Shown in pieces: positions 1-64,000 of a stretch of DNA of 64,000 nucleotides. Within the stretch, counting starts at the first letter, position 1, and the number at the start of each line of letters is the position of its first letter. Both the position numbers and the translations under genes were made by a program. Below the pieces are notes generated by a model. The model was not told where the DNA came from and did no database searches. It saw only the letters and a program-made list of their open reading frames with translations. The stretch lies in assembly GCF_058153355.1 (NCBI RefSeq), contig NZ_CM177019.1; one strand, written 5' to 3'.

Positions 1-667
1 GGATAAAAGACTGCTCTTCGTCCAGAGCTTCCAGCTTGCGACGCAGGTTTTTAATGTGGCTGTCGATGGTGCGGTCAGTTACTACGCGGTAGTCGTCATA
101 AAGGTGGTTCAACAACTGCTCGCGGGAGAACACTTTTCCTGGTTCATGAGAGAGTGTTTTCAGCAGACGAAATTCCGCAGGCGTCAGGTCAAGCATTTTA
201 CCGCGCCATGAAGCCTGAAAACGACCTTCGTCGATAATCAACGGGCTTTCAGCATCCTGTTGCTGCAACTCGCGCTGCGGTTTGCAACGGCGCAAAATGG
301 TTTTGACGCGCGCTACCACTTCCCGTGGGCTGTACGGCTTGCAGATATAATCATCTGCGCCAATCTCCAGTCCGAGCAGGCGGTCTATCTCTTCGATTTT
401 TGCCGTCACCATCACGACAGGAACATCGGAAAAACGACGAATCTCCCGACACAACGTCAGGCCATCGGTGCCAGGGAGCATCAGATCCAACAGGATCAGA
501 TCCGGTGGTGTCTGGCGCACATATGGCAGTACCTGATCGCCGTGGCTGATAAGCGTCGGCGCATAGCTCGCAGCACGCAGATAATCAATAAGCAACTGCC
601 CCAGCTTCGGTTCATCTTCCACGATCAAAATACGTGGCGTGTTTTCGTCGATTGGTAACTCGGTCAT
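1..667 (-). CDS. baeR: Response regulator BaeR (OmpR family); 3' end lies beyond the window edge
   Basis: Reverse-complement translation from 667 reads [22 protein letters not shown] (receiver-domain N-terminus); ATGA overlap with the baeS stop at 664-667; no stop codon before position 1. Not in the ORF track because it is truncated. Confidence 0.9.
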
Positions 668-2067
668 ACTTCTCTCTGTAAATCCCGTTCCAGCGGTAAC
701 TCTACTGTAATGCTTACCCCGCCAAAAGGCGAATGAGCGGCAACAATGCGACCATTATGTGCTTCAACAATGTTAAGACAAATCGCTAGCCCCAAGCCGG
801 AACCGCCGCTGGCACGGTTGCGGGAACCTTCGGTGCGATAAAAACGCTCAAACAATTTTTGCAGTTGATCGTCACTAACGCCCGGTGCACTGTCGGCAAA
901 GGTCAGACGCACCGTTTTGTCATGTTGCTCGGCAGAGATATGCAGGCTGCCGCTGCTGTCGGTATAGCGCAGGCTGTTTTCCAGTAAGTTATTGAACAAC
1001 TGCATTAAACGATCGCGATCGCCAAATACGGTAATGCTGTCTGGCAGGGAAAATTGCAGTTTCAGCCCGCGGCTGGCGAAACGCTCACGAAATGCGCCAC
1101 CCGCGACTTCCAGTAGCGGGATCAGATCCACCGACGATTTCTGGTAGGCGAGAGCGCCTTCATCAGACATCGACAATTGATGAAGATCATCCACCAGTTT
1201 GGTCAGTGTACCGACCTCTGCCTGTAAAGAAGCCACCGTCTCCGGCGTGAATTTACGCACGCCATCCTGAATAGCTTCCAGTTCGCCGCGCAGTACTGCT
1301 AAAGGTGTGCGCAGCTCGTGGGAGATATCGGCCATAAAATCGCGGCGCATCTGTTGGTTTTTCTCCAGCGTGCTGGCGAGCTGGTTGAAGTCTTGCGCCA
1401 GTTTGCCCAATTCATCTTCACTGGTGGGCGTCACGCGAGTAGTGAAATCGCCCGCTGCCAGTTTGTGTGTACCGTCCACCAGTCGTTTGACCGGAGCCAG
1501 CAAACCGCGCGCCAGTGGGAATGTCGCCAGCGCCGCTAACAAGGTAGATAAAGCGACAATCAGCCAACTGGTTTGCCTCTGTTGTCTGTCAAAATTGATA
1601 TCGGTATTGCGGGTCAGTCGTTCAACAGGGGAGGCGATCACCGCACCCACTTCCGCCCCATTGACCATAATGGGCCGCCGTGTGCCGTCTGGTGGAATCG
1701 GTGCTCGCGGGCCAACCAGCACTTTGTTGTTTTGATCAACCACCCAGAATTGCGTGCGCCAACCGTGTGGCGGCATACCGGGGCCGGGCTTATCTTCGTT
1801 GTTATCATGCTCCAGCGAACGTAGGATCTGAAATACAAAGCGATCGTTATTACGCAGGAAGCGCCAGTTCCCGTGCTGGGCGTACTGCTCACCAAGCGCA
1901 TCGCCGAGCATTTGCAGCCGTTGTTCATTTCCATGCTTGATGTAATCGATAAAGCCGCGCTCAAAACTGATACGTACCGCCCAGTGCATCGTGATCAATA
2001 AGACAATGCAGGTGGCGAAAATCGCCAGAAACAGTTTGCCGGTAATACCGGGTCGCCAGAATTTCAT
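664..2067 (-). CDS. baeS: Sensor histidine kinase BaeS
   Basis: 467-aa ORF; N-terminal TM segment, HAMP-like region, H-box [12 protein letters not shown]-terminal ATPase G-boxes (GGSGLGLAI); start overlaps the mdtD stop. Confidence 0.93.
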
Positions 2068-3479
2068 TGCGCGCTCCTTTTTCGCCGCGAAATAGCGACA
2101 TTTTGATGCGTATCGTTCGGCACTCTGGCAAAGACAAACGCCGGAAGGGCGATGATAAACGCCATGCTAAGCCAGGTGTACATAAAGACGGTTTGTGTGG
2201 TGCTGCTGTCTACACTGACATGCTGTGAACCAAAAAGCCCCAGCAACAGCCCGGCGATGGTGACGCCGATACTCATCGATAATTGCATAATCATCGACAG
2301 CAGGCTGTTGCCGCTGCTCGCCAGATTGTCTGGTAGATCTTTCAGCGTCAGGGTGTTCATGGAGGAGAAACGTGTCGAGTTGACCATTCCTTGTAAAAAC
2401 AGGACGAACGGCAAAACGTAGTACCAGCCCAGCAGAGCGGTAGTCATAAACAGCAGGGTGACCAGCGACAGGCCCAGCGTGGTCGCCACCAGTACCCGAC
2501 GGTAGCCAAAGCGATTCACCACCTGCACTACAATTCGCTTCATTCCCATGCTGCCGAGCACCATCGGGATCATCATCAGTCCGGCATGAAACGGTGAGAA
2601 GCCAAGGCCAATCTGTAAGAAAACCGGTGTCATAAAGGGCAACATGCCACTGCCGATACGTCCGGCAAAGCTCCCCGCCAGGCCCAGCGAAAAGGTACGA
2701 GTGCGGAACAGTTTCAGACTGAAAAGAGCGCGGTTGTTATTTCTGGCGTGCAGCAGATAAAGCACCAGTGCTACCACGCCAATTGCTGCCAGTCCGGCAA
2801 TCGCCAGCGGTGAAAGTCCCGTGCCTTTACTGCCATCCAGCGCCAGAGTTAATACCGCCATGCCAACCGCCAGCAATAAAAAGCCGGAGAGATCGAAGCG
2901 CCGCGTCTGCATGGTGTAGTTTGGCATTAACATCAGCGTGGCGATCGCACCGATAATCCCTACCGGTATGTTGATCAAAAAGATCCAATGCCAGGACGCG
3001 TATTCCACCAGCAGGCCGCCGAGCGCCGGACCCAATAGTGGGCCGACCTGACCGGGCAGCGTAACAAAGGTCATCGCCGCCATATATTGCTCGCGCGGTA
3101 CAATTTTCATCACCGTAAGCCTGCCGACCGGCACCATCATCGCGCCGCCAACGCCCTGTAACGCGCGTGCCAGCAACAGTTCGTTTAGCGTGGCAGAAAG
3201 CGCGCAAAACAGCGAACCGAGGGTAAACAGCACGATGGCGGTAAAGAAGATATTGCGTACGCCGACTTTGTCCGCCAGCCAGCCGCTGGCGGGCAGCATC
3301 ACCGCCACGGTCAGCACATAAGATACGATGACCATGTGCATATGTAGCGGACTTTCCCCAAGGCTTTGCGCCATTGAGGGAAGGGCGGTGTTTACGATGG
3401 TGGTGTCCAGCGACTGCATAAAGAAGCCGAAAGCCACAATCCACAATTGCCAGCGGGTGCTGTCGGGAAGATCTGTCAT
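2064..3479 (-). CDS. mdtD: MFS-family efflux transporter MdtD
   Basis: 471-aa highly hydrophobic ORF with many predicted TM helices; position between mdtC and baeS matches the mdtABCD-baeSR operon. Confidence 0.9.
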
Positions 3480-6400
3480 TTACTCGGTTACCGTTTGTTT
3501 AGGTTTACGCGAAAAACGCAGCCGCAGACGGTCAAAAAAGAGATACACCACTGGCGTGGTATACAGCGTCAGAAGCTGGCTCATTACCAGACCTCCGACA
3601 ATGGTGATCCCCAGGGGTTGGCGCAGCTCCGAGCCGTCACCGCCCGCCAATACCAACGGCAGCGCACCAAACAGCGCCGCCAGGGTAGTCATCATAATCG
3701 GGCGAAAACGCAGCAGACAGGCCTGGAAAATAGCTTCCTGCGGCGTCAGGTTACCGTGCCGTTGGGCTTCGAGCGCAAAATCGACCATCATTATGGCGTT
3801 TTTCTTCACGATGCCGATTAATAGCATGATCCCTATCAGGGCGATTAGGCTGAACGGGGCATTGAATAGCTCCAGCGCCAACAGCGCTCCAACGCCCGCC
3901 GAGGGCAGGGTGGAGAGAATCGTGAGCGGATGTACGTAACTCTCGTAAAGGATACCCAGTACGATATACACCGTGGCGATGGCTGCGATAATCAGGATCA
4001 CCTGCGAGTTCATCGTCTCCTGGAATACCTGCGCTGTTCCGGCAAAACTGCCGCGCACCGTCGAAGGCACACCTAGCTGGGTCATTGCGCGGTCAATCGC
4101 CGCACTGGCGTCCGAGAGCGATTTTCCGGTCGGCAAGTTGAACGAGATGGTCGAGGCCGCCGATAATCCCTGATGATTCACCGACAGCGGGGCATTCGCC
4201 GGTTGCCATTTAGCGAAATATGACAGCGGGATCGCTTTTCCTTCGTTATTAATGACGAACATTTTTTCCAGTGCACTGATGTCCTGGGTATAGCGCGGAT
4301 CCACTTCCATCACCACTTTATACTGGTTCATGGGCTGGTAAATGGTCGAGATTTGCCGCTGCCCGAAGGCGTTATTCAACAGGCTGTTGGCGGCCTGCAC
4401 GTCGATTCCCAGTCGTGCCATAGTGTCGCGGTCGTAAACCAGATTCATCTCCGCGCCGTTATCCTGCTGGTCGGAATTCACGTCCGCCAGTTCCGGTAAC
4501 GTTGCCAGTTTTTTGCGGATTTTCGGCTCCCATTCGCGCAGCGCCGCCAGGTCGTCGGAGAGCAACGTATACTGGTAACTGGCGTTCGACTGACGTCCGC
4601 CAACGCGAATATCCTGCACTGCCATCAGGAACAGATTCGCCCCCGGTTCTTTCGCCAGCTTCACCCGCAAACGGTCGATAATTTGCTGCGCCGTTTCGCT
4701 GCGTTCGTCGCGTGGCTTGAGGGTGATAAACATCATCCCACTGTTCACCCGCGAGCCACCGGTAAAGCCGGTGACATTATCCACTGCCGGATCGTCACGG
4801 ATAATTTTCATGAAATCCTGCAATTTGCCGCGCATCGCCTGAAACGAAATACTCTGATCCGCCTGTATCCCGCCCATCAGTACACCAGTGTCCTGCTCCG
4901 GGAAGAAGGTTTTCGGGATCGAGATATACAGCCAGATATTCAAAGCAATGGTGCCAAGCAGCACCACGCCCACCAGACGGGTATGATTGAGCACCCATTT
5001 CAGCGACTTGCCGTAGCCTTGTTGCAGAGCAACCAACATGCGACCAAAACCACGCAGACGCTTTTGCTCGCGCGGCTTGCTGGCTTTTAGCATCCAGCCG
5101 CACATCATCGGCGTTAACGTCAGGGAAACCAGCAACGAAATACCAATGGCGACAGAAAGCGTCACGGCAAATTCGCGTAACAGTCGGCCCGGCAATCCGC
5201 CCATCAGCAGCAGCGGCAGGAACACCGCCACCAGTGACAGACTCATCGACAGTACCGTAAAGCCGACTTCGCGAGTACCTTGCAGCGCGGCTTGCAACGG
5301 TTTCATTCCCGCTTCCAGATGACGGGCAATGTTTTCCAGCACCACGATGGCATCATCCACCACAAAGCCTGTAGCGATGGTCAGCGCCATTAACGAAAGA
5401 TTATTGAGACTGAAACCGCACAGGTACATCGCCGCAAACGTACCAATCAGCGAAACCGGCACCGCAACGGCGGGAATAATAGTGGCGCGACCCGAGCGCA
5501 GGAATAAAAAGACCACCAGAATCACCAGCGCCACCGAGATAATCAGCGTTTGCTCGACTTCCTCCAGCGAGGCGCGAATGGTGGGAGAGCGATCCTGGGC
5601 AATTTGCAGATCAATCGCCGCCGGAATGGTCTCCTGCAACTCCGGTAATTTTGCCCGGATGCTGTCTACCGTCTGGATAATATTGGCTTCCGGCAGCTTG
5701 CGGATCATCAGCAAAATAGCCGGTTTAGCGTTGGTCATCCCGGCGTTGCGCACATCCTGCACCGAATCGGTCACCGTCGCCACATCACCCAGACGAACCG
5801 CGCCGCCGTTGTTGTAATGAACAATCAGCGGTTGGTATTCGGCTGCGGTTTTTAGTTCATCGTTAGTCTGGATCTGCCAGCGGTGAGTGCCATCTTCCAG
5901 CGCGCCCTGCGGTTTACGCACGTTGGCATTGCTGATGGCAGTGCGCACATCGTCCAGTGACACGCCCTGATTAAACAGCGCCTGCGGATTCAGCCCAACG
6001 CGCACGGCGGGCAGTGAGCTGCCGCCAACATCGACATCACCGACACCGTCGATTTGCGAAATCGTCGGAGCCAACTGCGTCGAGGCAAAATCGTACAGTT
6101 CACCCTGCGAATAAGTATCGGATGTCAGCGTGAGGATCATAATTGGCGCATCCGACGGGTTCGCTTTGCGATAGGTCGGATGGCTGGGCATCCCACTGGG
6201 CAGCAAACTTTGTGCAGCGTTGATCGCCGCCTGCACATCGCGCGCTGCGCCGTTGATATCCCGGTCAAAATCAAACTGCAAAATAATACGCGTGCTGCCA
6301 AGCGAACTGCTGGAGGTCATTTCACTGACCCCGGCGATGCGCCCAAGTGAGCGCTCCAGCGGCGTGGCGACGGAAGACGCCATTGTCTCCGGTGATGCAC

Positions 6401-6557
6401 CGGGCAGCGAGGCGCTGACCATAATCACCGGAAAATCGACCTGCGGCAGCGGGGCGACCGGCAGCATACGGAAACCCAGTATGCCGCACAGGGTAATGGC
6501 GACCGACAGTAAAATCGTCGCCACCGGGCGGTAAATGAAGAGGGCAAAAAACTTCAC
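3480..6557 (-). CDS. mdtC: RND multidrug efflux pump subunit MdtC
   Basis: 1025-aa ORF with RND/AcrB-like architecture (TM segments alternating with large periplasmic loops); immediately follows mdtB. Confidence 0.94.
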
Positions 6558-9500
6558 TTACGCCTCCTCTTCATGACGGACAAAGCGACTTTTGGTCCAC
6601 AATGCCAGGCGGTCGAATAGCAGATAAATCACAGGCGTGGTAAACAGCGTCAGCACCTGGCTAACAATCAGGCCGCCGACCATGCCGATGCCTAACGGAC
6701 GACGTAGTTCCGCGCCGACTCCGGTGCTCAACATCAGCGGCAGCGCGCCAAGCAGTGCCGCCAGAGTGGTCATCAGGATCGGACGAAAACGCAGCAAACA
6801 GGCCTGGTAAATTGCATCGCGCGGCGACATGCCTTGCTCGCGCTCGGCAGCCAGCGCGAAGTCGATCATCATGATGGCGTTTTTCTTCACAATACCGATC
6901 AGCAAAATAATGCCGATGATTGCGATCACATCCAGTTCGCTACCGGCAATCAGCAACGCCAGCAGTGCGCCAACACCTGCCGTTGGCAACGTCGAGAGAA
7001 TGGTGATCGGGTGAATAAAGCTCTCGTACAGAATGCCGAGCACGATGTACATCGCCACCACTGCCGCGACAATCAGCCAGACAGTGCTGCCCAATGCCGA
7101 CTGGAAGGCGAGGGGGCTACCCTGGAACTGCGTGGTGATATCCACCGGCAGATTCAGCGTCTTTTCGGTGTCCATAATCGCCTGCACCGCATCGCCCAGC
7201 GAATAGTTATCTGGCACGTTAAAGGAGATGGTCGTTACCGGGAACTGATCCAGATGGTTGATGGAGAGCGGCGCAAAACGCTGCTCAATTTTGGCAATTG
7301 AGCTTAGCGGCACCACGCCACCGTCGCTGCTGGTCAGGCGAATGGTATCCAGCGCCGCAAGCCCTGGGGTATTTTCGGTATTGTGCTCCAGCACCACGCG
7401 ATACTGGTTAGCCTGAGTATAAATGGTGGAAATCAGTCGCTGACCAAACGCGTTGTACAGGGCGTTATCGACGTCCGCCATGCTGATCCCCAGACGGCTG
7501 GCGCTGTCGCGATCAACATTGACATACGCCAGCAGCCCTTTGTCCTGCCAGTCACTGGAGACATCAGAAAGCTGTGGCAGCTGCTGGAGTTTTTCCACGA
7601 GTTGCGGAACCCAGGTGCTGAGCGCATCCAGCGATGTGGCCTGCAAGGTAAACTGGTACTGGGTGCGGCTGACCTGAGTATCAATCGTCAGGTCCTGCGT
7701 TGGTTGCAGGAAGAGATCGACGCCCGGCACTTTATCTACTGCTGTTTGCAAACGGGCGATGACTTTTTGCACCCGATCATCACGTTCATCCAACGGTTTG
7801 AGGTTGATCTGTAAACGCGCACTGTTCAGCGACGGGTTAGTGCCATCAACGCCAACAAATGAGGTCAGGCTTTGCACCGCCGGATCCTGCAATATCACGT
7901 CCGCGACCTGGCGTTGCCGCTGGGCCATATTGGCAAAGGAGCTGGATTGCGGTGCCTGCAAGGTGCCCTGAATAATGCCGTTGTCCTGTACCGGGAAGAA
8001 ACCTTTCGGAATGAACACCCACAATAGAACGCTCAGCAGCAGCGTGCTGAGCGCCACGCTTAAGGTCAGCCACGGATGATTCAGCACTTTCGCCAGTCCA
8101 CGACCATAGGCGGCAATTATCCTGTCGAACATTTTTTCCGAGGCCCGGGAGAAGCGGTTCTGTTTACGCAGCGACTCCTGGCTGAGCATCCGCGCGCACA
8201 TCATCGGTGTCAGGGTCAGCGACACCACGGCTGAGATCAAAATCGCTACCGCCAGGGTAATGGCAAATTCGCGGAACAGTCGCCCGACGATATCGCCCAT
8301 AAACAGCAGCGGGATCAGCACTGCAATCAGAGAGAAAGTCAGTGAGATAATGGTAAAACCGATTTCACCTGCGCCCTTGAGCGCCGCTGCCAGTGGTTTT
8401 TCGCCTTTTTCGATATAGCGGGAAATGTTTTCGATCACCACGATGGCGTCGTCGACAACGAATCCGGTGGCGATGGTTAACGCCATCAGCGTCAGGTTAT
8501 TGATTGAAAAATCGAGAAACACCATAACCGCAAAGGTGCCAATTAACGACAGCGGCACGGCGACGCCAGGAATGATAGTCGCCGGAATATTGCGCAAAAA
8601 AAGGTAGATAATCATGACTACCAGCGCGATAGCCATCATCAATTCAAACTGGGTATCGTTGACCGATGCGCGGATATTGGTGGTACGGTCAGAAAGTACC
8701 GTCACCTTCACCGATTTCGGCAGACTCTCGGTGAGCTGTGGCAGCATCTGCCGGATGCTGTCGGCGGTGGAGATAATGTTAGCACCAGGCTGGCGCTGAA
8801 CATTCATCACAATGGCCTGTTCTTTATTTGCCCACGCCCCAAGCCAGCTATTTTCTGCACCTTGCTCTACGGTTGCGACATCGCCCAGACGAATCGGCGC
8901 GCCGTTCTGGTAGGCAATAATTAGCTGGCGATACTCTTCGGCGGATTGCATCTGGTCGTTCGCGGAAAGGGTGACCGCGCGGGAAGGGCCGTCGAGGCTA
9001 CCTTTAGCCGAGTTAACGTTAGCGCCGGTAATGGCGGTGCGCACGGTTTCGCTGGTCAGGCCGAGGGCGGCAATCGCCTGGGCGTTAAGTTTGACGCGAA
9101 CAGCCGGACGCTGACCGCCGGAAAGCGTCACCAGCCCGACGCCGGAAATCTGCGAGATCTTCTGCGCGACGCGGGTTTCCACCATATCTTCCACTTGCGT
9201 CATCGGCATGGCGGTTGAGGTAACAGCGAGCGTCATGATCGGCGGATCTGCCGGGTTCACTTTGCTGTATACCGGAGGGTTAGGCAGATCGCTCGGCAAC
9301 AGGTTAGTGGCGGCGTTAATCGCGGCCTGCACTTCCTGCTCGGCGACATCCAGCGGCAATGTTAGCTGGAATTGCAAGGTGATAACTGACGCGCCGCCGG
9401 AACTTTGCGATGACATCTGTTTCAGGCCAGACATCTGCCCAAATTGGCGTTCGAGCGGCGCAGTAACGGCGGAGGTCATGACATCCGGGCTGGCACCTGG

Positions 9501-9680
9501 GTAGAGGGTGACCACCTGAATGGTTGGATAGTCCACTTCCGGCAGCGCCGAAACGGGCAGGGCGCGATAACCGATAATCCCGGCGAGTAAGATCGCCACC
9601 ATCAGCAGCGTGGTGGCAACAGGACGCATAATAAACAGGCGCGACGGACCGCCTGTGCTGCTCGGGGGTAACACCTGCAT
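6558..9680 (-). CDS. mdtB: RND multidrug efflux pump subunit MdtB
   Basis: 1040-aa RND-type ORF, paralogous to the adjacent MdtC ORF (shared motifs such as IMMAFFFT and [10 protein letters not shown]). Confidence 0.94.
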
Positions 9681-10927
9681 CAGGAGCGTGCTCCTTTTTT
9701 AGCGTATTCGCGGCTGGTGGCTTTCTCTTCCGAAGTGGTGGCGCTTTGAGCTTCAACCACTTCCACTTTCGCCCCTTCGGTCAGACGATCAATGCCATCC
9801 GTCACTACGCGGTCGCCTGCAGAAATACCTGCGCGGATCACCACTTTCTGACTGTCCTGAATGCCCGGCGTCACCAGATGTTTGCTGACCTTGTTTTCGC
9901 TATTCAGCACCCAGACAAAATGGCCTTCGTTGCCCATTTGCAGGGCGGCGGTGGGGATCACCACGGCGTTTTGTTCGGTGTCGACTAACATGCGCGCGTT
10001 AACAAACTGATTGGGAAACAGCGCATCATCCTGATTATTAAAGCGTGCTTTCACTTTAATCGTACCGGTAGTGGCATCGATTTGGTTATCGAGACTTAAC
10101 AGCGTGCCTTCACTTAATTTCTTCGAGTTGGTGCGATCCCAGGCTTCAACAACCAGCGGTTTTCCGGCTTTTTGCGCCTGTACTACGGTAGTGATATCGC
10201 TTTCCGGCAGGGTAAAGAGCAAATCGATAGGATGCGTCTGGGTGATCACCACAATTCCGGTGGTATCACCACTGGAGATTTGGTTACCAACATCAACCTG
10301 CTTGAGACCAACGCGACCATCGACTGGTGCGGTGATGCGGCTCCAGTCGAGTTGCAGCTGCGCACTGGCGACGCTCGCTTCATCAGCCTTAATGGTACCT
10401 TCGGTTTCACTGACCAGCGCCTGTTGGGCATCCAATTCCTGACGGGAGACGAGATTGGTTTTTGCCAGTTGCTGATAACGCGCTAAATCACGGCGGGCGT
10501 TGGCTAGTGTGGCTTTATCTTTTGCCAGTTGCCCCTGAGCTTGTGCTAATGCAACTTTGAACTGGCTGGGGTCAATTTCTGCCAGTAAATCGCCTGCTTT
10601 GACCTGCTGACCCTCCTGGAAATGTAATGCCATCAGTTGACCATCTACGCGACTGCGCACCGTAACGGTGTTAGCAGCGGTAATCGTACCAAGCCCGGTG
10701 AGGTAACGCGGAACCGCCTGTTCCACGGCAGTTGCTGCCTGAACCGGGGCCAATGGGCCGGAACGCATACCACGGCGGCCACCGGCTGGCGACTGCTGTG
10801 CTTGCTTCGTCGCACCTGGCGCTGCGCTCTGGGATTCATTGCGGCCTTGCCAGAACCAGAAAGCGGCGATGGCGGCGATAACCACCACGATTACGATTAC
10901 CCAACGGGATTTATAACTGCCTTTCAT
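9680..10927 (-). CDS. mdtA: Membrane fusion (periplasmic adaptor) protein MdtA
   Basis: Chosen start is the internal ATG at 10925-10927, giving 415 aa beginning [26 protein letters not shown] (N-terminal membrane anchor). The 464-aa ORF-track form is an in-frame upstream extension. Coiled-coil/lipoyl region typical of HlyD-family adaptors. Confidence 0.88.
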
Positions 10928-10980
10928 CGTTAAGAGTTTCTCTTCCTGAAACGTTTCGCGGAATGATACTAGTGTAGCCA

Positions 10981-10998
10981 GCCAATAAGGGAGAAAAA
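10981..10998 (-). promoter_or_regulatory. Candidate BaeR-binding box upstream of mdtA
   Basis: Minus-strand sequence TTTTTCTCCCTTATTGGC, 54-71 nt upstream of the mdtA ATG; close to the BaeR box consensus TTTTTCTCCATDATTGGC as I recall it (one mismatch). Confidence 0.4.
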
Positions 10999-11159
10999 TG
11001 GAGGAATTATGAAACACTGTCGGGAATCGTCTGAATGACGGGCACTTTTGCGAGCACGCATCCAGTAATAACACAGGAAACTATTTTATCTACGCGTTAG
11101 CGATAGACTGCATTAAGGGCAAAAGGAGGTAGGCCGACGATTTCAGCGGGACGCTGAAA

Positions 11160-11297
11160 CGGGAAAGCCCCTCCCGAGGAAGGGGCCTTAAATAAGGAAA
11201 GGGTCATGATGAAGTGGATCATCATCGTGGTGCTCTTAGTCGTTAGCTACCCAGCTTACTAAGACTACCAGGGCGGGGGAAACCCCGCTCAACCCTC
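11160..11297 (-). ncRNA. sib: Predicted Sib-type antisense RNA (antitoxin) covering ibs copy 1; ends approximate
   Basis: Minus-strand promoter-like TTGACA (plus 11328-11333), 17-nt spacer, TATTTT (plus 11305-11310); minus-strand hairpin GCCCCTTCCTCGGGAGGGGC followed by a T-rich tract near 11165-11195 as terminator; transcript fully overlaps the ibs ORF. Confidence 0.45.
11206..11262 (+). CDS. ibs: Ibs-family type I toxin, 18 aa (MMKWIIIVVLLVVSYPAY), repeat copy 1
   Basis: Short hydrophobic ORF with an MMK start and PAY C-terminus, preceded by an AAGGAAAGGG Shine-Dalgarno-like sequence; matches the Ibs toxin pattern. Too short for the ORF track. Confidence 0.75.
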   Translation: MMKWIIIVVLLVVSYPAY

Positions 11298-11487
11298 ACT
11301 CCTGAAAATATGCCTTCACGGTCAGAATGTCAATCCGCAGGCTTTGCAGTCTGCGATCCTGCCAGCAAATATTCTTTGCGAGTCGTTACGCAATAATCAC
11401 AGATGAAACTATTTTATCTAAGCGTTAGCGATAGACTGCATTCAGGGCAAAAGGAGGTAGGCCGACGATTTCAGCGGGACGCTGAAA

Positions 11488-11625
11488 CGGGAAAGCCCCT
11501 CCCGAGGAAGGGGCCTTAAATAAGGAAAGGGTCATGATGAAGATACTCATCATCGTGGTGCTCTTAGTCATTAGCTTACCGGCTTACTAAGACTACCAGG
11601 GCGGGGGAAACCCCGCTCTACCCTC
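11488..11625 (-). ncRNA. sib: Predicted Sib-type antisense RNA covering ibs copy 2; ends approximate
   Basis: Same architecture as copy 1, shifted 328 bp; -10 element is TACTTT. Confidence 0.42.
11534..11590 (+). CDS. ibs: Ibs-family type I toxin, 18 aa (MMKILIIVVLLVISLPAY), repeat copy 2
   Basis: Same features as copy 1, exactly 328 bp downstream. Confidence 0.75.
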   Translation: MMKILIIVVLLVISLPAY

Positions 11626-11815
11626 ACTCCTGAAAGTATGCCTTCACAATCAGATTGTCAATCCGCAGGCTTTGTAGTCTGCGATCCTGCCAGCAAATAT
11701 TCTTTGCGAGACGTTACGCAATAATCACATGTGAAACTATTTTATCTGCAAGTTAGCGATAGACTGCTTGCATGGCGAAAGGAGGTAGGCCGCCGATTTC
11801 AGCGGGACGCTGAAA

Positions 11816-11953
11816 CGGGAAAGCCCCTCCCGAGGAAGGGGCCTTAAATAAGGAAAGGGTCATGATGAAGCTACTCATCATCGTGGTGCTCTTAGTTATT
11901 AGCTGGCCAGCTTACTAAGACTACCAGGGCGGGGGAAACCCCGCTCTACCCTC
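11816..11953 (-). ncRNA. sib: Predicted Sib-type antisense RNA covering ibs copy 3; ends approximate
   Basis: Same architecture; TTGACA retained, -10 degenerate (TAACTT), so expression is less certain. Confidence 0.38.
11862..11918 (+). CDS. ibs: Ibs-family type I toxin, 18 aa (MMKLLIIVVLLVISWPAY), repeat copy 3
   Basis: Same features as copy 1, 656 bp downstream. Confidence 0.75.
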   Translation: MMKLLIIVVLLVISWPAY

Positions 11954-12135
11954 ACTCCTGAAGTTATGTTACTCCACCCTTATTGTCAATCTGTAAGTCC
12001 ACGTTCTTGCGGGGCGAATAGCAAAACCCTCTGCGCTTATGGGCCGAATTCTGAAAGTTGCTTTGCCTGCTCTTATTTCATTATTGCAGTCGGTATGATA
12101 CCGGACCTCAATAATTCTCTAAGAAAGGATTTCTT

Positions 12136-12795
12136 ATGAGCGAACAAATCACGTTTGCCACCAGCGATTTTGCCAGTAACCCGGAACCACGTTGCCCCTG
12201 CATTTTGCTGTTGGATGTTTCTGGTTCGATGAGTGGTAGACCTATTAATGAACTTAACGCCGGATTGGTTACCTTTCGCGATGAACTGCTTGCCGATTCG
12301 CTGGCCTTAAAAAGAGTGGAACTCGGTATTGTGACGTTCGGCCCGGTGCATGTGGAACAACCATTTACCAGCGCCGCTAATTTTTTCCCGCCCATCCTGT
12401 TTGCCCAGGGCGATACACCAATGGGGGCCGCCATTACCAAAGCCCTGAATATGGTTGAGGAGCGCAAACGTGAGTATCGCGCCAATGGTATTTCCTATTA
12501 TCGTCCGTGGATTTTCCTGATTACCGATGGCGCACCAACCGATGAGTGGCAGGCTGCTGCCAACAAGGTGTTTCAGGGGGAAGAAGATAAGAAGTTTGCC
12601 TTCTTTTCCATCGGTGTTCAGGGGGCGGATATGAAGACGCTGGCCCAAATCAGCGTTCGTCAGCCTTTGCCACTGCAGGGATTACAATTCCGTGAACTGT
12701 TTAGCTGGTTATCCAGTTCGCTGCGTTCGGTTTCCCGCTCCACGCCGGGAACGGAAGTTGTACTGGAAGCGCCAAAAGGCTGGACGTCAGTGTGA
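12136..12795 (+). CDS. yegL: von Willebrand factor A (vWA) domain protein, TerY-like
   Basis: 219-aa ORF; MIDAS motif DVSGSMSG near the N-terminus ([11 protein letters not shown]) and later ITDGAPTD, typical of vWA / TerY proteins. Confidence 0.85.
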
Positions 12796-13553
12796 GCTGG
12801 CGTCTGGTTTATGCATCAGCCGTTGGAACGTCGCACATCAGCGCTGACTTGTCTTGCCAGGATGCCTGCCAGATGCAGGTTGCCTGGCTAGAAGACCAGC
12901 AGCCATTATTGTCGGTATTTGTCGCTGATGGCGCAGGCAGCGTCTCGCAGGGAGGCGAAGGTGCGAAGCTTGCCGTCAATGAAGCGATGGCTTATATATC
13001 GCAAAAAGTGCAGGGTGGGGAATTAGGGCTTAATGATGTTCTCGCCACGGATATTGTACTGACTATTCGTCAGCGACTTTTTGCCGAGGCAGAGGCCAAA
13101 GAATTAGCGGTTCGCGATTTTGCCTGCACATTTCTGGGACTGATTTCATCGCCTAACGGCACATTGATTATGCAGATTGGCGATGGTGGCGTGGTGGTAG
13201 ATTTGGGGCACGGTTTGCAATTGCCGCTCACGCCGATGGTGGGTGAATATGCCAACATGACGCATTTCATTACCGATGAAGATGCCGTTTCCAGACTGGA
13301 AACTTTCACCAGCACTGAGCGTGCGCATAGAGTTGCAGCATTTACGGATGGTATTCAGAGACTGGCGTTAAATATGCTGGATAATTCTCCGCATGTGCCT
13401 TTCTTTACCCCGTTTTTCAATGGACTGGCGTCAGCAACGCAGGAACAACTCGATTTATTACCTGAATTGTTAAAGCAGTTTTTGTCCAGCCCAGCGGTAA
13501 ACGAGCGTACCGATGATGATAAAACGTTAGCACTGGCTATGTGGACAGAATGA
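12792..13553 (+). CDS. yegK: PP2C-family Ser/Thr protein phosphatase (YegK; also called PphC if my recollection is right)
   Basis: 253-aa ORF starting with GTG at 12792, overlapping the yegL stop by 4 bp; metal-binding Asp/Gly motifs VADGAGS and MQIGDGG typical of PP2C phosphatases. Confidence 0.82.
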
Positions 13554-13562
13554 ACATCGCAT

Positions 13563-13590
13563 GGCGGTTGAAGACAACGGTTCAACCGCC
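13563..13590. terminator. Perfect 10-bp inverted repeat (GGCGGTTGAA, 8-nt loop, TTCAACCGCC) between convergent yegK and yegJ
   Basis: Hairpin read directly from the sequence; no strong T-tract on either side, so intrinsic-terminator function is uncertain. Confidence 0.35.
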
Positions 13591-13617
13591 AGTTTAAGCA
13601 ATCAATATAATGGCTGG

Positions 13618-14079
13618 CTAGCGAACTAACTTTGCTCTTAGCTCGTCGGCTTCTTCTTTTGGATAGGTGACCAATAAAGGATCAATGGTATAACCACCGT
13701 AAATTTTATCCCCGCGCGTATACATCCAGTCTGAAATATCTTCTTTCTTGATTTTCCACTCCTGGCCATATTCTACGTTTGTAACAATACCAGGGTCATT
13801 GCTTATTATACCAATAAACATGCCGTTAGAATAAGTCACATCCGTGAGCCAGAAATGCTCGGTTTCTCCGCGATCGGTTATCGGGGCTTTGACTGCGAAA
13901 GTATCAGCATCTTTTTTATTCATAACTTCGATGAATTGATCGGTTTCTTTCCGCGCATGTTTAATCGCGTCAGACATCGCCTTTTTATCATAACCTCCCG
14001 TCACTAACGTATCCGAAACTTCACTAAAGCCCGCGGTAGTAAAAAATAGCAGACACAACATAAGTAATATCTTTTTCAT
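13618..14079 (-). CDS. yegJ: Secreted or periplasmic protein of unknown function YegJ
   Basis: 153-aa ORF with N-terminal signal peptide MKKILLMLCLLFFTTAGFS; convergent with yegK and divergent from yegI. Confidence 0.8.
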   Translation of the reverse strand: MKKILLMLCLLFFTTAGFSEVSDTLVTGGYDKKAMSDAIKHARKETDQFIEVMNKKDADTFAVKAPITDRGETEHFWLTDVTYSNGMFIGIISNDPGIVTNVEYGQEWKIKKEDISDWMYTRGDKIYGGYTIDPLLVTYPKEEADELRAKLVR

Positions 14080-14279
14080 TTTTTCTCCAGAATCCCTGTG
14101 TAGTAAAAGTTAGCAAAAAACCTGTGGAAGTGAATCATTATCAGGTTGGAATTGAATTGTATCCTGATGAAATTGCATTATCATTTTTATTCTTGAGTGG
14201 GACTCTTCCAATATGGAAATAATTATAATGGGCAGTGTTATTATTCATTGAAATATAATATGACTGCCCTTGAAACATT

Positions 14280-16226
14280 ATGAAGAAAAATATAAAAGTA
14301 TTTACATCGACAGGTGAATTGACCACTCTCGGGCGTGAACTGGGCAAAGGTGGCGAAGGCGCGGTTTATGATATCGAGGAGTTTGTCGATAGCGTCGCCA
14401 AGATTTATCACACGCCGCCACCCGCCTTAAAACAGGACAAACTTGCCTTTATGGCTGCGACAGTTGACGCGCAGTTGCTGAATTATGTCACCTGGCCGCA
14501 AGCAACGCTTCATAGTGGACGAGGTGGGAAGGTTATCGGTTTTATGATGCCAAAAGTTTCTGGTAAAGAACCGATTCATATGATCTATAGCCCGGCACAT
14601 CGTCGCCAGAGTTACCCTCATTGTGCGTGGGATTTTCTCCTCTATGTTGCGCGCAATATTGCTTCATCTTTTGCTACGGTTCATGAGCACGGGCACGTCG
14701 TGGGTGACGTAAACCAGAACAGCTTTATGGTAGGTCGCGACAGCAAAGTGGTGTTGATCGATAGTGACTCCTTTCAGATTAACGCCAATGGCACACTGCA
14801 TTTATGCGAAGTCGGCGTGTCGCATTTTACGCCGCCAGAGCTGCAAACCTTGTCGTCATTTGTTGGCTTTGAACGCACAGAAAATCACGATAATTTTGGC
14901 CTTGCATTGCTGATTTTTCACGTCTTGTTTGGTGGGCGGCATCCTTATTCTGGTGTGCCGCTTATCTCTGATGCGGGTAATGCGCTGGAGACGGATATTG
15001 CCCATTTTCGTTATGCCTACGCGTCAGACAATCAGAGACGTGGCTTAAAACCGCCGCCACGATCGATTCCGCTATCGATGTTACCGGGTGATGTTGCAGC
15101 CATGTTTCAGCAGGCATTCACGGAAAGTGGCGTGGCAACCTCGCGTCCGACGGCAAAAGCGTGGGTAGCGGCACTGGATTCTCTACGCCAACAGTTAAAG
15201 AAATGTACCGTTTCAGCAATGCATGTTTACCCTGGTCATTTAACCGACTGCCCGTGGTGTACACTGGATAATCAAGGCGTTATCTATTTTATTGATCTTG
15301 GCGAAGAGGTGATTACCACCGGCGGTGATTTTGTGCTGGCGAAAGTCTGGGCGATGGTGATGGCGTCAGTAGCACCGCCAGCACTACAGTTACCATTACC
15401 CGCTCATTTCCAACCAGCTGGCAGGCCGCTTCCTTTAGGCCTGTTACGGCGTGAATACATTATTCTGATTGAGATCGCACTGTCAGCGTTATCGCTGTTG
15501 CTTTGCGGTCTTCAGGCAGAACCGCGTTATATTATTTTGGTGCCTGTGCTGGCGGCTATCTGGATTATTGGCAGTCTGACAAGCAAAGCTTACAAAGCAG
15601 AAGTCCAGCACCGTCGTGAGGTATTTAATCGTGCGAAAATGGACTATGACCATTTAGTCAGCCAGATCCAACAGTTGGGCGGGTTGGAAGGTTTTATCGC
15701 CAAACGGACGATGCTCGAAAAAATGAAGGACGAAATTCTCGGTTTACCGGAAGAAGAAAAGCGCGCGGTGGCAGCACTTCATGACACCGCAAGGGAACGG
15801 CAGAAGCAGAAGTTTCTGGAGGGATTTTTTATTGATGTTGCCTCTATTCCCGGCGTTGGCCCTGCGCGTAAAGCGGCGTTACGGTCTTTTGGTATTGAAA
15901 CAGCAGCAGATGTTACCCGTCGTGGTGTTAAGCAAGTGAAAGGGTTTGGTGACCATCTGACCCAGGCGGTTATCGACTGGAAAGCGAGTTGCGAACGCCG
16001 TTTTGTGTTCAGGCCGAATGAAGCGGTAACGCCAGCAGACAGACAAGCGGTAATGGCGAAAATGACCGCCAAACGACATCGGCTGGAATCGGCGCTGACT
16101 GTCGGCGCGACAGAGTTGCAGCGATTCCGCCTTCATGCTCCTGCACGGACCATGCCGTTGATGGAACCATTACGTCAGGCAGCGGAGAAACTGGCTCAGG
16201 CGCAGGCTGATTTAAGCCGCTGCTGA
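14280..16226 (+). CDS. yegI: Membrane-associated eukaryote-like Ser/Thr protein kinase YegI
   Basis: 648-aa ORF; kinase-like N-terminal half (GKGGEGAVYDI glycine-rich loop, VGDVNQNSFMV catalytic-loop-like, IDSDSFQ DFG-like), central hydrophobic segment, C-terminal helix-hairpin-helix-like motifs. Confidence 0.85.
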   Translation: MKKNIKVFTSTGELTTLGRELGKGGEGAVYDIEEFVDSVAKIYHTPPPALKQDKLAFMAATVDAQLLNYVTWPQATLHSGRGGKVIGFMMPKVSGKEPIHMIYSPAHRRQSYPHCAWDFLLYVARNIASSFATVHEHGHVVGDVNQNSFMVGRDSKVVLIDSDSFQINANGTLHLCEVGVSHFTPPELQTLSSFVGFERTENHDNFGLALLIFHVLFGGRHPYSGVPLISDAGNALETDIAHFRYAYASDNQRRGLKPPPRSIPLSMLPGDVAAMFQQAFTESGVATSRPTAKAWVAALDSLRQQLKKCTVSAMHVYPGHLTDCPWCTLDNQGVIYFIDLGEEVITTGGDFVLAKVWAMVMASVAPPALQLPLPAHFQPAGRPLPLGLLRREYIILIEIALSALSLLLCGLQAEPRYIILVPVLAAIWIIGSLTSKAYKAEVQHRREVFNRAKMDYDHLVSQIQQLGGLEGFIAKRTMLEKMKDEILGLPEEEKRAVAALHDTARERQKQKFLEGFFIDVASIPGVGPARKAALRSFGIETAADVTRRGVKQVKGFGDHLTQAVIDWKASCERRFVFRPNEAVTPADRQAVMAKMTAKRHRLESALTVGATELQRFRLHAPARTMPLMEPLRQAAEKLAQAQADLSRC

Positions 16227-16238
16227 GCCATTTTTCAA

Positions 16239-17591
16239 TTAACGAAACACCACTTCTGCCCAACGTGCCAGCCCGGCGGTAACCGACCCAAAGTCATCGC
16301 CGCCTGCAATTGGAATGCCCGGCAACTGTTCTGCCAGCGCTTTTTTAATCAGCGGTGATCGGGCGCTACCACCAGTCAGATAGATGACATCCGGTTTTTC
16401 CTGGGCGTTATCCAGCGCCAGTTGCACCTGTTCCAGAATTCGCGCCAGCGGCTGACTGAGGGCGTTTTCCAGTCCTTGTTGGCTAATCAGTGTTGCCAGT
16501 TCATCGCTGATAAACGGCAGCGATGCGCGGGTTTCCGCTGCGCTGGAAAGGGCGATTTTGCTCTCTTCCGCGCTGCGTACCAGCCGATAACTTAAACGCT
16601 GACGCCAGACTTTCTGTAACAGGGCCACTTTCTCCGGTTCGCGGGCGTCGCGTACCAGGTCGTTAAGCAGACGACCGTTAGCACTACTGTAGAAATCACT
16701 CTGCGCTGGTACATCGTTGATGGCAACCGCATTCCACCACGGCAGGATCGGCAGGGCGATGCCTTTTTCGGTTTCGCCACCCATGCCCAGTAACGGCATC
16801 AGGTTTTTAAACGCCAGCGCGATATCCAGATCGTTACCACCAATACGGCAACCACTATGACCCAGCAGGCTGGCTTCACGATCGAGACGCGAACGCCACT
16901 GTGGCCCCATTAGCAGTAAAGAACAGTCAGTCGTACCACCACCAATATCCACCACCAGCACCCGTTTTTCTTCCTGCAAGGTGGCTTCGTAATCCAGCCC
17001 AGCCGCCACCGGCTCGTACTGGAATACCACATCCTTAAACCCGGCACGCTTCGCTGCGCGCTCCAGAATCCCTTGTGCCTGGGCGTTTGCTTCATCGCCG
17101 CCCAGCCCCTGGAAGTTGATCGGGCGACCAATCACCGCCTGGGTAATCGCTTCTGGCAATTGCGCCTGCGCCTGTTGGCGAATGTGCAGCATCATTGCGC
17201 AGACCAGATCCTCAAACAGCGCTACCTGCTGCGGTTTTAAGCCGCTGGCACCGAGGAACGATTTTGGTGATTTCACAAACCACACTTCTTCCGGATCATC
17301 AATGTATTGTGCCAGTGAAGAAAGACCGAACTGCACGCTTTTCGCCGTGACATCGATATCTTCTTCGCGGTTATAACGAATTGCCCGACGTAATAGCGCC
17401 TGCGTTTCATTGTCGTCTGCCGGAACATCATGATGGCGGTACAGCCATTCGCTTACCGCTTCACGCGTTGGCGCGCAAAGCATTGAAGGCAGCAGCGTGC
17501 TGTCGTTTTCCATTTTCAGTAATTGCGGTTTACCGTCACGCATGACCGCCACTGAACAGTTTGCTGTACCGTAATCAAAACCAATAAACAC
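16239..17591 (-). CDS. yegD: Hsp70-family (actin-like ATPase) protein YegD
   Basis: Chosen start is the GTG at 17589-17591, giving 450 aa beginning (M)FIGFDYGTANCSVAV (phosphate-1 motif of Hsp70/actin fold); later VVDIGGGTTD. The ORF-track 471-aa form is an upstream extension. Confidence 0.85.
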   Translation of the reverse strand: MFIGFDYGTANCSVAVMRDGKPQLLKMENDSTLLPSMLCAPTREAVSEWLYRHHDVPADDNETQALLRRAIRYNREEDIDVTAKSVQFGLSSLAQYIDDPEEVWFVKSPKSFLGASGLKPQQVALFEDLVCAMMLHIRQQAQAQLPEAITQAVIGRPINFQGLGGDEANAQAQGILERAAKRAGFKDVVFQYEPVAAGLDYEATLQEEKRVLVVDIGGGTTDCSLLLMGPQWRSRLDREASLLGHSGCRIGGNDLDIALAFKNLMPLLGMGGETEKGIALPILPWWNAVAINDVPAQSDFYSSANGRLLNDLVRDAREPEKVALLQKVWRQRLSYRLVRSAEESKIALSSAAETRASLPFISDELATLISQQGLENALSQPLARILEQVQLALDNAQEKPDVIYLTGGSARSPLIKKALAEQLPGIPIAGGDDFGSVTAGLARWAEVVFR

Positions 17592-17663
17592 GAAATAATC
17601 CCCATGCCGGTGAAGAAGGGGCGTGACTTTAGCGAAATGTTGCCGTCGCGACAACCGGAATAT

Positions 17664-17677
17664 GAAAGCAAAGCGCA
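17664..17677 (+). promoter_or_regulatory. Ada box of the alkA promoter (GAAAGCAAAGCGCA)
   Basis: Matches the Ada-binding motif AAANNAAAGCGCA, ~50 nt upstream of the alkA ATG. Confidence 0.55.
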
Positions 17678-17724
17678 GCGTCTGAATAACGTTTATGCTG
17701 AAAGCGGATAAACAAGGAGAAGCG

Positions 17725-18573
17725 ATGTATACCCTGAACTGGCAGCCGCCATATGACTGGTCGTGGATGTTGGGATTTCTCGCCGCCCGCGCGGTGAGCG
17801 GCGTGGAAACGGTCGCTGACGATTTTTATGCCCGTAGTCTGGCGGTGGGCGAATATCGCGGCGTGGTGACTGCTATTCCGGATATAGCCAGCCATACTCT
17901 GCACATAAATTTAAGTGCAGGTTTAGAACCTGTTGCCGCTGAGTGTCTGGCGAAAATGAGCCGCCTGTTTGATCTGCAATGTCACCCGCAGATTGTTAAC
18001 GGTGCGTTGGGCAAGTTAGGCGCGGCGCGGCCCGGATTGCGTTTACCTGGTTGTGTTGATGCTTTTGAGCAGGGCGTGCGGGCGATTTTAGGCCAACTGG
18101 TGAGCGTGGCGATGGCGGCAAAATTGACCGCCAGAGTGGCACAGCTTTATGGCGAACGGCTGGATGATTTTCCGGATTATGTCTGCTTCCCCACGCCTCA
18201 GCGGCTGGCTGCAGCCGACCCGCAGGCATTAAAAGTGTTAGGTATGCCGTTGAAACGGGCAGAGGCGCTGATTCATCTGGCAAATGCGGCGCTGGAGGGC
18301 ACCTTACCAATGACAATACCGAGCGACGTAGAACAAGCGATGAAAACGCTGCAAACTTTTCCGGGTATCGGGCGCTGGACGGCGAATTATTTCGCCTTAC
18401 GTGGTTGGCAGGCGAAAGATGTTTTCCTGCCGGATGATTATCTGATTAAACAGCGATTTCCGGGAATGACACCGGCACAAATCCGCCGTTATGCCGAACG
18501 CTGGAAGCCCTGGCGTTCTTATGCGCTGTTGCATATCTGGTATACGGAAGGCTGGCAACCAGACGAAGCATGA
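17725..18573 (+). CDS. alkA: 3-methyladenine DNA glycosylase II (AlkA)
   Basis: Start chosen at the internal ATG (MYTLNWQPPYDWSWMLGFL...), giving 282 aa; HhH-GPD glycosylase region (FPGIGRWTANYFALRG). Confidence 0.92.
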   Translation: MYTLNWQPPYDWSWMLGFLAARAVSGVETVADDFYARSLAVGEYRGVVTAIPDIASHTLHINLSAGLEPVAAECLAKMSRLFDLQCHPQIVNGALGKLGAARPGLRLPGCVDAFEQGVRAILGQLVSVAMAAKLTARVAQLYGERLDDFPDYVCFPTPQRLAAADPQALKVLGMPLKRAEALIHLANAALEGTLPMTIPSDVEQAMKTLQTFPGIGRWTANYFALRGWQAKDVFLPDDYLIKQRFPGMTPAQIRRYAERWKPWRSYALLHIWYTEGWQPDEA

Positions 18574-18576
18574 CGT

Positions 18577-18668
18577 TGGTCGCCGGATGCGGTGCGAGCG
18601 CCTTATCCGGCCTGGGGAATGAGCGATTTGTAGGCATGATAAGACGCGTTAGCGTCGCATCAGGCAAT
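18577..18668. repeat. REP/BIME palindromic elements after alkA
   Basis: Contains GCCGGATGCGG...CGCCTTATCCGGCC and GTAGGCATGATAAGACGCG...CGTCGCATCAGGCA, the canonical REP inverted pair. Confidence 0.7.
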
Positions 18669-18682
18669 GGGCAAACGCTCCC

Positions 18683-21600
18683 TCAGTTAATCGCGAAATA
18701 ACTGCTATTCACCAGCAAATCCAGCGGTTGGGCATCGGCAATCACATCGCCATAAATCAGATCGACGCCGATGCCAGAAAGCGTATCCATCACTAAGGGT
18801 AAAACAACTGGCCCGGCGATAGTCTTCACCCCGAGTCGCTGAGCGTGCCCCTGAATAATCGTAATCAGCATCTCATCCATCAAATTACCCTGCACGCTGG
18901 CGCATAGCTCACCGTCAAGTAGCAGGTAATCTGCCATATTCGCTTTCAGCGTGTTGAAAATTTGCAGATCGCGACCCACCTGGCTGAGCACTATCCGACA
19001 TCCCGCCAGCCGTAGTTTTTGCACGCTTTCTGCGTGATCGAAAACCGCTTCTGCCGGAATAATCAGATGTAATAACCGTGGTGGTAGAGGGTTATTTTCC
19101 AGTTGCTCAAGCAGTTCATTCACCAGCGCGGCGCTACTCAAGCCGGCAACAGAAAGGGGGAGGGCGATGCTTAAGCCTTTACTGGCAATCGCTTTTGCGG
19201 TCTGCTGGAAAAATTCATGGAGTACCCGGCGGTCAAGAGCATGGTTAAGCGCCGGATCACCGAAGCTACGACGAAATGTTTGTTCATCAAAAATCTCGCC
19301 TTCGCAACCCCAGAGTTTTAGTGATATCAACCACAAATTACGCGCTTCCGGGATCCGTGGCGAAGCGACGCCGTGGGCGATCATCATCAACTGATTCTCT
19401 TTAATCATCCGCCACTGTTCATCAATCGACATCGCCGCCCGTTCGCTATGTGCGTCAGCTTGCTGCGGTTCGTAAACTGTCACCCGGCCGCGGCCACCAT
19501 TTTTGGAGGCATAACAGGCGATGTCAGCCTGCGACATCACTTCAACCGCCTGATGATTGTTGTCATCAATCAAGGTAATCCCGGCACTGGCACCTACCCG
19601 ATGTACACGTCCTTCCCATATAAAGTGATAGTCATTCACGGCGCTGATAATGCGTGTAGCGATAAAACGCGCACTTTCGACATTACAATCTGGCAGCAGC
19701 AGACCAAATTCATCGCCACCGAGTCGCGCAAGTACGTCGCTGGAGCGCAGCATACTCAGCATCAATGACGCCAGTTCGCGCAACAAAGCGTCGCCAGCGG
19801 CGTGTCCGGCGCTGTCATTCACCGCTTTAAAGCGATCAAGATCGATAAACACCAGGGCATGTCGCTGATGTGTACTGTTTACCGTTTGCAGCAGGATGCG
19901 TAGTTGCTTCTCAAAACTGGCGCGATTGGCGAGATGCGTCAGTGCATCATGGGAGGCGCTGTAGCTCAGCTGGCGCAGCATTTTGCGTGATTCGGTGACG
20001 TCCTGAATCACCAGAACCGAGCCTATATTGCTGCCGTCCAGAGTACTTAACGGTGTAATACTGTAATGCACGTCGTAGCTGCCGCCGCTCCGGCAGTGCA
20101 ACACCACATCTTGTTCAATCGCAGAACGTGAGGTGTCGGCACTGTAAATGTTCTCCATTAATGGCCCGTTGTCGCCAAAAGTAATATGCAACACCGTCAG
20201 GAGCGGAACACCTAACGCTTCTTCCTGCGTCCAGCCGCTCATCTTCTCCGCCACTGGATTCATAAAGGTAATTTTCATCGCCATGTCAATACAGACCACG
20301 GCTTCGCCGATGGAGTCCAGCGTAATATGCAGGCGCTCTTTTTCCTGAAACAGTGCCTCGTTAAGCTGTTTCACTTCAGTCATATCCATATTGATGCCAA
20401 GCAGGCGTTCAACTTCGCCTTCTTTATTCAGTACCCGGTTAGCGAGGGCGCGGATATGGCGAATACCGTCTTTCACGGTAATGCGAAATTCCAGTTTAAA
20501 GGGAGAGCGCGATTGCAATGAATCGCGAATCACTTTTTCGGCGTGCTGGCGATCTTCCGGCAGCACGCACTCGTACCACACCTGCCAGTTCGGTTTGATA
20601 TGCGGAGGAATTTCATACAGCTCGAACATCCGCTTATCCCAGCTAAAAATATTCGGCTTTAGCTCCCACTCCCAGATGCCAATCCCGCCCGCTTCGTTAG
20701 CCAGCGTGATGCGCTCCATCAGTTGCTGGTTCACCTGTTCGGTGCGTTTTAGCTCGTTAATGTCTTCAATCTGAGCGATAAAATAGAGCGGCGTACCATC
20801 GGTGTGGCGCACTAGTGAGACGGCAAGCAACGCCCAGACAACATCGCCATTGCGGTTGTAGTAGCGTTTTTCCATTGAATAGGTGTTTATTTCACCGCTT
20901 ATCAGCTTTTCAACCTGTTGCAGATCTTTATTGAGATCCTCCGGCCAGGTCAGTTGCTGAAAGGTGAGTCCGCGCAGTTCTTCCTGACTGTAACCGAGAA
21001 ACTGGCAGAGCGCTTTGTTGGATTGCAGCCATTGCCCCTCGGTGCCCACTAATGCCATGCCGATGGCGGAATATTCCATCGCGTTCCGAAAACGGGTTTC
21101 GCTTTCGGAAATGTGTTTGCGTTCCGCACGAAAGGCATACATCACCATCGTCATGATGTTGGCGGGCAGCAGGATCAGTAAAAACGGTAGCCACGGCATA
21201 TGGCTCATCAGGTACGTCCGCGGCGTAGCAAGCAGGGAGGGATCCGCGGCCATCATCAGCGACACCATCATCACCGTGGTAAGGAAAATCAAAAAGGCTT
21301 CCATTCGTGGCAGGCGCACGGCGCTCCACATCAGCAGCACAATAATGAAAGTAAAAGGCCACGGTAGATACAGCATCGAAAGCCAGCTTAACGTCAGTGT
21401 GATGGCTAACGTGAGCAGTGACTCAAAAAGCAACCTTGGGTTGCGATGGCGCAGCAGATAGTGTGGTTTAAATAACAATCCCAGCGGCACCAGTGCCAGG
21501 GCGCCGATGGATTCTGACAGTACCCATATCAAAAATGCCCTGAGAGGATCGTCTCCGGGCGTCAGCAGGACAACCAGAACACCCCCTAACAGAGGTGGAA

Positions 21601-22000
21601 CAATGGCGCTGCCGAATGCCAGACGCAGCCAGTCAGCCAGATTTTGCAATGGGTTATACCACGGCAGCAATTTACGCAGTAGCACTGCCCCGACCACGGC
21701 TTCAACAATATTGATGGTCGTCCAGGTCATGTTCAGCGAGCTGGTGGAAAAAAGCAGGATGGATGCGGCGATATTTCCCAGCGAGCAGCTCAGCGCTATT
21801 CCCGGCCACATGCGCCCGGCATGGCGATAAAACGCCACCATCATGATGGACGTCGGGAACCACAGTGGGGCGAGTTGGGTGCCAAACTGCGAAAGCTCAA
21901 GCGAGAAAAGGGTAAAGATAAACGAGACTAAACCTAAACTGACCAGGTGAAGCAGCGGGTGGGGCAGGGCAATTAATACATGCTGTGATTGTTTGCTCAT
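18683..22000 (-). CDS. dgcE: Diguanylate cyclase DgcE (YegE): membrane MASE1-like region, PAS domains, GGDEF, degenerate EAL
   Basis: 1105-aa ORF; hydrophobic N-terminal third; GGDEF motif present (ARLGGDEFGLL); C-terminal EAL-like region. Confidence 0.9.
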   Translation of the reverse strand: MSKQSQHVLIALPHPLLHLVSLGLVSFIFTLFSLELSQFGTQLAPLWFPTSIMMVAFYRHAGRMWPGIALSCSLGNIAASILLFSTSSLNMTWTTINIVEAVVGAVLLRKLLPWYNPLQNLADWLRLAFGSAIVPPLLGGVLVVLLTPGDDPLRAFLIWVLSESIGALALVPLGLLFKPHYLLRHRNPRLLFESLLTLAITLTLSWLSMLYLPWPFTFIIVLLMWSAVRLPRMEAFLIFLTTVMMVSLMMAADPSLLATPRTYLMSHMPWLPFLLILLPANIMTMVMYAFRAERKHISESETRFRNAMEYSAIGMALVGTEGQWLQSNKALCQFLGYSQEELRGLTFQQLTWPEDLNKDLQQVEKLISGEINTYSMEKRYYNRNGDVVWALLAVSLVRHTDGTPLYFIAQIEDINELKRTEQVNQQLMERITLANEAGGIGIWEWELKPNIFSWDKRMFELYEIPPHIKPNWQVWYECVLPEDRQHAEKVIRDSLQSRSPFKLEFRITVKDGIRHIRALANRVLNKEGEVERLLGINMDMTEVKQLNEALFQEKERLHITLDSIGEAVVCIDMAMKITFMNPVAEKMSGWTQEEALGVPLLTVLHITFGDNGPLMENIYSADTSRSAIEQDVVLHCRSGGSYDVHYSITPLSTLDGSNIGSVLVIQDVTESRKMLRQLSYSASHDALTHLANRASFEKQLRILLQTVNSTHQRHALVFIDLDRFKAVNDSAGHAAGDALLRELASLMLSMLRSSDVLARLGGDEFGLLLPDCNVESARFIATRIISAVNDYHFIWEGRVHRVGASAGITLIDDNNHQAVEVMSQADIACYASKNGGRGRVTVYEPQQADAHSERAAMSIDEQWRMIKENQLMMIAHGVASPRIPEARNLWLISLKLWGCEGEIFDEQTFRRSFGDPALNHALDRRVLHEFFQQTAKAIASKGLSIALPLSVAGLSSAALVNELLEQLENNPLPPRLLHLIIPAEAVFDHAESVQKLRLAGCRIVLSQVGRDLQIFNTLKANMADYLLLDGELCASVQGNLMDEMLITIIQGHAQRLGVKTIAGPVVLPLVMDTLSGIGVDLIYGDVIADAQPLDLLVNSSYFAIN

Positions 22001-22317
22001 TACCGCTTTATCCGCAAGGCCTGGTCGCCAGTATTCGTTTCTGTGTTTATGCTAGTACAAAAGTTTTACATTTTATATGCGAATTGCTCATAAAGTGACG
22101 TAAAGGCGGATAATTTGCGCAACTGCGTATAACATTTTTTACCTTGTATAAAACTGATCAACGTAATTTGCCACCGGGAATTATTCGTCAACAATTAACT
22201 CTGAGCGCGCGGCAACGCTATTCGACTGGTATCAGGCGGATGAAATCCCTATAATTGCCGCGTTTGGCGCTTCGTCGCCCCCTTCCTAACATCCAGGTTA
22301 ATCAGGTCGCTAAATAT

Positions 22318-22959
22318 ATGACTGATCAGTCTCATCAGTGCGTCATTATCGGTATCGCTGGCGCATCGGCTTCCGGCAAGAGTCTTATTGCCAGTACCCT
22401 TTATCGTGAATTACGTGAGCAAGTCGGTGATGAACACATCGGCGTAATTCCCGAAGACTGCTATTACAAAGATCAAAGCCATCTGTCGATGGAAGAACGC
22501 GTTAAGACCAACTACGACCATCCCAGCGCGATGGATCACAGCCTGCTGCTTGAGCATTTACAAGCATTGAAACGCGGCTCGGCAATTGACCTGCCGGTTT
22601 ACAGCTATGTTGAACATACGCGAATGAAAGAAACGGTGACGGTTGAGCCGAAGAAAGTCATCATTCTCGAAGGCATTTTGCTGCTGACGGATGCGCGTTT
22701 GCGTGACGAACTTAACTTCTCAATTTTCGTTGATACCCCGCTGGATATCTGCCTGATGCGCCGCATCAAGCGTGATGTTAACGAGCGTGGGCGTTCAATG
22801 GATTCAGTGATGGCGCAATATCAAAAAACTGTGCGCCCGATGTTCCTGCAATTCATTGAGCCTTCTAAACAATATGCGGACATTATCGTGCCGCGCGGCG
22901 GGAAAAACCGCATTGCGATCGATATATTGAAAGCGAAAATAAGTCAGTTCTTTGAATAA
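22318..22959 (+). CDS. udk: Uridine/cytidine kinase
   Basis: Start at the internal ATG ([22 protein letters not shown], Walker A), giving 213 aa; the ORF-track form has a 21-codon upstream extension. Confidence 0.93.
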
Positions 22960-23050
22960 GCTTGATAAATTGTGTACCGTTCAGTGATAACCTGGTATGC
23001 CCTTGACGTAATTGGCGTTAAGGGAGTGATGCGCGAAAGGAGAAAATGCC

Positions 23051-23632
23051 ATGCGTCTGTGTGACCGAGATATTGAAGCCTGGCTTGATGAAGGCCGTTT
23101 GTCGATCAACCCACGTCCGCCAGTGGAGCGTATTAACGGCGCGACGGTGGATGTACGCCTGGGCAATAAATTTCGTACCTTCCGTGGTCACACGGCAGCG
23201 TTTATCGATCTGAGCGGTCCCAAAGATGAAGTGAGCGCCGCGCTTGACCGCGTGATGAGCGATGAGATCGTTCTCGACGAGGGCGAGGCGTTCTATCTTC
23301 ACCCAGGAGAGCTGGCGCTGGCGGTGACGCTGGAGTCGGTGACGCTGCCAGCCGATCTGGTGGGCTGGCTGGACGGGCGTTCCTCTTTGGCGCGTCTGGG
23401 GCTGATGGTGCACGTCACCGCGCACCGCATCGATCCGGGCTGGTCTGGCTGCATTGTGCTGGAGTTCTACAACTCCGGTAAGCTGCCGCTGGCGCTGCGT
23501 CCGGGCATGTTAATTGGTGCGCTGAGCTTTGAGCCGCTTTCCGGCCCGGCGGCGCGACCTTACAACCGCCGTGAAGATGCGAAATATCGCAACCAGCAGG
23601 GCGCGGTAGCCAGCCGAATCGATAAAGACTAA
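23051..23632 (+). CDS. dcd: dCTP deaminase
   Basis: 193-aa [24 protein letters not shown]..., dUTPase-fold family; directly downstream of udk. Confidence 0.94.
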
Positions 23633-23653
23633 TTCAGGCCCATTGAGGATACC

Positions 23654-25507
23654 ATGAGACGATTTCTGACGACGCTGATGATACTCCTGGTCGTGCTGGT
23701 GGCCGGATTATCTGCGTTAGTGTTGCTGGTGAATCCGAATGATTTCCGCGACTATATGGTCAAGCAAGTTGCTGCACGTAGCGGTTATCAATTGCAGCTC
23801 GACGGGCCACTGCGTTGGCACGTCTGGCCGCAGCTTAGTATCCTCTCCGGGCGAATGTCTCTCACCGCCCAGGGCGCGACCCAGCCACTGGTTCGCGCCG
23901 ACAACATGCGCCTGGACGTGGCGCTTTTACCACTACTGAGTCATCAACTGAGCGTTAAGCAGGTGATGCTAAAAGGGGCAGTGATCCAACTGACGCCGCA
24001 GACGGAAGCGGTGCGCAGTGAAGACGCTCCGGTTGCACCTCGCGACAATACCTTGCCGGATCTGTCAGACGATCGCGGATGGTCGTTTGATATATCCAGT
24101 CTTAAGGTGGCGGACAGCGTTCTGGTGTTCCAGCATGAAGATGACGAGCAGGTGACAATCCGCAATATCCGCCTGCAAATGGAACAAGATCCCCAACATC
24201 GTGGCTCATTTGAGTTCTCCGGGCGGGTTAATCGCGATCAGCGCGATCTCACGATATCCCTTAACGGTACGGTAGATGCTTCTGATTATCCGCATGATTT
24301 AACGGCGGCTATTGAACAAATTAACTGGCAGTTGCAGGGTGCAGATTTACCAAAACAAGGTATTCAGGGGCAGGGGAGTTTCCAGGCCCAGTGGCAGGAG
24401 TCACATAAACGCCTTTCATTTAACCAAATTAGTTTGACCGCCAATGACAGTACGCTGAGCGGGCAAGCACAGGTTACGCTGACAGAGAAACCGGAATGGC
24501 AGCTGAGGCTGCAATTCCCGCAACTGAATCTTGACAACCTCATCCCGCTTAATGAAACCGCGAATGGTGAAAACGGTGCCGCGCAGCAGGGGCAGAGCCA
24601 ATCAACGTTGCCGCGCCCGGTTATTTCTTCGCGTATTGATGAACCGGCCTATCAGGGACTGCAAGGCTTTACGGCTGATATTTTGTTGCAGGCCAGTAAC
24701 GTGCGCTGGCGCGGAATGAATTTTACAGATGTTGCCACGCAAATGACCAACAAGTCGGGTCTGCTGGAAATTACTCAACTACAGGGCAAGCTTAACGGTG
24801 GACAGGTTTCACTGCCGGGCACGCTGGACGCGACATCAATAAATCCGCGGATAAACTTCCAGCCACGGCTGGAAAACGTTGAGATTGGTACCATTCTGAA
24901 GGCGTTTAACTATCCGATTTCGTTGACCGGAAAAATGTCACTGGCTGGTGATTTCTCCGGTGCTGACATAGATGCCGACGCATTCCGCCACAACTGGCAA
25001 GGACAGGCACATGTCGAAATGACCGACACGCGCATGGAAGGGATGAACTTCCAGCAGATGATTCAGCAAGCGGTAGAACGTAATGGTGGTGATGTGAAGG
25101 CCGCTGAAAACTTCGATAACGTAACGCGTCTTGACCGCTTTACCACCGATTTGACGTTGAAGGATGGCGTCGTGACGTTAAACGACATGCAAGGTCAATC
25201 GCCTGTGCTGGCGCTTACAGGGGAAGGCATGTTGAATCTGGCAGATCAAACCTGCGACACCCAGTTTGATATTCGGGTCGTGGGTGGCTGGAACGGGGAA
25301 AGCAAACTGATTGATTTCCTCAAAGAAACGCCAGTACCGCTGCGGGTTTATGGCAACTGGCAGCAACTCAATTACAGTCTGCAAGTGGATCAGTTACTGC
25401 GCAAACATCTACAGGACGAAGCGAAACGTCGCCTGAATGACTGGGCCGAGCGGAATAAAGATTCCCGCAATGGCAAAGATGTGAAGAAGTTGCTGGAGAA
25501 GATGTAG
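23654..25507 (+). CDS. asmA: Outer-membrane assembly protein AsmA
   Basis: 617-aa ORF with an N-terminal membrane anchor (MRRFLTTLMILLVVLVAGLSALVLLV) followed by a long Gln/Asn-rich soluble region typical of the AsmA family. Confidence 0.9.
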   Translation: MRRFLTTLMILLVVLVAGLSALVLLVNPNDFRDYMVKQVAARSGYQLQLDGPLRWHVWPQLSILSGRMSLTAQGATQPLVRADNMRLDVALLPLLSHQLSVKQVMLKGAVIQLTPQTEAVRSEDAPVAPRDNTLPDLSDDRGWSFDISSLKVADSVLVFQHEDDEQVTIRNIRLQMEQDPQHRGSFEFSGRVNRDQRDLTISLNGTVDASDYPHDLTAAIEQINWQLQGADLPKQGIQGQGSFQAQWQESHKRLSFNQISLTANDSTLSGQAQVTLTEKPEWQLRLQFPQLNLDNLIPLNETANGENGAAQQGQSQSTLPRPVISSRIDEPAYQGLQGFTADILLQASNVRWRGMNFTDVATQMTNKSGLLEITQLQGKLNGGQVSLPGTLDATSINPRINFQPRLENVEIGTILKAFNYPISLTGKMSLAGDFSGADIDADAFRHNWQGQAHVEMTDTRMEGMNFQQMIQQAVERNGGDVKAAENFDNVTRLDRFTTDLTLKDGVVTLNDMQGQSPVLALTGEGMLNLADQTCDTQFDIRVVGGWNGESKLIDFLKETPVPLRVYGNWQQLNYSLQVDQLLRKHLQDEAKRRLNDWAERNKDSRNGKDVKKLLEKM

Positions 25508-25523
25508 GTTACCAGGTGACCTG

Positions 25524-25566
25524 TCCTGTAGGCCTGATAAGACGCGTAAAGCGTCGCATCAGGCGT
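25524..25566. repeat. REP element after asmA
   Basis: GTAGGCCTGATAAGACGCGTAAAGCGTCGCATCAGGCG REP-type palindrome. Confidence 0.65.
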
Positions 25567-25958
25567 TCGCGGCGGCACCATTATATTCTGAATATGTAAG
25601 ATCGAAGGCTGTTCCGTTCACTTGATGTTCCTCGCTACTATGGAACGCTCAAGCCGGTGAACGTGCCAGGGTGGCTCAATCGCCACCACCCTGGCAACCC
25701 GGGCTCCCGGCGGTAAATCGCCGCTGGCGCGGTTCCCTCATCTTATTCCTTTCGGCTATCGGGTACGGGCGCGAGGTAACATCCCTGTAAAACGCGCCCT
25801 CAGCCCACATCCATGTGGGCTGCCCCGGCCTACAGGAAACGATTCGGCGATTTACAGCCGGACCCACACCCCCGCTGTAATGTCCATGTACCACAGACAA
25901 CGCTTCATTGCTGAAGTTATAAGGCGTCACGCAGCATCGGGTAAAATGACCGATACCA

Positions 25959-27542
25959 TCACACCTCGTACTCCATCTCGCCATCCTTACGCAGCGGTAT
26001 AATCTGCACCTTCTGCACGCGATGGCTTTCCACCTGCAACGTTTTAAGCAAATAATCCCCCACCTGAACTTCTTCGCCAGGTTTTGGAATACGCTGTAAA
26101 TATTCCATCAACAGCCCGGCAATGGTGTGATATTCACGTTTTTCATCCAGCGGCAGCGGCACATATTGCACCAGATCTTCCAGCGGCATATGACCATTCG
26201 CCGTCCAGGAACCGTCCGCATTCTTCTGAATATCATGGCGGGCGTCGATCTCTTCCACTTCGTTCGGTAAGTTACCGGCAATGGTTTCAGTGACGTCACT
26301 TAATGTCACAATCCCTTCCACCGAGCCAAACTCATCCACCACAAAAGCAAAGTGTGTGCGGGCATTACGGAACTGCTCCAGGGCAGGTAACAACGGCAAG
26401 GTTTCCGGGAACACCAGCGGCTGGCGAATCAACACCCGCAGGTTGAGCGGTTCGCCACGCAGTGACTGTTGTAGCAGGTCGATAACGTGAACAACACCGA
26501 GCAAATCTTCTGCGTCATCACCGTCGGTAACCACCAGCCGCGTATGCTGATTTCGCTCCAGCAACTGGCGGATCTCGTCTTCCGGCGCGTTGAGATCGAT
26601 ATGCTCAATATCGTGGCGCGACGTCATAATGCTGCTGACAGTACGCTGGTTAAGATTAAGTACCCGCTCAATCATCCGCCGTTCCTGCGGATTAAAGATC
26701 TGCTGGTTACCATGATCCACCAGCATGGACGCGGTTTCGGCGTCCAGTTCCGCATCTTCTTTTTGCCCGCTAAGCAGGCGCATTACCGCTTCGGTAGTCC
26801 GCTGGCGTAGCGTCTGGTTAGCGGAAAGAAAACGTCGCCGGTTAAAGATAGCCAACTGATTGAGCGCCTCGATCATCACCGAGAAACCAATGGCAGCGTA
26901 CAGGTAGCCTTTCGGAATGATGAAGCCGAAACCTTCTGCCACCAGGCTAAAGCCAATCATCAACAGGAAGCTTAAGCAGAGAATAACGATGGTCGGGTGA
27001 CTGTTAACAAATTGCGTTAACGGCTTGCTGGCCATCAACATCAGGCTGATAGCGATAACCACGGCGGCCATCATGACCAGTAAATGGTCGACCATCCCGA
27101 CGGCGGTAATCACTGAGTCGAGTGAGAAGATGGCGTCCAGTACCACAATTTGTGTCACCACCCCCCAGAACTTCGCACCTTTGCGTTGTGTGGGATTATT
27201 GCTGTCTTTCCCTTCCAGCCGTTCGTTCAGCTCCATCGTGGCTTTGAACAACAGGAAGAAACCACCAAACAGCATGATTAAGTCGCGGGCGCTAAAGGTA
27301 AACGAGCGGAAGCTGAACAGCGGTTGCGTCAGGGTGACCAGCCAGGAGATTGACGCCAGCAGTAACAGGCGCATTAACATCGCCAGCAACAGCCCGGTAA
27401 CCCGTGCGCGGTCGCGCTGCTTCGGCGGTAGTTTTTCGGCGAGGATGGCAATAAAGACCAGGTTATCAATGCCGAGGACCAGTTCGATCACAATCAGCGT
27501 GATTAACCCGGCCCAGATAGACGGATCGGCAATCCATTCCAT
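25959..27542 (-). CDS. yegH: Inner-membrane TerC-like / CBS-domain / CorC-HlyC protein YegH (UPF0053 family)
   Basis: Start at the internal ATG 27540-27542 ([34 protein letters not shown], the TerC-type GIDN motif), giving 527 aa; hydrophobic N-terminal half, soluble C-terminal half. Confidence 0.85.
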
Positions 27543-27983
27543 AGTAAGTACAAAACCTATTCGTTGTATGACAAATGTCACAATTCGATCATGGATAAAT
27601 CGGGGCAAAAATGCAATGTTGCAGCACTATTTATCTCATATTATTTGAGGGTAATAACCTCACATTATCCCTGAATTAAAAGTGGTAATAATAAAACATT
27701 ATTTAAGAAATATCGCATGTGGAGGCGCAATATTAAATATTGTCAACCTAAAGAAACTCCTAAAAACCATATTGAATGACACTTAATATAATTCTTAAAA
27801 ATAGCCAATTGCCGAATTGTTACCTTGCCTGCTATTCCGTTAGCTGTAACACTTCCTCCTGCATTATTGGAGAGCCAATATTCAATTACCATAATGTCAC
27901 CTTATATTCGGAAGTTAATTTCCGCAATAACCCTTGCTCATCAACGATTGTATGCAGAGAGGGTTTGAAAAATTAAGCTAAAT

Positions 27984-28022
27984 CAGTGTGTTGGTAGCTA
28001 AAAAGCCAGGGGCGGTAGCGTG
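27984..28022 (+). promoter_or_regulatory. JUMPstart element with ops motif (GGCGGTAGCGTG) in the wza leader
   Basis: CAGTGTGTTGGTAGCTAAAAAGCCAGGGGCGGTAGCGTG, ~180 bp upstream of wza; ops sites recruit RfaH for antitermination of long polysaccharide operons. Confidence 0.78.
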
Positions 28023-28200
28023 TCTGGATGCCTGAAAGACCAGTCTGAATTATTCTGTCAATAGCCTGCGGATGAAATCAATTTTTTTAGGACTGATGCC
28101 AGTTAAATTTTTATTCAATTAACTGCAAGGTAAATGTGCATGGCGACATTGCTATTAATAGTGCACAGGATAATTACTCTGCCAAAGTGATAAATAAACA

Positions 28201-29340
28201 ATGATGAAATCCAAAATGAAATTGATGCCATTATTGGTGTCAGTAACCTTGATAAGCGGTTGCACAGTACTTCCGGGCAGCAATATGTCGACGATGGGGA
28301 AAGACGTCATCAAACAGCAGGACGCTGATTTCGATCTCGACAAAATGGTGAATGTTTATCCGCTGACCCCGCGCCTGATTGACCAATTACGCCCACGTCC
28401 GAATGTAGCGCGCCCTAATATGACGCTGGAAAGTGAGATCGCGAATTACCAGTATCGCGTCGGGCCGGGGGACGTTCTTAATGTCACCGTCTGGGATCAC
28501 CCGGAACTCACCACGCCAGCCGGTCAGTACCGCAGCTCCAGCGACACCGGCAACTGGGTACAGCCTGACGGCACCATGTTCTACCCGTATATCGGCAAGG
28601 TCCACGTCGTGGGGAAAACGCTCGCTGAAATCCGCAGTGATATTACCGGGCGCTTAGCGACGTACATCGCTGACCCGCAGGTGGACGTTAATATCGCCGC
28701 CTTCCGCTCGCAAAAAGCCTATATCTCCGGCCAGGTGAATAAATCCGGTCAACAGGCGATTACCAACGTACCACTGACCATTCTCGATGCCATCAACGCC
28801 GCAGGTGGCCTGACCGACACCGCTGACTGGCGCAACGTGGTGCTAACACACAATGGTCGTGAAGAGCGCATTTCTTTGCAGGCGCTGATGCAAAACGGCG
28901 ACCTCAACCAGAATCGCCTGCTTTACCCCGGCGATATTCTCTACGTGCCACGTAATGATGATCTGAAAGTATTTGTGATGGGTGAAGTGAAGAAACAGAG
29001 CACCCTGAAAATGGACTTTAGCGGCATGACCCTGACTGAAGCTCTGGGCAATGCCGAAGGTATCGACATGACCACCTCCAACGCCAGCGGCATCTTTGTC
29101 ATTCGTCCGCTGAAAGGCGAGGGCGGGCGTAACGGCAAGATTGCCAATATCTACCAGCTGGATATGTCCGATGCCACGTCGCTGGTGATGGCGACAGAAT
29201 TCCGCCTGCAACCTTATGACGTGGTGTATGTCACCACCGCCCCGGTTTCCCGCTGGAACCGTCTGATCAATCAGTTGCTGCCAACTATTAGCGGTGTCCG
29301 TTACATGACGGATACAGCCAGCGACATTCATAACTGGTAA
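28201..29340 (+). CDS. wza: Outer-membrane polysaccharide export lipoprotein Wza
   Basis: 379-aa ORF; lipoprotein signal with lipobox LISGC; first gene of the colanic acid operon. Confidence 0.95.
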
Positions 29341-29345
29341 TCGTC

Positions 29346-29789
29346 ATGTTTAACAACATCTTAGTTGTCTGTGTCGGCAATATTTGCCGTTCCCCGACGG
29401 CGGAACGCTTACTGCAACGTTATCACCCGGAGCTGAAAGTGGAGTCCGCTGGACTCGGCGCGCTGGTCGGTAAGGGCGCTGATCCTACCGCTATCAGCGT
29501 CGCCGCAGAACATCAACTGTCTCTGGAAGGTCACTGTGCCCGTCAAATCAGCCGCCGTCTGTGTCGCAACTACGACCTGATTTTGACCATGGAAAAGCGC
29601 CATATCGAACGCTTATGCGAGATGGCACCCGAGATGCGCGGCAAAGTGATGCTGTTTGGTCACTGGGATAACGAATGTGAAATCCCCGATCCGTATCGCA
29701 AAAGCCGGGAAACGTTTGCAGCGGTGTACACATTACTTGAACGGTCTGCCCGCCAGTGGGCGCAGGCATTGAACGCAGAGCAGGTATAA
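29346..29789 (+). CDS. wzb: Low-molecular-weight protein-tyrosine phosphatase Wzb
   Basis: 147-aa ORF with the LMW-PTP P-loop CVGNICRSP (C-X5-R) at the N-terminus. Confidence 0.93.
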   Translation: MFNNILVVCVGNICRSPTAERLLQRYHPELKVESAGLGALVGKGADPTAISVAAEHQLSLEGHCARQISRRLCRNYDLILTMEKRHIERLCEMAPEMRGKVMLFGHWDNECEIPDPYRKSRETFAAVYTLLERSARQWAQALNAEQV

Positions 29790-29791
29790 GA

Positions 29792-31954
29792 ATGACAGAA
29801 AAAGTAAAACAACATGCCGCTCCGGTAACGGGCAGTGATGAAATCGATATTGGTCGCCTGGTCGGCACCGTCATTGAAGCGCGCTGGTGGGTGATTGGCA
29901 TCACCGCTGTATTTGCCCTCTGTGCCGTGGTTTACACCTTCTTCGCCACGCCGATTTATAGTGCCGACGCACTGGTACAAATCGAGCAAAACAGCGGCAA
30001 TTCGTTAGTGCAGGATATCGGATCGGCGTTAGCCAACAAACCGCCTGCATCGGACGCCGAGATCCAGTTGATTCGTTCGCGTCTGGTGCTTGGTAAAACG
30101 GTGGACGATCTCGACCTCGATATTGCAGTGAGCAAAAACACGTTCCCGATTTTCGGTGCGGGCTGGGATCGCCTGATGGGACGTCAGAACGAGACGGTGA
30201 AAGTGACCACCTTTAACCGCCCGAAAGAGATGGCGGATCAGGTGTTTACGCTTAATGTGCTGGACGATAAAAACTACACCCTGAGCAGCGACGGCGGCTT
30301 TAGCGCCCGTGGGCAAGCGGGCCAGATGCTGAAAAAAGAAGGCGTCACGCTGATGGTTGAAGCCATTCACGCCCGCCCGGGCAGTGAGTTTACCGTCACC
30401 AAATACTCCACGTTGGGGATGATCAACCAACTGCAAAACAGCCTGACGGTAACGGAGAACGGCAAAGACGCAGGCGTACTGAGCCTGACTTATACCGGTG
30501 AAGATCGCGAACAGATCCGCGACATTCTTAACAGCATCGCCCGTAACTATCAGGAACAAAATATTGAGCGCAAATCGGCGGAAGCGTCGAAAAGCCTCGC
30601 TTTCCTCGCGCAACAGTTACCGGAAGTACGTAGCCGCCTCGATGTTGCCGAAAACAAACTGAATGCCTTCCGTCAGGATAAAGATTCTGTTGATCTGCCG
30701 CTGGAAGCGAAAGCGGTGCTCGATTCGATGGTGAACATCGACGCGCAGTTGAACGAACTGACCTTTAAAGAGGCGGAAATCTCCAAGCTGTACACCAAAG
30801 TTCACCCGGCGTACCGCACGCTGCTGGAGAAACGTCAGGCGCTGGAAGAAGAGAAAGCCAAACTTAACGGTCGCGTAACGGCGATGCCGAAAACCCAGCA
30901 GGAGATTGTGCGCCTGACCCGCGATGTCGAGTCTGGTCAGCAGGTCTATATGCAACTGCTGAATAAAGAGCAGGAGCTGAAAATCACCGAAGCCAGCACC
31001 GTCGGCGATGTGCGCATTGTTGACCCGGCAATCACCCAGCCTGGCGTGCTGAAACCGAAGAAAGGGCTGATTATCCTCGGCGCGATTATCCTTGGCCTGA
31101 TGCTTTCTATCGTGGGTGTGCTGCTGCGCTCGTTGTTTAATCGCGGCATCGAAAGCCCGCAGGTGCTGGAAGAACACGGTATCAGCGTCTATGCCAGCAT
31201 CCCGCTGTCGGAATGGCAGAAAGCGCGCGATAGCGTCAAAACCATCAAAGGGATTAAACGCTATAAACAGAGCCAGCTACTGGCGATGGGGAATCCAACC
31301 GATCTGGCGATTGAAGCCATCCGCAGTCTGCGTACCAGTTTGCACTTCGCGATGATGCAGGCACAGAACAATGTGTTGATGATGACCGGGGTTAGCCCGT
31401 CAATCGGTAAAACCTTTGTCTGCGCCAACCTGGCGGCGGTGATCAGCCAGACCAATAAACGGGTGTTGTTGATCGACTGCGATATGCGCAAAGGCTACAC
31501 CCACGAGCTGCTGGGCACTAATAACGTTAATGGCCTGTCGGAAATTCTGATTGGTCAGGGCGATATTACTACCGCTGCTAAACCGACCTCTATTGCCAAA
31601 TTTGACCTGATCCCGCGCGGTCAGGTGCCGCCAAATCCTTCTGAACTGTTGATGAGCGAACGCTTTGCCGAACTGGTGAACTGGGCGAGTAAAAACTATG
31701 ACCTGGTGTTGATTGATACGCCGCCGATTCTGGCAGTGACCGATGCGGCAATTGTTGGTCGTCATGTTGGAACCACGTTAATGGTGGCGCGTTATGCGGT
31801 CAACACATTGAAAGAAGTGGAAACCAGTCTGAGCCGCTTTGAGCAAAACGGTATTCCGGTGAAAGGGGTGATTCTGAACTCCATCTTCCGCCGCGCCAGC
31901 GCGTATCAGGATTATGGCTATTACGAATACGAATATAAGTCGGATGCGAAATAA
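29792..31954 (+). CDS. wzc: Tyrosine autokinase / polysaccharide co-polymerase Wzc
   Basis: Start at the internal ATG (MTEKVKQHAAPVTG...), giving 720 aa; Walker A GVSPSIGKT; Tyr-rich C-terminal tail YQDYGYYEYEYKSDAK. Confidence 0.93.
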   Translation: MTEKVKQHAAPVTGSDEIDIGRLVGTVIEARWWVIGITAVFALCAVVYTFFATPIYSADALVQIEQNSGNSLVQDIGSALANKPPASDAEIQLIRSRLVLGKTVDDLDLDIAVSKNTFPIFGAGWDRLMGRQNETVKVTTFNRPKEMADQVFTLNVLDDKNYTLSSDGGFSARGQAGQMLKKEGVTLMVEAIHARPGSEFTVTKYSTLGMINQLQNSLTVTENGKDAGVLSLTYTGEDREQIRDILNSIARNYQEQNIERKSAEASKSLAFLAQQLPEVRSRLDVAENKLNAFRQDKDSVDLPLEAKAVLDSMVNIDAQLNELTFKEAEISKLYTKVHPAYRTLLEKRQALEEEKAKLNGRVTAMPKTQQEIVRLTRDVESGQQVYMQLLNKEQELKITEASTVGDVRIVDPAITQPGVLKPKKGLIILGAIILGLMLSIVGVLLRSLFNRGIESPQVLEEHGISVYASIPLSEWQKARDSVKTIKGIKRYKQSQLLAMGNPTDLAIEAIRSLRTSLHFAMMQAQNNVLMMTGVSPSIGKTFVCANLAAVISQTNKRVLLIDCDMRKGYTHELLGTNNVNGLSEILIGQGDITTAAKPTSIAKFDLIPRGQVPPNPSELLMSERFAELVNWASKNYDLVLIDTPPILAVTDAAIVGRHVGTTLMVARYAVNTLKEVETSLSRFEQNGIPVKGVILNSIFRRASAYQDYGYYEYEYKSDAK

Positions 31955-31969
31955 TGACGCCTGCATTCG

Positions 31970-32012
31970 CACCGCCCCGTAGGCCGGATAAGGCGCTCAC
32001 GCCGCATCCGGC
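31970..32012. repeat. REP element between wzc and wcaA
   Basis: GTAGGCCGGATAAGGCGCTCACGCCGCATCCGGCA REP-type palindrome. Confidence 0.6.
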
Positions 32013-32046
32013 AAGCAAACCAGCTCATAAGCCGGGAGAACAACCT

Positions 32047-32886
32047 ATGAAAGACAATCCGCTGATCTCAATCTATATGCCGACCTGGAACCGCCAACAA
32101 CTGGCGATTCGGGCGATACAATCGGTCTTGCGCCAGGACTACAGCAACTGGGAGATGATCATCGTGGATGATTGCTCCACCTCCTGGGAACAGCTTCAGC
32201 AGTACGTCACCGCCCTCAACGATCCGCGTATTACCTACATTCACAACGACATTAACAGCGGGGCGTGCGCGGTACGTAACCAGGCGATTATGCTGGCGCA
32301 AGGGGAATACATCACCGGGATCGATGATGATGATGAATGGACGCCCAACCGCCTGAGCGTCTTCCTCGCCCATAAACAGCAACTGGTCACCCACGCCTTT
32401 TTGTACGCTAACGACTACGTTTGTCAGGGCGAAGTCTATTCCCAACCGGCAAGTTTGCCGCTGTATCCCAAATCGCCGTATTCACGCCGCCTGTTCTACA
32501 AACGCAATATCATTGGCAATCAGGTCTTTACCTGGGCGTGGCGTTTCAAAGAGTGTTTGTTCGATACCGAACTGAAAGCGGCACAGGATTACGACATCTT
32601 CCTGCGGATGGTGGTGGAGTATGGCGAACCGTGGAAAGTGGAAGAAGCGACGCAGATCCTGCATATCAATCACGGTGAAATGCAGATCACCTCGTCACCG
32701 AAAAAATTCTCCGGATACTTCCACTTTTACCGCAAGCACAAAGACAAATTCGACCGGGCCAGCAAAAAATATCAGCTGTTTACCCTCTACCAGATCCGCA
32801 ATAAACGTATGACCTGGCGCACTTTGCTGACGCTGCTGTCGGTGCGTAACGGCAAACGTCTGGCTGATGGTATTCGGGGGCGCTAA
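32047..32886 (+). CDS. wcaA: Colanic acid glycosyltransferase WcaA (GT2)
   Basis: Start at the internal ATG (MKDNPLISIYMPTWNRQQ...), giving 279 aa; GT2 features (IIVDDCST, DDDDEW). The upstream ORF-track extension runs through the REP element. Confidence 0.88.
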   Translation: MKDNPLISIYMPTWNRQQLAIRAIQSVLRQDYSNWEMIIVDDCSTSWEQLQQYVTALNDPRITYIHNDINSGACAVRNQAIMLAQGEYITGIDDDDEWTPNRLSVFLAHKQQLVTHAFLYANDYVCQGEVYSQPASLPLYPKSPYSRRLFYKRNIIGNQVFTWAWRFKECLFDTELKAAQDYDIFLRMVVEYGEPWKVEEATQILHINHGEMQITSSPKKFSGYFHFYRKHKDKFDRASKKYQLFTLYQIRNKRMTWRTLLTLLSVRNGKRLADGIRGR

Positions 32887-32888
32887 AG

Positions 32889-33377
32889 ATGCTGGAAGAT
32901 CTGCGCGCCAACAGCTGGAGTTTACGCCCGTGCTGCATGGTTCTTGCCTATCGCGTTGCTCATTTTTGTTCGGTGTGGCGCAAAAAGAACGTCCTCAACA
33001 ATCTGTGGGCGGCCCCGCTGCTGGTGCTGTATCGCATTATCACCGAATGCTTTTTCGGTTATGAAATCCAGGCCGCCGCGACCATTGGCCGCCGCTTTAC
33101 TATCCATCACGGTTACGCCGTAGTGATCAATAAAAACGTGGTAGCGGGGGATGATTTCACCATTCGCCACGGCGTCACTATCGGCAATCGTGGTGCCGAT
33201 AACATGGCATGTCCACACATTGGCAACGGCGTCGAACTCGGAGCCAACGTCATTATTCTTGGTGATATCACGCTTGGTAACAACGTCACCGTGGGCGCGG
33301 GCAGCGTGGTGCTCGACTCTGTCCCGGACAACGCGCTGGTGGTGGGAGAAAAAGCGCGAGTGAAGGTAATTAAATGA
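32889..33377 (+). CDS. wcaB: Colanic acid acetyltransferase WcaB (hexapeptide-repeat family)
   Basis: 162-aa ORF with left-handed beta-helix hexapeptide repeats (IGNGVELGANVIILGDITLGNNVTVGAGSVV). Confidence 0.9.
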   Translation: MLEDLRANSWSLRPCCMVLAYRVAHFCSVWRKKNVLNNLWAAPLLVLYRIITECFFGYEIQAAATIGRRFTIHHGYAVVINKNVVAGDDFTIRHGVTIGNRGADNMACPHIGNGVELGANVIILGDITLGNNVTVGAGSVVLDSVPDNALVVGEKARVKVIK

Positions 33378-34591
33378 ATATTCTGCAATTTAATGTGCGA
33401 CTGGCGGAAGGCGGGGCAGCAGGTGTGGCGTTAGATCTCCACCAGCGTGCGCTGCAACAGGGGCTGGCGTCACATTTTATCTACGGCTACGGCAAAGGCG
33501 GCAAAGAGAGCGTCAGCCATCAGAACTATCCGCAGGTCATCAAACATACGCCGCGGATGACCGCAATGGCGAATATTGCCCTGTTTCGTCTGTTTAATCG
33601 CGATCTGTTTGGCAATTTCAATGAGTTATATCGCACCATTACTCGCACACCGGGTCCGGTGGTCCTGCATTTTCATGTGCTGCACAGCTACTGGCTAAAT
33701 CTTAAGAGCGTGGTGCGCTTTTGCGAAAAGGTGAAAAACCATAAACCGGACGTCACTCTGGTCTGGACGCTGCACGACCACTGGAGTGTAACCGGACGCT
33801 GTGCCTTTACCGACGGTTGCGAAGGCTGGAAAACGGGCTGCCAGAAATGCCCGACCTTAAATAACTATCCGCCGGTGAAGATTGATCGGGCGCACCAGCT
33901 GGTGGCGGGCAAACGCCTGTTATTTCGTGAGATGCTGGCGCTGGGCTGTCAGTTTATTTCCCCCAGCCAGCATGTGGCTGACGCTTTCAATAGCCTGTAC
34001 GGTCCAGGGCGTTGCCGGATTATCAATAACGGTATTGATATGGCAACCGAAGCGATTCTGGCGGATCTGCCTCCGGTGCGCGAAACTCAGGGCAAGCCGA
34101 AAATCGCGGTGGTGGCGCATGACCTGCGTTACGACGGTAAGACTAACCAGCAACTGGTGCGTGAGATGATGGCGCTGGGCGACAAAATTGAACTGCATAC
34201 CTTTGGTAAGTTCTCGCCGTTCACCGCTGGCAACGTGGTTAATCACGGCTTTGAAACTGACAAGCGCAAGTTGATGAGCGCGCTCAATCAGATGGATGCG
34301 CTGGTATTCAGTTCTCGCGTCGATAACTACCCGCTGATTTTGTGTGAGGCGTTATCAATTGGCGTGCCGGTGATTGCCACCCATAGCGACGCGGCACGGG
34401 AAGTGTTGCAAAAATCCGGCGGTAAAACCGTCAGCGAAGAAGACGTGCTGCAACTGGTGCAGTTAAGCAAACCGGAAATCGCGCAGGCGATATTTGGTAC
34501 CACGCTGGCTGAGTTCAGCCAACGCAGCCGCGCGGCCTACAGTGGACAACAGATGCTGGAGGAGTATGTCAACTTCTATCAGAATCTGTAG
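33374..34591 (+). CDS. wcaC: Colanic acid glycosyltransferase WcaC (GT4-like)
   Basis: 405-aa ORF overlapping the wcaB stop by 4 bp; position and size match wcaC. Confidence 0.88.
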   Translation: MNILQFNVRLAEGGAAGVALDLHQRALQQGLASHFIYGYGKGGKESVSHQNYPQVIKHTPRMTAMANIALFRLFNRDLFGNFNELYRTITRTPGPVVLHFHVLHSYWLNLKSVVRFCEKVKNHKPDVTLVWTLHDHWSVTGRCAFTDGCEGWKTGCQKCPTLNNYPPVKIDRAHQLVAGKRLLFREMLALGCQFISPSQHVADAFNSLYGPGRCRIINNGIDMATEAILADLPPVRETQGKPKIAVVAHDLRYDGKTNQQLVREMMALGDKIELHTFGKFSPFTAGNVVNHGFETDKRKLMSALNQMDALVFSSRVDNYPLILCEALSIGVPVIATHSDAAREVLQKSGGKTVSEEDVLQLVQLSKPEIAQAIFGTTLAEFSQRSRAAYSGQQMLEEYVNFYQNL

Positions 34592-35783
34592 CTACCTGTT
34601 GTTGCCGCTGATCTACCTGCTGGTTAACGTCAAAATCGCCCAGCTTGGCGAAAGTTTCCCCATCACCATCGTCACTTTTTTACCTGTCTTGTTACTGCTG
34701 TTTTTAGAGCGCATCAGCGTTAAAAAATTGATGATTGCCTTAGGGATTGGTGCGGGACTCACGGCGTTTAACTATCTGTTTGGTCAGTCGTTGGATGCCA
34801 GTAAATACGTCACTTCAACCATGCTGTTTGTCTATATTGTGATCATTATTGGCATGGTGTGGAGTATTCGCTTTAAAACGATTTCGCCACACAACCATCG
34901 CAAGATATTACGTTTCTTTTATCTGGTGGTCGGGTTGGTGGTGGCGCTGGCGGCGGTGGAGATGGCGCAAATTATCCTCACCGGCGGCAGCAGTATTATG
35001 GAGTCGATTTCCAAATATCTGATTTACAGCAACAGCTATGTACTGAATTTCATTAAATTCGGCGGCAAGCGCACGACAGCACTTTATTTCGAACCGGCAT
35101 TTTTCGCTCTGGCATTAATCTCAATTTGGCTCAGCATCAAACAGTTTGGTATCAAAACGCCTAAAACCGATGCTATGATTCTCGCAGGGATAATATTATC
35201 CGGATCGTTTTCAGGGGTTATGACCTTTATCCTGTTTTATTTGCTGGAGTGGGCATTTCAATATCTGAATAAAGAGGCGATTAAGAAAAAGTTACCGTTG
35301 GCATTGATTTCTCTGGCTGTATTCCTGGTTGGTGTGGTAATCGCGTTTCCTTATATTTCCACCCGTCTGGGCGATTTAGGTACGGAAGGATCGTCATCGT
35401 ATTATCGTATTGTCGGTCCGCTGGTGATGGTCGGTTATTCTTTGACCCATATTGACGGTGTAGTCAGATTTGGCTCACTTTATGAATATGTCGCATCATT
35501 CGGAATATTTAACGGTGCGGATGTCGGAAAAACCATAGACAATGGTTTGTATCTGCTGATTATTTATTTTTCCTGGTTCGCGGTGTTTTTATCGCTGTGG
35601 TACATGGGGAAAGTGATAAAAATGATGATCAACGCTTTTGGTGATAACCGCAATTTTCGCGTGCAATTATATCTTTTTACTCCGGTATCGCTGTTTTTTA
35701 CCGGTTCGATATTTAGCCCGGAATATGCATTTTTAATCGTCTGTCCGTTTATTTTGCGAAAAGCGTTAAATATTACGAGGTAA
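34566..35783 (+). CDS. wcaD: Colanic acid polymerase WcaD (Wzy-like integral membrane protein)
   Basis: Start at the internal ATG 34566 ([22 protein letters not shown]...), giving 405 aa; strongly hydrophobic multi-TM protein. Confidence 0.85.
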
Positions 35784-35793
35784 GAATAAGAAC

Positions 35794-36540
35794 ATGTTGC
35801 TTAGCATAATCACTGTCGCGTTTCGTAACCTCGAAGGGATAGTCAAAACACATGCCTCGCTGGCGCATCTGGCGCAGGCGGACGATATCAGCTTCGAATG
35901 GATTGTTGTCGATGGCGGTTCCAACGACGGTACCCGTGAGTATCTGGAAAATCTCAATGGTATCTATAACCTACGCTTTGTCAGCGAGCCAGATAACGGT
36001 ATCTACGACGCCATGAACAAGGGCATTGCGATGGCACAAGGCAAGTTCGCGTTGTTTCTCAACTCGGGCGATATTTTTCATCAGGATGCCGCAAATTTTG
36101 TCCGTAAGTTAAAAATGCAAAAAGATAACATGATGATCACCGGCGATGCGCTGCTGGATTTTGGCGACGGGCATAAAATTAAGCGTAGTGCTAAACCGGG
36201 CTGGTATATTTATCACAGCCTGCCCGCCAGTCATCAGGCGATATTTTTCCCGGTATCCGGTTTGAAAAAATGGCGTTATGACCTGGAATATAAAGTTTCT
36301 TCTGATTACGCGCTGGCAGCTAAAATGTATAAAGCAGGTTATGCATTTAAAAAACTCAATGGCCTGGTGTCTGAATTTTCCATGGGTGGGGTATCAACCA
36401 CCAATAATATGGAATTGTGTGCTGACGCGAAAAAAGTCCAACGGCAGATATTACATGTGCCTGGCTTCTGGGCAGAATTATCCTGGCATTTACGCCAGCG
36501 TACTACCTCAAAGACGAAAGCCTTATATAACAAAAGCTGA
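35794..36540 (+). CDS. wcaE: Colanic acid glycosyltransferase WcaE (GT2)
   Basis: 248-aa ORF; GT2 N-terminus [10 protein letters not shown]...[10 protein letters not shown]. Confidence 0.88.
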
Positions 36541-36555
36541 ATATAAGGGAAAACG

Positions 36556-37104
36556 ATGCAGGATTTAAGTGGATTCTCGGTGCCGAAAGGGTTCCGGGGT
36601 GGCAACGCTATTAAAGTGCAATTGTGGTGGGCAGTACAGGCAACATTATTTGCCTGGTCGCCACAAGTATTGTATCGCTGGCGGGCATTTTTATTACGTT
36701 TATTCGGCGCAAAAATAGGAAAAAACGTAGTTATTCGTCCGTCAGTAAAAATTACCTATCCGTGGAAATTAACCTTAGGTGATTACGCGTGGGTCGGCGA
36801 TGAGGTCAATTTATATACCCTCGGTGAAATAACCATTGGCGCACATTCGGTGATATCGCAAAAAAGTTATTTATGCACCGGGAGCCACGACCATGCAAGT
36901 CAACATTTCACCATTAACGCCACGCCTATTGTGATTGGCGAGAAATGCTGGCTGGCGACAGATGTTTTTGTTGCCCCTGGCGTCACGATCGGCGACGGCA
37001 CCGTCGTGGGGGCGCGAAGCAGTGTTTTTAAATCGCTTCCGGCAAATGTGGTTTGCCGGGGGAATCCCGCAGTGGTGATACGCGAACGCGTTGAAACTGA
37101 ATAA
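36556..37104 (+). CDS. wcaF: Colanic acid acetyltransferase WcaF (hexapeptide-repeat family)
   Basis: 182-aa ORF with hexapeptide repeats (IGDGTVVGARSSV). Confidence 0.9.
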   Translation: MQDLSGFSVPKGFRGGNAIKVQLWWAVQATLFAWSPQVLYRWRAFLLRLFGAKIGKNVVIRPSVKITYPWKLTLGDYAWVGDEVNLYTLGEITIGAHSVISQKSYLCTGSHDHASQHFTINATPIVIGEKCWLATDVFVAPGVTIGDGTVVGARSSVFKSLPANVVCRGNPAVVIRERVETE

Positions 37105-37130
37105 ATTCAAAAAATACAGAGGAATAAGAC

Positions 37131-38252
37131 ATGTCAAAAGTCGCTCTCATCACCGGTGTAACCGGACAAGACGGTTCTTACCTGGCAGAGTTTCTGCTGG
37201 AAAAAGGTTACGAGGTACATGGTATTAAGCGTCGTGCATCGTCATTCAACACCGAGCGCGTGGATCACATTTATCAGGATCCGCACACCTGCAACCCGAA
37301 ATTCCATCTGCATTATGGCGACCTGAGTGATACCTCCAACCTGACGCGCATTTTGCGTGAAGTGCAGCCGGATGAAGTGTACAACCTGGGCGCAATGAGC
37401 CACGTTGCGGTTTCTTTTGAGTCACCGGAATATACCGCAGACGTCGATGCGATGGGTACGCTACGCCTGCTCGAGGCGATCCGCTTCCTCGGTCTGGAAA
37501 AGAAAACCCGTTTCTATCAGGCTTCCACTTCTGAACTGTACGGTCTGGTGCAGGAAATTCCGCAGAAAGAAACCACGCCGTTCTACCCGCGATCTCCGTA
37601 TGCGGTCGCCAAACTGTACGCCTACTGGATCACCGTTAACTACCGCGAATCCTACGGCATGTACGCCTGTAACGGTATTCTCTTCAACCATGAATCCCCG
37701 CGCCGCGGCGAAACCTTCGTTACCCGCAAAATCACCCGCGCAATCGCCAATATCGCCCAGGGGCTGGAGTCGTGCCTGTACCTCGGCAATATGGATTCCC
37801 TGCGTGACTGGGGCCATGCCAAAGACTACGTAAAAATGCAGTGGATGATGCTGCAACAGGAACAGCCAGAAGATTTCGTTATCGCGACCGGCGTTCAGTA
37901 CTCCGTACGTCAGTTCGTGGAAATGGCGGCAGCACAGCTGGGCATCAAACTGCGCTTTGAAGGCACGGGCGTTGAAGAGAAGGGCATTGTGGTTTCCGTC
38001 ACCGGGCATGACGCGCCGGGCGTTAAACCGGGTGATGTGATTATCGCCGTTGACCCGCGTTACTTCCGTCCGGCAGAAGTTGAAACACTGCTCGGCGACC
38101 CGACCAAAGCGCACGAAAAACTGGGCTGGAAACCGGAAATCACCCTCAGAGAGATGGTGTCTGAAATGGTGGCTAATGACCTCGAAGCGGCGAAAAAACA
38201 CTCTCTGCTGAAATCTCACGGCTACGACGTGGCGATCGCGCTGGAGTCATAA
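37131..38252 (+). CDS. gmd: GDP-mannose 4,6-dehydratase
   Basis: 373-aa ORF; Rossmann motif [10 protein letters not shown]; SDR-type catalytic residues; highly conserved enzyme. Confidence 0.95.
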
Positions 38253-38254
38253 GC

Positions 38255-39220
38255 ATGAGTAGACAACGCATTTTTATCGCTGGCCATCGCGGGATGGTCG
38301 GTTCTGCCATCAGGCGGCAGCTCGAACAGCGCGGTGATGTGGAACTGGTATTACGCACCCGCGACGAGCTGAACCTGCTGGACAGCCGCGCCGTGCATGA
38401 TTTCTTTGCCAGCGAACGTATTGACCAGGTCTATCTGGCGGCGGCGAAAGTGGGCGGCATTGTTGCCAACAACACCTATCCGGCGGATTTCATCTACCAG
38501 AACATGATGATTGAGAGCAACATCATTCACGCCGCGCATCAGAACGACGTGAACAAACTGCTGTTTCTCGGATCGTCCTGCATCTACCCGAAACTGGCAA
38601 AACAGCCGATGGCAGAAAGCGAGCTGTTGCAGGGTACGCTGGAGCCGACCAACGAGCCTTATGCCATTGCCAAAATCGCCGGGATCAAACTGTGCGAATC
38701 TTACAACCGCCAGTATGGACGCGATTACCGCTCTGTCATGCCGACCAACCTGTACGGGCCGCACGACAATTTCCACCCGAGTAATTCGCATGTGATCCCA
38801 GCATTGCTGCGTCGCTTCCACGAGGCGACGGCACAGAATGCGCCGGACGTGGTGGTGTGGGGCAGCGGTACACCGATGCGCGAATTTCTGCACGTCGATG
38901 ATATGGCGGCGGCAAGCATTCATGTGATGGAGCTGGCGCACGAAGTCTGGCTGGAGAACACCCAGCCGATGCTGTCGCACATTAACGTCGGCACCGGCGT
39001 TGACTGCACTATCCGCGAGCTGGCGCAAACCATCGCCAAAGTGGTGGGTTACAAAGGTCGGGTGGTTTTTGATGCCAGCAAACCGGATGGTACGCCGCGC
39101 AAACTGCTGGATGTGACGCGCCTGCATCAGCTTGGCTGGTATCACGAAATCTCACTGGAAGCGGGGCTTGCCAGCACTTACCAGTGGTTCCTTGAGAATC
39201 AAGACCGCTTTCGGGGGTAA
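38255..39220 (+). CDS. fcl: GDP-L-fucose synthase (GDP-4-keto-6-deoxymannose epimerase/reductase)
   Basis: 321-aa ORF; N-terminal [12 protein letters not shown](P)-binding motif; follows gmd. Confidence 0.95.
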
Positions 39221-39222
39221 TG

Positions 39223-39702
39223 ATGTTTTTACGTCTGGAAGACTTTGCCACGGTAGTGCGCTCCACCCCGCTTGTCTCTCTCGACTTTATTGTCGAGAAC
39301 AGTCGCGGCGAGTTTCTGCTTGGCAAAAGAACCAACCGCCCGGCGCAGGGTTACTGGTTTGTGCCGGGAGGGCGCGTGCAGAAAGACGAAACGCTGGAAG
39401 CCGCATTTGAGCGGCTGACGATGGCGGAACTGGGGCTGCGTCTGCCGATAACAGCAGGCCAGTTTTACGGTGTCTGGCAGCACTTTTATGACGATAACTT
39501 CTCCGGCACGGATTTCACCACTCACTATGTGGTGCTCGGTTTTCGCTTCAGAGTAGCGGAAGAAGAGCTGTTACTGCCGGATGAGCAGCATGACGATTAC
39601 CGCTGGCTGACGCCGGACGCGCTGCTCGCCAGTAACGATGTTCACGCTAACAGCCGCGCCTATTTTCTCGCTGAGAAGCGTGCCGGAGTACCCGGATTAT
39701 GA
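39223..39702 (+). CDS. gmm: GDP-mannose mannosyl hydrolase (Nudix)
   Basis: 159-aa form starting at the second ATG (39223); an ATG at 39220 overlaps the fcl stop and would give 160 aa. Nudix-fold protein in the GDP-fucose block. Confidence 0.85.
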
Positions 39703-40922
39703 AAATACTGGTCTACGGCATTAACTACTCGCCGGAGTTAACCGGCATCGGCAAATACACCGGCGAGATGGTGGAATGGCTGGCGGCACAAGGTCATGAG
39801 GTGCGGGTCATTACCGCACCGCCTTACTACCCGCAATGGCAGGTGGGTGAGAACTATTCCGCCTGGCGCTACAAACGAGAAGAGGGGGCCGCCACGGTGT
39901 GGCGCTGCCCGCTGTACGTGCCAAAACAGCCGAGCACCCTGAAACGCTTGTTGCATCTCGGCAGTTTTGCCGTCAGCAGTTTCTTTCCACTGATGGCGCA
40001 ACGTCGCTGGAAGCCGGATCGCATTATCGGCGTAGTGCCAACGCTGTTTTGCACGCCGGGAATGCGCCTGCTGGCGAAGCTCTCTGGTGCGCGTACCGTG
40101 CTGCATATTCAGGATTACGAAGTGGACGCCATGCTGGGGCTGGGCCTTGCCGGAAAAGGCAAAGGCGGCAAAGTGGCACAGCTGGCAACGGCGTTCGAAC
40201 GTAGCGGACTGCATAACGTCGATAACGTCTCCACGATTTCGCGTTCGATGATGAATAAAGCCATCGAAAAAGGCGTGGCGGCGGAAAACGTCATCTTCTT
40301 CCCCAACTGGTCGGAAATTGCCCGTTTTCAGCATGTTGCAGATGCCGATGTTGACGCCCTTCGTAACCAGCTTGACCTGCCGGATAACAAAAAAATCATT
40401 CTTTACTCCGGCAATATTGGTGAAAAGCAGGGGCTGGAAAACGTTATTGAAGCTGCCGATCGTCTGCGCGATGAACCGCTGATTTTTGCCATTGTCGGGC
40501 AGGGCGGCGGCAAAGCGCGGCTGGAAAAAATGGCGCAGCAGCGTGGACTGCGCAACATGCAATTTTTCCCGCTGCAATCGTATGACGCGTTACCCGCACT
40601 GCTGAAGATGGGCGATTGCCATCTGGTGGTGCAAAAACGCGGCGCGGCAGATGCCGTATTGCCGTCGAAACTGACCAATATTCTGGCGGTAGGCGGTAAC
40701 GCGGTGATTACCGCAGAGGCCCACACAGAACTGGGGCAGCTTTGCGAAACCTTTCCGGGCATTGCGGTTTGCGTAGAACCGGAATCGGTCGAGGCGCTGG
40801 TGGCGGGGATCCGTCAGGCGCTCCTGCTGCCCAAACACAACACGGTGGCACGTGAATATGCCGAACGCACACTCGATAAAGAGAACGTGTTACGTCAATT
40901 TATAAATGATATTCGGGGATAA
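39699..40922 (+). CDS. wcaI: Colanic acid glycosyltransferase WcaI (GT4)
   Basis: 407-aa ORF overlapping the gmm stop by 4 bp; GT-B fold features. Confidence 0.9.
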
Positions 40923-40924
40923 TT

Positions 40925-42361
40925 ATGGCGCAGTCGAAACTCTATCCAGTTGTGATGGCAGGTGGCTCCGGTAGCCGCTTATGGCCGCTTTCCCGCGTAC
41001 TTTACCCCAAGCAGTTTTTATGCCTGAAAGGCGATCTCACCATGCTGCAAACCACCATCTGCCGCCTGAACGGCGTGGAGTGCGAAAGCCCGGTGGTGAT
41101 TTGCAATGAGCAGCACCGCTTTATTGTCGCGGAACAGCTGCGTCAACTGAACAAACTCACCGAGAACATTATTCTCGAACCGGCAGGGCGTAACACTGCA
41201 CCTGCCATTGCACTGGCGGCGCTGGCGGCAAAACGTCATAGCCCGGAGAGCGACCCGTTAATGCTGGTGCTGGCGGCGGATCATGTGATTGCCGATGAAG
41301 ACGCGTTCCGTGCCGCCGTGCGTAATGCCATGCCATATGCCGAAGCGGGCAAGCTGGTGACCTTTGGCATTGTGCCGGATCTACCAGAAACCGGTTATGG
41401 CTATATTCGTCGCGGTGAAGTGTCTGCGGGTGAGCAGGATACGGTGGCCTTTGAAGTGGCGCAGTTTGTCGAAAAACCGAATCTGGAAACCGCCCAGGCC
41501 TATGTGGCAAGTGGCGAATATTACTGGAACAGCGGCATGTTCCTGTTCCGCGCCGGACGCTATCTCGAAGAACTGAAAAAATATCGCCCGGATATTCTCG
41601 ATGCCTGTGAAAAAGCGATGAGCGCCGTCGATCCGGATCTTGATTTTATTCGTGTGGATGAAGAAGCGTTTCTCGCCTGCCCGGAAGAGTCGGTGGATTA
41701 CGCGGTCATGGAACGTACGGCAGATGCCGTTGTGGTACCGATGGATGCGGGCTGGAGCGATGTCGGCTCCTGGTCCTCATTATGGGAAATTAGCGCCCAC
41801 ACCGCCGAGGGCAACGTTTGCCACGGTGATGTGATTAATCACAAAACCGAAAACAGCTATGTGTATGCCGAATCTGGCCTGGTCACCACCGTCGGGGTGA
41901 AAGATCTGGTGGTGGTGCAGACCAAAGATGCGGTGCTGATTGCCGACCGTAACGCGGTACAGGATGTGAAAAAAGTAGTCGAGCAGATCAAAGCCGATGG
42001 TCGCCATGAGCATCGGGTACATCGCGAAGTCTATCGCCCGTGGGGCAAATATGACTCTATCGACGCGGGCGACCGCTACCAGGTGAAACGCATCACCGTG
42101 AAACCGGGCGAAGGCTTGTCGGTACAGATGCACCATCACCGCGCGGAACACTGGGTGGTGGTCGCGGGAACGGCAAAAGTCACTATTGACGGTGATATCA
42201 AACTGCTTGGTGAAAACGAGTCCATTTATATTCCGCTGGGGGCGACGCACTGCCTGGAAAACCCGGGGAAAATTCCGCTCGATTTAATTGAAGTGCGCTC
42301 CGGCTCTTATCTCGAAGAGGATGATGTGGTGCGCTTCGCGGATCGCTACGGACGGGTGTAA
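40925..42361 (+). CDS. cpsB: Mannose-1-phosphate guanylyltransferase (ManC)
   Basis: 478-aa ORF; N-terminal nucleotidyltransferase motif [12 protein letters not shown]; C-terminal cupin domain. Confidence 0.93.
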
Positions 42362-42470
<109 letters not shown>

Positions 42471-42553
42471 GCGAAACCGCGGTGTAAATAACGACAAAAA
42501 TAAAATTGGCCGCTTCGGTCAGGGCCAACTATTGCCTGAAAAAGGGTAACGAC

Positions 42554-43924
42554 ATGAAAAAATTAACCTGCTTTAAAGCCTATGATATTCGCGGGAAATT
42601 AGGCGAAGAACTGAATGAAGATATTGCCTGGCGTATTGGGCGTGCCTATGGCCAATTTCTCAAACCGAAAACCATTGTGTTAGGCGGTGATGTCCGCCTC
42701 ACCAGCGAAACCTTAAAACTGGCGCTGGCAAAAGGTTTACAGGATGCGGGCGTTGACGTGCTGGATATCGGTATGTCCGGCACCGAAGAGATCTATTTCG
42801 CCACGTTCCATCTCGGCGTGGATGGCGGCATTGAAGTTACTGCCAGCCATAATCCGATGGATTACAACGGCATGAAGCTGGTGCGCGAGGGGGCTCGCCC
42901 GATCAGCGGTGATACCGGACTGCGCGACGTCCAGCGTCTAGCTGAAGCCAACGACTTTCCTCCCGTCGATGAAACCAAACGCGGTCGCTATCAGCAAATC
43001 AACCTGCGTGACGCTTACGTTGATCACCTGTTCGGTTATATCAACGTCAAAAACCTCACGCCGCTCAAGCTGGTGATCAACTCCGGGAACGGCGCAGCGG
43101 GTCCAGTAGTGGACGCCATTGAAGCCCGCTTTAAAGCCCTCGGCGCGCCCGTGGAATTAATCAAAGTACACAACACACCGGACGGCAATTTCCCCAACGG
43201 TATTCCTAACCCGCTGCTGCCTGAATGCCGCGACGACACCCGCAATGCGGTCATCAAACACGGCGCGGATATGGGCATTGCTTTTGATGGCGATTTTGAC
43301 CGCTGTTTCCTGTTTGACGAAAAAGGGCAGTTTATCGAGGGCTACTACATTGTCGGTCTGCTGGCAGAAGCATTCCTCGAAAAAAATCCCGGCGCGAAGA
43401 TCATCCACGATCCGCGTCTTTCCTGGAACACCGTTGATGTGGTGACTGCCGCAGGCGGCACGCCGGTGATGTCGAAAACCGGACACGCCTTTATTAAAGA
43501 ACGTATGCGCAAGGAAGACGCCATCTACGGTGGCGAAATGAGCGCCCACCACTATTTCCGTGATTTTGCTTACTGCGATAGCGGCATGATCCCGTGGCTG
43601 CTGGTCGCTGAACTGGTATGCCTGAAAGGAAAAACGCTGGGCGAACTGGTGCGTGACCGCATGGCAGCGTTTCCGGCAAGCGGTGAGATCAACAGCAAAC
43701 TGGCGCAACCCGTTGAGGCGATTAACCGCGTCGAACAGCATTTTAGCCGCGAGGCGCTGGCGGTGGATCGTACTGATGGCATCAGCATGACCTTTGCCGA
43801 CTGGCGCTTTAACCTGCGCTCTTCCAACACCGAACCGGTCGTACGCCTGAATGTGGAATCGCGCGGTGATGTGCCGCTGATGGAAGCGCGAACGCGAACT
43901 CTGCTGACGTTGCTGAACGAGTAA
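42554..43924 (+). CDS. cpsG: Phosphomannomutase (ManB)
   Basis: Start at the internal ATG ([20 protein letters not shown]...), giving 456 aa; phosphoserine active-site motif TASHNP. Confidence 0.93.
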
Positions 43925-44045
43925 TGTCATTACTTTCCCCCTCACCCTGACGCTCTACTGCCTGCGGAGAGAAGTGAGCACGGAACTTTATTCTCCCCCT
44001 CGCCCCTTTGGGGAGAGGGCCGGGGTGAGGGGCGAGGCGACAATA
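43925..44045. repeat. GC-rich composite palindromic intergenic element (not a canonical REP)
   Basis: CCCCCTCACCC (near 43937) pairs with GGGTGAGGGG (near 44020); inner inverted repeats CTCCCC/GGGGAG and CTCGCCCC/GGGGCGAG. Resembles a recurrent small E. coli intergenic repeat; family name not assigned. Confidence 0.5.
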
Positions 44046-44059
44046 GAACAGGAACAACG

Positions 44060-45454
44060 ATGACAAATCTAAAAAAGCGCGAGCGAGCGAAAACCAATGC
44101 ATCGTTAATCTCTATGGTGCAACGCTTTTCAGATATCACCATCATGTTTGCCGGACTATGGCTGGTTTGCGAAGTGAGCGGACTGTCATTCCTCTACATG
44201 CACCTGTTGGTGGCACTGATTACGCTGGTGGTGTTCCAGATGTTGGGCGGCATCACCGATTTTTATTGCTCATGGCGCGGTGTTCGGGCAGCGACAGAAT
44301 TTGCCCTGCTGCTACAAAACTGGACCTTAAGCGTGATTTTCAGCGCCGGACTGGTGGCGTTCAACAATGATTTCGACACGCAACTGAAAATCTGGCTGGC
44401 GTGGTATGCGCTGACCAGTATCGGACTGGTGGTTTGCCGTTCGTGTATTCGTATTGGGGCGGGCTGGCTGCGTAATCATGGCTATAACAAGCGTATGGTC
44501 GCGGTGGCGGGGGATTTAGCCGCCGGGCAAATGCTGATGGAGAGCTTCCGTAACCAGCCGTGGTTAGGGTTTGAAGTGGTGGGCGTTTACCACGACCCGA
44601 AACCGGGCGGCGTTTCTAACGACTGGGCGGGTAACCTGCAACAGCTGGTCGAGGATGCTAAAGCAGGCAAGATTCATAACGTCTATATCGCGATGCAAAT
44701 GTGCGACGGCGCGCGAGTGAAAAAACTGGTCCATCAACTGGCGGACACCACCTGTTCGGTGCTGCTGATCCCCGATGTCTTTACCTTCAACATTCTCCAT
44801 TCACGTCTTGAAGAGATGAACGGCGTTCCGGTGGTGCCGCTTTACGACACGCCGCTTTCCGGGGTTAACCGCCTGCTCAAACGTGCGGAAGATATTGTGC
44901 TGGCGACGCTGATCTTGCTGCTGATCTCCCCTGTGCTGTGCTGCATTGCGCTGGCGGTGAAACTGAGCTCACCGGGGCCGGTTATTTTCCGCCAGACTCG
45001 CTACGGCATGGATGGCAAACCGATCAAAGTATGGAAGTTCCGTTCCATGAAAGTGATGGAGAACGACAAAGTGGTGACCCAGGCGACGCAGAACGATCCG
45101 CGCGTTACTAAAGTGGGGAACTTTCTGCGCCGCACCTCGCTGGACGAATTGCCGCAATTTATCAATGTACTGACCGGGGGGATGTCGATTGTGGGGCCAC
45201 GTCCGCACGCGGTGGCGCATAACGAACAGTATCGCCAGCTCATTGAAGGCTACATGCTGCGCCATAAAGTGAAACCGGGCATTACCGGCTGGGCGCAGAT
45301 TAACGGCTGGCGCGGCGAAACCGACACGCTGGAGAAAATGGAAAAACGCGTCGAGTTCGACCTTGAGTACATCCGCGAATGGAGCGTCTGGTTCGATATC
45401 AAAATCGTTTTCCTGACGGTATTCAAGGGCTTCGTTAACAAAGCGGCATATTGA
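44060..45454 (+). CDS. wcaJ: UDP-glucose:undecaprenyl-phosphate glucose-1-phosphate transferase WcaJ (initiating transferase)
   Basis: 464-aa ORF; N-terminal TM helices; C-terminal bacterial sugar-transferase domain with the conserved IVGPRPH motif. Confidence 0.92.
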   Translation: MTNLKKRERAKTNASLISMVQRFSDITIMFAGLWLVCEVSGLSFLYMHLLVALITLVVFQMLGGITDFYCSWRGVRAATEFALLLQNWTLSVIFSAGLVAFNNDFDTQLKIWLAWYALTSIGLVVCRSCIRIGAGWLRNHGYNKRMVAVAGDLAAGQMLMESFRNQPWLGFEVVGVYHDPKPGGVSNDWAGNLQQLVEDAKAGKIHNVYIAMQMCDGARVKKLVHQLADTTCSVLLIPDVFTFNILHSRLEEMNGVPVVPLYDTPLSGVNRLLKRAEDIVLATLILLLISPVLCCIALAVKLSSPGPVIFRQTRYGMDGKPIKVWKFRSMKVMENDKVVTQATQNDPRVTKVGNFLRRTSLDELPQFINVLTGGMSIVGPRPHAVAHNEQYRQLIEGYMLRHKVKPGITGWAQINGWRGETDTLEKMEKRVEFDLEYIREWSVWFDIKIVFLTVFKGFVNKAAY

Positions 45455-45455
45455 T

Positions 45456-46934
45456 ATGAGCTTACGTGAAAAAACCATCAGCGGCGCGAAGTGGTCGGCG
45501 ATTGCCACGGTGATCATCATCGGCCTCGGGCTAGTGCAGATGACCGTGCTGGCGCGGATTATCGACAATCACCAGTTCGGCCTGCTGACCGTGTCGCTGG
45601 TGATCATCGCGCTGGCAGATACGCTTTCTGACTTCGGTATCGCTAGCTCGATTATTCAGCGAAAAGAAATCAGTCACCTTGAACTCACCACGTTGTACTG
45701 GCTGAACGTCGGGCTGGGGATCGTGGTGTGCGTGGCGGTGTTTTTGTTGAGTGATCTCATCGGCGACGTGCTGAATAACCCGGACCTGGCACCGTTGATT
45801 AAAACATTGTCGTTGGCGTTTGTGGTGATCCCCCACGGGCAACAGTTTCGCGCGTTGATGCAGAAGGAGCTGGAGTTCAACAAAATCGGCATGATCGAAA
45901 CCAGCGCGGTGCTGGCAGGCTTCACTTTTACGGTGGTTAGCGCCCATTTCTGGCCGCTGGCGATGACCGCGATCCTCGGTTATCTGGTCAATAGTGCAGT
46001 AAGAACGCTGCTGTTTGGCTACTTTGGTCGAAAAATTTATCGCCCCGGTCTGCATTTCTCGCTGGCGTCGGTGGCACCAAACTTACGTTTTGGTGCCTGG
46101 CTGACGGCGGACAGCATCATCAACTATCTCAATACCAACCTTTCAACGCTGGTGCTGGCGCGTATTCTCGGCGCGGGCGTGGCAGGGGGATACAACCTGG
46201 CGTACAACGTGGCCGTTGTGCCGCCGATGAAACTGAACCCAATCATCACCCGCGTGTTGTTTCCGGCATTTGCCAAAATTCAGGACGACACCGAAAAGCT
46301 GCGCGTCAACTTCTACAAGCTGCTGTCGGTGGTGGGGATTATCAACTTTCCGGCGCTGCTGGGGCTGATGGTGGTGTCGAATAACTTTGTACCGCTGGTC
46401 TTTGGTGAGAAGTGGAACAGCATTATTCCGGTGCTGCAATTGCTGTGTGTGGTGGGGCTACTGCGCTCAGTGGGTAACCCGATTGGTTCGCTACTGATGG
46501 CGAAAGCGCGGGTCGATATCAGCTTTAAATTCAACGTATTCAAAACATTTCTGTTTATTCCGGCGATTGTTATTGGTGGGCAGATGGCGGGCGCAATCGG
46601 CGTCACGCTCGGTTTCCTGCTGGTGCAGATTATCAACACCATTCTGAGTTACTTCGTGATGATTAAACCGGTGCTCGGTTCCAGTTATCGCCAGTACATC
46701 CTGAGTTTGTGGCTGCCGTTTTATCTCTCGTTGCCGACGCTGGGGGTCAGTTATGCGCTGGGCATTGTGCTGAAAGGGCAACTGGCGCTGGGGATGCTGC
46801 TGGCGGTGCAAATAGCCGCGGGCGTGCTGGCGTTTGTGGTGATGATTGTGCTGTCGCGCCATCCGCTGGTGGTGGAAGTGAAGCGCCAGTTTTGTCGCAG
46901 CGAAAAAATGAAAATGCTTTTACGGGCGGGGTGA
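45456..46934 (+). CDS. wzxC: Colanic acid repeat-unit flippase WzxC
   Basis: 492-aa polytopic membrane protein of the polysaccharide-biosynthesis (Wzx) family. Confidence 0.9.
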   Translation: MSLREKTISGAKWSAIATVIIIGLGLVQMTVLARIIDNHQFGLLTVSLVIIALADTLSDFGIASSIIQRKEISHLELTTLYWLNVGLGIVVCVAVFLLSDLIGDVLNNPDLAPLIKTLSLAFVVIPHGQQFRALMQKELEFNKIGMIETSAVLAGFTFTVVSAHFWPLAMTAILGYLVNSAVRTLLFGYFGRKIYRPGLHFSLASVAPNLRFGAWLTADSIINYLNTNLSTLVLARILGAGVAGGYNLAYNVAVVPPMKLNPIITRVLFPAFAKIQDDTEKLRVNFYKLLSVVGIINFPALLGLMVVSNNFVPLVFGEKWNSIIPVLQLLCVVGLLRSVGNPIGSLLMAKARVDISFKFNVFKTFLFIPAIVIGGQMAGAIGVTLGFLLVQIINTILSYFVMIKPVLGSSYRQYILSLWLPFYLSLPTLGVSYALGIVLKGQLALGMLLAVQIAAGVLAFVVMIVLSRHPLVVEVKRQFCRSEKMKMLLRAG

Positions 46935-46949
46935 GTTGTTGTTTTCGGT

Positions 46950-47255
46950 TCCGACAACGGTTGCCGGGTGCAGCGTAAAACGCCTTATCCGTCCTACGGT
47001 TCTGTGCTCGGGACCTGTAGGCCTGATAAGACGCGTCAGCGTCGCATCAGGCACTGAATGCCGGATGCGGCGTGAACGCCTTATCCGTCCTACGGTTCTG
47101 TGCTCGGGACCTGTAGGCCTGATAAGACGCGTCAGCGTCGCATCAGGCACTGAATGCCGGATGCGGCGTGAACGCCTTATCCGGCCTACGGTTCTGTGCT
47201 CGGGTCTTGTAGGCCTGATAAGACGCGCCAGCGTCGCATCAGGCAAAAAGCGGCA
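46950..47255. repeat. Tandem array of three ~97-bp REP/BIME units
   Basis: The block GCCGGATGCGGCGTGAACGCCTTATCCG(T/G)CCTACGGTTCTGTGCTCGGG...GTAGGCCTGATAAGACGCG(T/C)CAGCGTCGCATCAGGCA recurs three times. Confidence 0.85.
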
Positions 47256-47305
47256 ACGAAAAAAACAAACGCAGCCTCACCTGGCATCAAATTTATGAGG
47301 AAAAA

Positions 47306-48586
47306 ATGAAATTACTTATTCTGGGCAACCACACTTGCGGCAATCGTGGCGACAGCGCCATCCTGCGCGGCTTACTTGATGCCATCAACATTCTCAATCC
47401 ACACGCCGAAGTGGATGTGATGAGCCGCTATCCGGTCAGTTCTTCCTGGCTGCTCAACCGCCCGGTAATGGGCGATCCGCTGTTCCTGCAAATGAAACAA
47501 CACAACAGCGCAGCGGGCGTTGTCGGGCGCGTTAAAAAAGTCCTCCGTCGCCGCTACCAGCATCAGGTACTGCTCTCGCGCGTCACCGACACTGGCAAGT
47601 TGCGTAATATCGCCATCGCCCAGGGATTCACTGACTTCGTGCGCCTGCTGTCAGGTTACGACGCCATTATTCAGGTCGGCGGATCGTTTTTTGTCGATCT
47701 CTACGGCGTGCCACAGTTTGAACATGCACTTTGCACGTTTATGGCGAAAAAGCCGCTGTTTATGATTGGTCACAGCGTTGGCCCGTTCCAGGATGAGCAA
47801 TTTAACCAACTGGCGAACTATGTCTTTGGTCGCTGTGACGCGCTGATCCTGCGCGAATCGGTCAGCCTTGATCTGATGAAACGCAGCAATATCACCACTG
47901 CAAAAGTTGAACATGGCGTCGATACCGCGTGGCTGGTCGATCACCACACAGAAGACTTCACCGCCAGCTATGCCGTTCAACACTGGCTGGACGTTGCCGC
48001 ACAACAGAAAACGGTAGCCATTACCCTGCGCGAACTGGCACCGTTCGACAAACGTCTCGGCACCACTCAGCAAGCGTATGAAAAAGCCTTTGCCGGGGTG
48101 GTCAATCGCATTCTCGACGAAGGGTATCAGGTGATTGCGCTCTCCACCTGTACGGGCATCGACAGCTATAACAAAGACGACCGCATGGTGGCGCTCAATC
48201 TGCGCCAGCACATCAGCGATCCTGCCCGTTATCACGTGGTGATGGATGAACTCAACGATCTGGAAATGGGCAAAATTCTCGGTGCCTGTGAACTCACCGT
48301 CGGTACGCGCCTGCACTCCGCCATTATCTCAATGAACTTTGCCACCCCGGCGATTGCCATCAACTATGAACATAAATCCGCCGGGATCATGCAGCAGCTG
48401 GGGCTGCCAGAGATGGCAATTGATATCCGTCATTTATTAGACGGCAGCCTGCAAGCGATGGTTGCGGATACCTTAGGCCAACTTCCGGCGCTGAACGCAC
48501 GACTTAATGAAGCTGTCAGTCGTGAGCGTCATACAGGAATGCAGATGGTGCAATCTGTGCTTGAACGCATCGGGGAGGTGAAATGA
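47306..48586 (+). CDS. wcaK: Colanic acid pyruvyl transferase WcaK
   Basis: 426-aa ORF MKLLILGNHTCGNRGDSAILRGLLDAI..., polysaccharide pyruvyl transferase family. Confidence 0.9.
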   Translation: MKLLILGNHTCGNRGDSAILRGLLDAINILNPHAEVDVMSRYPVSSSWLLNRPVMGDPLFLQMKQHNSAAGVVGRVKKVLRRRYQHQVLLSRVTDTGKLRNIAIAQGFTDFVRLLSGYDAIIQVGGSFFVDLYGVPQFEHALCTFMAKKPLFMIGHSVGPFQDEQFNQLANYVFGRCDALILRESVSLDLMKRSNITTAKVEHGVDTAWLVDHHTEDFTASYAVQHWLDVAAQQKTVAITLRELAPFDKRLGTTQQAYEKAFAGVVNRILDEGYQVIALSTCTGIDSYNKDDRMVALNLRQHISDPARYHVVMDELNDLEMGKILGACELTVGTRLHSAIISMNFATPAIAINYEHKSAGIMQQLGLPEMAIDIRHLLDGSLQAMVADTLGQLPALNARLNEAVSRERHTGMQMVQSVLERIGEVK

Positions 48587-49803
48587 AGGTCGGCTTCTTT
48601 TTACTGAAATTTCCGCTGTCGTCGGAAACCTTCGTCCTCAACCAAATTACCGCGTTTATTGATATGGGCTTTGAGGTGGAGATTGTCGCGCTGCAAAAAG
48701 GTGACACCCAGAACACCCACGCGGCATGGACGAAATACAACCTTGCCGCCAGAACCCGCTGGTTACAGGACGAACCTACGGGCAAAGTGGCGAAGCTGCG
48801 CCACCGCGCCAGCCAGACCTTACGCGGCATTCATCGTAAAAATACCTGGCATGCGCTCAACCTCAAACGCTATGGTGCCGAGTCGCGGAACCTGATTTTG
48901 TCTGCCATTTGTGGTCAGGTCGCAACACCGTTTCGCGCCGATGTGTTCATCGCTCATTTTGGCCCTGCGGGGGTAACCGCAGCAAAACTACGCGAACTGG
49001 GTGTCATTCGCGGCAAAATTGCCACCATCTTCCACGGTATTGATATCTCCAGTCGGGAAGTGCTCAACCACTACACTCCCGAATATCAACAACTGTTTCG
49101 CCGTGGCGACCTGATGTTACCGATAAGCGATCTGTGGGCCGGAAGGCTGCAAAAAATGGGCTGCCCCAGAGAAAAAATCGCCGTATCGCGCATGGGCGTG
49201 GACATGACGCGCTTTAGCCTGCGTCCGGTGAAAGCACCCGCAACGCCGCTGGAAATCATTTCCGTCGCACGCTTAACCGAGAAAAAAGGTCTGCATGTGG
49301 CGATTGAAGCCTGCCGTCAGTTGAAAGAGCAGGGCGTGGCATTTCGCTATCGCATCCTCGGCATTGGCCCGTGGGAAAGACGCCTGCGCACCCTCATCGA
49401 ACAATATCAACTGGAAGATGTGATAGAGATGCCAGGCTTTAAACCGAGCCATGAAGTGAAGGCGATGCTCGACGACGCGGATGTCTTCCTGTTGCCATCG
49501 GTAACGGGTGCGGACGGCGATATGGAAGGCATTCCGGTGGCGCTGATGGAGGCGATGGCGGTCGGCATTCCGGTAGTTTCTACTCTGCATAGCGGAATTC
49601 CGGAACTGGTAGAGGCCGATAAATCCGGCTGGCTGGTGCCTGAGAACGATGCTCGCGCACTGGCGCAACGACTGGCGACGTTTAGCCAACTGAACACCGA
49701 CGAACTGGCTCCGGTCGTCAAACGTGCTCGCGAAAAAGTCGAACATGATTTTAACCAGCAGGTGATTAATCGAGAACTCGCCAGCTTGCTGCAAGCTTTA
49801 TAG
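48583..49803 (+). CDS. wcaL: Colanic acid glycosyltransferase WcaL (GT4)
   Basis: 406-aa ORF overlapping the wcaK stop by 4 bp; GT-B fold. Confidence 0.9.
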
Positions 49804-49813
49804 AGGAGAAAGC

Positions 49814-51208
49814 ATGCCATTTAAAAAACTCTCCCGACGTACCTTCCTGACGGCAAGCTCCGCGCTTGCCTTCCTCCATACCCCTTTCGCCCGTGCACTT
49901 CCCGTCCGACAAAGCGTTAATATCAGTGACTACAATCCGCACGACTGGATCGCCTCATTTAAGCAGGCCTTCAGCGAAGGGCAAACGGTCGTCGTGCCTG
50001 CCGGATTTGTTTGTGACAACATTAATACCGGTATCTTCATCCCTGCCGGTAAAGCAATACGCATCCTCGGTAGCCTGCGCGGCAACGGCAAAGGGCGATT
50101 TGTCTTACAGGACGGCAGCCAGGTGACAGGGGAGAAGGGCGGCAGTATGCATAACATCACCCTGGATGTGCGTGGTTCTGACTGCACCATCAAAGGGCTG
50201 ACTATGAGCGGCTTTGGGCCGGTAACGCAGATTTACATCGGGGGAAAAAACAAACGGGTCATGCGTAACCTGACCATCGATAACCTCACTGTCAGCCACG
50301 CTAATTACGCCATTTTACGCCAGGGATTTCATAACCAGATTATCGGTGCCAACATCACCAATTGTAAGTTCAGTGACTTACAGGGCGACGCCATTGAATG
50401 GAATGTGGCGATTAACGACAGTGATATTTTGATATCTGACCATGTCATCGAGCGCATCAACTGTACCAACGGCAAAATCAACTGGGGCATCGGCATAGGT
50501 CTTGCGGGAAGCACTTATGATAATAATTACCCGGAAGACCAGGCAGTGAAAAACTTTGTCGTGGCGAATATCACGGGATCGGATTGTCGGCAGTTGATCC
50601 ATGTTGAAAATGGTAAACATTTTGTTATTCGTAATATCAAAGCCCGCAATATCACGCCGGATTTCAGTAAGAAAGCAGGTATTGATAACGCCACAGTCGC
50701 TATTTACGGTTGTGACAATTTCGTGATTGATAATATTGAAATGATTAATAGCGCCGGAATGTTAATCGGCTATGGGGTAATTAAAGGCAAATATCTCTCG
50801 ATACCGCAAAATTTCCGAGTGAATAATATTCAACTGGATAACACCCATCTTGCTTATAAATTGCGCGGCATCCAAATCTCCGCCGGGAATGCTCTCTCCT
50901 TTGTGGCACTGACTAACATTGAGATGAAGCGTGCGTCGCTGGAGTTACACAACAAACCGCAACATCTTTTTATGCGAAATATCAAGGTGATGCAGGAATC
51001 CTCAGTTGGACCCGCATTGAGCATGAACTTCGACATGCGCAAAGACGTTCGCGGCGTCTTTATGGCGAAAGAAGAAACACTGCTGTCTCTTGCAAATGTT
51101 CATGCGGTGAATGAAAGAGGGCAAAGCTCCGTCGATATCGACAGGATTAATCACCATATTGTTAATGTGGAAAAGATTAACTTTAGATTGCCGGAACGGT
51201 GGGAGTAG
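49814..51208 (+). CDS. wcaM: Colanic acid biosynthesis protein WcaM (Tat-type signal, beta-helix-like)
   Basis: 464-aa ORF with twin-arginine-like signal [15 protein letters not shown]; last gene of the colanic acid cluster. Confidence 0.88.
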
Positions 51209-51365
51209 ATTTGCGACCATTCATAAACTTACTGGATATAATGTTCTAAAAGATTATAATCCTCACACTAACTGTTAAAGCTGGGGCTGGGCAGCATTGA
51301 CTACTCAGGGAAGGTACTCATCTTTATCTTGTGTTTCTTACGTAACAACCAGACTAAAGTGATTT

Positions 51366-52361
51366 ATGAACGATAACGTTTTGCTCATAGGAGCTTCCGG
51401 ATTCGTAGGAACCCGACTACTTGAAACGGCAATTGCTGACTTTAATATCAAGAACCTGGACAAACAGCAGAGCCACTTTTATCCAGAAATCACACAGATT
51501 GGCGATGTTCGTGATCAACAGGCACTCGACCAGGCGTTAGCCGGTTTTGACACTGTTGTGCTACTGGCAGCGGAACACCGCGATGACGTCAGCCCTACTT
51601 CTCTCTATTATGATGTCAATGTTCAGGGTACCCGCAATGTGCTGGCGGCCATGGAAAAAAATGGCGTTAAAAATATCATCTTTACCAGTTCCGTTGCTGT
51701 TTATGGTTTGAACAAACACAACCCTGACGAAAACCATCCACACGACCCTTTCAACCACTACGGCAAAAGTAAGTGGCAGGCAGAGGAAGTGCTGCGTGAA
51801 TGGTATAACAAAGCACCAACAGAACGTTCATTAACCATCATCCGTCCTACCGTTATCTTCGGTGAACGCAACCGCGGTAACGTCTATAACTTGCTGAAAC
51901 AGATCGCTGGCGGCAAGTTTATGATGGTGGGCGCAGGGACTAACTATAAGTCCATGGCTTATGTTGGAAACATTGTTGAGTTTATCAAGTACAAACTGAA
52001 GAATGTTGCCGCAGGTTATGAGGTTTATAACTACGTTGATAAGCCAGACCTGAACATGAACCAGTTGGTTGCTGAAGTTGAACAAAGCCTGAACAAAAAG
52101 ATCCCTTCTATGCACTTGCCTTACCCACTAGGAATGCTGGGTGGATATTGCTTTGATATCCTGAGCAAAATTACGGGCAAAAAATACGCTGTCAGCTCAG
52201 TGCGCGTGAAAAAATTCTGCGCAACAACACAGTTTGACGCAACGAAAGTGCATTCTTCAGGTTTTGTGGCACCGTATACGCTGTCGCAAGGTCTGGATCG
52301 AACTCTGCAGTATGAATTCGTCCATGCCAAAAAAGACGACATAACGTTTGTTTCTGAGTAA
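51366..52361 (+). CDS. gne: NAD-dependent sugar nucleotide epimerase, probably UDP-GlcNAc 4-epimerase (Gne-like)
   Basis: 331-aa ORF; Rossmann motif LIGASGFVG; sits between wcaM and galF, where gne lies in several E. coli serogroups with GalNAc-containing O antigens. Family call is solid; substrate is inferred. Confidence 0.6.
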   Translation: MNDNVLLIGASGFVGTRLLETAIADFNIKNLDKQQSHFYPEITQIGDVRDQQALDQALAGFDTVVLLAAEHRDDVSPTSLYYDVNVQGTRNVLAAMEKNGVKNIIFTSSVAVYGLNKHNPDENHPHDPFNHYGKSKWQAEEVLREWYNKAPTERSLTIIRPTVIFGERNRGNVYNLLKQIAGGKFMMVGAGTNYKSMAYVGNIVEFIKYKLKNVAAGYEVYNYVDKPDLNMNQLVAEVEQSLNKKIPSMHLPYPLGMLGGYCFDILSKITGKKYAVSSVRVKKFCATTQFDATKVHSSGFVAPYTLSQGLDRTLQYEFVHAKKDDITFVSE

Positions 52362-52603
52362 TGCAGGCGAGTCAGAGAAAAAAGGACCAGGTTGGACTAC
52401 GATTATTCGGAAAGAGGTACTGATTAAATTATCAGTATGTGGATTTCCGAGTAATCCGAGTAACCCAGATGCTGATGGTGTGTAGTGTTATCGTAAGGTT
52501 TAATCAAAGTTATGCGGAACTAAGCTTTGCTATATAGCCATAACGCTTGGCTAACCTATGGCAATAATTTACGCACTATCAGCCACTTAGAGGTAGGAAA
52601 ATA

Positions 52604-53497
52604 ATGACGAATTTAAAAGCAGTTATACCGGTAGCAGGTCTTGGGATGCATATGTTGCCTGCCACTAAGGCGATTCCCAAAGAGATGCTACCGATCGTCG
52701 ACAAGCCAATGATTCAGTACATTGTTGACGAGATTGTGGCTGCAGGGATCAAAGAAATCCTCCTGGTAACTCACGCGTCCAAGAACGCGGTCGAAAACCA
52801 CTTCGACACCTCTTATGAATTAGAATCTCTCCTTGAGCAGCGCGTGAAGCGTCAACTGTTGGCGGAAGTACAATCTATCTGTCCGCCGGGCGTGACCATT
52901 ATGAACGTGCGTCAGGGTGAACCTTTAGGTTTAGGCCACTCCATCTTATGTGCGCGACCTGCCATTGGTGACAACCCATTTATCGTGGTACTGCCAGACG
53001 TAGTGATCGACGACGCCAGCGCCGACCCGCTGCGCTACAACCTTGCTGCCATGATTGCGCGCTTCAACGAAACGGGCCGTAGCCAGGTGCTGGCAAAACG
53101 TATGCCGGGTGACCTCTCTGAATACTCCGTCATCCAGACCAAAGAACCGCTGGACCGTGAAGGTAAAGTCAGCCGCATTGTTGAATTTATCGAAAAACCG
53201 GATCAGCCGCAGACGCTGGACTCAGACATCATGGCCGTAGGTCGCTATGTGCTTTCTGCCGATATTTGGCCGGAACTAGAACGCACTCAGCCTGGTGCAT
53301 GGGGGCGTATTCAGCTGACTGATGCTATTGCCGAACTGGCGAAAAAACAGTCCGTTGATGCCATGCTGATGACTGGAGACAGCTACGACTGCGGTAAAAA
53401 AATGGGCTATATGCAGGCGTTTGTGAAGTACGGACTGCGTAACCTGAAAGAAGGGGCGAAGTTCCGCAAAGGTATTGAGAGGTTGTTGAATGATTAA
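52604..53497 (+). CDS. galF: UTP-glucose-1-phosphate uridylyltransferase regulatory paralog GalF
   Basis: 297-aa ORF; nucleotidyltransferase N-terminus [26 protein letters not shown]; canonical 5' flank of the O-antigen locus. Confidence 0.92.
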
Positions 53498-53746
53498 AAA
53501 CATGAACAAATATAACGGTAAATAAGAGAAATTGTAACGGCAGTGAGGATTTGCGGCGAAGCTCAAACGTGGCGAATATCCCTGTCGTTATTTATTAATA
53601 AATCATCGTACTAACAATGGAATAAAAAAGTGCCTTGTTTTAAGTTTTACAGGATATTCCTTGTTTCTGGAGGAGATTGATAAGACAATCAGCATCTGAA
53701 TTTATCAGAACTTGTGTGTCTTGCTGATTACATTGTTATATTCATG

Positions 53747-53785
53747 TAGTGTACTGGTAGCTGTGGAGCCAGGGGCGGTAGCGTG
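53747..53785 (+). promoter_or_regulatory. JUMPstart element with ops motif (GGCGGTAGCGTG at 53774-53785) heading the O-antigen cluster
   Basis: TAGTGTACTGGTAGCTGTGGAGCCAGGGGCGGTAGCGTG, ~60 bp upstream of wzx; near-identical core to the copy upstream of wza. Confidence 0.78.
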
Positions 53786-53842
53786 CATTAATATTCACAA
53801 TATATTCTTTTAAATGTAAGCAGAATTAATCGAACCTAAATA

Positions 53843-55357
53843 ATGTCACGTAACAAAATAATCATAAAGAATACTATGTTTTTGGCAACAAGAACCTTAG
53901 TTTCTTTAAGTGTTTCATTTTACACAACAAGAATAGTTATACAACAGTTGGGGGCGGCAGACTATGGCTTATTTAATATCATTTATGGAGTTGTAACATT
54001 TTTTACATTCGTAGTCACCGCGATGAATGATTCTGTACAGCGTTATATTGCAATAGGTGTTGGTTCACAAAAAATATCGGTTATTAGAGATGCTGTAAAA
54101 AATAGTATGTTTATATTTGTTATATCTGCTTTCATATTGGCAGTATGTCTTCTTTTGGCAAGGGGGGTGATCATACATAATATTTTAAATATACCTAAAG
54201 ATTCTATTGAAAATGCAAGTGTGTTATATTTGGTTGCAGTATTTTCAATAACCATACTTATAATTCAGACGCCACTTAATGCGATGGTGTTAGCATACGA
54301 GAAAATGTCATTTTACGCATACATGATGATATTTGAAATGGTAGCTAAAATGAGTATGGCTTTGTTACTAACTTTACTGGAAAAAGATAAGGTCATTGTA
54401 TATTCAATACTTTTAGGTTCTATTTCTTTTTTTAACTTGTTGGTTTATTTATGCTACTGCTTGATATGTTTTAAAAAATCAATGTTTGGTGGGAGAATAA
54501 AATTTAGAGTGCTGAAAGAAATTTCAACTTTTTCATTTTGGAATATATTTGGTAATTTCTCTTACATGTGCAGAGTTCAGGGAGTGAACATTGTAATTAA
54601 TATGTTTTACGCTATAGCCGTGAATGCAGCATATGCGATTTCGATTACTGTTTTAAATGCAATTAATACACTTACGCAATCATTAATTACAGCATTAAGG
54701 CCTCAAATATTTAAATCATATGGCGAATGTGATTTAAAAAGATATAATCATCTAGTTCTCTTTGGTTCAAAATATACATTTTCAATATTGTTTCTGTTAA
54801 GTAGCCCTGTAATTCTATGTGCGGATGAGTTGTTAAAGATATGGCTTGATATTGTACCAGATTATACAGTTGAATTTGTGAGGTTGGTCATTGTTGTGGC
54901 TTTTATTGATAGTTTTTCATATAGCATGATTGCTGGTATTCAGGCTACGGGTAGGATTAAAACATATCAACTAGTTGTTAGTTTAATTGTCCTAATTAAT
55001 TTGCCGTTAACCTTTATTTTGTTTAAGGCAGGAAATAATGTTTTAAGTATGTTTTATCCATTTATTGTTACTGCCATTATCAATCAAGGTTTAAGGTTGT
55101 ATTTTATCTATATCAATGCAGGTTTTGATTATAAGAAGTATTTCACTGTTGTGATCTATCCTTGCTTGTTAGCTGTATGCTTATCGTTAGTGACAGATAT
55201 TTCAATTAAAAAAATGCTTCCATTTAACAGTGTTATTGATGTTTTAATTGTGTGTATTTTTATTTTTTCATTCAATACAATAATTTTTTATTGGGTTGTA
55301 GTTTCTAAAAAGGAAAAAAAATGGTTATTAGAAACCCTGAAAAGAAAAGTGAAATAA
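53843..55357 (+). CDS. wzx: O-antigen flippase Wzx (polysaccharide biosynthesis / MOP family)
   Basis: 504-aa AT-rich ORF, almost entirely hydrophobic with ~12 predicted TM helices; first gene after galF and JUMPstart. Confidence 0.7.
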   Translation: MSRNKIIIKNTMFLATRTLVSLSVSFYTTRIVIQQLGAADYGLFNIIYGVVTFFTFVVTAMNDSVQRYIAIGVGSQKISVIRDAVKNSMFIFVISAFILAVCLLLARGVIIHNILNIPKDSIENASVLYLVAVFSITILIIQTPLNAMVLAYEKMSFYAYMMIFEMVAKMSMALLLTLLEKDKVIVYSILLGSISFFNLLVYLCYCLICFKKSMFGGRIKFRVLKEISTFSFWNIFGNFSYMCRVQGVNIVINMFYAIAVNAAYAISITVLNAINTLTQSLITALRPQIFKSYGECDLKRYNHLVLFGSKYTFSILFLLSSPVILCADELLKIWLDIVPDYTVEFVRLVIVVAFIDSFSYSMIAGIQATGRIKTYQLVVSLIVLINLPLTFILFKAGNNVLSMFYPFIVTAIINQGLRLYFIYINAGFDYKKYFTVVIYPCLLAVCLSLVTDISIKKMLPFNSVIDVLIVCIFIFSFNTIIFYWVVVSKKEKKWLLETLKRKVK

Positions 55358-56703
55358 CAATAAAAGATGTTATAGACAATGAACTCTGTACTGGTTGTGG
55401 AGTTTGTATTTCGGAAGATAGTAGCAAAACCTCCTTTATGAAATGGAATTCTGAAGGTTTTTATGAGCCATGTTTCTCTCCTGTATCAACATTATTCAAT
55501 ATGCAGCGTGTTTGTCCCTTTAACTTAAGTAGGGATACATTAGTGAATGAGGATGAACTTGCGCATGAGTTTTTTGATGGTAAGGGATATTTAGATTCTG
55601 AGGTTGGGTTTTATAAAAAAATATATGTGGGTTATTCTAAACATTTTAGAGAGACTTCATCCTCCGGTGGTATAGCTACATATGTATTTGAACAACTTCT
55701 TAGACGTAAGTATGTTGATGCTCTATTTATAGTTAGGGAGCTTGGTGGTTCATATGGATATCAAGTCTTCGATAATCCAGAACATATTAAGGATATGTCT
55801 AAAACAAGATATTATCCTGTAACGCTAGAAAAGTTATTTGATAATATTTATAAGCTTAATGGTAGAGTGGCCGTTTCAGGAGTGGCATGTTTTATTAAAG
55901 CCATTAGGCTCAAACAACATTACCATCCAGAACTGAAAGAGAAAATACCATTCCTTGTTGGTATAATTTGTGGAGGACTCAAAAGTCGATATTACACTGA
56001 TTATTTATCACAGTCTGCTGGTTGTGTCAGTGAGTACCAAAATGCTGAGTATCGAGTGAAAAAGAAAGATAGTCATGCTCTTGACTATCGTTTCACATGT
56101 GTTGAGAAATCAAATAATATAATTCATTCTGTTGATATGCAAAGAATGGGGGATATGTGGGGTTCAGGGCTATTTAAGGCAAACGCATGTGACTATTGTG
56201 ATGATGTTACAACCGAACTCGCAGACATATCATTGGGTGATGCCTGGATTTCGCCATACAATATGGATGGAGCTGGTAATAATGTAGTTGTATGTCGCTC
56301 CACCACAGCTCATGAAATTATTTTATCTGGGATTGAGAAAAAAGACTTAGAATTAACGGAACTCGAATTAGAGCAGTTGAAATTGTCACAACAAGGAAGT
56401 TTTAACCACAGGCATAAAGGATTATTATATAGAATAAAAAATGCAGAGAAAAATAATCGCTTAGTGCCTGTTAAGAGGAAAAGATTCTTACGCTCTATAT
56501 CTTTTTTATTAAAGTTAATTCAAAAACAACGATCAGTTACAAGGAGAAAAAGCATAGAGATATGGATGGAAACTCAAAATTCAGCAACTTTCGATAAGAA
56601 AATGAAGGGATATTTATTCACGTTGCGTTGGTTAACAGTGGTCAATAGGAAATTAAGTCGGATGTTCAAGATTGTTTCTCTAAATAGAATGGGTAAAAAA
56701 TGA
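55321..56703 (+). CDS. Fe-S protein resembling coenzyme F420 hydrogenase/dehydrogenase beta subunit (FrhB-like); probable partner of the adjacent pyruvyl transferase
   Basis: 460-aa ORF with ferredoxin-like CTGCGVC motif near the N-terminus and further Cys residues (CDYCDD); overlaps the wzx end by 37 bp, so the true start may lie downstream. Confidence 0.5.
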   Translation: MVIRNPEKKSEITIKDVIDNELCTGCGVCISEDSSKTSFMKWNSEGFYEPCFSPVSTLFNMQRVCPFNLSRDTLVNEDELAHEFFDGKGYLDSEVGFYKKIYVGYSKHFRETSSSGGIATYVFEQLLRRKYVDALFIVRELGGSYGYQVFDNPEHIKDMSKTRYYPVTLEKLFDNIYKLNGRVAVSGVACFIKAIRLKQHYHPELKEKIPFLVGIICGGLKSRYYTDYLSQSAGCVSEYQNAEYRVKKKDSHALDYRFTCVEKSNNIIHSVDMQRMGDMWGSGLFKANACDYCDDVTTELADISLGDAWISPYNMDGAGNNVVVCRSTTAHEIILSGIEKKDLELTELELEQLKLSQQGSFNHRHKGLLYRIKNAEKNNRLVPVKRKRFLRSISFLLKLIQKQRSVTRRKSIEIWMETQNSATFDKKMKGYLFTLRWLTVVNRKLSRMFKIVSLNRMGKK

Positions 56704-57836
56704 AAGTTGCAATATTAACTCAACCATTACATACGAATTATGGTGGCACATTACAAGCCTATGCATTACAAAAAGTCTTGATTAATTTGGGACATGAACC
56801 AGAGACTATTAATTATAGGTCGAAAATTAAGAGGCCACTATTTATCCGTGTTGTGTTGTCAAAAATTAAAAGGATAGTATTATGCCGAAAAATCACATTT
56901 GATTTTACAACACAAGATAGAATTAATATTAGGAAGCATCATCAATCTTTCATTGATACAAGATTAAACTATTCAGAGGAGATTAACGGTACTGAGGGGT
57001 TGAGAGATTATATTTTAAAAAATAATTACGGTGCTGTAATAATAGGTAGTGATCAGACATGGAGACCAATATATTCGCCTAGAATAGATTCATTTTTTCT
57101 CGATTTTTTAAGTGATGTAAACGATATAAAAAAAATGGCATATGCAGCATCTTTTGGTACTGATAAATGGGAGTTCACGGAGTCACAAACTAATTTATTT
57201 AAATTGTTACTTTCAAAATTTGACTATGTTTCAGTTAGAGAGTCCTCAGGAGTCAAATTATGTAGTGAAAAATTTGGTTTGAAAGCAGAGTTGGTTTTAG
57301 ATCCGACATTGCTATTGACATTCGAAGATTATACTCATTTATTAGACAATGACTATATTAATCTTCATAAGGGAAAGGTGTTTAGTTATGTACTTGATGA
57401 GAATTACGACAAAAAAAACTTTATAGACACAGTAGCAAGTACTCTCCGCACAACGTCATTTTATACTTACCCTAAAAAAATCACTAAAGATGAATATGTG
57501 ATTAGAAATTATTCCGAGTATGAATATCCGCCAATAGAATATTGGATTTCTTCGTTTAAGGCCGCTGAATTTATTGTAACAGATTCATTTCATGGAACAG
57601 TATTTTCTATTATTTTTAACAAACCCTTCATCGCCATTGCAAATGAAGAGAGAGGAAAGGCTAGATTTACGTCACTATTGGAAATGTTTGGTCTTGAAAG
57701 ACGACTTGTGAGTAATTTAGATGATGTTGATTTAAAGCTTGTAAATGAAAAAATTAACTATGGCCCCATAAATGAAAAAATTGCTTATTTTAGAGAAGAG
57801 TGCCTTAAAAAGTTGCAGTTAATGCTAATAAAATAA
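56700..57836 (+). CDS. Polysaccharide pyruvyl transferase (WcaK/CsaB family)
   Basis: 378-aa ORF; N-terminus MKVAILTQPLHTNYGGTLQAYAL parallels the WcaK N-terminus MKLLILGNHTCGNRGDSAIL in this same window; 4-bp overlap with the upstream gene. Confidence 0.55.
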   Translation: MKVAILTQPLHTNYGGTLQAYALQKVLINLGHEPETINYRSKIKRPLFIRVVLSKIKRIVLCRKITFDFTTQDRINIRKHHQSFIDTRLNYSEEINGTEGLRDYILKNNYGAVIIGSDQTWRPIYSPRIDSFFLDFLSDVNDIKKMAYAASFGTDKWEFTESQTNLFKLLLSKFDYVSVRESSGVKLCSEKFGLKAELVLDPTLLLTFEDYTHLLDNDYINLHKGKVFSYVLDENYDKKNFIDTVASTLRTTSFYTYPKKITKDEYVIRNYSEYEYPPIEYWISSFKAAEFIVTDSFHGTVFSIIFNKPFIAIANEERGKARFTSLLEMFGLERRLVSNLDDVDLKLVNEKINYGPINEKIAYFREECLKKLQLMLIK

Positions 57837-57882
57837 TCAGATTATGTATGTCTCTCTACAATTAAAATATGAATGTTGATCG

Positions 57883-58887
57883 ATGAAGAATTGTAAAGTA
57901 TCTGTAATTATTCCGGTCTATAATGCGGAAAAATATATACAACGTTGTATTTTAAGCTTATTAAAGCAGACATTAGATGATGTTGAAATTATCATCATTG
58001 ATGATGGTTCTACTGATAATTCACTTTCTATAATAAAAGAAACTGTTGCATTGCATACTGCTAGTAGAGCTCGCCAAAAGAGAATCAATATAATCTCTCG
58101 AGAAAACAAAGGAGTTGCCTATACACGAAGTCAGGGATTGAGACTTTCGCAGGGGGAATTTATCATTCATTTTGATAGTGATGATTGGGCAAAATCCAAT
58201 ATGCTGGAGGAAATGTATAAGACAATTGTTTCCAATAATGCAGACATGGTTATATGCGATTATTTTTTAGTGAAGAATAATAAAGAAATACTTATAAAAC
58301 AGAGAGTGGAGTATGAGCCAAAGAAATGTATTAGATATCTACTGACTGGTGAGCTAGAAGGATTTACATGGAACAAACTAATTAGAAAAAAATATATCGA
58401 TAAAAATAAAATTGATTTTGTTAATAAAATTACTTATATGGAGGATTTTTTGTTCATATTAAGTGTGTTACTACACAATCCTAAAATTATTTTTCAGGAT
58501 TGTGCATATTATTATTATCAAAAAAGCAATCCTAAATCTCTAACTAGCCATGCTAGTGTGGATAGGCTTTCTGAAATGATTAAAGCCGTAAGTGAAATAG
58601 AAAAGAAGATAAATAAATATAATTTACAAAAGTATCTGAATAACGAGTTTCAATTGTTTAAGTTAAAACAAAAAATTTGGTTTATATCTATAAGTAAGTT
58701 AAATGTTAATGATAATGTATGGAATCTCTTTCCTGAAACAAATCCATTTATATCAAAGGTAAATGTGCTTTTTTATTATAAAATAGTGCTTTTTCTTGAT
58801 AGTATTAAACTGCGTTTTTTTTCAAATAAGATCATTTATCTCATTGGATTGGTGCAGGCTTTATTACAAGAAAGGAAAGAGAAGTGA
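57883..58887 (+). CDS. Glycosyltransferase family 2
   Basis: 334-aa ORF; VSVIIPVYNAEKYI, IIIIDDGSTDNS, later DSDD (DXD). Confidence 0.72.
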   Translation: MKNCKVSVIIPVYNAEKYIQRCILSLLKQTLDDVEIIIIDDGSTDNSLSIIKETVALHTASRARQKRINIISRENKGVAYTRSQGLRLSQGEFIIHFDSDDWAKSNMLEEMYKTIVSNNADMVICDYFLVKNNKEILIKQRVEYEPKKCIRYLLTGELEGFTWNKLIRKKYIDKNKIDFVNKITYMEDFLFILSVLLHNPKIIFQDCAYYYYQKSNPKSLTSHASVDRLSEMIKAVSEIEKKINKYNLQKYLNNEFQLFKLKQKIWFISISKLNVNDNVWNLFPETNPFISKVNVLFYYKIVLFLDSIKLRFFSNKIIYLIGLVQALLQERKEK

Positions 58888-59672
58888 TACCAAAAATAAT
58901 TCATTACTGCTGGTTCGGTCGCTCTCCATTGTCGGAATTAACAAAGCAGTGCATTGCAAGCTGGGAGAAATATTGTCCTGAATATAAAATCATAAGATGG
59001 GATGAAAATAATGTCGATTTGAATTCTTGTTCTTTTGTTAGACAAGCTTATAAAGAAAAAAAATGGGCGTTCGTTTCTGATTATGTAAGGCTTAAAGTGG
59101 TTAATGAATATGGCGGTATCTATCTTGATACAGATGTTGAATTAATAAAGCCATTAGATGATTTGTTAATATATCCTGCATATATAGGCTTTGAAATTAA
59201 CAAGGAATGGTATGTAAATTCTGGTTTGGGGTTCGGTTCTGTTAATAATAATCCGGTTTTAGAATCATTAATTATGGAGTATGAAAATATTAATTTTGTA
59301 AATGAGGATGGGACTCTAAATATAACGCCGTGCCCCATAAGAGAAACAAAAGCATTAACAAAAATAGGTTTAATTCCTGATGGTCAATGTCAATCTTTTG
59401 ATAATATAGTGATTTTTTCTGCAGATTATTTTTGTCCTGTATCTATAACAGGTGAGAGAAATTTTTCTGATAAAACATATTCAATACATCATTACGATGC
59501 TAGTTGGTTTTCTGAGCAAAAGAGAAAAGGCCTGCAACGTAAAAAGAGATTTATAAAACTATTCGGCAACCTAATAGGCACATATATTAATAAACCTTTT
59601 ATTTTTGTAGATGAATGTCGCGAGTTCGGATTAGTTAAAGCAATCAAGAATATGCGTTCCAATTTTCCTTAA
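58884..59672 (+). CDS. Glycosyltransferase with DXD sugar-binding region (Gly_transf_sug / Och1-like family)
   Basis: 262-aa ORF; N-terminus IPKIIHYCWFGRSPL, then YLDTDVELIKPLDD; characteristic of this small retaining glycosyltransferase family. Confidence 0.65.
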   Translation: MIPKIIHYCWFGRSPLSELTKQCIASWEKYCPEYKIIRWDENNVDLNSCSFVRQAYKEKKWAFVSDYVRLKVVNEYGGIYLDTDVELIKPLDDLLIYPAYIGFEINKEWYVNSGLGFGSVNNNPVLESLIMEYENINFVNEDGTLNITPCPIRETKALTKIGLIPDGQCQSFDNIVIFSADYFCPVSITGERNFSDKTYSIHHYDASWFSEQKRKGLQRKKRFIKLFGNLIGTYINKPFIFVDECREFGLVKAIKNMRSNFP

Positions 59673-59745
59673 TTTTTAGTGTTAAGGAATAAGTTTCGTT
59701 AAAATACTTTATTCATTTAATTAATAAAGGTTTAATGGTGATTAG

Positions 59746-60849
59746 ATGTACTTTCTTTTGTTCTTCTCAATATTTTATTTTGTATACGTAATCTTAATAG
59801 GAACATTATGTCATAACTATAAAGCCCTTTTGATTTTTTCACTAATCCCTCTGACAATAGTGTCAGGTATAAGATATAATGTCGGCTTTGATTTTATGTC
59901 ATATGTTGATTACTTCAATCAACTCAAATATTCAAATGATATATATCTAGATTCTACCTTTAAGTATATAAGCTACTTTACCTATTATATAGGAGGTAAC
60001 GAACAGATTTTGTTTCTGATATATGCGGTTTTTTATTCGGTTGCACTTTATTTTTTAATAAAACTGGTATTGGAAAATTATATAACGGAAATAAATAATT
60101 TTTATACTATTGGACTTGTGTTATCATTTTATTCGTTTTATTTTTTATTATCATTTAATCAAATTAGGGCTGTATTATCAGCTCTAATACTATGTTATGG
60201 GCTATTAAAAAATAAAATAGATTTTTCTTTTATAATAACAATTACATTAAGTATTCTTTTTCACTCTGCAGCAATGTTCATTTTACCTCTTTATTTTGTC
60301 CTAAGAAAAATAAATGTAACAGTTCTGTTGGTGATATTCCCTTTTTTGGTTGTTGCTTCATTCTTTAATATTTTTTCAGATATTGTGAGATTCATTCTGA
60401 CATTGCTAAATAGTCGTTTTTTAACATATTTTAACTCTGAATATTTTGTTCCAAGGACGGGAATGGAAAAAATGTATAGTATGATCTCAATGATTATTGT
60501 TTTGGGAATGGTTGTTTGTTTGTCTAAATTATTACCTAAAAAGTTTGATTTAATGATAAAGTTTGTTATTCTTTTTGTTCTACTTAGAGCGATGTCAATT
60601 GATATATTGATTTTTGCTAGGTTTAGTGATTTTCTTAAACCAATGGCTATAATTCTTATATTTACCGCTGTTTATTTTTCTTCGAATAAAGTGCGACCTA
60701 GAATTATCCTTCCTTTTTATTTAATTATGACATTGTTTCTCTGTATTTTTAATATAATAATCGGATCGAATATAACTAAGGGGAACTATTATACTTATGG
60801 TTATAACATTTGCTTTTTTGGCAATAAATGTATAGATAAATTTTATTAG
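59746..60849 (+). CDS. wzy: Candidate O-antigen polymerase Wzy (EpsG-like polytopic membrane protein)
   Basis: 367-aa, extremely AT-rich, ~10 predicted TM segments with no soluble domain; placement among the glycosyltransferases is typical of wzy. Assignment is by architecture only. Confidence 0.5.
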   Translation: MYFLLFFSIFYFVYVILIGTLCHNYKALLIFSLIPLTIVSGIRYNVGFDFMSYVDYFNQLKYSNDIYLDSTFKYISYFTYYIGGNEQILFLIYAVFYSVALYFLIKLVLENYITEINNFYTIGLVLSFYSFYFLLSFNQIRAVLSALILCYGLLKNKIDFSFIITITLSILFHSAAMFILPLYFVLRKINVTVLLVIFPFLVVASFFNIFSDIVRFILTLLNSRFLTYFNSEYFVPRTGMEKMYSMISMIIVLGMVVCLSKLLPKKFDLMIKFVILFVLLRAMSIDILIFARFSDFLKPMAIILIFTAVYFSSNKVRPRIILPFYLIMTLFLCIFNIIIGSNITKGNYYTYGYNICFFGNKCIDKFY

Positions 60850-60859
60850 TAATTGTCAT

Positions 60860-61927
60860 TTGATACTTCTGGTATTTATGGAAAAATATATGAATAACTT
60901 TTCTTGTAAAGAACCCCCTTCATTTATTGAAAATAAAATTATATTATCAATTATTCTTCCTGTATATAACGTATCAGAGTATTTAATTGAGTGCCTAAAC
61001 AGTTTGCTGTTAGACGTTCATGAACGTTATCTTAATAGATGTGAAGTAATTGTGGTTGATGATGGTTCAACTGATAATTCATTTGAATTAATGAGAGAGT
61101 ATTCTTTGAAATATCCTGAATCTATTAAGATTTATTCGAAATTCAATGGTGGTCTCTCAGATGCAAGAAACTATGGATTATTAAAATCTTCAGGTAAATA
61201 TATTTCTTTTGTTGATTCAGATGATGTTGTTAATAGAGGTTTTATAAAGGAAATCATCAATTTCATTGATGCCTATGATTTTGATATATTGTCATTTGAC
61301 TTCATGAAGTTTTTTAATAATAATGATGCTCTTATTCTTTCACAAATAGATGAATTCTCCAAAATGGCAGAAAGAGTAGATTCGGAGTTCTACAAGTCCA
61401 AGCCTGTTTTTGCTTGGAATAAAGTTTATCGACGTTCTCTTTTCGACAATGAAGTATTTCCTAAGGGGTGGTATTATGAAGATGTTGCATTAATTCCGTT
61501 ATTATTAGATAGAGCAAAAGTTTTATACCATATTAATAGCGTTTGTTATTTTTATAGACAGAGACAAGGAGCAATCACTTTTTTTTATGACAATAAATAT
61601 CTTGATATTTTAAAAGGAGTGTCTTTTTTATATGACAGGTCACAATCTTCATTCATTAAAACGATAATTATAAATCAGTTTTTTACTTTAACCTTACTAT
61701 CTTTAAGATTGCCGACTGATAATTATTTCATGAATATGAGGGGGATTATTGATACCTATTGTGAAAAATTTGACTTGGATTCCTTTGAGCCTAAACTAAT
61801 ATTAAAACACATTCCTTTTTTATTGCTTAAAAAATTGAAGTCGCTGTGTGTTTATCCACTGTATTTATTTAAACCTGCAGTTTTTTTACATAAACAAATT
61901 AAACATTTTAGAGGAAAACTAAAGTGA
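60860..61927 (+). CDS. Glycosyltransferase family 2 (start codon uncertain)
   Basis: 355-aa ORF; ILSIILPVYNVSEYL, VIVVDDGSTDNS, FVDSDD. The true start may be the internal ATG at MNNFSC. Confidence 0.7.
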   Translation: MILLVFMEKYMNNFSCKEPPSFIENKIILSIILPVYNVSEYLIECLNSLLLDVHERYLNRCEVIVVDDGSTDNSFELMREYSLKYPESIKIYSKFNGGLSDARNYGLLKSSGKYISFVDSDDVVNRGFIKEIINFIDAYDFDILSFDFMKFFNNNDALILSQIDEFSKMAERVDSEFYKSKPVFAWNKVYRRSLFDNEVFPKGWYYEDVALIPLLLDRAKVLYHINSVCYFYRQRQGAITFFYDNKYLDILKGVSFLYDRSQSSFIKTIIINQFFTLTLLSLRLPTDNYFMNMRGIIDTYCEKFDLDSFEPKLILKHIPFLLLKKLKSLCVYPLYLFKPAVFLHKQIKHFRGKLK

Positions 61928-63033
61928 AATATGATTATATAATTATAGGTAGCGGTCTTTTTGGGAGTGTGTTTGCACATGAATTAGGGAAAATGAAAAA
62001 AAAGGTCAAGGTTATTGAGCGTCGTGATCATGTTGGTGGTAATGTATATTGTGAGAATATTGAAGGAATTAATGTTCATAAATATGGCGCACATATATTC
62101 CATACTAACGATAAAGAAATATGGGATTATGTAAATCAATTTGTAGAGTTTAATAGATATACAAATTCACCATTAGCTTTTTCAAAAGGTAAAATTTATA
62201 ATTTACCTTTTAACATGAATACCTTTAATCAACTCTGGGGGGCTATTACTCCTCAACATGCGAAAGAAATTATTAAAAAGCAAAGCGGTGAAATAAGTGG
62301 AAATAAACCAAGGAATCTTGAAGAGCAAGCTATTTCTTTGGTGGGACGAGATATTTATAATTGTTTGATTAAGGAGTACACTGAGAAACAATGGGGACGA
62401 CCTTGCACTGAATTGCCATCATTTATTATAAAACGACTCCCTGTTAGGTTTACATACGATAATAACTATTTTAATGACCAGTATCAAGGAATACCAGTCG
62501 GTGGTTACAATAAATTAATCGATGCATTATTAAATGGTATTGAAGTTCAAACATGCACTGACTATTTTGAAGAGAAGAAATATTGGGATTCTATTGCAAA
62601 GAAAATTATTTATACAGGGCCTATTGATAAGTTTTATTGCTATAAATTTGGAGCTTTGGATTATCGATCATTAAAATTTGAGCATGAATTACTGAATGTC
62701 GATAATTTTCAAGGGAATGCTGTTGTAAATTATATAGACAAAAAATTCCCATTCACTCGTATAATAGAACATAAATTTTTTGAATTTGGTGAACAGCATA
62801 ATACTCTCATTACTCGAGAGTACCCAAAAGAATTCGAAGAAGGCGATGAGTATTACTATCCTGTCAATGATGAAAAAAATATGCAAATCTATAAAATGTA
62901 TTATAATCTTTCTAAACAGGAAAGTAATGTGATTTTTGGTGGACGTCTTGCGGAATATAAATATTATGACATGCATCAAGTTATCAAATCAGCTTTAAAT
63001 GCATTCCGAAAAGAGGTACGTTTAGGTGAATAA
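61924..63033 (+). CDS. glf: UDP-galactopyranose mutase
   Basis: 369-aa ORF; FAD-binding YDYIIIGSGLFGSVFA, then KYGAHIFHTNDK...GGRLAEYKYYDMHQVI; very similar to the E. coli K-12 Glf sequence as I remember it. Confidence 0.85.
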   Translation: MKYDYIIIGSGLFGSVFAHELGKMKKKVKVIERRDHVGGNVYCENIEGINVHKYGAHIFHTNDKEIWDYVNQFVEFNRYTNSPLAFSKGKIYNLPFNMNTFNQLWGAITPQHAKEIIKKQSGEISGNKPRNLEEQAISLVGRDIYNCLIKEYTEKQWGRPCTELPSFIIKRLPVRFTYDNNYFNDQYQGIPVGGYNKLIDALLNGIEVQTCTDYFEEKKYWDSIAKKIIYTGPIDKFYCYKFGALDYRSLKFEHELLNVDNFQGNAVVNYIDKKFPFTRIIEHKFFEFGEQHNTLITREYPKEFEEGDEYYYPVNDEKNMQIYKMYYNLSKQESNVIFGGRLAEYKYYDMHQVIKSALNAFRKEVRLGE

Positions 63034-63940
63034 AGAAGTAATCGCAGTTATTGTAACCTATAATAGAAAAGCATTATTGCTGAAAGTTATAGATGCTGTT
63101 ATTAACCAAAGTTATCCACTAAAAAAAATATTGATAATAGATAATAATAGTACTGATGGTACGGAGATGTTTATTTCAAATAGGCTCTCTGACGTGGTGA
63201 AGTATAAAAATACGGGGGATAATTTAGGGGGGGCTGGCGGGTTTTATAGAGGATTCATAGAGGCGGAAAAATATGGCTATGATTATCTTTGGTTAATGGA
63301 CGATGATTTTATGCCTACAGTGAATTGTCTTGAAATATTAATATCAAATAGCCCTGATGGTATTGTCCAACCTGTTAGATATAACTTGGATGAAACTTGT
63401 GCAGAGCTTTCTCCATTAACTTATGATTTATCTAACCCATTTAAGTTAAACCCTAAAGGTACACCATTAAAAAATTACTTAAATACAATTGGTAATAAAT
63501 CTGCGAAGGTAGATATTGAAGCTATTCCATTTGAAGGTCCATTGATTTCACGAAAGGTTGTTGAAAAAATAGGCTATCCAGAGCCTAAGTTTTTTATTTT
63601 TTGTGATGACATTGAATACGCTATTAAAGCTAAAAGAAAGGGGATTCCCATCCAGTGCAATCTTAAAGCCAAGGCATACCGCCTTTTGGTCAACAATCAA
63701 GGTAATGATCTTCTTTCCTGGAAAGGATATTTTATGCTTCGAAATCTTTTCTACCTGCATAAAACGTATGGGACCAATTTCCTTGTTAGACAAAAACCTA
63801 TCGTATTGGGATTAGGATATGCATTGTCGTGTGTATTGAAATGCAATTTTTCTCAACTTCCCGTTATATGGCGTGCTTTTTGGGATTCATCTACGTTAAG
63901 AAATACCGAAAAATTCAGGCCCGAAATGAGAAGTAAATAA
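63026..63940 (+). CDS. Glycosyltransferase family 2, plausibly a galactofuranosyltransferase
   Basis: 304-aa ORF; VIAVIVTYNRKALL, IIDNNSTDGT, LMDDDF; sits directly after glf. Acceptor and donor specificity are inferred from context only. Confidence 0.62.
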   Translation: MNKEVIAVIVTYNRKALLLKVIDAVINQSYPLKKILIIDNNSTDGTEMFISNRLSDVVKYKNTGDNLGGAGGFYRGFIEAEKYGYDYLWLMDDDFMPTVNCLEILISNSPDGIVQPVRYNLDETCAELSPLTYDLSNPFKLNPKGTPLKNYLNTIGNKSAKVDIEAIPFEGPLISRKVVEKIGYPEPKFFIFCDDIEYAIKAKRKGIPIQCNLKAKAYRLLVNNQGNDLLSWKGYFMLRNLFYLHKTYGTNFLVRQKPIVLGLGYALSCVLKCNFSQLPVIWRAFWDSSTLRNTEKFRPEMRSK

Positions 63941-64000
63941 TTTATTATTATGTTTTTATTAATTAATGTCGATTTTTACTAAAATTCTTAACACGATATT

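What the first reader, a model, noticed from the sequence alone, without database searches (positions are those of the whole stretch)
10928..11075. BaeR-box-like site in the mdtA promoter region
TTTTTCTCCCTTATTGGC (minus strand, 10981-10998) lies 54-71 nt upstream of the mdtA start and resembles the BaeR recognition sequence, consistent with autoregulation of mdtABCD-baeSR by the BaeSR system encoded at the 3' end of the same operon.
Basis: partly seen in the sequence, partly recalled or inferred. Interest (0 to 1): 0.2.

Follow-up and report, generated by a model that had tools for sequence, protein, structure and literature searches.

The report
Known BaeR box at mdtA promoter
This is the already-described DNA site through which the envelope-stress regulator BaeR switches on the mdtABCD-baeSR drug-efflux operon (and so its own gene) in E. 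coli; it is ordinary, with one refinement: across 79 related species the best-conserved part of the operator lies about 10 bases upstream of the 18 bases that were flagged.

Summary
TTTTTCTCCCTTATTGGC lies at 10998..10981 on the minus strand, 54-71 nt upstream of the mdtA ATG (10927). It has one mismatch to the published BaeR consensus. It is base-for-base the E. coli K-12 mdtA site, one of the three sites that fit that consensus.

Published K-12 BaeR ChIP-exo puts one of its two strongest peaks over the identical sequence. Deleting baeR lowers mdtA-to-baeS expression by 3.4-4.6 log2 units (about 10- to 25-fold) under inducing stress. The window carries mdtA-mdtB-mdtC-mdtD-baeS-baeR with abutting or overlapping genes; baeR is cut by the window edge.

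The refinement is my inference. The 18-mer is only part of the operator. Upstream regions of mdtA from 79 Enterobacteriaceae species show a nearly invariant block, TTTCATAATTCCTCCATTTTT (11014..10994, identity 0.94), and an invariant -10 block (10977..10962). The 3' 12 nt of the 18-mer average only 0.49 identity.

In E. coli I read three phased half-sites at 11- and 10-bp spacing (GTTTCATAA, CCTCCATTT, TCTCCCTTA). They overlap a poor -35, which suggests PhoB-like activation.

Novelty: already known. Interest: low.

The parts
10981..10998 (-).
   Evidence: one mismatch to the consensus; identical to the K-12 mdtA site. Across 79 Enterobacteriaceae the mean identity is 0.64, and 0.49 for the 3' 12 nt.
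10986..10994 (-). Half-site HS3, TCTCCCTTA (2 mismatches to TCTNCANAA), promoter-proximal
   Evidence: The core CTCCC is kept in only 14 of 65 distinct orthologous sequences, those of Escherichia and Citrobacter.
10996..11004 (-). Half-site HS2, CCTCCATTT (core CTCCA), the family-wide anchor
   Evidence: The core is CTCCA in 60 of 65 and CTTCA in 5 of 65 distinct sequences, so all fit CTNCA. It lies 10 bp upstream of HS3.
11007..11015 (-). Half-site HS1, GTTTCATAA (2 mismatches to TCTNCANAA)
   Evidence: The core is TTCAT in 44 of 65 and TCCAT in 15 of 65 distinct sequences. It lies 11 bp upstream of HS2. TTCATAAT plus CTNCA is shared with the spy distal site that carries a BaeR ChIP-exo peak.
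10994..11014 (-). Nearly invariant block TTTCATAATTCCTCCATTTTT
   Evidence: Mean identity 0.94 across 79 species, against 0.37 for the far-upstream background.
10976..11012 (.). Projection of K-12 BaeR ChIP-exo peak_5 (2153931-2153967)
   Evidence: PMC7657598 Data Set S2. The coordinate map rests on a gap-free alignment. The sequence is TCATAATTCCTCCATTTTTCTCCCTTATTGGCTGGCT.
10945..10971 (.). Projection of K-12 BaeR ChIP-exo peak_6 (2153972-2153998). I infer it marks the RNA polymerase / open-complex region.
   Evidence: It starts exactly at TAGTAT. The spy core-promoter peak_1 has the analogous position.
10962..10977 (-). Invariant -10 block CTACACTAGTATCATT. The candidate -10 hexamers are TAGTAT (10971..10966) and TATCAT (10968..10963). 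The inferred transcription start is near 10959-10956.
   Evidence: Mean identity 0.93 across 79 species. The spacing from CTCCA to TAGTAT is fixed at 32 nt. The transcription start was not mapped here.
11015..11037 (-). Moderately conserved upstream extension (TCATTCAGACGATTCCCGACAGT), function unassigned
   Evidence: Mean identity 0.72. It contains the -35-like TTCAGA of a sigma70-like hit.
9680..10927 (-). mdtA (415 codons)
   Evidence: NF008589 MdtA/MuxA equivalog, 722.8 bits; annotated mdtA in E. coli.
6558..9680 (-). mdtB
   Evidence: NF007798, 2237.6 bits.
3480..6557 (-). mdtC
   Evidence: NF007905, 2208.6 bits.
2064..3479 (-). mdtD (iceT)
   Evidence: NF007799, 966.3 bits.
664..2067 (-). 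baeS
   Evidence: NF007837, 932 bits.
1..667 (-). baeR, cut by the window edge (222 of 240 codons)
   Evidence: NF007982, 408.2 bits. PDB 4b09 BaeR, E=1.2e-143; 218/222 identical to K-12, with the DNA-binding domain identical up to residue 213.

Best explanation
The flagged 18-mer is the known BaeR operator of the mdtABCD-baeSR promoter. It is identical to the site in E. coli K-12.

Proposed mechanism: envelope stress activates the kinase BaeS, which phosphorylates BaeR, an OmpR/PhoB-family winged-helix response regulator. BaeR then binds head-to-tail to phased half-sites of the TCTNCANAA / CTNCA type. These are HS1 (11015-11007), HS2 (11004-10996) and HS3 (10994-10986), spaced 11 and 10 bp apart, plus the 3' ATTGGC. 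The array overlaps the position of a very poor -35 element, just upstream of an invariant -10 (TAGTAT/TATCAT at 10971-10963). BaeR would therefore recruit RNA polymerase in a PhoB-like (class II) manner. Because baeS and baeR are the last genes of the same tightly packed transcription unit, activation is a positive autoregulatory loop.

Shown by sequence or published data: the identity of the sequence, in vivo BaeR occupancy in K-12, BaeR-dependent expression, the operon structure and the conservation pattern.

Inferred: the decomposition into half-sites, the identity of the -10 hexamer and transcription start, and the class II contact.
For: (1) The site is present and is the only <=1-mismatch consensus hit in 64 kb.

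(2) The 18-mer is identical to the K-12 mdtA site. With the spy and acrD sites it gives the published consensus.

(3) K-12 BaeR ChIP-exo peaks 5 and 6 are the two strongest of the 21 reported. They project onto 11012-10976 and 10971-10945. Peak 5 is centred on the HS2/HS3 junction.

(4) A baeR knockout lowers mdtA, mdtB, mdtC, mdtD and baeS by 3.4-4.6 log2 units, and only under inducing stress.

(5) All six operon genes are identified and abut or overlap. BaeR is 98% identical to K-12 over the 222 residues present and matches the solved BaeR structure 4b09.

(6) Conservation across 79 Enterobacteriaceae mdtA loci: block 11014-10994 has identity 0.94, the -10 block 0.93 and the background 0.37. 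CTNCA at HS2 is kept in 65 of 65 distinct sequences, at a fixed 32 nt from TAGTAT.

(7) The spy distal site under BaeR ChIP-exo peak_2 reads TTCATAATCTCTGCAAAA. It has the same TTCATAAT-N-CTNCA layout as HS1-HS2, with two TCTNCANAA units 11 bp apart.

(8) The -35 position matches TTGACA in only 1-3 of 6 bases (read from the sequence), as expected for an activator-dependent promoter.

(9) A related RND-pump regulator, DzrR, footprints on two CTCCAT repeats 11 bp apart (PMC10052836).

(10) An independent profile-building study lengthened the BaeR site model from 20 to 27 nt (PMC4888284).
Against: No binding or transcription experiment exists for this particular strain. All functional data are carried over from K-12 on the basis of sequence identity.

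The original footprint and transcription-start papers (Baranova & Nikaido 2002; Nishino 2005; Hirakawa 2005; Yamamoto 2008) are not in the held library. The exact protected bases and the transcription start could not be checked.

Each half-site is degenerate, with 2-3 mismatches to a 7-specified-base motif, and matches of similar quality occur elsewhere in the same 130 bp. The three-half-site reading therefore rests on phasing and conservation, not on motif score.

The 3' 12 nt of the 18-mer are poorly conserved outside Escherichia and Citrobacter (0.49). TTGGC is kept in only 3 of 65 distinct sequences.

In K-12 spy, the ChIP-exo peaks do not fall on the canonical 18-mer.
Confidence: 0.9

Rival explanations
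1. The functional, ancestral BaeR site at mdtA is the upstream tandem pair HS1-HS2 (11015-10996). The 3' two-thirds of the flagged 18-mer (CTCCCTTATTGGC) would be a lineage-specific accessory, or dispensable, so the reader's coordinates mostly miss the essential contacts.
For: Identity is 0.94 for 11014-10994 but 0.49 for 10992-10981 across 79 species.

Citrobacter sp. Awk 4 keeps the complete 18-mer-type box at spy (TTTTTCTTCATAATTGGC) but has TTATTTTCCCTTGTTAGA at the mdtA 18-mer position. It still retains TTTCATAATTCCTCCAT there.

The spy ChIP-exo peak sits on a TTCATAAT-CTNCA site and not on the spy 18-mer.
Against: In E. coli, ChIP-exo peak_5 is centred on the HS2/HS3 junction, and its left edge cuts into HS1.

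Three unrelated E. coli promoters share TTTTTCTCC-N3-ATTGGC almost exactly, far beyond chance. ATTGGC is conserved at spy in Salmonella and Citrobacter. The 3' part is therefore probably read by BaeR where it is present.
Confidence: 0.25
2. The conserved block is, wholly or partly, a CpxR site. On the plus strand it reads GAAAAATGGAGGAAT, which resembles GTAAA-N5-GTAAA. CpxR has been reported to co-regulate mdtA.
For: There is a 3-mismatch match at 10993-11007 (+). In most other genera the sequence reads GAAAAATGGAGGAAA, which is 2 mismatches (from the consensus). The literature summarised in PMC6375597 and PMC10052836 says Cpx also regulates mdtA.
Against: K-12 CpxR ChIP-exo lists no peak at mdtA, whereas BaeR gives its two strongest peaks there. 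Both GTAAA units lack the T. From memory, Hirakawa 2005 reported that CpxR and BaeR bind different sites, but that paper is not held.
Confidence: 0.06
3. Conservation of HS1 and of 11037-11015 reflects a second, upstream sigma70 promoter (TTCAGA-18-CATAAT, 11035..11006) and not BaeR contacts.
For: The promoter scan gives a 9/12 match. TTCAGA and CATA(A/T)T are moderately to highly conserved.
Against: Two promoter-like hits were found in 700 bp, against 0.7 expected by chance. A transcription start near 10999 would put the BaeR site downstream of +1, which conflicts with strong BaeR-dependent activation. ChIP-exo peak_6 marks the downstream -10 region.
Confidence: 0.1
4. The 18-mer is a chance resemblance with no regulatory role.
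For: None beyond the general caveat that consensus matches are not proof of function.
Against: About 3e-4 such matches are expected by chance in the window (my arithmetic; shuffles). The sequence is identical to an experimentally occupied K-12 site and near-invariant in 5279 of 5417 E. coli records.
Confidence: 0.01

Closest known systems
BaeR box of the E. coli K-12 mdtA (yegM) promoter (consensus TTTTTCTCCATDATTGGC, attributed to Nishino et al. 2005 in PMC3799227 and PMC3915751)
   Same: The 18-mer is identical and lies at the same distance from the mdtA ATG. The flanks are identical from -95 to the ATG. The operon downstream is the same.
   Different: Nothing differs in the site itself. The host is a less common E. 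coli lineage: the 600-bp region is >=99% identical in only 4 records. It carries three copies of the upstream Ibs/Sib module where K-12 has two.
Distal BaeR site of the spy promoter (TCTNCANAA units, attributed to Yamamoto et al. 2008 in PMC3799227)
   Same: It has the same TTCATAAT-N-CTNCA layout, with two units 11 bp apart, and is occupied by BaeR in ChIP-exo. HS1-HS2 at mdtA match it at 13 of 20 positions without gaps (my count).
   Different: The spy site lies about 200 bp upstream of the gene and far from the core promoter. The mdtA array abuts or overlaps the -35 position.
PhoB pho box / class II activation by OmpR-PhoB family regulators (established knowledge)
   Same: Both have tandem direct repeats at about one helical turn. 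The repeats replace a poor -35 immediately upstream of the -10. The regulator has a receiver domain plus a winged helix.
   Different: The half-site sequence differs: CTNCA-type here, CTGTCAT for PhoB. Contact with sigma70 region 4 has not been shown for BaeR. E. coli mdtA appears to have three half-sites where the pho box has an even number.
DzrR box (and, from memory, the AdeR direct repeat) controlling RND efflux operons
   Same: The DzrR box has two CTCCAT direct repeats 11 bp apart upstream of an RND pump operon, bound by an OmpR-family regulator (PMC10052836).
   Different: The regulator is a different orthologue (AdeR-like, reported to act independently of phosphorylation), from different genera, and is not encoded in the pump operon.

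Membership tests
BaeR box (18-mer type) | Match to TTTTTCTCCATDATTGGC | tested here: met
   17 of 18 positions match, and it is the only <=1-mismatch hit in the window. It is identical to the K-12 mdtA member.
BaeR box (18-mer type) | Located in the promoter region of a BaeR-regulon gene | tested here: met
   It lies 54-71 nt upstream of the mdtA ATG. MdtA is identified by NF008589.
BaeR box (18-mer type) | Occupied by BaeR in vivo or in vitro | tested here: met
   This was met only by projection. K-12 ChIP-exo peak_5 at 2153931-2153967 covers the identical sequence. Binding in this strain cannot be tested with these tools.
BaeR box (18-mer type) | Downstream genes depend on BaeR for induction | tested here: met
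   Published K-12 RNA-seq: in a baeR knockout under ethanol, mdtA is -4.0 and baeS -4.6 log2. This was not measured in this strain.
BaeR box (18-mer type) | Conserved at orthologous promoters | tested here: inconclusive
   The site is invariant within E. coli. The 3' 12 nt average only 0.49 identity across Enterobacteriaceae, and 49 of 65 distinct sequences have >=6 mismatches. The conserved core lies 10 bp upstream.
OmpR/PhoB-family tandem-repeat operator (class II activator site) | Two or more similar half-sites phased at 10-11 bp | tested here: met
   GTTTCATAA, CCTCCATTT and TCTCCCTTA start at 11015, 11004 and 10994. Each unit is degenerate (2-3 mismatches), so support comes from phasing plus conservation.
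OmpR/PhoB-family tandem-repeat operator (class II activator site) | Cognate regulator has a receiver domain plus a winged-helix DNA-binding domain | tested here: met
   BaeR matches equivalog NF007982. PhoB, OmpR and CpxR models appear as weaker hits. PDB 4b09 matches.
OmpR/PhoB-family tandem-repeat operator (class II activator site) | Site overlaps or abuts a weak -35, with a fixed distance to the -10 | tested here: inconclusive
   The 32-nt CTCCA-to-TAGTAT spacing is fixed in all genera, and the -35 position matches TTGACA in only 1-3 of 6 bases. However, the transcription start and -10 are inferred and were not mapped.
OmpR/PhoB-family tandem-repeat operator (class II activator site) | Direct activator-RNA polymerase contact | not testable with these tools
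   This needs in vitro transcription or structural work.
Autoregulated two-component operon | Regulator genes co-transcribed from the regulated promoter | tested here: met
   Genes abut or overlap by 1-4 nt from mdtA to baeR. baeS falls 4.6 log2 in the baeR knockout. PMC8308502 states that BaeSR positively regulates its own transcription. Internal promoters are not excluded.

The most novel reading that the evidence does not exclude
The family-wide BaeR anchor at mdtA would be the tandem T(T/C)CAT-N6-CTCCA block at 11014-10998. The textbook 18-mer consensus would then over-weight an Escherichia/Citrobacter-specific third half-site plus ATTGGC. On that reading, BaeR regulon predictions made with the 18-mer outside Escherichia miss the real sites, and a (TCTNCANAA)x2, 11-bp-spaced model should replace it.
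Probability: 0.35. Interest if true: 0.25.

Novelty: already known. Interest (0 to 1): 0.08.

Why it matters
The site has practical value for annotation. It marks the control point of an inducible RND multidrug/metal efflux pump and of the BaeSR envelope-stress system's positive feedback.

Nothing about it is new. The same sequence has been described, bound and functionally tested in E. coli K-12.

The only added value is comparative. The part of the operator conserved across Enterobacteriaceae is offset about 10 bp upstream of the canonical 18-mer. This matters mainly for people who scan other genera for BaeR targets with the E. coli consensus.

Tried and rejected
(1) I tried to read the primary papers for the footprint and transcription start. 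These were Baranova & Nikaido 2002 (PMC135214), Nishino 2005, Nishino 2007 (PMC2168627), Wang & Fierke (PMC3657296) and Thomason 2015 (PMC4288677). None is held. Text searches for an mdtA transcription start found nothing useful. The start therefore remains inferred.

(2) A sigma70 scan did not report the downstream promoter, because its -35 is too poor. It reported an upstream TTCAGA-18-CATAAT instead. I kept this only as a low-probability rival.

(3) A CpxR-box scan with fixed N5 spacing gave only 3-mismatch hits. CpxR ChIP-exo has no mdtA peak. I rejected CpxR as the main explanation.

(4) The second consensus hit, at 20148-20165, is intragenic on the opposite strand. I rejected it as chance.

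(5) The Spy homologue search returned almost only Escherichia, Salmonella and Citrobacter among the 120 proteins listed. The spy-promoter control therefore could not be extended to Klebsiella or Enterobacter.

(6) The Erwinia mdtABC paper contains no BaeR-site information.

Full report
**Observation**

On the minus strand the window reads ...CATAATTCCTCCATTTTTCTCCCTTATTGGCTGGCTACACTAGTATCATTCCGCGAAACGTTTCAGGAAGAGAAACTCTTAACGATGAAAGGC.... TTTTTCTCCCTTATTGGC occupies 10998..10981.

A scan with the published consensus TTTTTCTCCATDATTGGC finds it as the only hit with <=1 mismatch in 64 kb. At <=3 mismatches there are 2 hits against 0.28 expected. The other hit, at 20148-20165, lies inside a 1105-codon ORF on the opposite strand and is chance.

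**What it is**

The region is E. coli DNA. It matches 5419 of 5426 complete genomes and is annotated there as mdtA preceded by an Ibs-family toxin.

The K-12 MG1655 mdtA upstream region carries the identical 18-mer at 2153945-2153962. The two sequences align without gaps and are identical from 11021 down to the ATG.

The three classical K-12 sites are:
- mdtA: TTTTTCTCCCTTATTGGC
- spy: TTTTTCTCCATAATTGGC
- acrD: TTTTTCTCCACGATTGGC

These come, and together they give the consensus that later papers attribute to Nishino et al. 2005. The "one mismatch" is simply how the mdtA member itself departs from a consensus that it fits with the other two.

NCBIfam models identify the downstream ORFs as MdtA, MdtB, MdtC, MdtD, BaeS and BaeR. 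The genes abut or overlap by 1-4 nt. baeR runs off the left edge of the window, with 222 of 240 codons present. It is 218/222 identical to K-12 and matches PDB 4b09.

**Functional evidence (published, K-12)**

In PMC7657598 Data Set S2, BaeR ChIP-exo gives 21 peaks. The two with the highest signal-to-noise are upstream of mdtA: peak_5 at 2153931-2153967 (S/N 10.96) and peak_6 at 2153972-2153998 (S/N 14.99). Projected onto the window, these are 11012-10976 and 10971-10945.

Peak_5 encloses the 18-mer. Peak_6 starts exactly at TAGTAT and covers the -10 to about +15 region. I read peak_6 as the polymerase complex (inference), by analogy with spy peak_1, which covers the spy core promoter.

In a baeR knockout under 5% ethanol, log2 fold changes are mdtA -4.0, mdtB -3.8, mdtC -3.6, mdtD -3.35 and baeS -4.6. 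mdtA, mdtB, mdtC, mdtD and baeS are essentially unchanged without the inducer. [quoted passage not shown]

Its own refutation criterion, a footprint lying elsewhere, is not met.

**Anatomy beyond the 18-mer**

I collected mdtA loci from 80 species of Enterobacteriaceae and compared 79 upstream regions. Mean identity to the window by segment:

| Segment | Coordinates | Mean identity |
|---|---|---|
| Upstream block TTTCATAATTCCTCCATTTTT | 11014-10994 | 0.94 |
| -10 block CTA(A/C)ACTAGTATCATT | 10977-10962 | 0.93 |
| Upstream extension | 11037-11015 | 0.72 |
| Far-upstream background | 11056-11038 | 0.37 |
| 3' 12 nt of the 18-mer | 10992-10981 | 0.49 |

Among 65 distinct anchored sequences:
- The HS2 core is CTCCA in 60 and CTTCA in 5.
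- The HS1 core is TTCAT in 44 and TCCAT in 15.
- The HS3 core CTCCC is kept in 14.
- TTGGC is kept in 3.

The distance from CTCCA to TAGTAT is a constant 32 nt.

As a control, the spy promoters of Salmonella and two Citrobacter species keep the whole 18-mer-type box, including ATTGGC. Citrobacter sp. Awk 4 has lost it at mdtA but keeps TTTCATAATTCCTCCAT there.

In K-12 spy, the BaeR ChIP-exo peaks fall on the distal site TTCATAATCTCTGCAAAA and on the core promoter. They do not fall on the spy 18-mer. That distal site consists of two TCTNCANAA units 11 bp apart, the second published BaeR consensus. It has the same TTCATAAT-N-CTNCA layout as HS1-HS2 at mdtA.

**Mechanism proposed**

BaeR~P would bind phased half-sites HS1 (11015-11007), HS2 (11004-10996) and HS3 (10994-10986), plus ATTGGC. 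The offsets are 11 and 10 bp. The array overlaps a -35 position that matches TTGACA in only 1-3 of 6 bases, upstream of an invariant -10. This is the PhoB-like arrangement of OmpR-family activators (established knowledge).

HS2 is the universal anchor. The phylogenetic footprint favours HS1+HS2. I cannot decide between these, and all three half-sites may be used.

The related regulator DzrR footprints on two CTCCAT repeats 11 bp apart. A profile-building study lengthened the BaeR model from 20 to 27 nt. Both fit an operator longer than 18 nt.

**Rivals**

- A CpxR site on the opposite strand (GAAAAATGGAGGAAT, 3 mismatches) is unlikely. CpxR ChIP-exo shows no mdtA peak.
- An upstream sigma70-like TTCAGA-18-CATAAT could contribute to conservation of HS1 and of 11037-11015. 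It would place the BaeR site downstream of +1, which conflicts with strong activation.
- Chance is excluded.

**Limits**

The primary footprint and transcription-start papers are not held. The transcription start near 10959-10956 is inferred. Individual half-sites are weak motif matches.

**Verdict**

The feature is already known. Interest is low (0.08).

The only non-trivial addition is that the family-wide conserved core of the operator lies about 10 bp upstream of the canonical 18-mer.

Noticed in passing
window 11191-11989: There are three tandem copies of the Ibs/Sib type I toxin-antitoxin module. SIB_RNA lies on the minus strand at 11191-11333, 11519-11661 and 11847-11989. Each copy has an 18-codon Ibs ORF on the plus strand (11206-11262 MMKWIIIVVLLVVSYPAY; 11534-11590; 11862-11918). 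K-12 has only two copies at this locus (sibA/ibsA and sibB/ibsB). The three copies here match each other at 120-130 of 143 positions.
   Followed up: partly
window 1-667 (-): baeR is cut by the left edge of the window. 222 of 240 codons are present, and 218/222 are identical to K-12. The regulator gene the finding relies on is therefore incomplete in the window.
   Followed up: yes
window 11006-11037 (-): A sigma70-like TTCAGA-18-CATAAT (9/12 match) has its -10 inside half-site HS1. The stretch 11037-11015 is moderately conserved (0.72) across Enterobacteriaceae. Its function is unassigned. Candidates are extra BaeR half-sites, the reported CpxR site or a basal promoter.
   Followed up: partly
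L002 (K-12 spy upstream; NC_000913.3 1825677-1825843): In published K-12 ChIP-exo, BaeR peaks at spy lie on the distal TTCATAATCTCTGCAAAA site (1825823-1825843) and on the core promoter (1825677-1825711). They do not lie on the canonical spy 18-mer (1825764-1825781).
   Followed up: partly
window 20148-20165 (+): A 3-mismatch match to the BaeR consensus (ATGTTCTCCATTAATGGC) lies inside a 1105-codon ORF on the opposite strand (18683-22000), which looks like a PAS/GGDEF/EAL-type protein. It is a chance match.
   Followed up: yes
L088 (NZ_CP026085.1, labelled DH5alpha, 4.83 Mb): This record has two substitutions in the otherwise near-invariant mdtA promoter core: TTTTT>TTTGT in the T-run between HS2 and HS3, and TATCAT>TATCAC in one candidate -10 hexamer. 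If real, the second change would favour TAGTAT as the -10, or indicate a weakened promoter.
   Followed up: no
window 10937-10950 (-): The 5'-UTR block TTTCAGGA(A/T)GAGAA is strongly conserved across Enterobacteriaceae. The AGGA lies 15 nt before the ATG, which is far for a Shine-Dalgarno sequence. GAGA, with 9 nt between it and the ATG, is the more likely ribosome-binding element. The reason for the extended conservation is unknown.
   Followed up: no
window 10850-11450: The host is an uncommon E. coli lineage at this locus. Only 4 of about 5400 records are >=99% identical over 600 bp, and one is 100% identical (goat strain R32_14_1F). Most records are 90-95% identical. The divergence is concentrated in the Ibs/Sib part, not in the mdtA promoter.
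   Followed up: partly

Follow-up and report, generated by a model that had tools for sequence, protein, structure and literature searches.

Three tandem Ibs/Sib modules of the IbsB/SibB subtype, probably all intact, between mdtA and yegL

Introduction

Published work has shown the toxicity of Ibs peptides and their repression by Sib RNAs (PMC2943612, PMC8309996, PMC4147584), with repression by Sib having been demonstrated for the K-12 pairs alone (PMC2943612). Membrane depolarization and growth arrest on over-production are known for IbsC and others (PMC8309996). The architecture of the antitoxin RNA has been described for SibC, and comprises a closing stem (P1), a TRD1 apex loop, a P6 hairpin, a single-stranded anti-Shine-Dalgarno (SD) segment (J1/7), and a terminator (PMC2943612). 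SibC is fully complementary to the toxin ORF and its ribosome-binding site, and the 5' end of the ibsC mRNA extends 18 nt past the SibC 3' end (PMC2943612).

K-12 MG1655 carries two modules between mdtA and yegL, with ibsB/sibB (b4668/b4437) proximal to mdtA and ibsA/sibA (b4667/b4436) proximal to yegL; the two copies stated for K-12 in the original prediction are confirmed by the K-12 annotation. Strain-to-strain variation in the number of ibs genes has already been published (PMC2887945).

Here, we describe the same locus in a 64,000-nt stretch of contig NZ_CM177019.1 (RefSeq assembly GCF_058153355.1), hereafter the window. With a probability of about 0.9, it carries three tandem and intact type I Ibs/Sib modules, all of the IbsB/SibB subtype.

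Results and discussion

Tandem Repeats Finder identified a single array at positions 11066-11962 with a period of 328, 2.7 copies, 93% matches and no indels. In the three-unit alignment, the 2.7 copies of the 328-bp unit span 11066-11968 between mdtA and yegL (Table 1), and the two analyses together bear out the predicted three tandem units of ~328 bp. Units 1 and 2 are similar along their entire length, and unit 3 departs from both at approximately column 247, where the repeat ends and the yegL-side flank begins. A 99.5%-identical genome has mdtA (1248 bp) annotated at the same position. The locus is syntenic with K-12 ibsA/sibA and ibsB/sibB, and the modules have the same orientation relative to mdtA as K-12 ibsB/sibB.

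Table 1. Features of the three-copy array and its boundaries (window coordinates)
Feature	Position	Strand	Basis
mdtA, multidrug efflux adaptor subunit, left boundary	9680..10927	-	ORF containing MKGSYKSRW...
Repeat unit 1, 328 bp	11066..11393		Tandem Repeats Finder and alignment
Repeat unit 2, 328 bp	11394..11721		~94% identity to unit 1 throughout (20 differences/328 bp)
Repeat unit 3, partial	11722..11968		Homology ends near the sib-3 -10 element; unique flank beyond, adjoining yegL
yegL, vWA-domain protein, right boundary	12136..12795	+	ORF; annotation in K-12 and near-identical genomes
Putative ibs-1 promoter -10 (GACGAT) and mRNA start, weak, approximate	11136..11148	+	Homology with the mapped ibsC start
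SD region AAGGAAAGGG of ibs-1, target of Sib TRD2	11194..11203	+	Sequence, invariant alignment columns, TRD2 mapping
ibs copy 1, 18 codons, MMKWIIIVVLLVVSYPAY	11206..11262	+	Identical to RefSeq WP_100733666.1
ibs copy 2, 18 codons, MMKILIIVVLLVISLPAY	11534..11590	+	Identical to RefSeq WP_100733667.1
ibs copy 3, 18 codons, MMKLLIIVVLLVISWPAY	11862..11918	+	Identical to RefSeq WP_100249772.1
Predicted Sib RNA copy 1, 137 nt, 5' G at 11297, 3' end ~11161	11161..11297	-	Rfam match 11191-11333; ends from K-12 sibA-E alignment; fold z = -4.5
Predicted Sib RNA copy 2, 137 nt	11489..11625	-	Rfam, K-12 alignment, fold z = -4.9
Predicted Sib RNA copy 3, 137 nt	11817..11953	-	Rfam, K-12 alignment, fold z = -4.4
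TRD1-equivalent recognition loop of Sib-1 (Sib +43..+68)	11230..11255	-	5/10 variable columns; TRD1 definition from PMC2943612
P6-loop variable block (Sib +80..+83, ibs codons 4-5)	11215..11218	-	4/10 variable columns
Predicted Sib-1 terminator hairpin GGCCCCUUCCUCGGGAGGGGCU	11164..11189	-	Fold and K-12 Sib 3'-end alignment
Predicted sib-1 promoter TTGACA-17-TATTTT	11305..11333	-	Promoter scan and alignment
Predicted sib-2 promoter TTGACA-17-TACTTT	11633..11661	-	-10 as in K-12 sibB
Predicted sib-3 promoter TTGACA-17-TAACTT	11961..11989	-	Orthologous to the K-12 sibA promoter; yegL-side flank

Each unit contains an 18-codon hydrophobic ORF preceded by an SD sequence, with peptides exactly as originally predicted. 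All three are identical to RefSeq proteins named "type I toxin-antitoxin system Ibs family toxin", on which the family naming rests, and genomes encoding these proteins are 99.3-99.8% identical to the window across the locus. The peptides had been said to differ at residues 4, 5, 15, and 16; the first three positions do vary, together with residue 13, whereas at residue 16 the three all have Pro and only the codon differs. They are one to four substitutions away from K-12 IbsB, copy 3 differing by F15W only. K-12 IbsB, their closest relative, is itself annotated only as a "putative toxic peptide". The reported ATP-synthase target of Salmonella IbsA requires a His residue, and since the equivalent position is W, I, or L in the three peptides, the mode of toxicity of IbsB-type peptides is uncertain.

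The SD region AAGGAAAGGG recurs at 11522-11531 and 11850-11859 and lies 3-12 nt 5' of each ibs ATG, within 77 bp of upstream sequence that is identical in the three copies. By comparison with ibsC, the ibs-1 mRNA would begin at about 11143-11148, and those of copies 2 and 3 at the positions 328 and 656 nt further along. An invariant TAGACT at 11104-11109 is a possible alternative ibs promoter, in which case transcription would start downstream of it.

On the minus strand, the Rfam SIB_RNA model (RF00113) gave three full-model matches of 136.1-139.9 bits, compared with a gathering score of 56 (E ~1e-29). Each ibs ORF and its SD lie wholly within the span of the antisense Sib, as seen for Sib copy 1, which covers the entire ibs-1 ORF and ribosome-binding site. 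Together with the synteny and the RefSeq peptides, the covariance model and the ORF overlap confirm the Ibs toxin/Sib antisense RNA identity proposed for the three modules. The predicted folds are much more stable than those of shuffled sequences (z = -4.4 to -4.9) and contain the closing stem, TRD1 apex loop, P6 hairpin, single-stranded anti-SD stretch, and terminator known from SibC.

The sib promoters and terminators were placed by alignment to annotated K-12 genes and by folding. In the alignment with K-12 sibA-E, the putative promoter (TTGACA-17-TAnnTT), the +1 G, and the 3' hairpin fit the annotated ends, and the ~140-nt antisense transcripts proposed earlier fall within 1 nt of the ends derived from that annotation; an antisense promoter and a terminator hairpin opposite each ORF, also part of the original prediction, are thereby upheld. 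A consensus promoter scan recognized only the copy-1 sib promoter among the three, and a consensus terminator scan recognized no terminator over the region, the latter because the U-tract is weak (CUUUCCCGUUU). Despite the empty terminator scan, alignment places the hairpin GGCCCCUUCCUCGGGAGGGGCU, which recurs at 11492-11517 and 11820-11845, together with the 3' end, at the annotated 3' ends of K-12 SibA-E.

A decay of the antisense -10 element from copy 1 to copy 3 had been proposed, and this does not hold. TATTTT of copy 1 is nearer to the consensus than the other two, but the TACTTT of copy 2 is shared with K-12 sibB, the promoter spacers also being closely alike. The TAACTT of copy 3 is one base from the TAATTT of K-12 sibA, with spacers of ATAAGGGTGGAGTAACA and CTAAGGGCGGAGTGACA, respectively. 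The copy 3 -10 element lies beyond the repeat, in unique flanking sequence, and TAACTT is also found in the last copy of several other strains. K-12 sibA and sibB have the same +1 G as the window copies, and their RNAs are not NAD-capped.

Copy 3 occupies the position beside yegL that is held by ibsA/sibA in K-12, whereas its transcribed body is of SibB type and differs from K-12 SibA at 37 of 137 positions. Overall, the three window Sibs show 5-10 differences per 137 nt from K-12 SibB, compared with 36-37 from SibA and 57-60 over the aligned RNA from SibC. The 19-residue K-12 IbsA peptide MMKHVIILVILLVISFQAY is not present in the window; IbsC likewise has 19 residues. Where K-12 has one SibB-type module, the window has three, each with its own combination of TRD1 and P6 loop.

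From K-12 ibsC/sibC and relatives, we infer how the modules would be transcribed, act as toxins, and be repressed; the TRD mapping, RNase III, and depolarization data all come from ibsC/sibC and are extrapolated to the window. The plus strand of each unit would yield a weakly transcribed mRNA for the hydrophobic membrane peptide Ibs, and the minus strand a constitutive, highly structured Sib RNA of ~137 nt. Because Sib is a cis-antisense RNA, its complementarity to the ibs mRNA is perfect across the whole ORF, the ribosome-binding site, and a portion of the 5' UTR. Sib would meet the ibs mRNA via exposed loops, with TRD1 at the P5 apex pairing within the ORF and the single-stranded J1/7 segment (TRD2), aided by the P6 loop, pairing across the ribosome-binding site. 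Spreading of the pairing would block translation and lead to RNase III-dependent decay, and toxin would be produced solely when Sib drops below the ibs mRNA.

It is conceivable, though improbable, that at least one copy is an inactive relic with a non-toxic peptide or a silent Sib, copy 3 being the likeliest candidate given its TAACTT -10. The promoter scan scored the copy-1 promoter alone, the K-12 annotation calls IbsB-type toxicity no more than "putative", and the array is partly dispensable, as strains carry one to five copies and one strain has an IS4 insertion inside its array. However, the ORFs, SD sequences, a perfect TTGACA -35, a TAnnnT -10, and terminators are intact in all three copies, and Rfam scores are as high as functional Sibs should give. 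The identical 77-bp stretches preceding the ATGs and the occurrence of TAACTT in other last copies also argue against a relic, and selection would disfavor a silent Sib facing an intact toxin gene. Far less probable still is that the units are merely structural intergenic repeats, as in the old "QUAD" description, with short ORFs arising by chance. The ORFs are indeed just 18 codons long, under ordinary gene-calling cut-offs, and many spurious short ORFs occur in the region. Yet the ORF frame, start, stop, and SD are kept in 45/45 units from 16 strains, while longer minus-strand ORFs lack an SD and run beyond the Sib terminator; moreover, toxicity of Ibs peptides and their repression by Sib have been published for the K-12 loci. 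Three intact Ibs/Sib modules remain the preferred reading.

Copy number at this locus was assessed in 60 genomes drawn from 5,426 complete E. coli genomes. Three copies were found in ~42% and two in 45%, with the remainder having one, four, or five. The proposal that three copies represent a local expansion is hence valid relative to K-12, but not across E. coli, where two and three copies are the most frequent states. Arrays of three to five copies with the same locus, 328-bp unit, and cassette types occur in E. coli O157:H7, O111:H8, strain 219, and FDAARGOS_1268. Most other three-copy arrays consist of two IbsB-type modules and ibsA, whereas the window has three IbsB-type modules and no ibsA; ibsA is also missing at this locus from about one-fifth of the E. 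coli genomes sampled. Copies 1 and 2 encode peptides in which cassettes known from elsewhere are combined in a rare way. Judged from collinear full-length matches, essentially the same three-copy array is present in eight or nine of the 5,426 complete genomes, at 97.7-99.8% identity; strains 2020CK-00188 and MFDS1022581 are examples of carriers.

The family, mechanism, locus, tandem duplication, and variable copy number have all been described, and RefSeq already has these three genes annotated; the element is thus already known and is not of a new kind. Its value lies in the annotation of 18-codon genes and antisense RNAs that fall below the usual ORF cut-offs, and in the combination of a shared TRD2 with diversified TRD1 and P6 loops, a handy natural substrate for studying the ways in which cross-talk between cis-antisense paralogues is avoided or tolerated.

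Among the three Sib regions, 10 columns are variable, and nine of these are in TRD1 or the P6 loop. The three copies would have originated by tandem duplication and short-tract gene conversion, with divergence almost confined to these two blocks. The variable TRD1 expected from the model of Han et al. (2010) was found, with four differences per copy pair over 23 nt, and non-cognate TRD1 duplexes are predicted to be 10-15 kcal/mol weaker. The variable TRD2 of the same model was not, as there are 0 differences among the three copies compared with 3-10 between K-12 paralogues; the region differs by one base from that of K-12 SibB. In fact, no difference separates the three copies over the last 54 nt of Sib, starting at +84. 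The suggestion that the copies are non-cross-reactive accordingly finds no support in the sequence, given that one of two independent recognition domains is the same throughout, and full insulation of the three pairs cannot be assumed.

Cross-repression is plausible given this TRD2 identity. The three modules may act as one pool in which any Sib silences any ibs and extra copies mainly raise antitoxin and toxin dosage, a view to which we assign slightly less than even odds and which would refine the three-module reading while leaving the family assignment unaffected. Beyond the shared 3' portion, the predicted TRD2 duplex has an energy of -31.5 kcal/mol in 9/9 Sib x ibs combinations. Han et al. 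reported that TRD1 and TRD2 act independently, a swap of either alone retargeting SibC to ibsD, and that ~25 bp of uninterrupted helix are sufficient (PMC2943612); K-12 ibsA is also known to be repressed by non-cognate Sibs (PMC2943612). Conversely, SibC TRD2 also requires P6-loop sequence (PMC2943612), and the P6 loop next to TRD2 varies by 1-4 nt between the window copies, with a single-nucleotide difference between copies 2 and 3. SibA and SibE have a common TRD2 region, yet SibA was reported not to repress ibsE (PMC2943612). Furthermore, within 16 sampled arrays no two copies have the same P6-loop codons, one exact duplicate excepted, which looks like selection for distinct cassettes.

Variation in 18 distinct IbsB-type units from the 16 strains is concentrated in the same TRD1 and P6 blocks. 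All four synonymous variable third positions in these units fall within codons 12-17 (P ~0.008), a clustering that points to selection at the RNA level. A tentative extension, which we regard as possible but rather unlikely, is that IbsB/SibB cassettes form a combinatorial specificity system, in which the P6 loop (codons 4-5) and TRD1 (codons 12-17) are reshuffled between copies and strains by short-tract gene conversion while TRD2 stays fixed. Selection on RNA-RNA recognition, suggested by the clustering of synonymous changes in TRD1, would keep the copies distinct. No description of such a population-level cassette mosaic was found in the ibs/sib literature searched. If true, the window array would offer a natural way to learn whether TRD1 together with the P6 loop suffices for orthogonality or whether the copies cross-repress in part.

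Minus-strand ORFs of 42-48 aa were also observed within the Sib regions. A coding role was rejected for these, as they have no SD, extend past the Sib terminator, and begin in the P6 hairpin, within its AUGAUGA arm; the AUGAUGA/UCAUCAU hairpin gives rise to them as a by-product.

Array architecture and identification of three ibs/sib modules

The 1.2-kb intergenic region between mdtA and yegL carries one tandem array with a period of 328 bp (2.7 copies, 93% matches, and 0 indels by Tandem Repeats Finder). Units 1 and 2, numbered from the mdtA side, differ at 20 of 328 positions, and unit 3 follows them to approximately column 247 before passing into unique flank adjoining yegL. Each unit holds one 18-codon ORF preceded by AAGGAAAGGG, and the translated peptides are exactly those of the original prediction. 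Differences among the peptides had been placed at residues 4-5 and 15-16; those at 4, 5, and 15 hold, but residue 16 is invariably proline, its codon change being synonymous, and residue 13 also varies.

Searched with all Rfam families, the region gave three full-length minus-strand matches to SIB_RNA (RF00113) scoring 136.1-139.9 bits (E ~1e-29; gathering score, 56), and the Rfam scan of the 64-kb window found no Sib match beyond these. Because the Rfam model begins at the -35 hexamer, the RNA ends were taken from an alignment of the copies with the five sib genes (sibA-E) annotated in K-12. On this basis, the 5' ends fall at the G of GAGGGU and the 3' ends past the hairpin GGCCCCUUCCUCGGGAGGGGCUUUCCC, thus giving RNAs of 137 nt each, and the antisense transcripts were originally predicted to within at most one base of these ends. 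The predicted folds (-59 to -62 kcal/mol, z = -4.4 to -4.9) are far stabler than shuffled controls and comprise a closing stem, a GC hairpin, a long hairpin with TRD1 at its apex, the P6 hairpin (AUGAUGA/UCAUCAU), a terminator hairpin, and an unpaired UCCUUAUUUAA stretch complementary to the ribosome-binding site.

Minus-strand ORFs of 42-48 codons lie within and beyond each Sib RNA. They were rejected as genes, as they lack a Shine-Dalgarno sequence, extend beyond the Sib terminator, and start in the AUGAUGA arm of P6; we judge them to be by-products of the antisense arrangement.

Coordinates of features in the window
Feature	Coordinates	Strand	Remark
mdtA	9680-10927	minus	left boundary of intergenic region
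Tandem array	11066-11962
ibs-1 -10, putative	11136-11141		GACGAT; placed only by homology with mapped ibsC start
ibs-1 mRNA start, putative	~11143-11148		placed only by homology with mapped ibsC start
ibs copy 1, 18 codons	11206-11262	plus	MMKWIIIVVLLVVSYPAY; WP_100733666.1
ibs copy 2, 18 codons	11534-11590	plus	MMKILIIVVLLVISLPAY; WP_100733667.1
ibs copy 3, 18 codons	11862-11918	plus	MMKLLIIVVLLVISWPAY; WP_100249772.1
ibs-1 codon 4	11215-11217	plus	equivalent to Salmonella IbsA His
P6-loop variable block, copy 1	11215-11218		Sib +80 to +83; ibs codons 4-5
TRD1 variable block	11241-11253
Sib-1 RNA	~11161-11297	minus
Sib-2 RNA	~11489-11625	minus
Sib-3 RNA	~11817-11953	minus
SIB_RNA match, copy 1	11191-11333	minus	RF00113
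SIB_RNA match, copy 2	11519-11661	minus	RF00113
SIB_RNA match, copy 3	11847-11989	minus	RF00113
sib-1 promoter	11305-11333	minus	TTGACA-17-TATTTT
42-48-codon ORFs	11097-11225, 11425-11571, 11753-11881	minus	not regarded as genes
yegL	12136-12795	plus	right boundary of intergenic region
JUMPstart	27984-28022, 53747-53785	plus	RF01707; ~54 bits each
algC RNA motif	42500-42549	plus	76.6 bits; gathering score, 33.8
naRNA4	47020-47090, 47116-47186	minus	72.9 and 79.7 bits

Relationship to the K-12 modules

The K-12 MG1655 annotation places two modules in this intergenic region, as originally stated: ibsB/sibB on the mdtA side and ibsA/sibA on the yegL side. All three window Sibs are SibB-type by sequence, differing from K-12 SibB at 5-10 of 137 aligned positions, compared with 36-37 for SibA and 39-60 for SibC, D, and E. 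The window peptides carry 1-4 residue differences from K-12 IbsB (MMKLLIIVVLLVISFPAY), and the 19-residue IbsA is absent. Copy 3 holds the position of ibsA/sibA, but its transcribed body is SibB-type. All three Sibs start with a 5' G, like K-12 SibA and SibB, which are without an NAD cap, whereas SibC, D, and E are NAD-capped (PMC12956327).

In the closest RefSeq genomes (99.3-99.8% identity over the intergenic region), the three ORFs are named “type I toxin-antitoxin system Ibs family toxin”. The SIB_RNA matches, K-12 synteny, and RefSeq names confirm the three modules, and the original interpretation is correct in its core. This is a known family at a known locus, with a copy number common in E. 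coli and with the exact genes annotated in public genomes.

Copy number across E. coli

A match to the region was present in all but four of 5,426 complete E. coli genomes. For 60 records taken at even steps down the match ranking, copies were counted in the RefSeq annotation of the matched stretch; these counts are approximate since a few matches spanned only part of the array. Three copies occur in about 25 records plus the top hit; the 25, among them O157:H7, O111:H8, and BL21, have ibsA and two IbsB-type copies; in the top hit, all three are IbsB-type and ibsA is absent. Two copies occur in about 27 (17 with ibsA as in K-12, and 10 without it, including O25b:H4-typed strains), four or five in about 4, and one in about 3. 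Arrays of 1, 2, 3, 4, and 5 copies were confirmed in individually fetched loci.

Published counts agree that ibs number is variable: there are five ibs/sib copies in K-12 MG1655 (PMC4147584), and six Ibs genes in O157:H7 EDL933, seven in Sakai, S. boydii, S. sonnei, and E. fergusonii, four in S. flexneri, and three in S. dysenteriae, with lineage-specific duplications described (Fozo et al. 2010, PMC2887945). The three-copy state, proposed to be a local expansion, is thus an expansion relative to K-12 only. The uncommon feature is an array whose three copies are all IbsB-type, with no ibsA: collinear full-length matches of at least 97.7% identity came from only nine of the 5,426 genomes, and the next-best matches were two-copy arrays at ~94%.

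Single loci also showed an IS4 insertion cutting the array after the first copy (N4220121), a five-copy array with two identical adjacent units (FDAARGOS_1268), and, in the divergent genome of MEI4BO-21, a single 19-residue Ibs (MMRLVIILVILLVISLPAY) adjoining yegD with yegL missing.

Recognition domains and cross-repression

Two domains of SibC recognize ibsC independently of each other. TRD1 (+46 to +68) forms an apex loop and pairs within the ORF. TRD2 (+99 to +115), the single-stranded J1/7, base-pairs across the translation initiation region, for which the P1 stem and P6-loop sequence are required as well. Exchange of either TRD retargets SibC to ibsD (Han et al., PMC2943612). When these domains were mapped onto the three 137-nt window Sibs, five of the 10 variable columns fell in the TRD1 region (Sib +45 to +57), four in the P6-loop block, and one at +7. 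The 54 nt from +84 to the 3' end, TRD2 included, are identical in all copies, whereas the K-12 paralogues differ at 3-10 TRD2 positions.

Predicted TRD1 duplexes are 10-15 kcal/mol weaker for non-cognate than for cognate pairs, and TRD2 pairing is -31.5 kcal/mol in all nine Sib x ibs combinations. With TRD2 identical and its duplex energies equal, the suggestion that the copies are non-cross-reactive is unsupported by sequence; by the rules of Han et al., TRD2 could plausibly mediate cross-repression, which we put at about even odds. Discrimination might be regained through the P6 loop, in which copies 2 and 3 differ by a single base and copy 1 by four.

Mosaic variation of IbsB-type units

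Sixteen loci supplied 37 IbsB-type units with 18 distinct sequences. These vary only in the P6 and TRD1 blocks, which reassort independently. Codons 4-5 read WI, IL, LL, or IF, and codons 13-16 read VSYP, ISLP, ISWP, ISFP, or ISYP. Window copy 1 (WI+VSYP) and copy 1 of strain 219 (IL+VSYP) are identical upstream and in TRD1 and differ in the P6 codons; O25b:H4 and APEC 789 have two cassettes in common in reversed order. At the 16 loci, P6 codons are never common to two copies of one array, bar one exactly duplicated unit in the strain with five copies. Third positions that vary synonymously number four, all within codons 12-17, the TRD1 block (P ~0.008 by a simple hypergeometric count over sites that are not independent). 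This pattern fits short-tract gene conversion combined with selection on RNA-RNA recognition, which we offer as a lead rather than a demonstrated process. It extends a comment by Han et al. (PMC2943612) that variable regions harbor the TRDs, and the identical TRD2 combined with reshuffled TRD1 and P6 cassettes may be of specialist interest.

Promoters

The antisense -10 element had been thought to decay from copy 1 to copy 3. However, sib-2 (TTGACA-17-TACTTT) shares its -10 with K-12 sibB, which is annotated as a small RNA, and internal units in all strains examined have this -10 as standard. Copy 3 (TTGACA-17-TAACTT) uses the flank promoter orthologous to that of K-12 sibA, with 14 of 17 spacer positions matching and a -10 one base from TAATTT; TAACTT is also found in the last unit of APEC 789, R32_14_1F, and MFDS1022581. 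The copy 1 -10 is a derived variant nearer to consensus. The differences reflect array position, internal repeat promoter versus flank promoter, and not progressive decay.

The sib-1 promoter (spacer TTCTGACCGTGAAGGCA) is unlike the unit-1 promoter of MFDS1022581, an otherwise 99.5%-identical strain in which the unit-1 and unit-2 promoters are the same. This suggests a recent short gene conversion between neighboring units. The ibs promoters are weak.

Mechanism and toxin target

We infer expression, toxicity, and repression of the window modules from work on homologous modules of K-12. Each Sib RNA would be made constitutively and would pair via exposed loops with the much scarcer ibs mRNA; the duplex would then spread across the ribosome-binding site and ORF, blocking ibs translation, with RNase III-dependent decay to follow (PMC2943612, PMC4147584). 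When overproduced, IbsC is lethal and depolarizes the inner membrane within minutes (PMC8309996). A 2025 preprint describes inhibition of the Fo part of ATP synthase by Salmonella IbsA via a His needed for binding subunit b (10.1101/2025.05.26.656083). The equivalent residue 4, H in IbsA, is W, I, or L in the window peptides, so this target might not apply to them, and IbsB-type peptides may act differently from Salmonella IbsA.

Other Rfam matches in the window

Two adjacent matches to naRNA4 (nucleoid-associated ncRNA 4, CssrE) and one to the algC RNA cis-regulatory motif were also found, as were two JUMPstart elements. Such elements precede polysaccharide gene clusters; judged from these two matches, two clusters of this kind probably lie in the window downstream of yegL.

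Follow-up and report, generated by a model that had tools for sequence, protein, structure and literature searches.

The protein kinase YegI of Escherichia coli: a predicted (HhH)2 domain between helical arms, and a conserved vWA-PP2C-kinase gene cassette

We propose that YegI, a membrane-anchored Ser/Thr kinase of E. coli, provides the kinase of a three-gene phospho-switch that is self-contained and has spread horizontally, and that the autophosphorylation of YegI is tuned by DNA at the inner face of the membrane. We put the probability of this reading a little below one half (roughly 0.45). The gene lies within the window, which is the whole stretch of 64,000 nucleotides analysed here:

14280 to 16226, plus strand: yegI, a complete open reading frame with an ATG start, coding for 648 amino acids followed by a stop codon.

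The identity of the gene is clear. It has 98.2% nucleotide identity to the annotated E. coli yegI, with identical neighbours, and is named 'protein kinase YegI' in RefSeq. The product is 93-97% identical to NCBI proteins of that name, and 57-59% identical over 95-99% of its length to JGI proteins named 'DNA-binding helix-hairpin-helix protein with protein kinase domain'. By this full-length similarity it belongs to COG4248 / 'protein kinase YegI'. COG4248 is defined by the pairing of a kinase with a helix-hairpin-helix (HhH) domain (the COG name is quoted in PMC3861447), and the same pairing is present in the COG, NCBI and JGI names of the homologues. The protein here is 648 aa long compared to 646 aa in REL606, and has yegJ inserted upstream, but it does not differ in kind from the published yegI. 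Of 5,426 complete E. coli genomes, 5,410 (99.7%) carry the gene, which encodes one of very few E. coli Ser/Thr kinases.

An earlier note on this DNA recognized the combination of kinase, membrane segment and HhH motifs. This is correct but not new: by itself it re-derives existing annotation. The note also called the combination unusual, a view that does not survive, given the names listed above and the occurrence of the C-terminal module in 2,049 protein clusters (at 50% identity), from many bacterial phyla and from Methanoregula. The published biochemistry, in its bioRxiv version (10.1101/819920), passes over the C-terminal third of YegI; its HhH domain, zinc motif and helical arms go unmentioned. 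A literature search for yegI together with helix-hairpin-helix returned one unrelated structural-genomics paper and nothing else. To this, the present analysis adds the (HhH)2 fold and the zinc motif, and shows that the cassette is conserved and widely distributed. The features of YegI are as follows.

14280 to 15188, plus strand: divergent Hanks-type Ser/Thr kinase domain, aa 1-303, assigned from conserved motifs, weak HMM matches and published activity.
15204 to 15260, plus strand: putative zinc knuckle C309-x5-H315-x8-C324-P-W-C327, assigned from conservation.
15327 to 15365, plus strand: amphipathic helix aa 350-362 (FVLAKVWAMVMAS), helical in the full-length model and followed by a Pro-rich linker.
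15456 to 15584, plus strand: two-helix membrane hairpin, TM1 approximately 393-411 and TM2 approximately 417-435, assigned from hydropathy, model helices and published topology.
15585 to 15824, plus strand: outward arm of a putative cytoplasmic helical stalk, aa 436-515, which continues from TM2 and has 37% charged residues.
15828 to 16010, plus strand: (HhH)2 domain, aa 517-577, with hairpin 1 at G525-V-G527 and hairpin 2 at G555-F-G557.
16032 to 16223, plus strand: return arm of the stalk, aa 585-648.

The kinase-like motifs that had been noticed within residues 1 to about 300 are present and conserved. They are GKGGEG (22-27), K41, GDVNQNS (142-148), DSDS (161-164) and TPPE (184-187), all of which are invariant or nearly so in an alignment of 33 homologues with 56-95% identity (alignment A1). 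The ATP-binding elements, namely the glycine loop G22-K-G-G-E-G27 and K41 (the VAIK lysine), are invariant. The canonical HRDxxxxN and DFG motifs are not found: YegI has V-G-D143-V-N-Q-N-S and D161-S-D, such that both the catalytic and the metal-binding Asp are retained while H, R, N, F and G are replaced. Non-canonical catalytic motifs were likewise reported in the published analysis (10.1101/819920). In REL606 the activation-loop serines S155, S162 and S164 are numbered S153, S160 and S162.

YegI has no match to Pfam Pkinase even at E ≤ 1. Among its relatives, P0255 scores 32.9 bits against this profile (gathering score 31.7), while P0166 and P0242 fall below the gathering score. The kinase region gives weak HMM matches to LanL/LanKC kinase domains, Bud32, TTK and PD-T4-6. 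The domain cannot be named by Pfam or NCBIfam, because the full-length protein matches no kinase family in either and gives weak partial matches only. Kinase activity has been shown experimentally by Rajagopalan & Dworkin (2020), who found that YegI autophosphorylates on Ser in a staurosporine-sensitive and Mn/Mg-dependent manner, that the activation-loop Ser162 (REL606 numbering) is essential, and that the autophosphorylation kinetics are second order (10.1101/819920). The phosphate is stripped from autophosphorylated YegI by PphC (10.1101/303594).

A full-length AlphaFold model was made using 33 homologues, and had an overall pLDDT of 66 and a pTM of 0.38. The kinase lobe was poorly modelled (pLDDT 25-60 for aa 94-263), and the model was therefore kept out of kinase fold searches; its secondary structure and its confident C-terminal part were used.

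In the putative zinc knuckle that follows the kinase domain, alignment A1 shows no variation at C309, H315, H320, C324, W326 and C327, although H320 is conserved among close relatives only. The pattern C-x5-H-x8-C-x2-C recurs near residue 305 in 50 of the 57 representatives that are 600 aa or longer, and from this conservation we infer that the motif may bind metal. It went unnoticed in the earlier note. The amphipathic helix at aa 350-362 is conserved as GFVLxQVWxxIQAV (alignment A1), and a segment resembling it is also present in P0170, a relative that has no kinase domain.

The hydrophobic stretch IILIEIALSALSLLLCGLQAEPRYIILVPVLAAIWIIGSL, at aa 394-433, had been suggested to be a two-helix membrane hairpin, and this is upheld. 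It coincides with the sole strong Kyte-Doolittle peaks of YegI, at 393-411 (2.31) and 417-435 (2.07), and both TM1 and TM2 are helical in the full-length model. Published PhoA-LacZ fusions place residues 414 and 432 in the periplasm or the membrane, and 340, 390, 439 and 646 in the cytoplasm, which shows that the stretch spans the membrane rather than being buried; Rajagopalan & Dworkin (2020) describe a two-pass protein with both termini cytoplasmic (10.1101/819920). The two helices are joined by a periplasmic loop of about five residues (QAEPR). The kinase and the HhH domain are both on the cytoplasmic side of the membrane. A hydrophobic block is found at the equivalent place in 51 of 54 kinase-bearing representatives of at least 600 aa.

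YegI resembles PknB, PrkC and PpkA in having a bilobed kinase core, autophosphorylation in the activation loop, a PP2C partner in the same operon and a membrane anchor. It differs in that HRD, N and DFG are replaced by VGD, S and DSD, in having no extracytoplasmic sensor such as PASTA, and in passing through the membrane twice, so that its C-terminal domain is cytoplasmic.

The two C-terminal stretches proposed to be HhH motifs are IPGVGPARKAALRSFGIETAADV, at aa 523-545, and VKGFGDHLTQAV, at aa 553-564. They contain two G-h-G hairpins approximately 30 residues apart, as in (HhH)2 domains. Hairpin 1 is followed by R530-K531, and the domain ends with the conserved sequence W567-R/K-x3-E-R-R-F-x-F. 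In a set of 89 diverse sequences, G527, G555, F556 and G557 are each present in at least 83; position 530 is R/K in 81 and position 531 is K/R in 69; and the net charge of the domain is positive in 85%. The hairpins, the basic pair and the positive charge are the features that would be expected of a phosphate-binding HhH domain. Pfam HHH_5 matches the isolated C-terminus with E=2e-4, and matches 13 of 14 diverse members of the family, below threshold: the scores for YegI are 19.9 bits (full protein) and 22.1 bits (C-terminus), against a gathering score of 27. A profile made from the 89 sequences was searched against the PDB, and matched HhH modules only, apart from one repeat artefact. The matches include the Pol IV thumb, the L32e N-terminus, REV1, the RAD51 N-terminal domain and the UvrC C-terminus. 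The artefact is the top match, 8jhz, which is a clostridial toxin repeat region, and was rejected because W-x3-ERRFxFNP had been aligned through many tiny W..IDGKKYYFNP repeats.

AlphaFold modelling of aa 498-600 gave a pLDDT of 90.6, and in the model five helices pack compactly and superpose on solved (HhH)2 domains, with the GVG and GFG motifs folded as HhH. Foldseek matches include DisA and ComEA, with E-values of 0.3-4 that are not significant singly. It is the consistency of the matches that makes the case, and it confirms that the (HhH)2 fold is real and more than chance. From this predicted fold the domain may be expected to bind DNA. Our literature search found no DNA-binding experiment on YegI or any relative.

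The (HhH)2 domain is flanked by long helices, which had also been missed. In the model, the outward arm consists of helices 420-467, 469-487, 489-502 and 504-514 (pLDDT 84-93), and the return arm is a single helix, 585-647 (pLDDT 77-92). The return arm bears the published autophosphorylation sites S604 and S646 (S602 and S644 in REL606; 10.1101/819920). As S646 is at the extreme C-terminus, this end of the protein can evidently be reached by a kinase domain. Wherever a relative is 786 aa or longer, an additional membrane helix comes directly after the return arm. The module therefore has both of its ends at the membrane, since it is preceded by TM2 and followed, in these longer relatives, by a third membrane helix.

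These features suggest a mechanism. The two long helices would form an antiparallel stalk, which would hold the (HhH)2 domain away from the membrane; this arrangement is suggested by the topology and not by the model coordinates. The (HhH)2 domain would bind the nucleic-acid backbone with no sequence specificity, contacting it through both G-h-G hairpins and R530/K531. DNA that is close against the inner membrane face, either incoming foreign DNA or membrane-proximal chromosome, would gather or orient YegI molecules and so set the rate of trans-autophosphorylation, with which the second-order kinetics would fit, being compatible with activation by clustering. PphC would reset the switch, and YegL, the vWA protein encoded by the first gene of the cassette, is a likely target or partner of YegI. 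Taken as a whole, the tuning of trans-autophosphorylation by DNA is put forward tentatively, at clearly less than even odds.

Two partial parallels exist. DisA follows a similar logic, with a helical spine between a signalling enzyme and a DNA-reading HhH domain, but its catalytic domain is a diadenylate cyclase, it is soluble and octameric, and it has no sequence relationship to YegI beyond the HhH fold. ComEA (Foldseek match 8dss_B) has a membrane-tethered (HhH)2 domain, which binds DNA without sequence specificity. The HhH domain of ComEA faces outside the cytoplasm, and ComEA is not known to have an enzymatic domain.

Protein contacts, too, can be made through (HhH)2 and SAM-like domains. 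The helical arms and the (HhH)2/SAM-like domain could therefore be a scaffold for dimerization or protein docking and not a nucleic-acid binder, either pairing kinase domains for trans-autophosphorylation or recruiting YegL, PphC or substrates. We consider this rather unlikely, because the G-h-G hairpins and the basic pair are conserved across the 89 diverse sequences, mostly with a net positive charge; such features are typical of proteins that bind the phosphate backbone, a SAM domain can do without them, and the sequence profiles match only DNA- or RNA-binding HhH modules. A more specific form of nucleic-acid recognition is that yegL-pphC-yegI is a membrane-anchored intracellular DNA sensor, which would convert detected DNA into Ser/Thr phosphorylation. 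The stalk-held (HhH)2 domain would then detect DNA that enters through or is pressed against the membrane, whether this stems from conjugation, from injection by a phage or from a perturbed nucleoid. PphC would reset the system, and the vWA protein would be its effector or target. This we regard as unlikely.

The proposal of a DNA-tuned phospho-switch rests also on the genes next to yegI, which are listed here.

12136 to 12795, plus strand: yegL, 219-aa von Willebrand A protein (Pfam VWA, E=5e-10), the first gene of the cassette.
12792 to 13553, plus strand: pphC (yegK), 253-aa PP2C-type Ser/Thr phosphatase (Pfam PP2C_2, E=3.6e-51), the second gene of the cassette.
13618 to 14079, minus strand: yegJ, 153-aa DUF2314 protein (Pfam DUF2314, E=2.4e-25).

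YegL is named 'vWA domain-containing protein' in RefSeq and has the MIDAS motif D27-x-S29-x-S31; its gene is overlapped by pphC by 4 nt. Seventy of 74 genome loci, in organisms as distant as Escherichia, Planctomycetota and Methanoregula, keep the order vWA, PP2C, kinase, with the yegL homologue directly upstream of the other two genes; the PP2C gene adjoins the kinase gene in 72. The cassette is also conserved in an architectural variant. The ancestral cassette lacked yegJ, a lineage-specific insertion between pphC and yegI that is present in 1,917 of the 5,426 complete E. coli genomes and in none of 80 related loci, with a GC content of 40.9% compared to 50-55% in its neighbours. The earlier note had missed the cassette.

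No conserved fourth gene was found, as 149 flanking ORFs scatter over 117 Pfam families. The Hsp70-like gene yegD was considered and left out, being linked within Escherichia only. The neighbours of the cassette vary among genomes; some are defence genes (Gabija, Wadjet, BrxR/WYL, methyltransferases, GmrSD, AbiH), though defence or nuclease genes are a minority. The cassette is not phage-borne, because a collection of 50,697 phage records yielded one partial, kinase-only match. The three genes are reported to be barely expressed under laboratory conditions.

The closest known arrangement is the TerY-P (TerY-phosphorylation) triad, reportedly described by Anantharaman, Iyer and Aravind in 2012; anti-phage TerY-P is said to go back to Gao and colleagues in 2020. 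In TerY-P systems, which are vWA-PP2C-kinase triads, the kinase ends in a nucleic-acid-binding tail that is either a zinc ribbon or an OB fold; activity against phage is described for one type (PMC11090510, PMC7699616). Positions 12136-16226 of the window likewise contain adjacent, co-oriented genes for a MIDAS vWA protein, a PP2C phosphatase and a Ser/Thr kinase in the order of the triad, with yegJ inserted, and YegI has both a zinc-ribbon-like motif after the kinase and a C-terminal extension that appears suited to nucleic-acid binding. It differs in its tail, which is a membrane hairpin with helices and (HhH)2, and not a zinc ribbon or OB fold alone. There are no ter genes within about 6 kb in the window, and none of YegL, PphC and YegI was assigned by the PADLOC TerY-P models, even at E ≤ 10. 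In detail, YegL matched TerY with E=0.013, PphC had no match, and YegI matched the kinase regions of PD-T4-6 and MkoA weakly. No report of phage protection by yegL-pphC-yegI was found in the literature.

DNA could also be a platform and not the signal. In that case the HhH domain would place the membrane kinase beside DNA-bound substrates, such as nucleoid proteins or factors for replication, repair or segregation, and the signal would come from elsewhere, for example YegL or metal. The evidence from fold and conservation applies equally here. In the literature, TerY-P triads figure as switches that sense metal and are coupled to DNA-processing modules (PMC11090510, PMC4978471). Overproduction of either YegI or YegL increases DNA damage in E. 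coli (10.1101/354589), which speaks for the DNA-tuned switch as well as for this alternative. YegL is moreover the most conserved of the three cassette proteins (median identity 64% compared to 41%), as might suit a sensing component. However, YegI has no known substrate and no DNA-processing gene is conserved beside the cassette, and this alternative seems to us quite improbable.

The earlier note suggested signalling that connects the envelope to DNA; on this view the membrane segment of YegI would sense the envelope, and the signal would be relayed to DNA. Some distant relatives, and only these, do have a third membrane helix followed by TonB_C, peptidoglycan-binding (PG_binding_2), TPR or SH3 (SH3_3) domains, which are probably periplasmic. 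Against this, no extracytoplasmic sensor domain was found in YegI or in the great majority of the relatives of about 645 aa, which expose only the short loop and, in YegI, have kinase and HhH domain both in the cytoplasm; the hairpin sequence is poorly conserved in alignment A1, as expected for an anchor; and the relatives P0186, P0250 and P0255 lack the membrane hairpin altogether. A link from envelope to DNA is thus very improbable for YegI. That the GVG/GFG motifs are chance matches with no HhH domain is scarcely credible, since although HHH_5 scores below its gathering threshold, this idea is already refuted by the HHH_5, PDB-profile, AlphaFold and fold results together.

The (HhH)2 domain between long helices, the putative zinc knuckle and the conserved cassette turn YegI from an orphan kinase into a testable hypothesis, namely that it belongs to a DNA-responsive phospho-switch, possibly related to the TerY-P defence systems. 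If, less probably, the cassette is a membrane-anchored sensor of intracellular DNA, nearly every E. coli would carry a widespread TerY-P-like immunity or stress switch.

The frame at window 14280-16226 (plus strand) is a single ORF of 648 codons plus stop, starting with ATG, and the opposite strand has stops throughout. The DNA shares 98.2% identity with E. coli genes that carry the annotation 'yegI: protein kinase YegI', and 5,410 of the 5,426 complete genomes of the species contain a match. The surroundings are those of the E. coli yeg locus, which here also contains alkA and dgcE. The remaining features are:

11191-11333, minus strand, Sib antitoxin RNA (Rfam RF00113; 136-140 bits for the three tandem copies)
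11519-11661, minus strand, Sib antitoxin RNA
11847-11989, minus strand, Sib antitoxin RNA
12136-12795, yegL, vWA protein
12792-13553, pphC (yegK), PP2C phosphatase, overlapping yegL by 4 nt
13618-14079, minus strand, yegJ, DUF2314 protein
16239-17654, minus strand, yegD, Hsp70-like protein

The Sib RNAs, directly upstream of yegL, represent three copies of the ibs/Sib type I toxin-antitoxin; K-12 has two at this site. yegJ (flanks 13554-14279) has a low GC content of 40.9%, compared with 50-55% in its neighbours, and is an insertion that splits the otherwise contiguous pphC-yegI pair. Its product has a signal-peptide-like N-terminus. Only 1,917 of the 5,426 genomes have the gene, and it is missing from all 80 related cassettes of other taxa. 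YegJ is reported to bind RNase E, and its overproduction to induce yegD (2026 paper, PMC13232886). The yegI identity of 98.2% is the best among complete E. coli genomes, the majority being at 90-95%. The alternatives are an unusually high polymorphism of yegI within the species and an origin of the window in a divergent Escherichia lineage. The spread may be related to the recurrent yegI mutations of the long-term evolution experiment (10.1101/303594).

The N-terminal part of YegI was described in the earlier note as kinase-like. This is borne out by the signatures G22-K-G-G-E-G27, K41, V-G-D143-V-N-Q-N-S, D161-S-D-S and T-P-P-E, which vary little or not at all across 33 aligned full-length homologues (56-95% identity). 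YegI autophosphorylates on serine, prefers Mn2+ and is inhibited by staurosporine (Rajagopalan & Dworkin, 10.1101/819920; FEBS Lett 2020). It requires Ser162 of the DSD loop, its kinetics are second-order, and two C-terminal serines are also phosphorylated (10.1101/819920), which in the window's allele are S604 and S646. PphC dephosphorylates YegI, and catalytically dead PphC is phosphorylated by it (companion paper, 10.1101/303594). Directly after the kinase is a motif that the earlier note overlooked, C309-x5-H315-x8-C324-P-W-C327. It is zinc-knuckle-like, is invariant in the same alignment, and recurs with exactly this C/H spacing in 50 of the 57 long representatives. Between it and the first membrane helix lies a conserved amphipathic helix, GFVLxQVWxxIQAV (aa 350-362; window 15327-15365), followed by a Pro-rich linker. 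A similar segment occurs in the kinase-less relative P0170.

All the peptides quoted in the earlier note were found, at aa 394-433, 523-545 and 553-564. The first was read as a two-helix membrane hairpin, and the top two 19-residue hydropathy windows in the whole of YegI are indeed 393-411 (2.31) and 417-435 (2.07), separated by QAEPR. PhoA-LacZα fusions at six positions place 340, 390, 439 and 646 in the cytoplasm, and 414 and 432 in the periplasm or the membrane (Rajagopalan & Dworkin, 10.1101/819920). The membrane segment is therefore settled by earlier published experiment.

The two C-terminal G-h-G hairpins, GVG 525-527 and GFG 555-557, have the 30-residue spacing of an (HhH)2 domain. HHH_5 is the sole Pfam report for YegI, scoring 19.9 bits on the full-length sequence and 22.1 bits (E=2e-4) on the C-terminus alone against a gathering score of 27; the same sub-threshold match is seen in 13 of 14 diverse family members. 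A profile of 89 sequences (38-69% identity) was searched against the PDB, and matched the Pol IV thumb (E=0.011), the N-terminus of archaeal L32e, REV1, the RAD51 N-terminal domain and the UvrC C-terminus. All matches were HhH modules with one exception, a repeat artefact involving clostridial toxins. AlphaFold2, using this alignment for aa 498-600, gave a model (pLDDT 90.6, pTM 0.75) whose helices form two helix-hairpin-helix units. The best Foldseek matches in the PDB were almost all HhH-class domains (Rad51/Dmc1/RadA N-terminal domain, RNA polymerase alpha C-terminal domain, Dpo4 and pol iota thumb, Hjm, DisA, ComEA, RuvA, NusA AR), with E-values weak one by one (0.3-4) and probabilities up to 0.98. 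Conserved positions are the hairpin glycines, a basic pair after hairpin 1 (R/K530-K531), S536-[FY]-G-I-E-T-A-A-D and W567, and the HhH core is net positive in 85% of the 89 sequences. The motifs thus do fold as HhH in the model, contrary to the refuting outcome that the earlier note had named, and the assignment is well supported.

Long helices, overlooked earlier, flank (HhH)2 at 436-515, continuing from the second membrane helix, and at 585-647 (pLDDT 77-93 in the full-length model). All relatives of 786 aa or more have a third membrane helix right after the second long helix, with TPR, TonB_C, PG_binding_2 or SH3_3 domains downstream. Both ends of the module are therefore at the membrane, suggesting an antiparallel helical stalk with (HhH)2 at its tip. 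Distant relatives with extra domains or variant architecture include P0160, P0166, P0170, P0179, P0236, P0242 and P0255. The membrane hairpin is absent from P0186, P0250 and P0255, and the zinc-knuckle pattern from its usual position in P0170, P0179 and P0246; by eye, the N-termini of P0170 and P0246 are cysteine-rich and not kinase-like. The C-terminal module therefore seems to be a separate evolutionary unit.

The earlier note called the combination of kinase and HhH unusual. It is not: homologues are named 'helix-hairpin-helix domain-containing protein' at NCBI and 'DNA-binding helix-hairpin-helix protein with protein kinase domain' at JGI, and searching exhaustively with the last 215 residues gave 2,049 clusters (50% identity) at E<=0.001 and 1,238 at E<=1e-10, most being proteins of ~645 aa with the module in the same position. 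The description as kinase, membrane segment and HhH is correct, but restates existing annotation and published experiments. Taking one genome per species gave 80 loci, from Escherichia, Klebsiella, many Burkholderiales, Pseudomonas, Thiotrichales, Methylococcaceae, Desulfobacterota, Planctomycetota, one cyanobacterium, Lentisphaerae and the archaeon Methanoregula. Homologues also occur on Pseudomonas, Cupriavidus, Ralstonia and rhizobial megaplasmids, and in a phage search were essentially absent. Several Methanoregula assemblies (MAGs; loci L050, L052, L066, L068, L087) have the full vWA-PP2C-kinase cassette, with YegL at ~60% and YegI at ~34% identity, which points to inter-domain transfer or possibly binning contamination.

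At 70 of the 74 loci with enough upstream sequence, and also for the architectural variant P0255, the kinase gene is preceded on its own strand by homologues of yegL and then pphC. The functional unit is three genes, a point missed before. There is no conserved fourth gene (149 flanking ORFs are spread over 117 Pfam families), and linkage to yegD is confined to Escherichia. YegL, with a median identity of 64% (minimum 54%), is much better conserved across phyla than the phosphatase and the kinase, whose medians are 41% each; this would be surprising for a protein that is just a passive substrate. The yeg cassette matches the gene pattern of the published 'TerY-P triad', a vWA-PP2C-kinase set with a nucleic-acid-binding tail on the kinase, and has the zinc motif. 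In CoCoNuT systems the tail is a zinc ribbon, and in the stand-alone anti-phage TerY-P (Gao et al. 2020) it is an OB fold; the predicted role of the triad is that of a metal-sensing phosphorylation switch tied to DNA-processing and restriction systems (PMC11090510, PMC7699616, PMC4978471). However, PADLOC TerY-P models do not recognise the yeg proteins, and no ter genes are nearby. In other genomes some of the cassette's neighbours are defence genes (BrxR/WYL, JetA/JetB, Gabija, GmrSD, AbiH, a KAP NTPase, methyltransferases, SNase), and other neighbours are housekeeping. We therefore call its organisation TerY-P-like and do not count it as a demonstrated member.

It has been shown that YegI is a kinase, anchored in the membrane with cytoplasmic termini, that autophosphorylates on its activation loop and C-terminus and is reset by PphC. 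We propose, with a probability of about 40-45%, that (HhH)2 provides DNA-coupled control: it would bind the nucleic-acid backbone, and so couple DNA at the inner membrane face to clustering-dependent trans-autophosphorylation. Hints of this are the conserved basic hairpin features, the second-order kinetics, the fact that the protein's very C-terminal end, brought back by the stalk model to near the membrane and kinase, is phosphorylated, and the reported increase in DNA damage on overproduction of YegI or YegL (10.1101/354589). The main rival, which we think rather unlikely, is that the helices and SAM-like domain serve as a scaffold for dimerisation or docking. It is more doubtful still that DNA is a mere platform for finding substrates. 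Signalling from envelope to DNA by YegI itself, as the earlier note suggested, is a weak proposal: just ~5 residues are exposed to the periplasm, and sequence conservation of the hairpin among the 33 homologues is poor. DNA-coupled control would follow the same logic as DisA, one of the structural matches of (HhH)2, in which enzyme, helical spine and HhH are joined.

Follow-up and report, generated by a model that had tools for sequence, protein, structure and literature searches.

The Ada site of the alkA promoter and a candidate divergent promoter of yegD in the yegD-alkA spacer of Escherichia coli

The control of alkA by Ada has been described in reviews. Methylated Ada induces alkA, a gene of the Ada regulon, and the promoters of ada, alkA and aidB each possess the A box (AAT) together with the B box (GCAA), with distances from the start sites that differ among them. 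At the alkA promoter, the binding of RNA polymerase was reviewed as very weak, and the binding of the alpha subunit needs Ada. Furthermore, both methylated and unmethylated Ada stimulate alkA, and the action of Ada and RNA polymerase at this promoter differs from that at the ada and aidB promoters. In addition, the alkA promoter was reported to require the C-terminal domain of the alpha subunit (alpha-CTD), and the title of the paper by Landini and Busby (1999) names a contact with sigma70 at alkA. Mielecki et al. summarised the mutational work, in which the element was AAAGCGCA in ada and AAAGCAA in alkA, with AAT-N6-GCAA as the common core. Booth et al. gave the alkA site as AATATGAAAGCAA, with a distance of 53 nt to the start codon; this site is at positions 17659-17671 of the 64,000-bp stretch of DNA analysed here (the window). 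In the table of that study, alkA was the most strongly MNNG-induced gene (log2 +2.72), and AAT-N6-GCAA was also found upstream of unresponsive genes. In a full-text literature search with the literal promoter sequence, Booth et al. was the sole match.

The stretch 17592-17724 is the complete 133-bp intergenic spacer between the divergent genes yegD and alkA. The borders given in the earlier note were correct, since the RefSeq annotation of K-12 and of strain N96 starts yegD at the GTG at 17591 and alkA at the ATG at 17725. The yegD coding sequence (16239-17591, minus strand) encodes an Hsp70-family protein, and its GTG start (17591-17589) was set by alignment to the RefSeq yegD of K-12 and N96; across the orthologs this codon is kept as GTG or ATG. 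The alkA coding sequence (17725-18573, plus strand) encodes a 3-methyladenine DNA glycosylase II of 282 aa with 96.5% identity to K-12 AlkA. Its Shine-Dalgarno sequence AAGGAG (17714-17719, plus strand) lies 5 nt 5' of the ATG and is 71-100% conserved. The gene order yegI-yegD/alkA-dgcE was the same as in K-12. With a 701-bp query (window 17300-18000), matches were obtained in 5411 of the 5426 complete genomes of E. coli, all with the annotation yegD and alkA, and the 133-bp spacer as a lone query also matched 5411 of these genomes. The ada gene of K-12 is about 160 kb from alkA, a distance beyond the 64-kb window.

The alignment showed 100% identity with E. coli K-12 over 17560-17709, a segment that covers the yegD start, the Ada site and the alkA -10 hexamer and so corresponds to the known Ada-activated alkA promoter. 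Within the spacer, substitutions relative to K-12 were found only at 17710, 17713 and 17721, all of them 3' of the predicted alkA +1, and one further difference was a synonymous-region site within alkA. Judged from the alignment, the Ada site and the promoter are already known ones, and the regulatory part is unchanged from K-12; alkA in this strain should be alkylation-inducible as in K-12. The main claim of the earlier note, that an Ada site is present upstream of alkA in the divergent spacer, was supported by this identity and by the literature on Ada activation.

Over window 17300-18000, the identity to most E. coli, including K-12, was 96-97%, and the best match was strain N96 (Tibetan pig) with 99.1%. 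The spacer 17592-17724 alone showed 100% identity to strain M160133. The matches to N96 and M160133 suggest that the source belongs to an E. coli lineage that has been sequenced less often. In another strain, E. coli 23CRST001 (L062, 3094-4471), an IS4-like ISVsa5 element separated the Ada site from the alkA -10 hexamer, inserted at a point equivalent to about 17685/17686 of the window. This insertion should uncouple alkA from Ada in 23CRST001, where the annotated alkA coding sequence is 9 nt longer. Moreover, a scan revealed a terminator-like hairpin with a T-run at 17488-17504 (plus strand), within the yegD coding region and antisense to yegD. It is probably a chance occurrence, as one was found and 0.4 were expected.

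The conservation of the Ada site was examined on orthologous alkA loci. One genome per species was taken, which gave 56 distinct enterobacterial upstream sequences from at least 15 genera, including Escherichia, Citrobacter, Enterobacter, Klebsiella, Raoultella, Kosakonia, Phytobacter, Lelliottia and Yokenella. The divergent yegD-alkA layout with a spacer of 130-149 bp was present in nearly all of the collected loci. The A box AAT (17659-17661, plus strand) was invariant in the 56 orthologs; in the B box GCAA (17668-17671, plus strand), GCA was invariant and the final A was present in 54 of the 56. The complete recognition site AATATGAAAGCAA (17659-17671, plus strand, centre 17665), which follows the literature definition AAT-N6-GCAA, was kept in 54 orthologs, and AAAGCAA was kept in 53. 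The mean column identity over the 13 columns of AAT-N6-GCAA was 0.965, against 0.54 in the spacer downstream. The same core was found in the K-12 promoters of ada, aidB and alkA. AAT-N6-GCAA had 10 matches in the window with 19 expected, and the revised consensus is thus uninformative by itself. The site is identified by its context and its conservation, and AAT-N6-GCAA alone has no statistical power. Taken together, this locus very probably represents the alkA promoter already known to depend on Ada, its site being that of the revised register (17659-17671).

The core promoter of alkA was located next to this site. The -10 hexamer TATGCT (17694-17699, plus strand) had invariant T1, A2 and T6, and its remaining positions were at least 89% conserved. 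The gap between the B box and the -10 hexamer was exactly 22 bp in 55 of the 56 orthologs. The predicted alkA transcription start is at about 17706 (17705-17707, plus strand), 6-8 nt downstream of the -10 hexamer, which corresponds to about 2147558-2147560 on the minus strand of MG1655 v3. A standard promoter scan of 17400-17900 found no promoter and a relaxed scan was needed; neither the standard nor the relaxed sigma70 scan revealed a plus-strand -35 with at least three of six matches. The lack of a usable -35 on this strand is expected where a promoter depends on an activator. A putative vestigial -35, AAGCGC (17671-17676, plus strand), was placed 17 bp from the -10 hexamer, and only its G17673 and C17674 were conserved. 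The centre of the Ada site, 17665, would lie at about -41 relative to the predicted +1 at 17706, over the vestigial -35. With the start placed from the hexamer positions, the layout would be that of an activator-dependent, class II-like promoter, in agreement with the weak binding of polymerase and the contact with sigma70 in the literature. In the supplements of ROSE, Rend-seq, Shigella M90T and Romero 2014, transcription starts of alkA and yegD were absent. An in-frame ATG at 17695, inside the -10 hexamer, opens a 292-aa reading frame beginning with MLKADKQGEAMYTLNW. Its use as the alkA start is unlikely because it is located 5' of the predicted transcription start and is preceded by no Shine-Dalgarno sequence.

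The arrangement suggests the following course of induction. After alkylation damage, Ada methylated on Cys38 would bind AAT-N6-GCAA at 17659-17671. The bound Ada, ending 22 bp 5' of TATGCT, would substitute for a proper -35 and would recruit RNA polymerase via contacts with alpha-CTD and with region 4 of sigma70, which would lead to the induction of alkA. In this scheme, the motif with its coordinates, the K-12 identity, the pattern of conservation and the spacings were observed directly; the binding of Ada, its dependence on methylation and the polymerase contacts were taken from the literature, and both transcription starts and the yegD promoter are predictions of the present analysis.

The earlier note had assigned the Ada site to GAAAGCAAAGCGCA, and this sequence was found at exactly 17664-17677 (plus strand), as a match to the classic Ada box. 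The exact match (13/13) to the classic consensus AAANNAAAGCGCA at 17665-17677 (plus strand) was the single one in the window, with 0.13 expected. At least one match was obtained in 11 of 100 shuffles of the window, and for the window as a whole the match departs only weakly from randomness. For this 133-bp spacer in particular, the probability of a match is about 0.13 x 133/64000 (roughly 3e-4). An Ada site does exist here, but the consensus that was used for it, AAANNAAAGCGCA, has been superseded by AAT-N6-GCAA, and the site is at 17659-17671 instead of 17664-17677. The two registers give different boxes in alkA: AAT (17659-17661) with GCAA (17668-17671) in the revised one, against the equivalents AAG and GCAG in the classic one. 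The 5' half of the motif overlaps the true site and the 3' half overlaps the vestigial -35. The true site includes only AAAGCAA (17665-17671) of the 14-mer; the motif AAAGCAAAGCGCA shares only this heptamer with the Ada site, and its GCGCA tail falls in the region of the vestigial -35. The tail AGCGCA (17672-17677), which overlaps the vestigial -35, was poorly conserved, with an average identity of 0.71 over its six columns. Methylation-interference or mutational data reportedly show positions 17672-17677 to be dispensable for Ada binding at alkA. The offset between the registers in K-12 is 1 nt in ada and 6 nt in alkA, so that the 1986 alignment could match perfectly here while misplacing the alkA site.

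On the opposite strand, a candidate was obtained for the divergent yegD promoter, which the earlier note had presumed to be in this region. Phylogenetic footprinting placed it at 17654-17626 (minus strand). Two near-invariant blocks were found on the plus strand, GACTTTA (17625-17631) and CGACAAC (17649-17655), which read as TAAAGT and TTGTCG on the minus strand. The proposed yegD -10, TAAAGT (17626-17631, minus strand), was invariant at all six positions in the 56 orthologs, and the proposed -35, TTGTCG (17649-17654, minus strand), was 89-100% conserved. The two hexamers were 17 bp apart in 55 of the 56 orthologs, and the columns of the spacer between them drifted (38-73% identity). TTGTCG-17 bp-TAAAGT has 8 of 12 matches to the sigma70 consensus; it was missed by the standard scan and found by the relaxed scan. 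In the relaxed scan, its two hexamers were both conserved (0.98 and 1.0), as in no other minus-strand sigma70 candidate; the others had an unconserved -35 or were conserved only in the part overlapping the Ada site. As expected of a sigma70 promoter, the spacing falls within 16-18 bp, and the hexamers and the spacer length are conserved while the spacer sequence drifts. Promoters of the sigma32 and sigma54 types were rejected for yegD by eye, as no acceptable -35/-10 or -24/-12 pair was seen. The yegD mRNA would start near 17619 (17618-17620), corresponding to about 2147645-2147647 on the plus strand of MG1655, with a leader of about 28 nt. The predicted starts of alkA and yegD are separated by about 87 bp, with the Ada site between the two -35 positions.

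The reading of the alkA side was weighed against two other explanations. If the classic register were the functional one, Ada would recognise AAAGCGCA (17670-17677) in alkA as it does in ada, and the 14-mer of the earlier note would be the true site. The 13/13 match to AAANNAAAGCGCA, the presence of the same 8-mer in the K-12 ada promoter, and the conservation of G17673 (invariant) and C17674 (91%) inside the motif among the 56 orthologs speak for it, and some of the motif's 3' half is therefore of importance, perhaps as a -35 remnant. However, AAANNAAAGCGCA was kept in only 9 of the 56 orthologous alkA promoters, A17672 was G in 40 of them, and positions 17675-17677 were conserved at 62-75%. 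Furthermore, the aidB promoter of K-12 is without AAANNAAAGCGCA, and the classic consensus is hence not common to all Ada-regulated promoters. The AAG and GCAG of this register in place of AAT and GCAA, and the alkA element AAAGCAA with the core AAT-N6-GCAA in the literature, also point away from it, and a functional classic register is very unlikely. It is less credible still that the motif match is a functionless chance occurrence, for which the matches in 11 of the 100 shuffles and the even lower specificity of the revised consensus could be cited. The match is located precisely in the spacer upstream of alkA, in a segment identical to that of the characterised promoter in K-12, and it overlaps a 13-mer that is near-invariant among genera and whose distance from the -10 hexamer is fixed. 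The conservation and the K-12 identity effectively refute chance, and the Ada site is best read as AAT-N6-GCAA at 17659-17671.

For the other strand, the conserved blocks at 17625-17639 and 17649-17655 might instead be upstream elements of alkA, either alpha-CTD/UP-like or bound by a second regulator, with yegD transcribed from elsewhere. CGACAAC would lie at about -57 to -51 of alkA, in the range of alpha-CTD, which the alkA promoter reportedly requires; moreover, only 8 of the 12 positions in the yegD hexamers agree with the consensus, and the yegD start is itself a prediction. Nevertheless, the blocks are without the A/T richness of UP elements, and the second block, at -80 to -67, is beyond the reach of alpha-CTD. 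A distance of exactly 17 bp between the hexamers in 55 of the 56 orthologs, across sequence that itself varies, is a signature of a sigma70 promoter, and all the other minus-strand candidates have an unconserved hexamer. The upstream-element explanation is accordingly considered unlikely, and we favour, with some confidence, a yegD promoter of constitutive-looking sigma70 type at 17654-17626 on the minus strand. The Ada site is 4 bp from the proposed yegD -35, and its centre is at about -46 of the predicted yegD start. Transcription of yegD may thus be modulated by methyl-Ada or by the polymerase recruited to alkA, and separately the leader at 17599-17623 may be an undescribed translational control element; the two proposals together are a long shot. 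If true, an effect of Ada on yegD would link alkylation stress to a little-studied Hsp70-like chaperone. The text and supplement of Booth et al. do not list yegD, which is weak negative evidence on its response to alkylation.

The 5' leader of yegD was also conserved. The block CGCCCCTTCTTCACCGGCATGGGGA (17599-17623, minus strand) was near-invariant, with 95-100% column identity in the 56 orthologs, and the predicted leader, CGCCCCUUCUUCACCGGCAUGGGGA on the minus strand, was conserved far above the flanking spacer. It includes the Shine-Dalgarno sequence GGGGA (17603-17599) and the parts CUUCUUCAC and CCCC (17621-17618). The leader is non-coding, since a 1-nt indel occurs at 17613 in 17 of the 56 orthologs. 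The yegD frame remains open upstream to a TTG at 17654, which gives a mechanical reading frame of 471 aa compared with the annotated 450 aa. An N-terminally extended yegD starting from this TTG was rejected, since the indel breaks the frame and no codon-position pattern was seen. A structured RNA was rejected as well, since the minimum free energy hairpin CCCC/GGGG was no better than shuffles (z = 0.6). The Rfam search gave no family match for the leader, and the block is too invariant for covariation to show. Wang et al. (PMC4666370) found that RyhB activates the translation, but not the transcription, of yegD. In a simple duplex calculation, the pairing of RyhB with the leader did not surpass that of shuffled controls or of random genomic ones, which is in line with the weak CopraRNA rank for RyhB-yegD quoted in the literature. 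It is a remote possibility that RyhB acts on this leader when it activates yegD translation.

Several consequences follow for the annotation of this locus. The conservation across genera, apart from the biochemistry, shows that the constrained element at alkA is AAT-N6-GCAA rather than the classic AAANNAAAGCGCA. An Ada-box annotation based on the old consensus puts the site in alkA 6 bp downstream of its true position. In addition, the footprint proposes a position, open to testing, for the promoter of yegD, which is uncharacterised, and the unusually conserved yegD leader is flagged.

Compared with known systems, the classic Ada box AAANNAAAGCGCA (the 1986 consensus) has an exact match here, yet this match is offset by 6 bp from the conserved alkA site. 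The class II sigma70 promoters, in which an activator near -41.5 replaces the -35, would resemble this promoter in that the Ada centre is placed at -41 of the predicted +1 and no usable -35 is present, and the study cited above names a contact of alkA with sigma70 in its title. The alpha-CTD requirement of alkA in the literature differs from this class and points to a mixed mechanism, and the geometry depends on the predicted start. The K-12 ada and aidB promoters share the AAT-N6-GCAA core, as AATTAAAGCGCAA in ada, AATGTTTTAGCAA in aidB and AATATGAAAGCAA in alkA. They differ in the position of the site, which lies more distantly upstream of their core promoter, with 67-70 nt to the start codon compared with 54 nt at alkA. 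As in the Ada regulon, AAT-N6-GCAA is on the alkA strand here, adjoins the core promoter and is identical to the characterised K-12 site. The closest system is the K-12 alkA promoter (alkAp), with which this locus shares the identical segment 17560-17709 and the flanking genes yegI, yegD, alkA and dgcE. It differs from alkAp by the three substitutions in the predicted 5' UTR of this strain (17710, 17713 and 17721), which leave the Shine-Dalgarno sequence intact, and no functional difference from K-12 alkAp is expected.

Follow-up and report, generated by a model that had tools for sequence, protein, structure and literature searches.

The GC-rich segment between the convergent genes asmA and yegH is, in our judgement, probably best explained as an intact subfamily A copy of the TRIP1/RRS repeat, most likely a dispensable paralogue that forms a stable structured spacer and 3' end. 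In the window, which is the whole stretch of 64,000 nucleotides from NZ_CM177019.1 that was analysed, BLAST, alignments and published TRIP1 coordinates placed the part of this element that can be aligned across all subfamilies at 25590-25885, on the minus strand. An extension that belongs to subfamily A follows at 25886-25921, on the 5' side of the minus strand, as delimited by orientation analysis and by aligning L012, L028 and L024 to the window. Other Escherichia clades have the same extension in their flipped asmA-yegH allele; it ends near ...GCTGAAGTTATA. The full-length asmA-yegH copy spans about 25590-25921 (300-330 bp).

The initial annotation of this DNA had pointed to a GC-rich stretch with several hairpins and an 18-bp palindrome, and all of these were recovered where it had placed them. 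The hairpin sequence GGTGGCTCAATCGCCACC (25670-25687) and the palindrome GCCCACATCCATGTGGGC (25803-25820), the latter with 7-bp arms and a 4-nt centre, each occur once in the window. The GC content was 56.6% at 25570-25958 and 59.5% at 25590-25885, compared to 48.9% for the whole window. About four palindromes of the 7+7 type are expected by chance in 64 kb, so that one alone is unremarkable; its significance derives from conservation, since compensatory changes preserve the same helices in paralogues as well as in other genera. The description of the region as GC-rich, strongly structured, non-coding and not REP-like was also borne out. A REP (repetitive extragenic palindrome) was located at 25531-25568 (no strand assigned), just past the asmA stop at 25507 and outside the TRIP1-like element. 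It gave a partial match to the naRNA4/REP covariance model (33.1 bits), belongs to the same sequence family as the other REP copies found and, in the flipped allele L012, is still beside asmA although the element is inverted. REP and BIME sequences resemble the element in being GC-rich palindromic repeats of 3' intergenic regions and in being targeted by IS110-family elements (IS621 for REP), but the element lacks the REP consensus, is about 10 times longer, folds into a multi-branch structure and occurs in very few copies.

Relationship to the TRIP1/RRS family

BLAST searches detected the element as a dispersed repeat in 5418 of the 5426 complete E. coli genomes, at a median of three and up to seven places per genome, and paralogues of the window copy were found at proX-ygaY, aqpZ-lysO and dusC-yohP. 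Two of these paralogues have been published, the one at aqpZ-lysO as TRIP1a and the one at dusC-yohP as TRIP1c (Rudd 1999; Li et al. 2024, PMC10888264). BLASTN gave 85.7% identity over 189 nt with K-12 TRIP1a (K-12 915040-915224; L039 4040-4224) and 85.2% identity over 189 nt with K-12 TRIP1c (K-12 2229181-2229365; L040 3181-3365), and both matches fall inside the published coordinates (TRIP1a, 915016-915281; TRIP1c, 2229122-2229394). According to the authors who described the Replication Risk Sequences (RRS) in 2024, TRIP1 and RRS are the same repeat, RRS-lysO being TRIP1a and RRS-dusC being TRIP1c (Pham, Wood, Dunbar, Cox, Goodman; PMC10592627). The segment had been said to match nothing recognised; it belongs instead to the TRIP1 family (PMC10888264), that is, to RRS (PMC10592627), and it also resembles the Rfam motif TwoAYGGAY. 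The BLASTN, Rfam and folding checks suggested at that time resolved the region, yielding the dispersed repeat, a TwoAYGGAY match of 31.5 bits and an MFE of -144.3 kcal/mol.

The TRIP1 catalogue comprises five loci (aqpZ-ybjE, putP-ycdN, yohI-yohG, alx-sstT and copA-ybaP), whose copies, TRIP1a-e, are 84-94% identical to each other, intergenic, 62-65% GC and able to adopt a highly stable 'double-Y' structure (Li et al. 2024, PMC10888264). The asmA-yegH locus is none of these five. Its core is homologous to TRIP1, at about 85% over about 185 nt, and the window copy shares with TRIP1 a GC-rich composition, an intergenic position downstream of genes, a very stable 'double-Y' fold, and the existence of internal-deletion derivatives (cf. 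TRIP1b) and of orientation polymorphism. The GC content of the element (59.5-60.6%) is slightly under the published TRIP1 range of 62-65%. Moreover, the asmA-yegH and proX-ygaY copies differ from TRIP1 in carrying CGTTCAC/GTGAACG where TRIP1 has GCGCTCCTT/AAGGAGCGC, GGTGGC/GCCACC where TRIP1 has GGCGGC/GCCGCC, and an additional extension of ~35 nt. The asmA-yegH site is therefore a new locus and a new subfamily of TRIP1 rather than a catalogued member, and its copy forms, with the proX-ygaY copy, a diverged subfamily 'A' absent from the 2024 TRIP1 survey. Family relatives were also found in Citrobacter, Kluyvera and gut metagenomes. The RSA/BEE95 repeats are 152 bp long and occur in 6 copies. 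They were set aside as a candidate identity of the element, since TRIP1 was described as novel by Rudd.

Covarying fold of the G-rich strand

It is the minus strand, sense with respect to yegH, that folds; it is G-rich and carries the GGA loops. For the interval 25600-25900 its MFE was -144.3 kcal/mol (z = -5.56), and none of 100 shuffles folded as well; the plus strand of the same interval gave -122.2 kcal/mol (z = -3.95). Of the 67 pairs in the RNAalifold consensus, 28 showed double compensatory changes. Paired cells amounted to 98.4%, compared to 38-46% when the partners were slid, and compensatory pairs to 28, compared to 1-5. As the first homologue set had been picked by a pattern inside hairpin 2, which made the conservation of this hairpin circular, the search was redone with anchors outside both hairpins. 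The strand test was indecisive with the first 25 sequences (15 vs 10 after removal of an alignment artefact) and became clear only with an unbiased metagenomic set. On the G-rich strand, the 87 unique cores obtained with these outside anchors had 69 G·U/U·G pairs and 8 A·C/C·A pairs, and this strand was the more stable one in 84 of the 87.

The architecture consists of a long-range stem system, P1-P4, around two GGA hairpins, followed by two further hairpins. Helices P1, P1b, P2, P3 and P4 surround both GGA hairpins. P1 pairs a 5' arm at 25845-25855 (CGGCGATTTAC on the plus strand) with a 3' arm at 25713-25723 (GTAAATCGCCG on the plus strand), both arms being assigned to the minus strand, with compensatory changes in four of its eight pairs; a small hairpin, P9 (25721-25732), adjoins the 3' arm. 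GGA hairpin 1 (25801-25822, minus strand), formed by CAGCCCAC AUGGAU GUGGGCUG, has the hexaloop motif CAUGGAUG around 25812 and compensatory changes in five of nine pairs, and it includes the palindrome at 25803-25820. GGA hairpin 2 (25767-25799, minus strand; GGGCGCG-UUUUAC AGGGAU GUUACCU-CGCGCCC) has the hexaloop motif CAGGGAUG around 25784. Among the homologues retrieved with anchors outside the hairpins its loop was kept while its stem was wholly changed, and in other genomes an IS110-family IS has its insertion point in this hairpin, the loop target reading AAC-AT-CCYTG. Of the two further hairpins, HP3 (25665-25695, minus strand), formed by GCCAGGGTGG...CCACCCTGGC around the conserved loop GGCGATTG, has compensatory changes in five of seven pairs; it includes GGTGGCTCAATCGCCACC and is homologous in position to the RRS G-quadruplex motif. 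The terminal hairpin HP4 (25614-25664, minus strand) has the stem CGTTCAC/GTGAACG, a loop of ~36 nt and double compensatory changes in four of eight pairs, its position being taken in subfamily B by GCGCTCCTT/AAGGAGCGC.

Both GGA loops were kept as CANGGANG (C.TCC.TG) in 87 of the 97 unique homologous cores, while the stems changed. The homology of the element, its conserved fold, its strand asymmetry and the conservation of its loops are demonstrated in this analysis. Across the family, conservation lies less in the G4 motif than in the covarying fold with its two GGA hexaloops. That the hexaloops and a number of unpaired residues are nearly invariant from genus to genus argues for sequence-specific recognition of the element. 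A reading as 'structural spacer' alone leaves this unexplained. The idea that the palindrome could be a protein-binding site in duplex DNA is unlikely, because its arms covary.

An ATG-initiated ORF of 102 codons exists at 25676-25984 on the minus strand, but there is virtually no chance that the region codes for the corresponding 102-aa protein. In agreement with the initial annotation, which had noted no family features and an overlap with the yegH stop, no Pfam match was found for it. Moreover, the ORF runs across covarying helices, its paralogues differ within it by frame-breaking 1-nt indels, and it is mostly deleted in K-12, so it was judged spurious and rejected as a gene.

Similarity to TwoAYGGAY and a candidate RNA role

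The conserved loops are compatible with a role as RNA, in which the minus strand would be the yegH 3' UTR, or be processed from it, and would belong to the TwoAYGGAY class, its two ANGGAN hexaloops, 28 nt apart, binding a CsrA dimer and thus sequestering CsrA or regulating in cis. We consider such a role unlikely. TwoAYGGAY (RF01731; Weinberg et al. 2010) was proposed as a CsrA-binding RNA (PMC4333381) and consists, like the window copy, of two adjacent (A)NGGA(Y)-loop hairpins inside an outer stem. Its covariance model aligned at full length with minus 25714-25857 (31.5 bits, E = 0.014). This score is under the threshold of 43 bits, and no Rfam family matched the element at its gathering threshold. 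One homologue retrieved with TRIP1 anchors (L106) was above the TwoAYGGAY gathering score (44.6 vs 43), and a Kluyvera neighbour (L020:2578-2641) scored 41.9 bits. The window copy has one strict AYGGAY loop only, hexaloop 1 (AUGGAU), as hexaloop 2 (AGGGAU) has R replacing Y, and it has two extra 3' hairpins that are not in the model; the enclosing stems P1-P4 are present and covary, and some metagenomic homologues have AUGGAU in both loops. The TRIP1/RRS family grades into this orphan Rfam motif.

The RNA role is further favoured by the loops themselves, both of which are CANGGANG in 87 of 97 homologues and variable at the N positions only, by the excess of G·U over A·C on the minus strand (69 vs 8), by a GGA count of 8 on the minus strand versus 3 on the plus strand, and by the lack of any predicted terminator between the yegH stop and the element. 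Single-stranded DNA folding, however, accounts equally well for the strand asymmetry. A CsrA-type feature is present on the minus strand, namely GGA in A(N)GGA hairpin hexaloops. The CsrA SELEX consensus RUACARGGAUGU was reported by Dubey in 2005, and this work, together with that of Schubert in 2007, is reportedly the source of the A(N)GGA hexaloop consensus closed by C-G. We take the hexaloops of the element to match this SELEX consensus and the RsmE hexaloop sites. The CsrA-sequestering sRNAs of the CsrB/CsrC type also carry GGA in CANGGANG-type hairpin hexaloops, but they have about 9-22 such loops against two in the window copy, which in addition lacks its own promoter and terminator and whose K-12 paralogues lack a CsrA CLIP signal.

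Prediction over both strands of 25450-26050 gave neither a sigma-70-type promoter nor an intrinsic terminator. The same held for K-12 TRIP1a and TRIP1c, with one match outside the element, at chance level. No predicted promoter or terminator therefore delimits an sRNA gene, and an independent sRNA gene was rejected; hand-picked -10/-35 candidates failed the scan criteria and were not conserved between copies. Likewise, when K-12 CsrA CLIP-seq data from a single growth condition were searched by coordinate and with the sequences of both strands, neither TRIP1a nor TRIP1c had a peak. The orientation of the element to its neighbours also varies, with flipped alleles at three loci and, in K-12, a G-rich strand that runs antisense to aqpZ and lysO; the core, moreover, is missing at asmA-yegH in about 74% of genomes. 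The small RNA envisaged by the initial annotation is a possibility for which neither a predicted promoter or terminator nor a CsrA CLIP signal on the K-12 paralogues speaks. The element probably lies within the yegH 3' UTR, so that an annotated 3' UTR, which had been proposed as a refutation, is not decisive.

Alleles, mobility and relation to replication

The full asmA-yegH copy was found in 1424 of 5426 genomes, HKUOPY1 and VR50 among the strains that carry it, the core being lost at this locus in about 74%. K-12 has a remnant only (2139486-2139758), with 178 bp deleted between the two copies of an 8-bp direct repeat, ATCGGGTA, which lie in the window at 25758-25765 (left) and 25936-25943 (right), without assigned strand. 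A second, independent deletion allele, in strain TUM13754, lacks 25707-25865, which removes the P1-enclosed core (alignment A6). TRIP1b is likewise an internal-deletion form (Li et al. 2024, PMC10888264). The initial annotation had considered a degraded remnant of an inserted element; the reverse is true, the intact form being in the window strain and the degraded form in K-12.

Such recurrent internal deletions fit a selfish, MITE-like mobile or invertible DNA without host function, whose hairpins would be kept for propagation or by template-switch palindrome correction during replication, an account that we regard as possible though rather unlikely. Both orientations occur between the same flanking genes at three loci (also Li et al. 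2024, PMC10888264), head-to-head pairs were seen, and both a 78-nt module and an IS110-family IS were found as nested insertions. At its ends the element has inverted repeats, weak and imperfect, near TA/TAT, and sites that lack a copy hold another repeat instead (a BIME at K-12 proX-ygaY, BoxC-like repeats at K-12 alx-sstT). Inspection of these two K-12 alleles revealed neither a clean empty site nor a target-site duplication nor an associated transposase; as the 'empty' alleles hold other repeats, boundaries and duplications are undefinable at these loci. Against a selfish DNA also stand the low copy number, with each variant bound to its locus (Li et al. 2024, PMC10888264), and the experimental phenotypes of the B-type copies (PMC10592627). 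Moreover, pairs whose partners are 90-130 nt apart also covary, and the conservation across genera includes loops and unpaired residues; simple palindrome correction predicts neither.

The phenotypes of the B-type copies concern replication. RRS-lysO and RRS-dusC are reported to be conditionally essential, to trigger replication gaps and to affect chromosome supercoiling (PMC10592627). As studied in B-type copies only, RRS block DNA polymerases and, where the G-rich strand templates lagging-strand synthesis, produce lagging-strand gaps; they work at ectopic sites, and gave no gap signal with the G-rich strand on the leading-strand template (PMC10592627). They flank the Ter macrodomain at a distance of about 650 kb from dif, and only two RecA/SSB peaks were found in K-12 (PMC10592627). 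It is very unlikely, in our view, that the asmA-yegH copy is a working RRS, which would fold on replisome passage, stall the polymerase and, by a transient single-stranded gap, relieve topological stress near the terminus. In its favour are the homology to RRS-lysO and RRS-dusC, the extremely stable fold of the same G-rich strand in this member of the same repeat family, the ectopic activity of RRS elements (PMC10592627) and the position of the locus, which in K-12 coordinates is 89 kb to the terminus side of RRS-dusC (2229122). The K-12 remnant, moreover, lies inside the insH7-insH8 segment, which is amplified whenever both RRS are deleted in K-12 (Pham et al., PMC10592627).

However, the G-quadruplex motif held responsible by the RRS authors, GGGGGTGCAGGGGGCGGCGG, present in K-12 TRIP1a and TRIP1c, occurs on neither strand of the window. 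G4Hunter(25) reached a maximum of 1.28 in the window and 0.96 at the homologous site, both below 1.5, compared to 1.84 in K-12 TRIP1a/TRIP1c. Weak G-tracts are left at the homologous site (GGG..GGG..GG..GG), and some polymerase blockage by them is possible. The plus-strand GC skew of the window is +0.036 and asmA runs along the replication direction as in K-12; from this skew and K-12 synteny, rather than from mapped oriC and dif, we infer that the minus (G-rich) strand is the leading-strand template, the orientation in which RRS gave no gap signal. As inverted RRS still rescue viability (Pham et al., PMC10592627), orientation may not abolish function. Unlike the RRS, the window copy is not placed symmetrically about dif and has no symmetric partner, its core is lost in most E. 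coli, and gap formation is putative here. The presence of two RecA/SSB peaks only in K-12 also counts against a working RRS, but K-12 has a mere remnant at asmA-yegH. Taken at this locus, the copy would probably not act as a gap-triggering RRS.

The lack of the G4 motif, the placement of the G-rich strand on the leading-strand template, and the deletion of the core at least twice independently and in about three quarters of E. coli lead us to regard the asmA-yegH copy as most likely a dispensable, structurally intact paralogue. When single-stranded, its G-rich strand would fold into the P1-P4 stems around two CANGGANG-hexaloop hairpins, followed by two more hairpins. Between the convergent asmA and yegH the copy would persist as a spacer and 3' end that is structured and very stable, and it would be a substrate for deletion, possibly also for recombination and IS insertion.

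A bolder view of the whole family is that the functional unit of TRIP1/RRS is the covarying G-rich-strand fold with its two near-invariant CANGGANG hexaloops, not the G-quadruplex, and that it acts via a transcript or a loop-specific protein, the yegH-3'UTR copy included, with cryptic paralogues such as asmA-yegH contributing to RRS function. This view fits the TwoAYGGAY design, the optimal CsrA/RsmE sites and the rescue of viability by inverted RRS, and we hold it to be quite unlikely.

For asmA-yegH alone the practical effect is small, namely that the region be annotated as a TRIP1/RRS-like repeat and not as an ORF or as unknown. For the family, the TRIP1 repeats were overlooked for 25 years until two of them (RRS) were reported in 2023-24 to be conditionally essential. 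The intact diverged copies at asmA-yegH and proX-ygaY indicate that TRIP1/RRS is larger and more diverse than its catalogue. K-12, the strain behind all RRS genetics, has an unnoticed remnant inside the very region whose amplification rescues the double RRS deletion. Together with the conservation of fold and hexaloops, this remnant opens direct and inexpensive tests of the RRS mechanism.

A TRIP1/RRS-family repeat between asmA and yegH

The convergent genes asmA (23654-25507, plus strand) and yegH (25959-27542, minus strand) are separated by a 451-bp spacer carrying a REP (25531-25568) and the GC-rich, structured region that the initial annotation had delimited as 25570-25958. This observation was confirmed: the GGTGGCTCAATCGCCACC hairpin occupies 25670-25687, GCCCACATCCATGTGGGC forms the palindrome of 25803-25820, and GC content was 56.6% across 25570-25958 and about 60% in the core, compared with 48.9% for the window. 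Folded as single strands, 25600-25900 gave -144.3 kcal/mol (z = -5.56) for the minus strand; the plus strand was less stable, at -122.2 kcal/mol (z = -3.95). The window is E. coli sequence, with 100% identity to strain HKUOPY1. A 102-aa ORF was rejected as a gene, since a Pfam search of its product matched no family, it spans covarying helices, and single-base indels between paralogues fall inside it.

By megablast, 25570-25958 matched 5418 of 5426 complete E. coli genomes, at a median of three and a maximum of seven places per genome, the other copies also being intergenic (proX-ygaY, aqpZ-lysO and dusC-yohP). The segment common to all places is about 25590-25885, and same-locus relatives extend to about 25921. 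The full query was found at asmA-yegH in only 1424 of the 5426 genomes. In K-12-type alleles, 178 bp are gone between ATCGGGTA direct repeats (25758-25765 and 25936-25943), so that the degraded remnant considered initially is found in K-12, the window holding the intact form. A second deletion allele, in strain TUM13754, lacks 159 bp (25707-25865), essentially the stem-enclosed core. When one genome per species was scanned with a sequence pattern, Escherichia species, Citrobacter species and Kluyvera were found to carry copies. In Citrobacter sp. FP75, the TRIP1-like copy has a GlmY sRNA gene (L010:3933-4080, 146.8 bits) some 330 nt away.

Searching the literature for the flanking genes identified the study of Li et al. 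2024 (PMC10888264), where the aqpZ-ybjE copy is TRIP1a (K-12 915016-915281), the yohI(dusC) copy is TRIP1c (K-12 2229122-2229394), putP is the site of TRIP1b, and alx-sstT and copA-ybaP are two newer types. These repeats were originally reported by Rudd, 1999, and identity to TRIP1a across the five types is 84-94% (PMC10888264). The window element is 85.7% identical to K-12 TRIP1a and 85.2% to TRIP1c over a core of about 185 nt. Its outer helices are unlike theirs, and both asmA-yegH and proX-ygaY are absent from the five published loci (PMC10888264); the element therefore represents an uncatalogued, diverged subfamily, named A here (B, classic TRIP1 copies; C, Citrobacter copies).

According to the RRS authors themselves, TRIP1 corresponds to the Replication Risk Sequences (RRS; Pham et al., PMC10592627), a pair of 222-bp repeats close to lysO and dusC. 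Each is located some 650 kb from dif, and their G4-forming strand is the lagging-strand template. RRS are barriers to Pol I, II and IV in vitro; they give rise to RecA/SSB-loaded gaps, at most 2 kb long, and influence supercoiling across the genome, and their double deletion was obtained only with insH7-insH8 amplification, or with ectopic or inverted RRS (PMC10592627). The formerly "unknown" region, said to match nothing recognisable, is thus assigned by BLAST homology to this known repeat family, as a new diverged-subfamily member.

Conserved fold of the G-rich strand

The consensus alignment, built from 25 intact copies in minus-strand orientation, yielded a fold of 67 pairs with double compensatory changes in 28 of them, against 1-5 in controls with slid partners. 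Paired cells amounted to 98.4%, and to 38-46% when partners were slid by 1-3 columns. On the minus strand, a stem system formed by the long-range stem P1 (25855-25848 with ~25720-25713) and then P1b, P2, P3 and P4 surrounds hairpins 1 (25822-25801) and 2 (25799-25767), and is followed by a small hairpin, P9, and by HP3 (25695-25665) and HP4 (25664-25614).

The first homologue set had been chosen by a pattern inside hairpin 2, so the search was redone, in metagenomes, with anchors outside both hairpins. Both loops were CANGGANG on the G-rich strand, a hexaloop that is the optimal CsrA/RsmE site, in 87 of 97 unique cores; the others carried IS or module insertions, one deletion or 1-nt loop changes. 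The hairpin stems were exchanged wholesale among cores (e.g. CCUGCAGGGAUGCAGG, CCUACAUGGAUGUAGG, GUCACAGGGAUGUGAC). In this set, there were 69 G·U/U·G pairs against 8 A·C/C·A pairs and the G-rich strand was the more stable in 84 of 87 sequences (mean difference 7.3 kcal/mol), counts that come from related sequences and do not represent independent events. The kept loops, the G·U excess and the strand stability bias indicate that selection acts on the single-stranded form of the G-rich strand and on the sequence of its loops.

The proposed Rfam check returned a sole match, TwoAYGGAY (RF01731; 25714-25857, minus strand), which aligned over the full model length and scored 31.5 bits, short of the 43-bit gathering score. 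A homologue retrieved with TRIP1 anchors (L106) reached 44.6 bits, above that score, and a second element next to the Kluyvera copy (L020:2578-2641) reached 41.9 bits; by these scores TRIP1/RRS merges gradually into the orphan motif TwoAYGGAY, a proposed CsrA binder (PMC4333381). The K-12 CsrA CLIP-seq tables (PMC5694010) held no TRIP1a or TRIP1c peak, by coordinate or loop sequence, on either strand, and a search for promoters and terminators found none bracketing the element. TRIP1/TwoAYGGAY-like elements often occur in neighbouring pairs, frequently head-to-head (the Kluyvera pair, L053:9853-9914, the 3' part of L110, L015:1417-1594, L058, L078 and L011), and one member may be a shortened form with two hairpins that scores higher against TwoAYGGAY, as in Kluyvera.

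Orientation, insertions and repeat exchange

At three loci the flanking genes stay the same but the copy between them, diverged in sequence, points either way depending on the strain or clade. At dusC-yohP, the K-12 allele (L040) is present in 3316 of 5426 genomes and the remainder of the sampled genomes are flipped (L005/L006); at aqpZ-lysO, K-12 (L039) is opposite to strain E69 (L018); and at asmA-yegH the window is opposite to alleles from other Escherichia clades (L012, L028, L024). Sites without a copy are occupied by another repeat. K-12 has a BIME with two REPs at proX-ygaY (L038:3126-3316) and BoxC-like GGGAGAGGG repeats at alx-sstT (L042:3047-3444) where other strains have a TRIP1-family copy, different repeat families alternating as "cassettes" at shared intergenic sites. 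Elsewhere in the window there are three tandem copies of a ~328-bp unit (11047-12002; 300 nt aligned, 83-91% identity), three tandem 96-bp BIME units, two of them 100% identical (46979-47266), and further REP/BIME copies, including 18574-18669, 31969-32017 and 42375-42485.

In E. coli AF57 (L007:1116-2500) and in L072, an IS110-family element lies exactly inside the hairpin-2 loop (target, window 25781-25786; …AACAT/IS/ATCC…; GAGGTAACAT/IS/ATCCTTGTAAGAC), with the core AT apparently duplicated. Its 341-aa transposase (DEDD_Tnp_IS110 and Transposase_20) is annotated as an "RNA-guided transposase". The TRIP1-IS junction occurs in 174 of 5426 genomes, and no IS end without adjoining TRIP1 was seen among the sampled matches. 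TRIP1-like elements belonging to more than one subfamily and genus (L024:8612-8689, L015:1128-1205, and on the minus strand L110 within 8400-8900 and L093 within 3050-3436) contain a nested, hairpin-rich module some 78 nt long (AATATTCGGCCCATCCCTGGGCC...CAAAATTGCTCCCGGCAATTTTG), which includes a CAGGGAUG-type hairpin. It occupies one of two positions, both immediately 5' of TCC, and one of these is the hairpin-2 loop.

Probable role of the asmA-yegH copy

The RRS G4 motif GGGGGTGCAGGGGGCGGCGG sits on the G-rich strand of K-12 TRIP1a and TRIP1c, so the RRS G4 strand is the G-rich folding strand. This motif is absent from the window, and G4Hunter gave a maximum of 1.28 for the element and 0.96 at its homologous HP3 site, versus 1.84 in RRS. 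At the HP3 site, 63 of 104 unique family members reach 1.5 and 41 fall short; the hairpin covaries across the family. The plus-strand GC skew of the window (+0.036) and the direction of asmA in K-12, the same as that of replication, indicate that the G-rich minus strand is the leading-strand template, an arrangement that produced no gap signal when RRS were engineered into it (PMC10592627). The locus lies 89 kb terminus-side of RRS-dusC (K-12 coordinates) without a symmetric partner, and the core has been lost in ~74% of genomes, more than once. From the missing motif, the orientation, the position and this loss, the best reading is that the asmA-yegH copy would be a dispensable paralogue, structurally intact and probably triggering no gap there. 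Terminator prediction found none between yegH and the element, so any transcription would be as yegH 3' UTR. The conserved loops are unexplained if the copy is dispensable, and they keep alive the alternative that the element acts as RNA or is recognised by a protein. The functional role of this copy is probably small.

The truncated TRIP1-like remnant of K-12 (NC_000913.3 2139486-2139758) lies between insH7 (2101749-2102943) and insH8 (2288919-2290113), within the interval 2101749-2290113 (L163, L164, L037) that also includes the deleted dusC RRS site and is amplified in strains without both RRS (PMC10592627). We regard the location of the remnant in this segment as a noteworthy coincidence and not as evidence. 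The useful yield is at the level of the family: its fold, strand and loops, the link to TwoAYGGAY, and the cryptic paralogues.
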